From Octopus vulgaris (taxonomy: Eukaryota): a stretch of 64,000 bases of DNA. This document shows positions 1 to 64,000 of this stretch, piece by piece. A program made the translations under genes and the position numbers. Numbering within the stretch: the stretch's first letter is position 1; every line of letters begins with the position of its first letter. The notes below the pieces were generated by a model. The model was not told the DNA's origin and did not search any database. It saw only the letters and a list, made by a program, of their open reading frames with translations. The stretch lies in assembly GCA_951406725.2 (NCBI GenBank), contig OX597818.1, forward strand, positions 1-64,000. The letters are read 5' to 3'.

Positions 1-488
1 TGTGTTGCCGTCCATGATAAAGAAGTTTTGAATGCTTGCCATGGTGAGTCTACTGTCGTGAGAAAGAATCACTTCAAAAATTGGTGTTTACGAATTTTCT
101 TTTACATCAAGTTCAAAATTAAACTGTCAATACGTTGCTATCCGTCATTAAGAAATGCCAGCCATGGTGACTCTACTATCCTCACATTCTATCCCTTCAA
201 ACTTTAGTTTCCAATATTTTATTATTTTTATTCACCTCGCAAGTTCGTCTGTCCCTTTTAAATGTTAGCATTTTGCTGTCTGCCTTGAAGCAGACCTTTC
301 CGTTGCCACTGCCTGATATTTATGATTGATCTTTCTAAATATTTTATTTCTCAACTTACTCAAGATCTTCTGTTGTTTATAAATGGGAGAGAGATAGAGA
401 AAGATAGAGAGTAAGAGAAAGCGAGGGAGAGTCCGAGAGAAAAGAAAAGTAAGAGAGTGGGAAAGTGAGAGAGAAACAAAGACGGAGA

Positions 489-866
489 ATCATCATCATC
501 ATCATCGTTTAACGTCCGTTTTCCGTGCTAGCACGGGTTGGACAGTGTGACCGGGGTCTGGGAAGCCAGGAGGCTGCTCCAGGCTCCAGTCTGATCTGGC
601 AGTGTTTCTACAGGTGGATGACCTTCCTAACGCTAACCACTCTGTGAGTGTAGTGGGTGCTTTTTTCGTGCCGCTGGCACAGGTGCCAGGGGGGCTCGCT
701 GCGGAAACGATCGGTTGGTGCTTTTTATGTGCCACCGGCACAGAAGCAAGTCAAGGCGGCGCTACAATCGGCCACGTTCGGATGGTGCTTTTTACGTGCT
801 GAAAGGGAGCAACAGAAAGTAACGACCACACTCTTACCCGCGCGTAGAGCGGGTCACCTTCAGCTA
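489..866 (-). mobile_element. RTE-3'UTR-related short repeat (family C) with (GAT)n tail
   Basis: Starts catcatcatcgtttaacgtccgttttcc; same sequence as the 3' UTR of the RTE at 31855-32470 and the copies at 11175 and 12620. Confidence 0.8.
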
Positions 867-894
867 GTATATATATACATACATAATATATATA

Positions 895-1171
895 CTTTAT
901 CATTATTAAAGCAACAAAAACATTAAAAAAATGACAAAACACTTCCACTCATAGTTTCACATTCCCGTACGTCAAACAGTTTAGATTTTCAATTAGATTG
1001 AGAATCTAAACTGTCTGACAAACGAGAATGTGAAACTCTGAGTAGCAGTTCTTTTATGATATTTCTGTGATGCTTTTGCAGCTTTAATAATAATAAAGCA
1101 TATTACTCTACTTCTGATATTTGAGTACTATTTTTTCCTACCTTGTTTCATATTTATGTGTTTACTTTGGT
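895..1171. mobile_element. PLE-type foldback element (inverted arms, 3-nt loop, ~70-nt tail on right arm)
   Basis: 895-993 is the reverse complement of 997-~1099; flanked by (TA)n/(TG)n. Confidence 0.8.
1009..1050 (+). ncRNA. Type I hammerhead ribozyme motif, G8>A core variant
   Basis: AACTGT-CTGACAA-AC..GT-GAAA-CTC T GAG-TA-GCAGTT: stems I, II and III all pair. Confidence 0.7.
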
Positions 1172-1479
1172 CTGTGTATATATGTGTGTGTGTGTGTGTG
1201 TATAGCTAGATATATATGTGTATATATACATATATCTTTCTTCTGCTCCCTCTGACACTTTTGCTGTTTCCTACTCTCTCTCACTGGGTAACAATATACC
1301 TCCTCTATAGCAAGACACCTATTTCTGCCTCTATTTCTCTGTTACACTCTAACCTTTCATCATCTGATACTGGATCACTTCATTTAATGCCCACTCAGTT
1401 GTGGCAAGACACCTGATTCTGTCTCTCAATCATACTCTAACCTTTCCTCCTCAAATGCCCCTGCCTCACTCAGAATTCC

Positions 1480-1775
1480 TTGTCGTGCGAGTTTCTTGGT
1501 TAGCCAGCCAGAGCTGGTGCCATGTTAAAAGCATCCAATCTGCACTGCAATGTGGTTGGCATTTGGAAGGGTATCTAGCTGTAAAAATCATGCCAAAACT
1601 ACCCTCGCCTGTGCTAGTGTCACGTGAAAAGCAATGAGTCCACTCTGCAGAGTGGTTGGTGTCAGGAGGGGCCAAAATAGACACAGAAGCCTTGGGTAGA
1701 TTTTCTACCTGACCAGCTCCTGTCAGCCATCATACCCATGCATGCACGGAAGATGAACATATGACAATGATGATG
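1480..1775 (+). mobile_element. Degenerate family C repeat
   Basis: gagtggttggtgtcaggagggg...catgcacggaagatgaacat..gatgatg resembles family C 3' end. Confidence 0.6.
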
Positions 1776-1903
1776 CGTGTGTGTGCATGCATGCGTGTGT
1801 GCATGTGTGTGTATGTGTATGCATGTGTGTGTGTGTGTGTGTGTGTGTGTCTCCTGTAAAAAATCCTTAAACAAACATAAAACATTTCAGGGTATACTTT
1901 TTG

Positions 1904-1986
1904 TTCCCACTGAAGATATTATGCTCAGAAATATGAACTTAATATTTAATTAACTCACTGTGTATAACTGAAACAGCTGTAAGGGA
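1904..1986 (+). ncRNA. Degenerate type I hammerhead motif in PLE-like terminal fragment
   Basis: TCCCA-CTGAAGA...GAAA-CAGCTG-TA-AGGGA, followed by AATAAA; base of stem II mismatched. Confidence 0.6.
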
Positions 1987-2098
1987 TAATGTTCAATTTG
2001 TTGTCGATAATAAACTCTTAACCTTACAATCACCATTGTCTTCTTCTTCTATATATATATCTGAGTGAGTGCAAATACATGTGATTGGAACGCTTGAC

Positions 2099-2548
2099 AT
2101 TTACATTATTTACAATTGACAGATATTTGTCCTCATCTTGTTTGTTGTTAACACAACATTTTGGCTGATATACTCTCCAGCCTTCATCAGGTATCTTAGG
2201 GAAATGTTGAACCTGAGTTCTCATTCCTAAGGTATTTTTCGACATTATTATTATTATTATTCAGGTCACTGTCTGGAATCGAACTCGGAATCTTGGAGTT
2301 AGTAACCCTTAGGCATATGGCGAAGTGGTGACCTGAATGATGATAATGATAATAATAATTATAATATCGAAAAATACCTTAGGAATGAGATCCCAGGTTC
2401 AAAATTTCCTCAAGACACCTGATGTAGGCTGGAGGGTATATTAGCCAAAACGTTGTGTTAACAACAAACAAGATGAGGACAAATATCCGTCAATTGTAAA
2501 AAATGTAAATAATGTACATAATTCTTCTTCTCTTAAATATAGAACTGT
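2099..2548. mobile_element. tRNA-head + hammerhead palindromic element, copy 1
   Basis: ~170-nt inverted arms, central tRNA-like fragments, HHR-like motifs at 2150-2195(-) and 2414-2459(+); cttgacatt repeated at both flanks; homologous to 50097-50580. Confidence 0.85.
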
Positions 2549-3133
2549 ATTGTCTTGACATTGTAATGTAGTTGTAAATGAATGTCACCATCAAACAAGC
2601 GGTGTCATTCATTTCCAGACATTTGCGAAAATATGTCCAGCCATTGGAAAATATTATCCGATTTGGGAGCAGATAATGATTGGTGACAGGAAGAGCACCC
2701 TAATGAATTCCATCAATCTCAGACAACTATGGTGAGACTCTCAGTATGAGTATCTACTCATATATTCTGGAATATAATGATGTTACAGAAGGCCCACTAC
2801 CTGCAATCATTAAATTGAGTAAAAATACATTACAAAAATGATACTGACCATAAATTAATAATCAAAAGAATGTTTATACTTAAGAAAATCTAATAATAGA
2901 AAAGAAAACATGTCATCCAAAATGCAATACAGAGAAATTCTTCAGTCAGTTTGGGAGCAACAGCTAACTGAAGTGTTCTCAATATTATTACAGCACTTAA
3001 GATGTACTTCACAATGTCTGTCATGAGCTGGGAAACCAGAAGGAATTTTTCAAACTTATCCTTTAGAAAAGAACAAATTTTGGTTTACTATGACTCTGCT
3101 TAAATTCTGTTTTGATATTAGCTCTAAAAAACA

Positions 3134-3350
3134 GGGTGGTGAGCTGGCAGAATTGTTAGCTTGCTGGACAAAATACTTAGTGGTATTTCATCCATCTTTA
3201 AATTGTGAGTTCAAATTCTACCAAGGTTGATTTTGCCTTTCATCCTTTCAGTGTTAATAAAATAAGTACCATTTGAGAACTGGGATCTATGTAGTCAACT
3301 TACTCCCTTCCTCAAACTTGCTGGCCTTGTGCCAAAATTTGGAACAGATA
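3134..3350 (+). mobile_element. tRNA-derived SINE, family A
   Basis: ggtgagctggcagaa..gagttcaaattc head plus gcctttcatcctttc..ataaaataagtacc central domain. Confidence 0.85.
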
Positions 3351-3594
3351 TTATCTCTAGAAAATGACATTGCAAAGAAACTCTCATATGACAAAACTTT
3401 GCATGAATATGATGCTTGCAAAAAAAAAATAGAAAAAAGTATTTTGTAAAATGTGGTTCATTGTGTTAAAAATGAAAAATATTAACTGTAGATTTTGCTA
3501 GGTCTTATTTCATCAATCTGTGATGCATCATGCATATAGATAATGCCTAATTTTCATTATCACCAAACTTTTGTTATTATATTTCTATAGCAAT

Positions 3595-3788
3595 ACATTG
3601 ATCTTGTTTCAATAAATTTTGAAACTAATGATAAACTTACTCAAATAACTATTATGTCATTATGCAGCTGGTATGTAGAAAATAAATTAACTTGAAATTT
3701 TGATGAGAAGGTTTTAATTAAAAAAAAAACTGAGTTTGTATCACAGAACCAGGGATGATCACAGGCAGGTTTGTATCAAAAGGATAAC
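3595..3788. mobile_element. piggyBac-like MITE fragment
   Basis: Homologous to 50700-50902; both end near gtatcaaaagggttaa-like sequence (TTAA CCC-type terminus). Confidence 0.45.
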
Positions 3789-4394
3789 GATATAATAAAT
3801 TCTATGGCCTCTCAGACCTTGTTGAATGTTGACCAGTTGTTACTGATGGCGAAGAAGCCTCCACAATAGCTCAAACTTCAGGGTTCTAAGTGTTTCATGT
3901 TAGTTTGATGTATCATTTTTCTATTTTGCTAGAAATTTATTTTTCTTTTGAAAATCAATGGTAAGAATGAAGCTTGTCCACCCTATAAACAATTTCACTA
4001 ATCTGCCACTCTGAGTTGATATTTTATCGATTCTCCATTCCCCATCCCCCACCACCCCATGGAAAAACAAAGTTAACCTCAGTCTATGTAGGATTTGAAA
4101 TTCAAGCACAGAGAGTTAGAATGAAATATCACAAGTTATTTTGACTGATGCTCTACCAACTCTCTAAATTTGCTGTCGTCATGTTTAAATGAAAACCTTC
4201 CATCATATTTTATGAAAGAACCTTTTATATTTCAAACACCATATCAATAACAGCAAAGTTAACAAATGAAATTAATGAAAACTTTTCAGTAGCATATATC
4301 ATTAGAAAGGGTTAAAGAAGGAACCTAAAAGAATTTAGAGAATATATATATATATATATACATACACACACACAGCCACCTGGTATGGGGAAGG

Positions 4395-4626
4395 GGTGCA
4401 AGCTGGCAGAAACGTTAGCACGCCGGGCGAAATGCTTAGCGGTATTTCATCTGCCGCTATGTTTTGAGTTCAAATTCCGCCGAGGTCGACTTTGCCTTTC
4501 ATCCTTTCGGGGTCGATAAATTAAGTACCAGTTACGCACTGGGGTCGATGTAATCGACTTAATACCTATGTCTGTCCATGTTTGTCCCCCCTGTGTTTAG
4601 CCCCTTGTGGGTAGTAAAGAAATAGG
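4395..4626 (+). mobile_element. tRNA-derived SINE, family A, young CpG-rich copy
   Basis: gagttcaaattccgccgaggtcgactttgcctttcatcctttcggggtcgataaattaagtacc. Confidence 0.9.
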
Positions 4627-5365
4627 TACTAGGTTGAAACAGTAAGCATAAACACTCTACAATCAGTAATGAGTCCTTTATTCAGGGCATATTTAGGGTA
4701 CTTAAGCACAAACCTATAAAACACACACACACACGACAGGTCTTTCCTCAACCAAGTCCCACTCACAAACTATTGATCAATCTGAGACTCTGGTAGAAAA
4801 TACCCAAGATATCAAGCAGAGAAATTGAACCAAGAACTACATGGTTGTAAAGTAAATATTTTAACTCTATATCCCTGTGGTTTCCAATGAAACCATGGTA
4901 TGGACCTAAGACACCAATACCCTAATGCATCATTCACATAGTTCACAGATTCTAACGGATATGTTCATATCCATAAATTGTAAAGTCTTATTGCTGGTGG
5001 TGTGATGTTGTTTAGCCCTGGGCCAAGCCTAACTGATCAGACCTGTGATCAAAAGCATGATGATTATCATGTCATTTATGTACTGTAGAAGAATGCATCA
5101 AAGACTACAATGATTTAGAAGATATTTAGTTACTATTTCTAGCAGTTTGCATATTAACAGAGTGGCTCCTTCATCAGTAAATACCATAGTACTATGTATT
5201 TATATAGATATCTGCTATACATGACACTATGTTTATAAATATATGTATTATGTCTCCTCAATCCTACTAGTTTTGGTCCTTTTCAGGCACCTAATCAAAT
5301 GCTACACACACCCATCTAATCCTAACCACAAACACATTGTGTGTATATGCGCTTGAATGTGTGTG

Positions 5366-5418
<53 letters not shown>

Positions 5419-5834
5419 TGTCATCAGAAACCTCATCCAAAACCTGTATATTATCAATCCACATATAGATTGTATACATAGTCACTACAATTAGTGACTT
5501 CACCAAACAGGGAAACCCAATTAGCATAAAACAGCATAAAAAAGCATATTGCTAGTAGCTAGTTGTCATACAAATCTCCACTGATCAATAACAAGGATTC
5601 TATTGGTATTTTCCTGATATATCCAATTACAACCATGCAGTATTGACTCTATAGTACTGTTACAGTATTAGCATATCAACAATCAGCTATGTCTGTGTGT
5701 ATGGTGTACAACAGAGAGATAGTTACTATATGAGACATTGTTTTTATATCTATAAATCTATATAGGAGATACAGTAACTGTATATGTCTATGAGTCTTTA
5801 CACAAACAGATAGTTACTTCTTTCAATTCATCAA

Positions 5835-6400
5835 AAAGTAATGGTTTCATAAGAGTTTCCCCATGTCTTTACACAGTACTTTGCATTCTTATTGAACTCT
5901 AACAAAAAGGCTTTTGAGTTGCAGGTGTTAGGTAGTAGAGGGCAGAGAAGGCATTGCCATAGTATGATCTGCTTGTCCACATTCACAGGTGGTTGGGCTA
6001 GTCTTGTGATACCCTTTGACCAAAGCAACTTTTGAACATCCTGTTCTCATTCTTAGGTAGTTGAATGTTTTCCACTAAATCTATGGTGCCTCTGAGACAA
6101 TAAGGAGGTTTTCTCATATTAGTTTGAGAAGAATTTTTCTTGGGCTTTTCCAACCAAAGCTGGAATCTAGTTTCTTCCTGAGATGTTGCTGAGAGCAGGA
6201 CCTGGTTGAAGAGACTTCTTGACTTCAGTCATTTGACAGGGTGTGGGGTGGAGGTTGACATCCCTAGAGGAGGTGGCATTCATCAACACTAGGATCAAGG
6301 TAGAAGTGTTCTCATCAAAATTTCTGTCAACACTTGGTATTACCAGTGAATTCAACCAAACATTTTGAAGCTAAGTTGATAATTGCTATATCTATATGGA
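5835..6400 (-). pseudogene. Decayed LINE 3' end, Vingi/Ingi-like
   Basis: Frameshifted translation gives LKSRSLF, FNYLRMRTG, TTCECGQADHTM and LLCPLLP (C-terminal CCHC knuckle). Confidence 0.6.
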
Positions 6401-7389
6401 AGAATGTCTTTATACCAATTAGGTATCGAGTATATGACACAGTCTTTAAATAAATAAAATAACTATATAAATATCACACATACATATAGTAACTATACCA
6501 TTCATAAATATAGTGATACTGTGATGCAGTTACCAAAACTATCACACACTGTTTTTATATCTATATCTCTCTCTATATATATGTAGATAGACACAATGAC
6601 AACATGAGTGTGTGTTGTTTCAAATAACCAGTGAAGATTTCTTTCATTGTGTCTTAATGAAGGCAGAAAGAGCGATTAACAAATGGAGATTGTTACATCA
6701 ATGAAATAAGTAACTTATTTCCTGATAGCTTCAAGACAGTAAGAAAGAAGTGGTGATGGCCCACCAATAAATTACCATTCTGGAAATACCGTTGGACAAC
6801 CAACCAACAATCAATTCAATAAACTACTGTAAGAAAGTTTACCATGTCTGTTGCCTCTGGCTATACAAGATAAAGAACAACTATTCAGTAGACAATTTCC
6901 AAATGACAAAAGCGACACTATCCTACAGCTTGCATTGATTAAGTTATTTTATATAACAATGTTGAGTAAAATGGAAACTGCTCGAATTCCTTACCCCCCT
7001 CATCTATACCACCACACCCCACTTTCTCCTCGAGACTCAAAAGTAAAGAATTGAATTGAATTGGTAGTTTACTGAGGACCATCCGGAAAGGAAGCTGATA
7101 AGCACACTCAAGTCGGACTTCCATACACAGCAGTAAACAACATGGAGTTGATTAGTGTGATTATCATTAACATTGTTGTATGTAATATTGTTTATTGAAG
7201 TGAAGAATAAAAAATATAATTCTCTCAGACAAGAATTGTCTTCAGGAACAAAACAAGCAAAATTAATCTAAGTAAACATGTTGTACTAAATCCTTCACTG
7301 CAGTTCTGTTGGCTCTATGACTTGGTAGTACATCAAACACACACTCTCTTTCTCTCCTTCTGTACGTGACTGTGTGTGTGTGTGTGTTC

Positions 7390-8630
7390 ATGACAACCAT
7401 GATAGTAGATTCAGCCTCACCAGGTCACAGAAGGGAAGATCACCTTATCACTTCGGCAGTGAAGAAAAGCACCACTGAGTGCTGGAGTGGCTGGACCATA
7501 CCCACCAAGGACCCTTAGAACAACAATCAGGTGAAAAATTGACTGCACATGCAATAGGGGCTAGCATAAGAATCACCTTAAAAAACCACATAGTTAAGTT
7601 TAACAGGCAACTATACATGCAGGTTCATGGTGCAGCCATTGGTGTCAGTTTGACTGGAGATGTAGCTGGCATCTTTATGACCTGGTGGAACAGAAAACTT
7701 AAACAATACTTAGCAGAACAATCCACAACTGTTTTGCTTTACTGTAGGTATGCAGATGAGATTAATATTCTAGTTAAGACAAACTCTAGTAAGTGTAATG
7801 TAGAAACTGAGAGGAGCATCATGGAGAGCTTCCAGCACACAGCTAGCTCCATCCATCGAAGTATCAAGGTAACTATAGATTATCCCACTAGGTACCCTAA
7901 CAATAGACTCTCTGTCCTTGATACTGAACTTTAGTTAGAGACTGTGACAACAGAGTGCAGCTCCCCCACTCCTATTACATGAAACCATGGCTTCTAAATA
8001 TGTTTTTCACAAGAACTTAGCTTTATCAAACAACATGAAAATCAACATACTGATAGCAGACAAAGTTAGGATAATGAATAGCATGTCCCCACCCCCTATG
8101 CAACCCTATGAAACAAACAAAGAAACATGTACAGAACTTCATGCACCACATGCAATTCTCTAGATATGACCAAAAAGATAGGATTCAGGTATACAGGGGA
8201 GTTAGAAAGCAGTTAGCATCATTTGCAATGAAACCAGTGGTACCTGCCCTGGATACAGAGAGCTCGTGACAAAGCAAACAGAGTGAACACATGGTACAAG
8301 GCCGACAAATATCAAGGAGTGATGTTTGTAGAGGCCACAGCCCATGAAGAACTAGCTCACAGATTTAGGAAAGCTCTGAAGGAGACCAAACTCAGCATTA
8401 AGATCACTGAAAAGCCAAGACCAGCCTCAGATTGCCCAACAATACAACCTCTTTAAAAACCTGACAGTTCTACTGAATTTTTTGTGTGCGGCATGGTTAC
8501 TCTTCGCAAATGTTTAATATAATGGCACTTGAAATGAAAAAGAACAATTACATTGTAAATTCTACACTGATGAAAACATTAAGATGCTTAGATCAGAAAT
8601 TTTGAAAATTAAAGGTGTCTATTTACTTCT
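7390..8630 (+). pseudogene. Decayed Penelope-like element (RT, thumb, 3' end)
   Basis: LYMQVHGAAIGVSLTGDVAGIFM, YCRYADEI and NRLSVLD match PLE RT motifs; CTGATGA..GAAA HHR-like relic at 8563-8619. Confidence 0.8.
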
Positions 8631-8642
8631 TGCATGTCTGTC

Positions 8643-8717
<75 letters not shown>

Positions 8718-9332
8718 TACACATATTTATATATTCATGCATCTGTATATATCTTTATAGATATTTATGTGCATGTGTGTGTGAAAAAAATATATATAGG
8801 ATTTAGTCCTAGATTAACTAATAAATAATGTTTGGACAATAAAATGTGTCTGAGATGGTGATGATCATGACTAGTATGTTTTTTGATCAGTGATTTCTCT
8901 GGGTCAGTACTGACCTAGGACTAAAATACCAATCCCAAACTCTAATTTTGATCTTGATCGAAAAGAAAAGCTAACAAAAAGCCTATTGATGTTACGCAGG
9001 CCTTTCTTTCTTCACCTGTTACTTGAACTCCTACACCTTGAGATTAAAAGTTGTACTACAACCTATCTTACTCAACCAACTCATTAATCCACATCTGGGT
9101 AAGTTTCAATAATATTTTCTATCCAAATGTCTTCCCTAAATATCAAACACAAGAATACAGAAAAGACCCAACTTTGTCATTATTAAAATTACGAAAGCTT
9201 CATCCAGCAACATTGAATTTTCCTTTCAGAATAGAGGAATGATTTCTGCTAATTCCTTGATTTCATTAATGGTACAGAAACCCCCTGTCTGTCGGAACAT
9301 TCAGCAGCAGTTACTATTGGTGATTGTTTGTA

Positions 9333-9545
9333 AGGCAGTGAATTTGCAGAATTGTTAGTGTTGAAAAAGTACTTTGCAGTATTTGTTCCAGCTCTTTAGG
9401 TTTCAAGCTCAAGACCAACCAAGGTCAACTTTACTTTTTATCCTTCTGGAGTTGATAAAACAAAGTACCAGTCAAATACTCGGATTAATAACATTGACAA
9501 ATTACCTCCCTTAAAACTGGTTACCTAATGGCTAAATCAGAAATG
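9333..9545 (+). mobile_element. tRNA-derived SINE, family A, old copy
   Basis: ggcagtgaatttgcagaattgttag...gttgataaaacaaagtaccag. Confidence 0.65.
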
Positions 9546-10392
9546 TTGTTGTTATAAGAATCATTATTGTTTTAGATCGATTTGTAGCAATCTCATGCAG
9601 ATGTCATTATTTCCAACATCGTTACATGTTTTATTGAAACCAACCAGAAAATATACCTCACAGACAGACTTGTAGTCTGTCAGTCAACACGATTAGTTTA
9701 GACTCATTATTGTCAAGTGCATTATTGCATTATTTTATCCAATCAGTTTACCTATTCAGATATTTTAGCTAATCAGAACCTAGTACACAGCAGATCCAGA
9801 GTATGACAATATTAAACAAATGAAAATTTATTCAAACTACTGGCTGTGGCTTGTCACATTTCACTTAACACAAGTCCATATCTCTACTTTTGATTTCCAT
9901 TCAAGCAACAACCATGTGTAAACTGTTACTCTGCTACCTCAATTCATCCTCTCCTTCAATTAGTCAGTCATAAGACTTGGTCTAGACTCAACAGGATAAT
10001 TTCTTCCATTTCAAATACATGCACACTTATTTGATTTTTATTTGAGTGATGGCCATTTATCTGCCCGCTTACATTTACTCAACAACAAATTATTCCCATG
10101 ACACACAACAAGAAGATCTATGGACATTTTCCAAAACATTTCTACAACAAATTATCGAACTAATTTATCAATGTACCAAGTGTACATCTATGTAAATTTT
10201 TCCTTAAATTTTTGTAAATTGACATCTGAAATTTTCAAGTATGAATTCCATCCTATTTCAGCCTGTATTCAAAAAGTATGCGTAATTATTGCCATATTTT
10301 CTCAATAACAACCATTGAAATCTAAGATCTACTAACACATACATATATATAAATATACATATATACATACGTGTGTGTATGTATGTATATAT

Positions 10393-10425
<33 letters not shown>

Positions 10426-10426
10426 A

Positions 10427-10465
<39 letters not shown>

Positions 10466-10475
10466 TAATAATAAT

Positions 10476-11172
10476 ATTACATACATATAAGAGGGATGAC
10501 GACTAAGTAGACATCCAATATGCTAGATGTAGACCCCATATGGACTGACCACTTAGAAAAGATTGTTCTCAAGAAAATTCAGCAAATGCCAGAATGTAAG
10601 CAATCAAGACAAATGAAAATATACAAAATAAAATGATTAGTCACATACCAGTTTCATTGTTACCATTTACATGTTTACATACGTAAACGTCTGCAATTCA
10701 TCAGTGTGACCGTCATGGAAAATATAATTCAAAGAACTATACACGAAACATCCACACGAGATGGAACATGCATACAATTTTGCCAATTATATTTGGGGGT
10801 ATATTTCAAAAGTCTTCATTTTGGCGCGAAGGTCACACTGGTGAACTGCGGACATTTACATATGTAAATATGTAAACGGTAACAACTAAACCTAATACGT
10901 GACTAATGATTATATTTTGTATCTTTTCATTTGTCTTGCTCGTTTACATTCTGGCATTTGCTGAATTTTCTTGAGAACAATCTTTTCTAAGTGGTCTGAC
11001 CATATGGGGTCCACATCTAGCATATTGGATGTCCATTTAGTGGTCATCCCTCTTATATGTATGCAATATAATTTTTCTGAATCTTCAGATTTTATCAATA
11101 TGCTAGGCTACTGCTTTAAAATTGATATCAATCAAATTAATATTCAATTTTTTACCCTAATTATTTAAATTT
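10476..11172. mobile_element. PLE-type foldback element (~235-nt inverted arms, ~105-nt tail)
   Basis: 10476-10711 is the reverse complement of 10831-11067. Confidence 0.85.
10640..10710 (-). ncRNA. Type I hammerhead ribozyme, intact core
   Basis: GTCACA-CTGATGA-ATTG..CAAT-GAAA-C TG G-TA-TGTGAC. Confidence 0.8.
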
Positions 11173-11174
11173 AT

Positions 11175-11930
11175 TGACTAGTGACCGAGACCTTTGGAAA
11201 TATGCCATGCATTAGAAGACCCGGCAAGCCAAATGAAACCATAATCTCATGGCTTATGCCAGGGGCGTAACCAGCCCACTTGTACGTAACCTTTTCCTTC
11301 TTCGGTCACTAAAACTCTGCTTGCGAAGACCTGCTGAGGCAAGTGAAATCAAATCAAATCAATCAAAAGCAAAATCAAAATCAAATTTGATGACTGGCGT
11401 CCGTGCTGGCAGGGTGCAAAAAGCACCATACGAGCATGATCATTGACAGAGCGGCTAACCAGCTTCCGTGCCAGTGGCATTTAAAGGGCACCATTCGAGT
11501 GTGATCGTTACCAGCATTGCCTAACTGGCACTTGTGCCCCTGCTAGTAGTGTGCCAAGAGCACCATCCCAGGGTGATCATTGCCAGAGCAGCCAACTGGC
11601 TTCCGTGCCAGTGGCACGTAAAAGGGCACCATTCGAGCGTGATCGTTACCAAAGTTGCCTTACTGGCACCTGTGCTGGTGGCATGTGTAAAAGGATTCGA
11701 GCGAGGTCGTTGCCAGTACCGCCTGACTGGCCCCCATGCAGGTGGCACGTAACAAGCACCCACTACACTCTCGGAGTGGTTGGCATTAGGAAAGGCATCC
11801 AACTGTAGAAACTCTCCCAAATCAAGATTGGAGACTGGTGCACCCATTTCATTCGCCAGCCCTCAGTCAAAATCGTCCAACCCATGCTAGTATGGAAAGC
11901 GGACGTTAAATGATGATGATGATGATGATG
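11175..11930 (+). mobile_element. RTE 3' end/3' UTR fragment (family C)
   Basis: Begins with the RTE C-terminus (TSDRDLWKYA) also seen at 32490-32520; internal ~110-bp repeats; (GAT)n tail. Confidence 0.85.
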
Positions 11931-11956
11931 ATATATATATATATATATATATATAT

Positions 11957-12168
11957 AACGGGAAGCTTTATGAAAATAAACAAAAGACGAAGGCAGGTGG
12001 AATACAAACAAACAATTGTATTAGTATGGCACTCAGGAATATAAATAAAACCAGTCTTTTACGTTTCGAGCCTACACTCTTCAACAGAAAGATACACGGA
12101 AAAGAAACACAGAAAGAAACAAAGAGAGAAAAAAATGCGTGCAGAGGCTAGCGAATCAACATGGCGAT

Positions 12169-12170
<2 letters not shown>
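11957..12170 (-). mobile_element. Short PLE-like terminal element with HHR variant (12055-12092)
   Basis: TCTTT-CTGTTGA-A-GAG TGTAGG CTC-GAAA-CG-TA-AAAGA; inside (TA)n; homologous to 29290-29445 and 35190-35325. Confidence 0.75.
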
Positions 12171-12210
<40 letters not shown>

Positions 12211-12619
12211 TTATATACCATATATATACATATCATTAAATACCATATATATACATATCATTAAATACCATATATATACACTATATATAGGAGAGTATTG
12301 TAGTTTGCTTGAAGCATTGTGTGTTGTTTGTAAAGAATAAAAAGTTTTGAATGGTACAACAATGAACTATAATACAGACAATAGCCTATATACCTGTTGT
12401 AATTTAGTCATCCATAATCTGATATATATTTCGGAATAATATTCCTTTTTCAGATATTCCGAGATGGAGTCACTGCTATAATCAGTTTTCCAACAGCTTT
12501 TTTTTTTCTTTTTTTTTTTTGGAAGCATCTCAACAGTGGTCTCACGACACTCCTTTCGGAATTCCTCATGAGAATTGTGTGAGGTCAGCCATGTCTCAAT
12601 CTTGTGTATGCTGGTATAT

Positions 12620-43338: not shown

Positions 43339-43495
43339 TATGAGGTCTGATCAATAAGTATCCAGACCGTTGCCATAGTAACAAAGCCACTTGGCACAGA
43401 TTGACCTTAAACTCTACTGTGCATGTGCACTAAGTTTTATTTTCTAGCTCACTTACACTGTTTACAGCAGTGCTTTGAAGGAAGGTGTGTAGTGT
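43339..43495 (+). mobile_element. Mariner-like terminal fragment
   Basis: TA-tgaggtctgatcaataagtatccagac resembles a mariner TIR (recall). Confidence 0.5.
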
Positions 43496-45966
43496 GTATG
43501 TGTGTGTGTACATACATACATACATACACCCACACATACACCTTCACACAGATACACACAGACATGCTGCTAACCAGACACTCTTCAATCCTCAAGAGGA
43601 AAGTCAACAAGTCTCTCTCTCTGTATATATCTCTCCCCCTCTCTCATTCCTCTATAAACCTGTTAAATCTATTGATTAGGTTTAAAGTTCCCTGTGACTG
43701 CAGCAGGTGGTGAAGGAGCTCTAATATTTTTTAGATAATTAAGGATATTTTTGATAATTAGGGATATTTTCAAACACTTTATTAACACTTCCTCATTATA
43801 TTTTTATATTTTCCTCACTTTCTTTCTTTCTTTCTCCTCTCTTGCTTGCTTTCATTTTAATCTTTACAAACGACAATGATTTTTTAATAATTTTCACCTC
43901 AAAATATTTAAAGATGTTTTCTTTTATTTTTCATTTATTTATTTGGTTGTCTGAAATACATTTAAATTTTCATTTTTATACCTGTGGATATTCAGAAGTT
44001 TACATATATATGTAGCAAATTGCTTCCTAGATTCTTAACCAAGATTTGAAACCCAGTCTAGATTTTTTTAAATATTCCTTCCTATTGTTCTTGACATTAA
44101 CATTTAAAAATTTATGAGGATCAATTGTCACACTTAGTTAGGATTTTGCTTGAGTGTACATTCTTGGGCTAAATACAATTCAAGAGAGATAAACCCATTA
44201 TTTTCCATTGTTCTCTGACCTACATCCAGCTTTCTAGCATGTATAAATACAGTATCCAAACTCAGTTCTAACTCTTTTGCTTAGCACCTGCCAAAAAGAG
44301 CACTTCAGTAATGACTAGTCACTGCAGGACTATACAACTTTCACCATCTCTACTTGTCAACACAGAGGGATAAATCCTAATTCTCTTTCTCTTTTACTTC
44401 CATCTGTTCTCCTAGCAGTCAACAAAAGACAAACTTGACTGCCTACAGAATGGATAATAGAATTGCAAATAATCTGCATACAGCAACAACTTGAAGTTAT
44501 ATCTTATTTTGTAACAATAGAATAAAGGCCATATCTAATAATGTTTTTCTTCTTCTCATTTATTTGATAGATATTTTTGTCACATCATGTGTATGAATGG
44601 CTATGGGGGTTCATAGATAAAAAATGGTTGAGAACCATTGATATCAAATGTGTGGTGAGTGAGTAGAGGAAAAGTGGAGCTGAGAGATCTCTTTTGTTCT
44701 TCCCTCACAGAGAACATGATACTCTCTCTGGTACTCGTGCCACGAAACACCCAGTATACATTGCAAAGAAAATGGCAAAAAACAAGTGGACAAAGAATAA
44801 AGGTGTGAAGATTTTTTTAGTCCTGTGTCACTGAGCACTTATCTGTTTATCTGGCACCATGAGAAAATGCACCAAGTACCTCTGTCAAGTGGTTGGTAAT
44901 AGGATGAGCATCCAGCTGCAGAAACAAAGTTAAAATTGATAAGTATGAGCAGCAGTTTATGAAAGCAATGGCTCCCAATATGAAATAACTTGGATCAGGA
45001 TAGCTCATCCAACCCATGTAAGTATGGAAATCAGACATAAGATGGTGTTGTTGTTGTTGTTGGTGGTGGTGATGGTGGTGGTGAGGATGATGATAAGATC
45101 TAGTATTAGCTACTTAATAAAATATGCCTGATACAATTTGTAAAGTCGTTAGTGTTAAATGGAACATCTCTCTGTAGAAACCATGGCAAGATTATATGTG
45201 TATGAGTGAGATGTGGTCCACCAAGTCTTGAAGAGCAGCAAGTATTGGGGCACCATTTACAAGGGGTTTAAATGATTATATATCAGCCAGAGTATTTCTC
45301 TGGTACTTATTTTATAAGTCTAATAAGATAGCAATTACTCAGTAAATAATAACTTAAAGGGAGATATAAACATCACAAGGTATTTTATGGGTTTTGTTCA
45401 CCTCAAACTACATCGAAATATACAAATATCTCCAATGTGTTATGGAAACACAGTATTTCTGAAAATTTTGCCATAACATGAAATTCTGTGACATGAAACC
45501 TACTTTTCCATTGACATTGGGCTATAAATTGAAATGTATTCCAATGAAATTATATAAAGGAAAATACATAATACAATCACATTTATGTATAAAAATAACA
45601 AATTTTAAATGCAGTATGTATGTATGTATGTATGTATGTATGTATGTATGTATGTATGTATGTATGTATGCATGTATGTATGTTTGTATGAATGTATGCT
45701 TGTATGTATATATGTATGCATGTATGTATGTATGTTTATGTGTATGTATGTTTGTATGTATGTATGTATGTATGTATGTATGTATGTATGTATGTATAAG
45801 TGTATAAAGCAATTAAAGGGGAAGACATTAAGTAAAAAGTGAGAATACAGAAATATCATAGCAGAATGTATTATACAGTAATGTCATATATATCCACCAC
45901 AGAAGGTGTAGTGGGGATTCTGCATAGAGAAAATATAGTGGCCTTAATATTCTGAACAAAAGAATG

Positions 45967-47410
<1,444 letters not shown>

Positions 47411-47412
<2 letters not shown>

Positions 47413-47967
47413 TGCCCTGATGCAGTACCAGGCAGTGGCTCTCATGGCTTCTGATCTTAACTGATTGGAAGTGTTATCATGTACATTGTTTTGTCTTGGT
47501 ATAAAAGATGGGCTACAGTAAATATTCTGCTCAATACCATAGATTTGCTTGTCAGTTGTTTGACCTTAACCAGTTGAGCATATCTCTTAGTGGCTGACGA
47601 TATGTGTATCTCTGATCACGAGCACAAGTAGTGGGGGAGCATCATAGCCATGTGTTGAGAGGGATTCTTTGGGGTTTGAATAATTCACCTCTGGAAACAT
47701 GGGTGTTTTGTTCAACATCCTTAAACAACCCTTATTCAGGGACATTTTGAGCGAGATGTGTTACTCGACCATAAGAAATTTCTAACTGGGCCCCACCTGC
47801 AAGGTCATGAGCTGTTTATTTTGATATGAGATCACCATGTTGCACACATATAGTTTTGATGCATGTGCCTAGTGTACCCTAATTAGACAGGTAGTCATGA
47901 TGGGTATACTGGGCTTCATATATTTTACCCCAGTGCCGCTTTGATGGCATGCACTGCTCTCTCACTC
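47411..47967. mobile_element. Unclassified non-coding insertion flanked by (TAA)n
   Basis: Sharp boundaries with TAA arrays on both sides; higher GC than flanks; no ORF. Confidence 0.55.
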
Positions 47968-48063
47968 AATAATAATAATAATAATAATGAGGAGAAGAAG
48001 AAGAAGAAGAAGAAGAAGAAGAAGAAGAAGAAGAAGAAGAAGAAGAAGAAGAAGAAGAAGAAG

Positions 48064-48270
48064 AGTTTCAAATTTTGGCACAAGGCCAGCAATTTTGAGG
48101 AGGGGATAAGTTGATTACTTCGACCCCAGTGCTCAACTGGTTCTTATTTTATCAACCCTGGAAAGATGAAAGGCAAAGTTGATCCCAACAGAATTTGAAC
48201 TCAGAATATAGAGATATATGAAATCCTGTTAAGCATTTTACCCCATGTGCTAACAGTTCTGCCAACAGTT
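48064..48270 (-). mobile_element. SINE family A preceded by (GAA)n
   Basis: tttcaaattttggcacaaggccagc..gatgaaaggcaaagttga. Confidence 0.85.
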
Positions 48271-48555
48271 CGGAAGAATGGAAATGAAAATATAAAGGGT
48301 TTGGAGAGAAGGAATGTCAAAGGGTTAGTAGCAACACAATAGGGGAAGAGGTACTGCATGATTACGACCAGGTGCAAGATCTAGGTTGTAGAACTGGAGC
48401 ATGCACAGGCAAGGGAGGAGAGGAGGGTGTGGGTAGATGTTGGCAAGAATGTTTAGAAAAATTGAGACTAAAGCCTTCATCAGATACATTTGTTGTTATC
48501 TTTCTGAAAACAGGGCTACTACAGGTACAGCTATGGCTATTTGCAGCTGTGGTTA

Positions 48556-49045
48556 GGTACAGGCATGGCTGTGTGGTAAGAAGTTTGCTCCCCAATCACA
48601 TGGTTGTGGGTGCAGACCCACTGTGTGATACCTTGGGCAAGTGCCTTCTACTATATATAGCCTTGTGAGTGGGTTTGGAAGGCAGAAATTCAAAGAAGGA
48701 TACTGGTGCTCCAGCATAGCCACAGGCTTTGGGATGAAATATATAAAAGAATAAAAGAATGTGTGTGTGTGCGTGTGTGTGCATGTATGTGTGTGTGTGA
48801 GAGTTTGTGTATGTGTCTGTGTTTTTATCCCCACAACTACTTGACAACCATAGTAGGTGTGTTTACATCCCCATATCTTACCAGTTCAGCAAAAGTGATA
48901 AAAAAAATTAGTACCAGGCTTAAAAAAAACAGAACATATCAGTACTAGGGTCAATTCATTTGACTAAAATTCTATAAAGTGGTGTCCCTGCATGGTTACA
49001 ATCTAATGACTGAAACAAATTAAAGATAAAAGATGAAAGGTAAAA
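48556..49045 (+). mobile_element. SINE family B, rearranged or nested
   Basis: Head at 48556, internal tail copy at ~48705-48760, final tail at ~49010. Confidence 0.75.
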
Positions 49046-49624
49046 GATACCATATAATGCAACAATTTAAACCTTTTTTTTTTTTACAAGTAAAGATTCC
49101 TTAAATTGACAAAATATTGATCTCTGCTGATGTATCAGAAATATCAAATAGAAGATAAAATCTTCATCATCATTTAGTGTCTACTTTTCAATGCTTACAT
49201 GGGTTAGATGGAATTTATTGAAGCATATTTCTACAGTTGGATGCCCTTCCTGTCACCAATCCTCACCTATTTCCTAGCAAGGTTATATTTCTTCATAAGG
49301 ACTTCTGGCGGTTTGCTGTGCATGAGAAGATATGCCAAGCTTAATAAAATCAGAACTGTCTATGCACATAAGCATGTCGTCTACATTCCTCTTTCAGCCA
49401 AAAGTGCCCATGCCAATGTCACATAAAAACGCCCATGCCAAACAGACAAATGGCCAACTTCTGTTATTCTGACCCATGCCAGCATGGAGAACTGATGTTA
49501 AAAGATGAGGATGATGATAGCTTGACATGTTTTTCACAGAATATTGGGAAAGAACAATATTCCTTATATGACGAAGAAGCTCATTTACAAGCATCATGTG
49601 ATATCTAGACAAGGTTACAGACAT

Positions 49625-49672
<48 letters not shown>

Positions 49673-50096
49673 CATTTCTTTCTGTTCCTGTCTTCCAAAT
49701 CCACTTGCAAGGCTTTGATCAATCCAAGACTATAGTAGAAGACACTTGCCCAATGTGCCATGTTGTAGGACTGAACCCAAAACCATGTGTTTGGGATGTA
49801 AGCTCCTTAAACACACAGCTTCATCTGTGCCTGTATATAAAATAATATTCCATCCTTTATATATCATTACATCTAATATAAATTAACTTTATTACTTGCA
49901 AATATTTAATAAATAGCTCAGTTTTTATTTTAATATCAAAATATTTCTCAAAGAATATTAAGTTTATTAATATTATGTTTGTGTTCAGATTTTGGTGAGA
50001 ACTGTGTCCTGTTAACTGTTCCAGTGCAGTTGAAATGCCTACAGTTTTGTTTTATAGCTTGTGTTCTTTTCTTAGTTGGTTTAATACATAAAATAT

Positions 50097-50241
50097 ATTT
50101 ACATTATTTATATTTGACGGATATTTGCTCTCATCTTGTTTGTTGTTAACACTATGTTTTGGCTGATATACCCTTCAACCTTCATCAGATGTCTTGGGGA
50201 AATTTTGAACCAAGGTTCTCATTCCTAAGGTATTTTTTTGA

Positions 50242-50280
<39 letters not shown>

Positions 50281-50580
50281 GGTCACTGCTTGGAATCGAA
50301 CTCGGAATCTTGGGGTTAGTAGCCCGTGCTCTTAACCACTACGCTATATGCCCATGACCTCAATAATAATAATATAACAACAACAACAACATCAAAAAAA
50401 TACCTTACAAATGAGAACCCAGGTTCAAAATTTCCCCAAGACACCTGATGAAGGCTGGAGGGTATATCAGCCAAAACATGTTAACAACAAACAAGATGAA
50501 GACAAATATCCGTCAAATATAAATAATGTAAATAATATAAATAATGTACATAATTCCTCATCTCTTAAATATAGAACTGT
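50097..50580. mobile_element. tRNA-head + hammerhead palindromic element, copy 2
   Basis: Full tRNA-like head 50285-50353(-) with A box and B box (GAGTTCGATTCC); HHR-like motifs at ~50148-50193(-) and 50440-50482(+); ataaaatatatt repeated at both flanks. Confidence 0.88.
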
Positions 50581-51966
50581 ATTATAAAATATATTCCTTT
50601 AAATATCTCTTTGTATTTCAAACATCTAAATTTTTATTGTCCCAGATCAGCCCTGATCCAACAAACATATGATTAATCCTTTTATTACCATATTTATTTT
50701 GAGATGCCTTGTGTCTCTTTCAATTAGTTTTAAATATAACAAAGAATTTAGTAAAATAACTTAGTTATCATTCAGCTGGTGTTATGAACATAAATTGTGA
50801 CTAAGGTTTGGTGGAAGATTTTAATTGAAAACTTATGGAAACAAGACAATTGTGCTACAGAGCTAGAGGCAGTTTCAGCCAGGTTGGTATCGAGAGAGTT
50901 AAATATATTTCAGTTATGATCATCTTGTTTTTATATAGGTATCATGAACTTCTCTATCTAATGTAGCCTTCTCTTTTGTGATTTAAGGGAGATTTTGGCT
51001 GCTATTTCTAGGGACTTAAGAGACAATGTGTGCATATAATTATCATTCTTTCACCTTTTTCTTGTTCCAGTCATTAGACTGTGGTCATACTGGGGCACCA
51101 CCTTGAAGAGTTTTAGTTGAATGAATCGATCCCAGTACTTATTTTTCTGGCAAGTCTGGTATTTATTCCATTGGTCTCTTTGCCAAACTGCCAAAACAAA
51201 AAAATAAATAAATAGATAATAAATAAATAACAATAAAAAAAAATTGGAAAGACCAGTTTTAATGAATATGAAACACATCCAATACAATAAATTCCCCAAT
51301 ACAATCTGTATTACATCTCATTCATATAAATAATCTTGTCATGGTTTCTACAATGAGATGTTCCATCAAACACTAACCGATTTACAGATTGTATTAGGTA
51401 TATTTTATTGGGGAACTAACTCTAGATCTTATCCTTGCTATCATCATCACCACCACCACCACCACCACCATTATCCTCATCAAGCTTTACAGGAAGGGAA
51501 AGAGTCTTAATTTTTTGGAAGTGGTTGAGAAAAAAAAAAGAGCAAGATGTTAGGAGCCAGGTGGGAATATAGTTCAAAGTAGGGAGTTAAGGAGGGATCA
51601 GGGATAGGTGTGCATGTGTGTACATGTATAGGTATGTATGTGTTTTGATATGGGCATAAGAAGAGAGCAGTGTGTGCGTGTTTTGCAGGGGCATGTCTGT
51701 GTGTAGAGGTGTACAAGTGTAGAAGTAAAATGACATGAATTAGTGGTGGGGTGAGGAGTCAGTAGTTTGTATAATTGCATTGTGTGTGTAAGAAAAATCT
51801 AGAAGTGAGGGGATGCGACTGCATGCAAGTGTGAAGTGAAAGAGAAAGCAAGAGAAATGTTAGGTGTGTATATATCTGTATCTATATACTGCTCTCGTGC
51901 TCTCTCTCTCTCTATTGATCTATATCACTAAATATATATTTATATATACACACATATATATATATA

Positions 51967-52360
51967 TAGGCGCAGGCATGGCTGTGTGGTAAGAAGCTTG
52001 CTTCCCAACCACATGGTTCTGGGTTCAGTCCCACTGTGTGGCACCTTCGGCAAGTGTCTTCTACTATAGCCTCGGGCTGACCAAAGCCTTGTGAGTGGAT
52101 CTGGTAGATAGAAACTGAGAGGAGCCTGTCATGTACATATATATATTTATGTGTGTGTGTCTGTGTTTGTTCCCATACCATCACTTGACAACCAATGTTG
52201 TGTTTACATCCCCAAAACTTAGCGGTTCAGCAAAAGAGTCTGATAGAATAAGTACTCGGCTTACAAAGAATAAGTCCTGGGGTTGATTTCTTCAACTAAA
52301 GGCTGTTCTCCAGCATGGCTGCAATCAAATGACTGAAATGTGTAAAAGAGTAAAAGAGTA
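51967..52360 (+). mobile_element. SINE family B, full length
   Basis: aggcgcaggcatggctgtgtggtaagaagcttgc...gtaaaagagtaaaagag. Confidence 0.9.
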
Positions 52361-52366
52361 ATATAC

Positions 52367-52399
<33 letters not shown>

Positions 52400-52566
52400 T
52401 ACACACATACGTAAGTATGCACACATACCTACATACATACATCAAGACAGTGCTCCAGCATGATTGTAGTCCAGTGACTAAAAGTGAATATGTGTGTGTG
52501 TGTGGGTGTACACATGTGTATATGTATGTGCATGTGTATTGTGCATTGTGCACGTATTTGTCTATT

Positions 52567-52604
<38 letters not shown>

Positions 52605-53264
52605 CGCATGTGTGTATGTGTCTGTGTGTCAAAGAATACATCTTACACCATCAATGGCTGCTGCAGTAATAACTTCAGTTCGAAAAAAAATAAAGAACAA
52701 AAAACTATTAACATTATTAGTGAAGTTCACAGTTCTAAGGAGACACAGAAAAGTCAGTTTTCAAGTTACAACTCTATTAATGCTAGAATAAATTGGTTTT
52801 TCTTATAGTGGCACCAACCATATAGATGTATTTCATCATATTTTCTCCCTCTGTTGATTCACTAATCTTTGTTTTATCCAACTAAGTAAGGTGCCTCCTG
52901 AGAAAGTCAAGCAATCTCTTGACATATTAATATGAAATGTTATTTGATGAGAAATGATACAATGTTCATCCAATGATATCAACTAGAACTAATTATATTG
53001 ATGTCTCTGATGTCTTAAATACCACACAGCTCTACTATTGTAACAGCAACAACAGCAACAACAAAAAGAAACAGAAATAAGATCTCCATGGCTCAAATAT
53101 GGATTCCTGGTTCAAGCCTCAGTTGTAAGAGTTCTATATTATTTGTATTACTAACACTTCCGGGAAAACTTGAGCTCATGACCTTATGATTGTAAGCAGA
53201 ATGCCCTAACCACTAAGTCATGCACTTTCACTTCTCTCTATCTCTCTCTCTTTCTCTCTCTATG

Positions 53265-53304
<40 letters not shown>

Positions 53305-53305
<1 letters not shown>

Positions 53306-53652
53306 TTTTATACTCTTTTATTTGTTTCAGTCATTTGACTGTGGCCATGCTGGAGCACCACCTTTAATCGAGCAACTTGACCCCGCGACTTATTCTTTTG
53401 TAAGCCCAGTACTTATTCTATCGGTCTCTTTTGCCGACATAAGACACACAAACACACACACGCATATATATATATATATATACATATATACGACGGGCTT
53501 CTTTCAGTTTCCATCTACCAAATCCACTCACAAGGCTTTGGTCAGCCCGAGGCTATAGGAGAAGACACTTGCCGAAGGTGCCACGCCGTGGGACTGAAGC
53601 CAGAACCATGTGGTTGGTAGACAAGCTACTTACCACACAGCCACTCCTGCAA
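53305..53652 (-). mobile_element. SINE family B
   Basis: Reverse complement of the 51967-52360 type. Confidence 0.9.
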
Positions 53653-53685
53653 CTATATATATATATATATATATACATAAGTATA

Positions 53686-53731
<46 letters not shown>

Positions 53732-54105
53732 TTATAAAATGAGATAGGGGTTGAAAATTCAACCCACCATGGGATAACATATATCCAATATACTGCTAGA
53801 TAGGTACCCAACAAGACTAATACATAGATGTTAAAAATTGCCAAACAATCAGTTCATCTATTGTATTATATGGGTTAAATGAGGTATGACTGCCCTCGCT
53901 GCCGAAACAGCTGTCAGATTTGATTTAATTACATATTATATTTGAAATTTTATACTTATATCTCTTTGTCTATTTACATTTACTGTATATTTTGTATAAT
54001 GCCTTTACTGATATGTAATGGTGTAATAAAGTATTGATTGGGTATCATCTGATAGTTGATGTTTTATTGATTTAAGTATGTTTCTCCATTTTCTAATTTT
54101 GTAGT
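53732..54105. mobile_element. PLE-like terminal element with internal inversion
   Basis: 53732-53868 is colinear with ~18645-18780; 53900-54105 is the reverse complement of ~18820-19030, including GAAACAGCTGTC. Confidence 0.75.
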
Positions 54106-54368
54106 ATATATATATATATATATATATAGGGATGGTATTATTGAAATACCATCACGCGTGGTAAGCGAACTATCAGCCATACAGGAAAATTAATAAAATA
54201 CATACATACAATATTAGATATGTACACATATACACAAGGATACTATATGAGTACCTATATCGCTAATGATAGAAGTCAAAAAATATCTCTGTACCACCAA
54301 ATAGTCACAAATCCATTACAGACATGATAGGAAAAAATATCAGTGAACAATAATAATGTCTTACCTCA

Positions 54369-54431
<63 letters not shown>

Positions 54432-54435
<4 letters not shown>

Positions 54436-56114
54436 TAACAAAGATTCCCGGCTTTGCTTTTCTTTTATATTTTTTCTAATGAACTGGAATACTTATGATT
54501 TGAATTTCATCAAAATTGCAGATGAAGAATTTTAATGAGGGTTCTTTCTCTCTTTACACACCCTAACAAAAATTCTAATCATGACATATTTATCCCATAC
54601 TACTCATCTTTATGCCCAGATTCCAAAATCCAAATCTTATGAAACCTATTCAAAGGTTTTTGCTCTTGAAAAATGGAGCACACAGAGCACATGGAGCTCT
54701 AAAATGTGGGAGTTAAGGCGCCTAGAGAAGTTGAATTGTTGGGAATCTTTTTAACTTGGGTCTTATATCTATTGTTAAAATTTCTTCGAAATCGGAAATA
54801 TATATATAATCACTAAGTTTGTAAAAGAGAGCAAAGCTACAGGAAACCAAACGTTGAATGATCACAATAAGCAATCAGCTACCCTACCCTAGTTGTTGCC
54901 ACTCCCCAGTGTAGGATTCCTCACCATAGAGGTGACGGGCACAGCCATAAGATGCATTACAGATCTATAGCAATTGGAAGGGTGTGACCCAACTCAAATA
55001 AACATTAACAACTGTGTGACATGAGGGCTAAGGGGTAATGAAAGAGTCACTTCTGGAGTTTGCCAAAGATCACTATAATGATAGGTAACTAGACAGAATA
55101 AATTTGCAATCTATAAATCTCTTTGAATAACCAGTCACTTATCTGGGAAGGCCTTGATATCAATGTGACCATCTGGGGACTATCTCTGACCTAGTGATAA
55201 TAAAACTACTGAAAGGAAGTCTGCAACCAAATAACTTTACTCAACACTTTGCAACTGAATCAGTAGAGGCAAAGATGCCTCTCCTTTACTTGACAATTTA
55301 TGCACCACATTGCAGAAATCACAATCTAAGTATATTTCAAATCAAAGTCTTACATTGTAGTACCATTGAATTACAAATAACACTCATCTTGTATGCTTGG
55401 GTGACCCTACAGCTTCCAAGAGTATTCGTCTTGGCTTAGGAAAAATGACTAAATCGTGGGGGTTAAGGGGTCTTACAAACTTCTAAGAAGTTGAAATTCT
55501 AGAAATATTACTTCATTTGTGTCTAATATCTATGGTTAAAATTTCATCTACAGCAAAAATATATGAATTTTCATGGGGGTTATGACATCATTTATGCCCC
55601 CTCACTTTCAAAGATATACTGCATTACATCTGTTCTTATGCATAGAATATAATTTCCAAATTTCATAAAGATCCATTCAATACTTTTGACCTAGTTTTGG
55701 ATCATAAAAAATGACTAAAATTTGGGAGTTATTTGGGATTTTAGAATCCTCATGAGAAGCAGAAACTTTGGGAATACTTCCTGATGTGTTTCAATTACCT
55801 ATGGTTGAAATTTCATCAACATTCGAAATTTATGAATTTTCGTGGGGCGGTTTTGCCCCCTTTAAGCTACCTCAAATTCAAACCAAACATACTGCATTAT
55901 GCCTGCCCTCATGCATTGAATCTAAGTTCCAAATATCATAAGGATCCATTCAGTAATTTTGGTCCATGAAATTGTTTGAAACATACAGCATCATACAGCA
56001 TCTTTCTAGGCTTGGATTTTGTGTTCCAAATTTCCTTAGGATCAGTGCAGTAGTTTTTGAATCTCAAAGTAACACACAAACACACATAAAGACATTGACT
56101 TTTATATATTAGAT
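54432..56114 (+). mobile_element. Helitron/Helentron-like non-autonomous element with ~270-bp internal tandem units
   Basis: 5' actaac..cccggctttgc; repeated aaatttcat / gatccattca units; 3' ctttatatattagat-type end. Confidence 0.55.
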
Positions 56115-56154
56115 ATAAATATGCACATATACATACATGTGTGTGTGTGCGTGC

Positions 56155-56200
<46 letters not shown>

Positions 56201-56279
56201 CTCACACACACACACATATATATACATACAGAAAGATAGATTGATAGATACAATTGAGTGGGCAAACAAAAATATGAGA

Positions 56280-56652
56280 CACCACCCTAAAGACTTTTTT
56301 GTCGAATGAATCGACCCCAGTGCTTTTTTCTTTATTTTGATGAGCCTGGTACTTATTCTATCAGTCTCTTCTCCTCAAACCAGTAAGATATGGAAATATA
56401 AATAAACCAACAGCAGTTATCAAGCAGTGATGAGGGAGCAACACAGACACAAAGACACACACATACACTTACATATATACATATAAATACGATTGATTTC
56501 TTTCAGTTTCTGTCTACAAAATCCACTGACAAGGCTTTGGTTGGTCTGAGGCTATAGCAGAAGATACATGCCAAGTTACCACACATTGGGACTGAACCCT
56601 GGACCATGTGTTTTGGAACCAAGTTTCTTACCACACACCCACACCTGCACCT
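56280..56652 (-). mobile_element. SINE family B
   Basis: ctttcagtttctgtctacaaaatccact..gggactgaaccctggaccatgtg. Confidence 0.85.
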
Positions 56653-56666
56653 ATGTGTGTGTGTGT

Positions 56667-56711
<45 letters not shown>

Positions 56712-56917
56712 TGTAAATATGTGTATATACACATATACATCTATATATATATATACACATATATACATACATATACATACATATATATACTTATATATAT
56801 ATATACATACATATATAAATGTATATATATATACATCTATACATATACATCTATACATAAACATTTATACATATGCATCTATATATATACATCTATATAT
56901 ATATACATAATATATAT

Positions 56918-57004
<87 letters not shown>

Positions 57005-57169
57005 TGTGTGTGTATGAATGCCTGTATATATGTGAGATAATAGTTTCACTTTAATAGTTTCAGTATTAATAGTGAAACTATTAAAGTGAAAGTATCTGAC
57101 ATTACACTAGAGAGATGTTCTTGTTTCACTTTTGACATGTAATACTGAAATAGAGGAAAAGCTAAGAGA

Positions 57170-57360
57170 TTGTTCTGGGCTCACATTAGGCAAGAAGTTG
57201 AAATTTGTTTTGGCCCATGCAACTACATGGACCCTAAGAAAGTCATGTATAAAATTTGAATGAAATCGTTTGTGCAGTTCTCGAGTTTTAGGGATTTACA
57301 CAGACTGACAGATAAACAGACACATTCTCATCTTTATATATATATATATATATAGAAGAT
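57170..57360 (+). mobile_element. Helentron-like 3' end
   Basis: aaatttgaatgaaatcg..cagactgacaga..ctttatatata..agaagat; same end style as 56020-56114. Confidence 0.5.
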
Positions 57361-57855
57361 AGAAGATAGAAGATATATGACAGGAGAGAAAACTGTACAC
57401 CATTATACTGGATATTAACACATACACACATACATACATGATAGTTGTAATTTGATTTTAAGCAATGCCATAGCTTAATTGTTCTTTTGAGCATGAACTG
57501 CACAGATGTAGCTTTTCAGTCCTGTTAGAGAACCACACTTCTCTACATAGATGTGACAATGATGGAAGCCTCTTGCAGCTAGAGTTCAGAGAGTTTCTAC
57601 TTATTCTGACATATGCCTTCATTCTATCATGGAATTTTTCATTGATTGTTTTGTTTGGCTATGGCTAACCATAGTAGGAAACACATAACATGTTATTAGA
57701 GATATCAAAACTCAAGCATGCTTGTACCTGAAGCTTTTCTGAATTATGTGTACATCTGCCCTGTAAAGAAGAACTAATCCTTATTGTTTGAGACAAACAA
57801 AGTTGCAGGTTTTACATTCAAGTTTTCCTTTTCTAGGGAGATGTCTAAACAAAGG

Positions 57856-59347
57856 CTAAACCTTTAGCATTTAAAACATCCTGCCAAAATGTTCTGCATC
57901 TTTTAAGTTCAAACCAGCCAGATCTGGTCTCTCACACCTACATTGCAGTTATTCTAAAAAGAAGTTATCACATCATCAAAATCAAGATGCTGTGAGATAA
58001 TGCATCATTAATTCAAATCAATGAGAATAAATAGGCAATATATTTGGTAGAACTTGCTCCTGGGTGGATGTTGTTTACCTGGACTTTGCTAAGGCTTTTA
58101 ATTTTGTGCCACACAAAAGACTTATGGTGAAACTCTCTGTAATGGGTGTAAGAGATGATCTCTATAAGTAGTTGAAGTCCTTCATTATCGGCCAAAAAGA
58201 GGACAGCACTCTTCACCCTGGTGTACCACAGGGATCTGTTCTTCGCCCCCTTTTATTTGTTGCATGTGTTAATGATATAGATGCCAACTTAAAGAATGCC
58301 ACAGTGCTGAAATATGCAGATGACATCAAGCTGTACCTCGAAATAAAGAGATCAGATCCTGTACACTATAGATCTCTATTGCAATCAGACCTGGACACAA
58401 TGCAGCAGTGGATCATGGACTGGCCACTCAAGCTGGCTGTGGACAAATGTACCACCATGCATTTTGGGAGGAAAAACCCAGCGTCTACTTACTCCCTCCA
58501 CAACACTAATCTCAAAAAGTCTTCTTGTGAACGTGACCTGGGCATTATTGTCAACAGCGGTTTGCGTTGGACAAAACACATTGCTAAAATTGCCAAGAAA
58601 GCTGAGGGTGTCTTGAAATCACTCACCAAGTCTTTTGTGAGCCGCTCTCCAGCTATCTATCTGAGGCTTTATATAGCTATGGTTTGGCCTCACCTAGAAT
58701 TTGCATCACCGGTCTGGAACCCCTATCTTGCCCAGGATATTAATCATCTGGAAACCGTTTAGCGACGTGCAACCAAGAGAATACCCTCCATCAGGCATTT
58801 GCCATATTCTGAACGCCTTACTTCCCTGGGCATGGATACATTGAAACTCCGACGTCTGGCAGCTGACTTGGCAGACACCCATAAAATTTTTAACCATCTT
58901 ACTAACAATAATTCTGAGCACCTTTTCAAACTCCACCTGTCTAACACCCATGGACATGTTTACAAAGTCAGAAAACAGCACAGCTCCCATGACTTTCGGA
59001 AATATTTTTTCATGCTAAGAGTTGCTGACGTATGGAACGAACTGCCGGCATCGGTTGTTAGTTGTTGGAGCACTACATCCTTCTAAACTTCCATGCTTCC
59101 TGAGATTCGCCAACACTACACCTGATTTTCTCCCCTCCATACACATGCTAGCATGTACCTGACTCATACGCTGTTCACTTCCCAAACATTTGTACATTAC
59201 TGTATATACTTTATACGCACTTTTGACAAGTTGTGGTGCACCTGAGCACTGTATACAATAATTTCATTATTATGATTATTATTATTATTATTATTATTAA
59301 TAATATTATTATTATTATTATCATAATTATCTGAATTCTAAAAGGGA
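57856..59347. mobile_element. piggyBac-like MITE split by a CR1 insertion
   Basis: Left taaacctttagcattta (57858) and right ctgaattctaaaggg (59331) are inverted; CR1 lies between. Confidence 0.5.
58053..59322 (+). pseudogene. CR1-like LINE 3' part with (ATT)n tail
   Basis: VYLDFAKAF, GVPQGSVLRPLLF, KYADDIKL, ERDLGI, PHLEFASPVWNP, YSERL. Confidence 0.9.
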
Positions 59348-60194
59348 AAGGGTCTCTCATGTAGCATGTAAGGCTCTATGTATGTATGCCAAGAGCAATG
59401 CATGTCACAAATGCACACAAGGGATGGAATTTGACCCCCCACCCACAAAAAAAATGTTGATATTTCTGAGTTGAACACAGAAAAACTGTTTTCCAAACAC
59501 AAGACTTTTACTTCAGTGCTCTCTCTTCTCCCCCCCCCCCCCCACCAAATGTTAAATGTACTATGAACCTATGAACATAAACAGATTGACCAAAGAATAC
59601 CATTCCAGACTTTAAAAATTATGGTAGTCAGAGTTTCCTTGTGACTAGACAACATCCCACAATGCATTTGCAGAAACCATACTGATGCTAATAATTGAAA
59701 TAGCTGACTGCTCTCTTTCAGACTCATGAACATTGCATAATGTCACATCTCACTGCTTACTCTTTTGCAATCCAAGGGTAGGAGATTGCTATAAAATATC
59801 TTATGACCAATTGAAACAGTGAAGTTCTTAAATTCCCAAGCTGTAACTATAAACGTCAACTATGTTCTATTTCTCTGTTAAGATATTACATGTGATTTAA
59901 AGCTGCCCTAAAATGTAATCAACATTCTATTTCTCATGGCAGCATGATGTTGCAAAAGCAAACTACAATGCCATCTGTAGGAAAGACTGTCATGGTATAA
60001 ATAACAACACCCCTGTTGTTGAATTTATACATATACAAGACTATCCGTGACCCGTTAGTTCACCTGGAAAGTCTGAGTTTCCCAGCAATGGTGTTTTGTT
60101 TCATGGGATTTTTTTCTTTTCCAGGTTATATCACATGCTTTCAATGAATGTGACATCGAAATCACACGTAAACAGCTCCTTTCCCCAGAAAAGC

Positions 60195-60312
60195 AAGATT
60201 TGGCTGCAATTTCTTGCATGCCCTGCTACCACGTAACAGGTATTTTGGGGTCTTTTATCGCAAATAGCTGTTACGTGGTAGCAGGGTGTGCTAGAAATAG
60301 CAGCCAAATCTT
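60195..60312. repeat. Compact hairpin (~50-nt arms, ~15-nt loop)
   Basis: aagatttggctgc..ccacgtaacag paired with ctgttacgtgg..gcagccaaatctt. Confidence 0.85.
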
Positions 60313-60372
60313 TGGAGCTGAGATACGTTGAATGCACTTGGAAAAATTTTTGTAATGGTATTATTCCTTTGA

Positions 60373-60542
60373 GGCGATCTTTCGCTTTGATTCTCAGAAC
60401 TGTCGCTTTGACTCTCAGAACTATCATCTGGATCAGCTGGTTTTGTTCATTAATTTCCGTAAATTTTTTTATTTATTTGCTTTTGTTTTAAAGTGAAAGA
60501 TAGGAGAAAGTGAAAGATGTATTAAACATGTATATGAAATGG

Positions 60543-60580
<38 letters not shown>

Positions 60581-60940
60581 GAGAGAGAAAGAGAAAAAGA
60601 GCCACTTACACATGCATGAGAACATACATGTTCACTCACACACTCTCTCTTTCTCCCTCTCTCACACACATGCACACGTACATACAAAAAAGATGTACAC
60701 ATATGTATTGATGTATGTACATATACATGACAACACACCCCTTCACTCACTCTCTCTCTCTTTCTCTCTCTCTTCTCTCTCTCTTTCTTTCACACGCACA
60801 TGTCCATTTTATATACATGTTCATACATCTTTCATTTTCTCCTCTCTTTCACTTTAAAACAAAAGTAAATAAATAAAAATGTTTTATGGAAATTAACGAG
60901 CTCCAAATGACAGTTCTGAGAATTAAAGTGAAAGATCGCC
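60373..60940. mobile_element. Foldback MITE with ~200-nt imperfect TIRs
   Basis: ggcgatctttcgctttgattctcagaactgtc paired with gacagttctgagaattaaagtgaaagatcgcc; pairing continues through the microsatellites. Confidence 0.75.
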
Positions 60941-61989
60941 AATCACTTGAAAATAATTTTTAAAAAAACATTAAAATATTTGTTTAAAGAAAGCTAAAAT
61001 ATAAATACTTACTGTACAAACAACTTACATTTTTGAAATCACATTCACTTAAAAATATTTCTAAATGATTAAAATATTGTGTACGTGAAAAAGCTGATGT
61101 TTTTTTTTCTTAGAGAGTGCGAAGACTATGTGTGTGTATATGTTACAGATAGTAGACGTGTGTTTGTGTTGTTTGACATGCCATGGTATTCATTGTATGT
61201 GTGTGTATTCCGTATGTGTTGATGTCATGGAAGCCATGTCTTTTTTTCACTCAAGAAATAACAAACAAAAATTGTGTTTAATCATTTTCATTAATAAATA
61301 GAGGTCCAAATATTACAAAAATTTGTACTACACTGCTGAAGGTAAGTATGAAAATAGATATGCAAAAAAAGTAAGATAAGATATATTATTTCTGAGATAT
61401 TTCGGGTACACACAAACAACTCAAGAGTTTTAGTATTATTAAGATATATATGTATGTACATATATGCATGCATTCATATGAAATCCACATCTGCCCAAGG
61501 TGTGTGGAAAATGACCATCATCCTATGCTCACCTGTGTGTCCTGGAGACTTCCAGTGACATCTTCTATTTGTCCTCATTATCTCTTTTCCTTTTGCCACT
61601 TGACTTATGAAGAAAGTGTGATGGCATTGGTGCTGGCGTCTTAGTTTGCAGAACAACCTGCACAATAAATATTATTATAGAAGGCATGGTTTGTGTAGAG
61701 CCAGTCCAACTCTTTCATCCTTCAATCTTGTGCTGGCCTGGTGCTACAAGTGGCCCAAGCCCAGGATGGAGGATTTGTATGGAGTCACTGTCCCTGCATG
61801 CATATCTACACAAATACATACCAACACAAATAATATTGATGGAACATTCCCGTAAAAAACTTTGACTGTTTGCAAACCGACTTGTTTTAGATATTTAGGA
61901 CAAGAAAGAAAAACCATGCACAGTCAAAGAACTGCCCTGCAGATGTGAACATCATTACCAAAGTCAGAGAGAAGGAAAATACAAGGGTA

Positions 61990-62355
61990 AGTGGCTGTGT
62001 TCAGTTCTGGGTTCAGTCGCACTGTGAGACACCTTGGGCAAGTCTCTTCTACTGTAGCCTTGGGTTGACTAAAGTTATGTGAGTGGATTTGGTAGATGGA
62101 AACTGAAAGAAGCTCACTGTGTGTGTGTGTGTGTGCCTTTGTGTCTGTGTTTGTCCTCTACTACCACTTGACAACTGGCGTTGGTGTGTTTACATCCCCA
62201 TAATTTAGTGGTTTCTCAAAAGAAACTGATAGAAATAGTACCAGGCTTAACAAAAAAATAAGTACTGGGGTCGATGTATTTGACAAAAACGTTTTCAAAG
62301 CAGTGCCTCAGCATGGCCAAAGTCTAATGACTGAAACAAGTTAAAAATAAAAGAA
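61990..62355 (+). mobile_element. SINE family B
   Basis: gggttcagtcgcactgtg..gactgaaacaagttaaaaataaaag. Confidence 0.85.
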
Positions 62356-62359
62356 CTCT

Positions 62360-63590
62360 TTATTCTGTAATTCATTAAAGTGCAAGGATTGAGCAGTAAC
62401 ATCATTTTCCAACATAGTCTTGCTTTCCAATGCAGTTCACAAGTTTGCTTATTCCGTTGGAGAAGATTGTCAGCTGGCTGTACAGACATTTATGCACCCC
62501 TCCCTGCACTTCTTCATCTGTAGTAAATTGACGGTTTCATAAAGGATGCTTGGGCAATCCAAAGAGCTGATAGTTGGAAGAGACATGATCTGGACTGTAT
62601 GCAGGGTGTCCCAGCAGCACGAAACCCAATTTTTCAATGGTTTCAACAGTGTGGGTGGCTGTATGTGGCTGCAGGCATAGTCATGCAACTTGCTTTGATA
62701 ACAAACCTCAGTGTTTGGTGTGAATGGCTGGTTTCAGTTTGTTGACCAGCATCTCACTGTAGCCTTCACTGCTGACAGTAGACCCCCTTTGCAGGTAATG
62801 TTCCTGTATAGGCCGCCCTTTTGTATCCCAGAAAACAGTCAACATCACTTTTTCAGCAGAAGTTTGAGTCTTAAATTACTTTATCGTTGGTAATTTCAGG
62901 AGTTTTCACCCTATACTCTGCCTTTTGGATTCTGGCTCAAAGTGATACACCCAGGTCTCATTTCCTGTGACTATTCTCTCAAAAAAAAAAAATGTCTTCA
63001 TCGTTGAAGTGGTTGAGTAAGTGTTGACAGATCTCCACATGATTGTGTTTATGCATTTCAGTAAACTCTCTTGACACTCATCTCACACAAACTTTATGGA
63101 AGTGAAGTTTGTTGTGGATGATTTCATATGCAGAACCCTAACTAATTTACAGAGAACATGTCACCTCAACGATAGTAACTCATTAGTTCACCAGAACTGT
63201 CTTTTGAGTTTGTTGAATCTTCATGTCAGTGGTGTAAGTTGAGAGGAAAATCTGCTCCCTCTTCACGCTTCACATTTGTCTGGCCCTTTTAAAACTTCTT
63301 GATACACTCATACACACTTCTACTGAAAGCCTGCAATGAATTTCAGCCCCTGACATAACTTCAGATCAGAGAAATTGGATCACTGATCTCTTTTCTTCCT
63401 TGGGGAACAGTGCAGGTGAAGCAGTCACGTTTACTCTGTAACACAAAAAAGAAAACTGGAGTGATCAATGTCAAACCTCAGTTAGGCAACCACAAGAGTA
63501 CCACCTTTTAGCACGCAAGCACTGAAATCCATGTGGCCAACCTGAAGAAAGTTTTAGCAAAAGTTCAGGTAATTTTTGACTTCCCTATCT
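62360..63590 (-). pseudogene. Decayed mariner transposon
   Basis: RIVTGNETWVYHFEPESKRQS (TGDETW), LHDYA, GHPAYSPDHVSSNY (YSPDL); TIR-like tttttgacttccct at ~63573-63586. Confidence 0.85.
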
Positions 63591-64000
63591 ATGGACAACT
63601 CTTTCAAAATCTGCCACCAGGGCCATCAAGCAGCATTATATAGTACTGGATAAATCAATAGACTGGGCCCTATAGAATATATATTTTTAGACAGCAAACC
63701 ATGCAACAAACATAGATCAGAACTGGGTCCTGAGACCCATGAGGCTCTCATGCAACTGCCTACTATGTTCATGTTTTAAGACAGCAGTGCCTGTAGTTTC
63801 TCTATTCTGGTTACAAATTCACATTTGCACCAATAATCATTGGTACACTTGGTTATGTTAATAAATGCCGAAGTAACAATCTGGAAAAGTAAGGATTTTT
63901 AAATAAGGAAGGAGACCTGCTAACACAAAATTTATAGACATACATACAAACACATACACATACATACAAACATACATATACATAAAAACAAATACACATG

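Follow-up and report, generated by a model that had tools for sequence, protein, structure and literature searches.

The closest described systems are Poseidon of Anolis carolinensis (PAc; PMC11167929) and the rotifer elements Pen2 and Pen3 (PMC3846280), both Penelope-type elements (PLEs). In the parts of these papers that concern structure and insertion, the elements have one open reading frame (ORF) for a reverse transcriptase (RT) with a C-terminal endonuclease, a terminal repeat (pLTR) that takes in the start of the ORF, and a hammerhead ribozyme that overlaps the first codons. The 5' pLTR is inverted, a tail of 30-40 nt is present on one side only, the target duplication measures 8-13 nt, and hammerhead cleavage is not required for insertion; the octopus element analyzed here resembles them in structure, its C-terminal endonuclease being a putative one, and probably also in inserting without cleavage. 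Inverted pLTRs and tails of PLEs are also treated in sections of PMC8557442 and PMC3846280. The experiments described for the anole element show that it cuts both target strands and primes at two internal sites bounding the tail, that it needs RNA up to +172 of the ORF and ~55-60 nt beyond the priming sites, and that its hammerhead lies over the start codon with its cleavage dispensable for insertion (PMC11167929). The minimal hammerheads described for PLE pLTRs (PMC4209133) have CUGANGA and GAAA boxes, an extra base before helix II, a short helix I and a palindromic helix III, all of which recur in the octopus family, although the octopus helix II is predicted to have 5 bp with a 10-nt loop; in Schistosoma, pairs of such hammerheads lie on opposite strands 100-700 bp apart (PMC4209133).

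The promoters of PLEs are barely characterized, and Pol II is taken to be the polymerase of autonomous retrotransposons; Kojima argues that autonomous LTR elements must rely on it (PMC10886601). Where the sources on PAc, Pen2 and Pen3 deal with promoters, these are TATA/Inr-like or TATA-less, and neither tRNA nor Pol III is mentioned there. Unlike these elements, the octopus pLTR starts with a tRNA-derived A/B-box module, at which most copies begin.

Partial likenesses are found elsewhere. The schistosome SINE-like repeats SM-alpha and Sj-alpha also join a Pol III-type promoter to a hammerhead in one short repeat, but in the descriptions available they are non-coding, often tandem, carry a canonical hammerhead and have no link to a PLE ORF (PMC6765202, PMC8490949). 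Cassandra, Helenus and Ajax (TRIMp3) have a small-RNA-derived Pol III promoter in the terminal repeat as well, but are described as non-autonomous LTR elements, whereas the octopus element encodes its own RT-endonuclease (PMC10886601). Animal non-LTR retrozymes are likewise short hammerhead units derived from PLE pLTRs; they differ in forming tandem head-to-tail arrays, and the account of their structure describes no tRNA head (bioRxiv 10.64898/2026.07.22.740005).

The window is a stretch of 64,000 nucleotides of Octopus vulgaris DNA (GCA_951406725.2, contig OX597818.1, positions 1 to 64,000, forward strand). The feature at 50097..50580 is a back-to-back pair of pLTRs from a common, now broken, protein-coding element of the Penelope class. 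Taken as a whole, the favored reading, to which a probability of about two in three is given, is that the pair consists of pLTRs of an autonomous Penelope/Poseidon-type element whose tRNA-derived module is likely its Pol III promoter. The anatomy given in a preliminary description of this DNA, namely two arms, a tRNA-like head, a hammerhead-like motif, a one-sided extension and a flanking 12-nt repeat, was recovered in the sequence, as shown in Table 1.

Table 1. Features of the insertion near 50 kb and of a related insertion in the same window.
Feature	Position	Strand	Basis
Second head-to-head insertion of the same pLTR family, with a 9-nt direct repeat	2099..2548		
Left copy of the 12-nt target-site duplication	50088..50099		sequence
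Inverted pLTR arm lacking the tail; complete up to base 1 of the head	50096..50353	-	
Decayed minimal type-I hammerhead of the minus arm; AAAA for GAAA, helix II and triplet changed	50149..50192	-	family column counts
(AAT)n spacer, variable in length	50245..50279	-	
tRNA-derived head, likely Pol III promoter; no cloverleaf	50280..50353	-	
B box of the minus-arm head	50303-50292	-	
A box of the minus-arm head	50346-50336	-	
Tail-bearing pLTR arm, 5'-truncated at the head end	50355..50580	+	
Predicted start ATG; in ORF-linked copies it opens a frame through the hammerhead into the PLE protein	50411..50413	+	
Decayed minimal type-I hammerhead of the plus arm; AAAA, 3-nt deletion over the cleavage triplet	50441..50482	+	
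PLE "tail", a piece of the 5' coding sequence of the ORF between two preferred 3' ends	50545..50580	+	
Right copy of the 12-nt target-site duplication	50584..50595		sequence

The minus arm runs from the head at 50353 through (AAT)n, the body and the hammerhead-like motif, and ends near 50096 without a tail. The plus arm keeps just 6 nt of the head (50355-50360), followed by (AAT/AAC)n and the body, and its extension reaching 50580 is absent from the minus arm. The right 12-nt repeat begins 3 nt past the end of the tail, and those 3 bases agree with how the element itself continues into the ORF. The hammerheads of all four arms in the two insertions are broken; all four read AAAA in place of GAAA, and the plus arm at 2099-2548 has an altered first core box. 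The suggestion that AAAA arose through CpG decay fits the family data, because CpG sites are changed in ~20% of arms, compared with 4-5% at other sites.

The genome search covered 2.8 Gb in 227 contigs. The intact 33-nt hammerhead core gave 2,819 exact matches, against 0 for the reversed control, and 22-mers of the ORF side, head and body gave 919, 2,931 and 7,993 matches, respectively, as counts uncorrected for the match rate of each pattern. The count for the body and the non-CpG divergence of the arms, ~4%, imply a family of ~20,000 arms; a random 400 kb sample contained 3 family matches, too few for a tight copy number. Tandems and ORF-linked pieces occur among the copies, most of which are short units starting at the first base of the head. 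The locus sets discussed below were picked by similarity or motif, and many of the loci come from a single contig.

Judging from the linkage seen on both sides of the unit, it is very probably the terminal repeat of an autonomous Penelope/Poseidon-type element. A partner with the same hammerhead and tail, as the preliminary description anticipated, was found, and it contains the entire unit, head included. A Penelope/Poseidon-type RT fragment lies upstream of a head in locus L035. Among 30 loci collected by the ORF 3' end, the head stands directly behind the ORF stop in 27, one more has ~10 nt of the head and two are without it; this set includes the query locus (L161) and near-identical duplicates (L185/186/188). 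Among 30 loci collected by the ORF 5' end, the body and tail stand directly before the ORF in 28, beyond the part used as the query. Two copies (L317, L340) run from head +1 into the ORF, and three tandems (L323, L326, L339) continue through the head into the ORF end of the preceding unit; the frame from the body ATG places the predicted start of the ORF within the pLTR. The order of the unit is ORF end, head, (AAT)n, body with the predicted start codon, hammerhead, tail and ORF start. The frame from the body ATG through the hammerhead into the conserved PLE N-terminus is open in L320, L331, L340 and others. The tail is indeed PLE-derived, being coding sequence at the start of the PLE ORF. A 9-nt unit varies in number at about body 125-155 (window 50510-50550), with spacers of 24, 33 and 42 nt in 107/120 arms, so that the reading frame is kept.

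The element has a single ORF with a PLE-type RT. The longest stop-free frame seen, of 569 aa, has a weak RVT_1 match (E 2.7e-6, just under the cut-off) and 2,989 PLE-type homologues, and one relative (P0003) is 55% identical over the RT-endonuclease region with a similar N-terminal stretch. A GIY-YIG-like motif is present at the C-terminus in translation, with no Neptune zinc-finger linker seen and no match to PF01541. Since none of 150 scored ORF matches is intact, the family looks extinct in this genome. A second Poseidon family was sought as an in-genome control, and 9/9 loci checked, of 59 matches, belong to the same family.

Neptune-type PLEs, which were found with PF01541, were rejected as the partner, as they have a different hammerhead core, (TA)n flanks and no shared 3' end in 30 loci. 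At L067, L072 and others, such elements keep 781-aa frames open in many cases, their hammerhead core is a variant one and their flanks are (TA)n; this group looks recently active. Decayed pieces of a Neptune-type ORF lie in the window at 36760-38200 (-).

Mobilization of Penelope type, as proposed from the window, is borne out by the inverted partner, the one-sided tail and the target duplications, which are known PLE features. Exactly one tail of 30-40 nt accompanies the inverted copy in 66/72 head-to-head pairs, and a flanking direct repeat of at least 8 nt is found in 39/72 of them, compared with 2% of mismatched flank pairs. The 3' ends are bimodal, at body 141-159 and 181-185. This pattern of a head-to-head pair, a one-sided tail and a target duplication matches anole Poseidon and is ordinary for a PLE.

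In the proposed mechanism, transcription of a master copy would begin at the head, pass through the hammerhead without its being cut and continue into the ORF, and the RT-endonuclease of the element would nick both target strands. Priming would occur internally at two sites, one for each tail end, by analogy with the in vitro experiments described for anole Poseidon (PMC11167929), and each cDNA would run back toward the 5' end of the RNA at the head. Head-to-head joining of the two cDNAs would then leave a tailed arm and a tail-less one within a short target duplication. The loop orientation at 16 junctions, 8 of them obscured by CpG decay, gave too few clear cases to separate fold-back from double priming. 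Poor translation of uncapped Pol III RNA speaks against the use of Pol III. Either the Pol III RNA or a read-through RNA made by Pol II could have served as the message for the protein.

The tRNA-derived A/B-box module inside a PLE pLTR is the new part of the finding. The head belongs to the unit as a rule and is not an occasional insertion, since the body follows it in 28/30 and 24/30 loci chosen by the head. Aligned with 35 distinct tRNAs of the same genome, it gives z values of 5.7-6.9, best to Cys and Arg tRNA genes, with more than one isotype possible. ARAGORN calls no tRNA in the window and, at a relaxed threshold, makes one doubtful call in 6 head stretches, and the head forms no cloverleaf. 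ARAGORN and Rfam give no tRNA call; the head's likeness to a tRNA is drawn from its A and B boxes and from the alignment with tRNA genes. RNase P processing at the start of the head was set aside, as the sequence has no acceptor stem. At locus L355, six or more Cys-type tRNA genes or pseudogenes lie clustered in a span of 3 kb.

No A/B-box motif is present in the metagenome relatives (9 loci at 30-55% identity, none close). In the papers searched, as distinct from the repeat collections Repbase, Dfam and SINEBase and from the octopus SINE article of 1994, no PLE with a tRNA-derived pLTR appears. Another tRNA-derived octopus repeat, SINE OK, is said to have been described by Ohshima and Okada. 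The octopus SINEs OR1 and OR2 (Ohshima and Okada 1994) are tRNA-derived repeats cited as CORE-SINEs (PMC4824008, PMC4758252), and were compared by their description in these sources. The main text of a 2026 octopus repeat annotation mentions neither hammerheads nor ribozymes; its supplements may list the family (PMC13282606).

Pol III probably started transcription at the head, as the positions of the 5' ends suggest. Among 62 arms that reach head +6, 44 end within -8..+6, 11 at -30..-9, and 7 extend into the ORF. Truncation inside the ORF end amounts to 0.047 per 15 nt (13 events), and the rate at the head end is ~15 times that upstream. The peak at the first base of the A/B-box module suggests a Pol III start, since that is the position Pol III would give; to this extent the Pol III transcription put forward in the preliminary description is likely. 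RNA-seq from three runs shows equal strands, with 87-89% of reads continuing into other sequence, copies inside other transcripts and no pile-up of starts.

The further claim, that the element is an autonomous retrotransposon with a captured tRNA promoter and that its whole 2.6-kb coding RNA is made by Pol III, is tentative and judged somewhat unlikely. The sense strand of 20 copies (32.8 kb), which amount to one effective sequence, has 15 runs of at least four T, whereas 72 are expected from mononucleotide and 42 from dinucleotide composition, and no TTTT is common to half of the copies across the 2.6 kb. Their density is 0.46 per kb here and, in the genome's Neptune PLEs, 3.4-7.8 per kb. Against synonymous-codon shuffles, the deficit is not significant in 8/8 copies. 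T-runs are likewise absent (0 in 1,126 nt) from an unrelated RT fragment in the window, and six metagenome relatives tested, none of them close, have T-runs at or above expectation. The apparent depletion of T-runs in the ORF is suggestive.

The head boundary is also a palindrome, which provides a second explanation for the 5' peak. The element may be an ordinary PLE read by Pol II, in which the tRNA piece came from a captured SINE head and plays no promoter role, and the palindrome stops reverse transcription or folds it back. The master sequence upstream of the head is indeed an imperfect inverted copy of the head start, palindromes are described at the pLTR 5' ends of rotifer PLEs (PMC3846280), the account of Drosophila Penelope gives it an internal TATA-less promoter (PMC2377424), and three copies run through the head into the previous unit, so that longer RNAs existed. 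However, 11/27 arms without an inverted partner end at -3..+2 and carry no hairpin arm, and reverse transcription would be expected to stall near +10, at the stem's 3' foot. Symmetric junctions, in small numbers, show both loop orientations on tailed and tail-less arms, and the scarcity of T-runs leans toward Pol III. Transcription by Pol II with a passive head is regarded as unlikely.

The preliminary description had proposed a separate SINE with a borrowed PLE tail, and this part of it does not stand: the whole unit, head included, is the pLTR of the autonomous PLE itself, and the short and ORF-linked copies share their variants. A SINE of that kind would be a non-autonomous lineage sharing only its 3' end with its partner, whereas here the whole unit is in the autonomous element. 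Of 364 arms, ORF-linked ones number 73 and head-start ones 70; the two groups show subfamily variants in like proportions (e.g. 15/58 vs 21/69, 11/53 vs 10/62, and 23/38 vs 31/67). Among 261 columns compared between ORF-linked and short copies, two differ at p<0.01, and both are explained by the choice of loci. The divergence is 0.050 in ORF-linked arms and 0.036 in head-start arms, the latter having been chosen partly for similarity. Because they share the subfamily variants of the ORF-linked copies, the short copies look like by-products, apparently cDNAs of the 5' end of the element RNA primed at the first pLTR-ORF junction, in a modest sample.

A tRNA SINE in its own right, with an end taken from a PLE and propagating from its own short copies by means of the PLE enzyme, would account for the predominance of short, head-start copies with target duplications, for the head-plus-body unit with intact A and B boxes and no TTTT in 324/364 body arms, and for head counts threefold above those of the ORF side. 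The head is carried by the autonomous element itself, however, and no diagnostic variant separates the classes in the 261 columns beyond the two just mentioned. The short copies also stop at the tail, whereas the anole protein is described as requiring RNA ~55-60 nt past its priming sites (PMC11167929). By this analogy, because they end at the tail without that downstream stretch of the ORF, they are probably dead-end by-products and not a self-propagating SINE, and an independent SINE is considered very unlikely. A young independent SINE sub-lineage may exist among the short copies.

A minimal type-I hammerhead with GAAA, as expected from the decayed arms of the window, is present in the family: of 256 arms not selected on the hammerhead core, 185 have GAAA and 41 have AAAA. 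By the description of minimal type-I hammerheads in PMC4209133, the column majority has CUGANGA, GAAA, a 4-bp helix I, a 5-bp helix II and a palindromic helix III with NUH. The hammerhead is fully intact in 72/283 arms, and helices I and II form when a real family copy is folded; no hammerhead or tRNA match came from Rfam when the window, the 50,097-50,580 feature and an intact copy were scanned. Just 3' of the predicted cut, 5' ends are about four times as frequent as on either side (17 in 10 nt vs 0.30-0.55 per nt, after 21/126 arms were dropped as internal deletions). Because a 6-nt palindrome and microhomology to the head sit at the same place, this excess is a hint of occasional cleavage and no proof of it.

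Self-cleavage was also thought to define the unit, which is not what the copies indicate, as inserted arms hold sequence on both sides of the cut site. The whole uncut hammerhead lies upstream of the ORF in 18/30 ORF 5' ends, and it is probably cut in a minority of the element RNAs. A retrozyme-like RNA, with its unit set by hammerhead cleavage and circularization, is highly improbable. The intact family core and the enrichment of 5' ends just 3' of the cut would suit it, but the cut site lies inside most arms, that enrichment falls on the palindrome and the microhomology to the head, and the copies are dispersed and head to head rather than arrays of cut-to-cut monomers. Tandem hammerhead monomers without an ORF, by which non-LTR retrozymes are recognized, contrast with the dispersed, head-to-head and ORF-tied units of this family.

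Several other elements were noticed. A second, unrelated minimal hammerhead motif at window 35060-35112 (-), with a 4-bp helix II and the same AAAA decay and followed by a CTTC-rich stretch, is probably the end of another PLE-type family. An RT fragment with a weak RVT_1 match lies at window 7479-7934 (+), which we take to be of a Naiad-type PLE from its appearance. Locus L091 has tandem 359-bp repeats at 3080-4520 and 7330-7700, each with a canonical-looking hammerhead and in two orientations, forming a non-LTR retrozyme array. A repeat of ~750 bp recurs in or beside the (AAT)n spacer of the element (L014, L015, L048, L060, L152, L172, L190), which suggests a preference for AAT microsatellites.

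If true, a tRNA-type promoter in the pLTR of a PLE blurs the divide between SINEs and autonomous elements, and thousands of copies that would pass for SINEs in pipelines are stubs of pLTRs. If the whole RNA were made by Pol III, the element would have shed ~10,000 SINE-like copies from its own 5' end, which would make the partner element itself a source of SINE-like repeats. From the many copies, RNA starts, priming sites and possible hammerhead cuts can be read in the genome, and this bears on the role of the hammerheads of PLEs.
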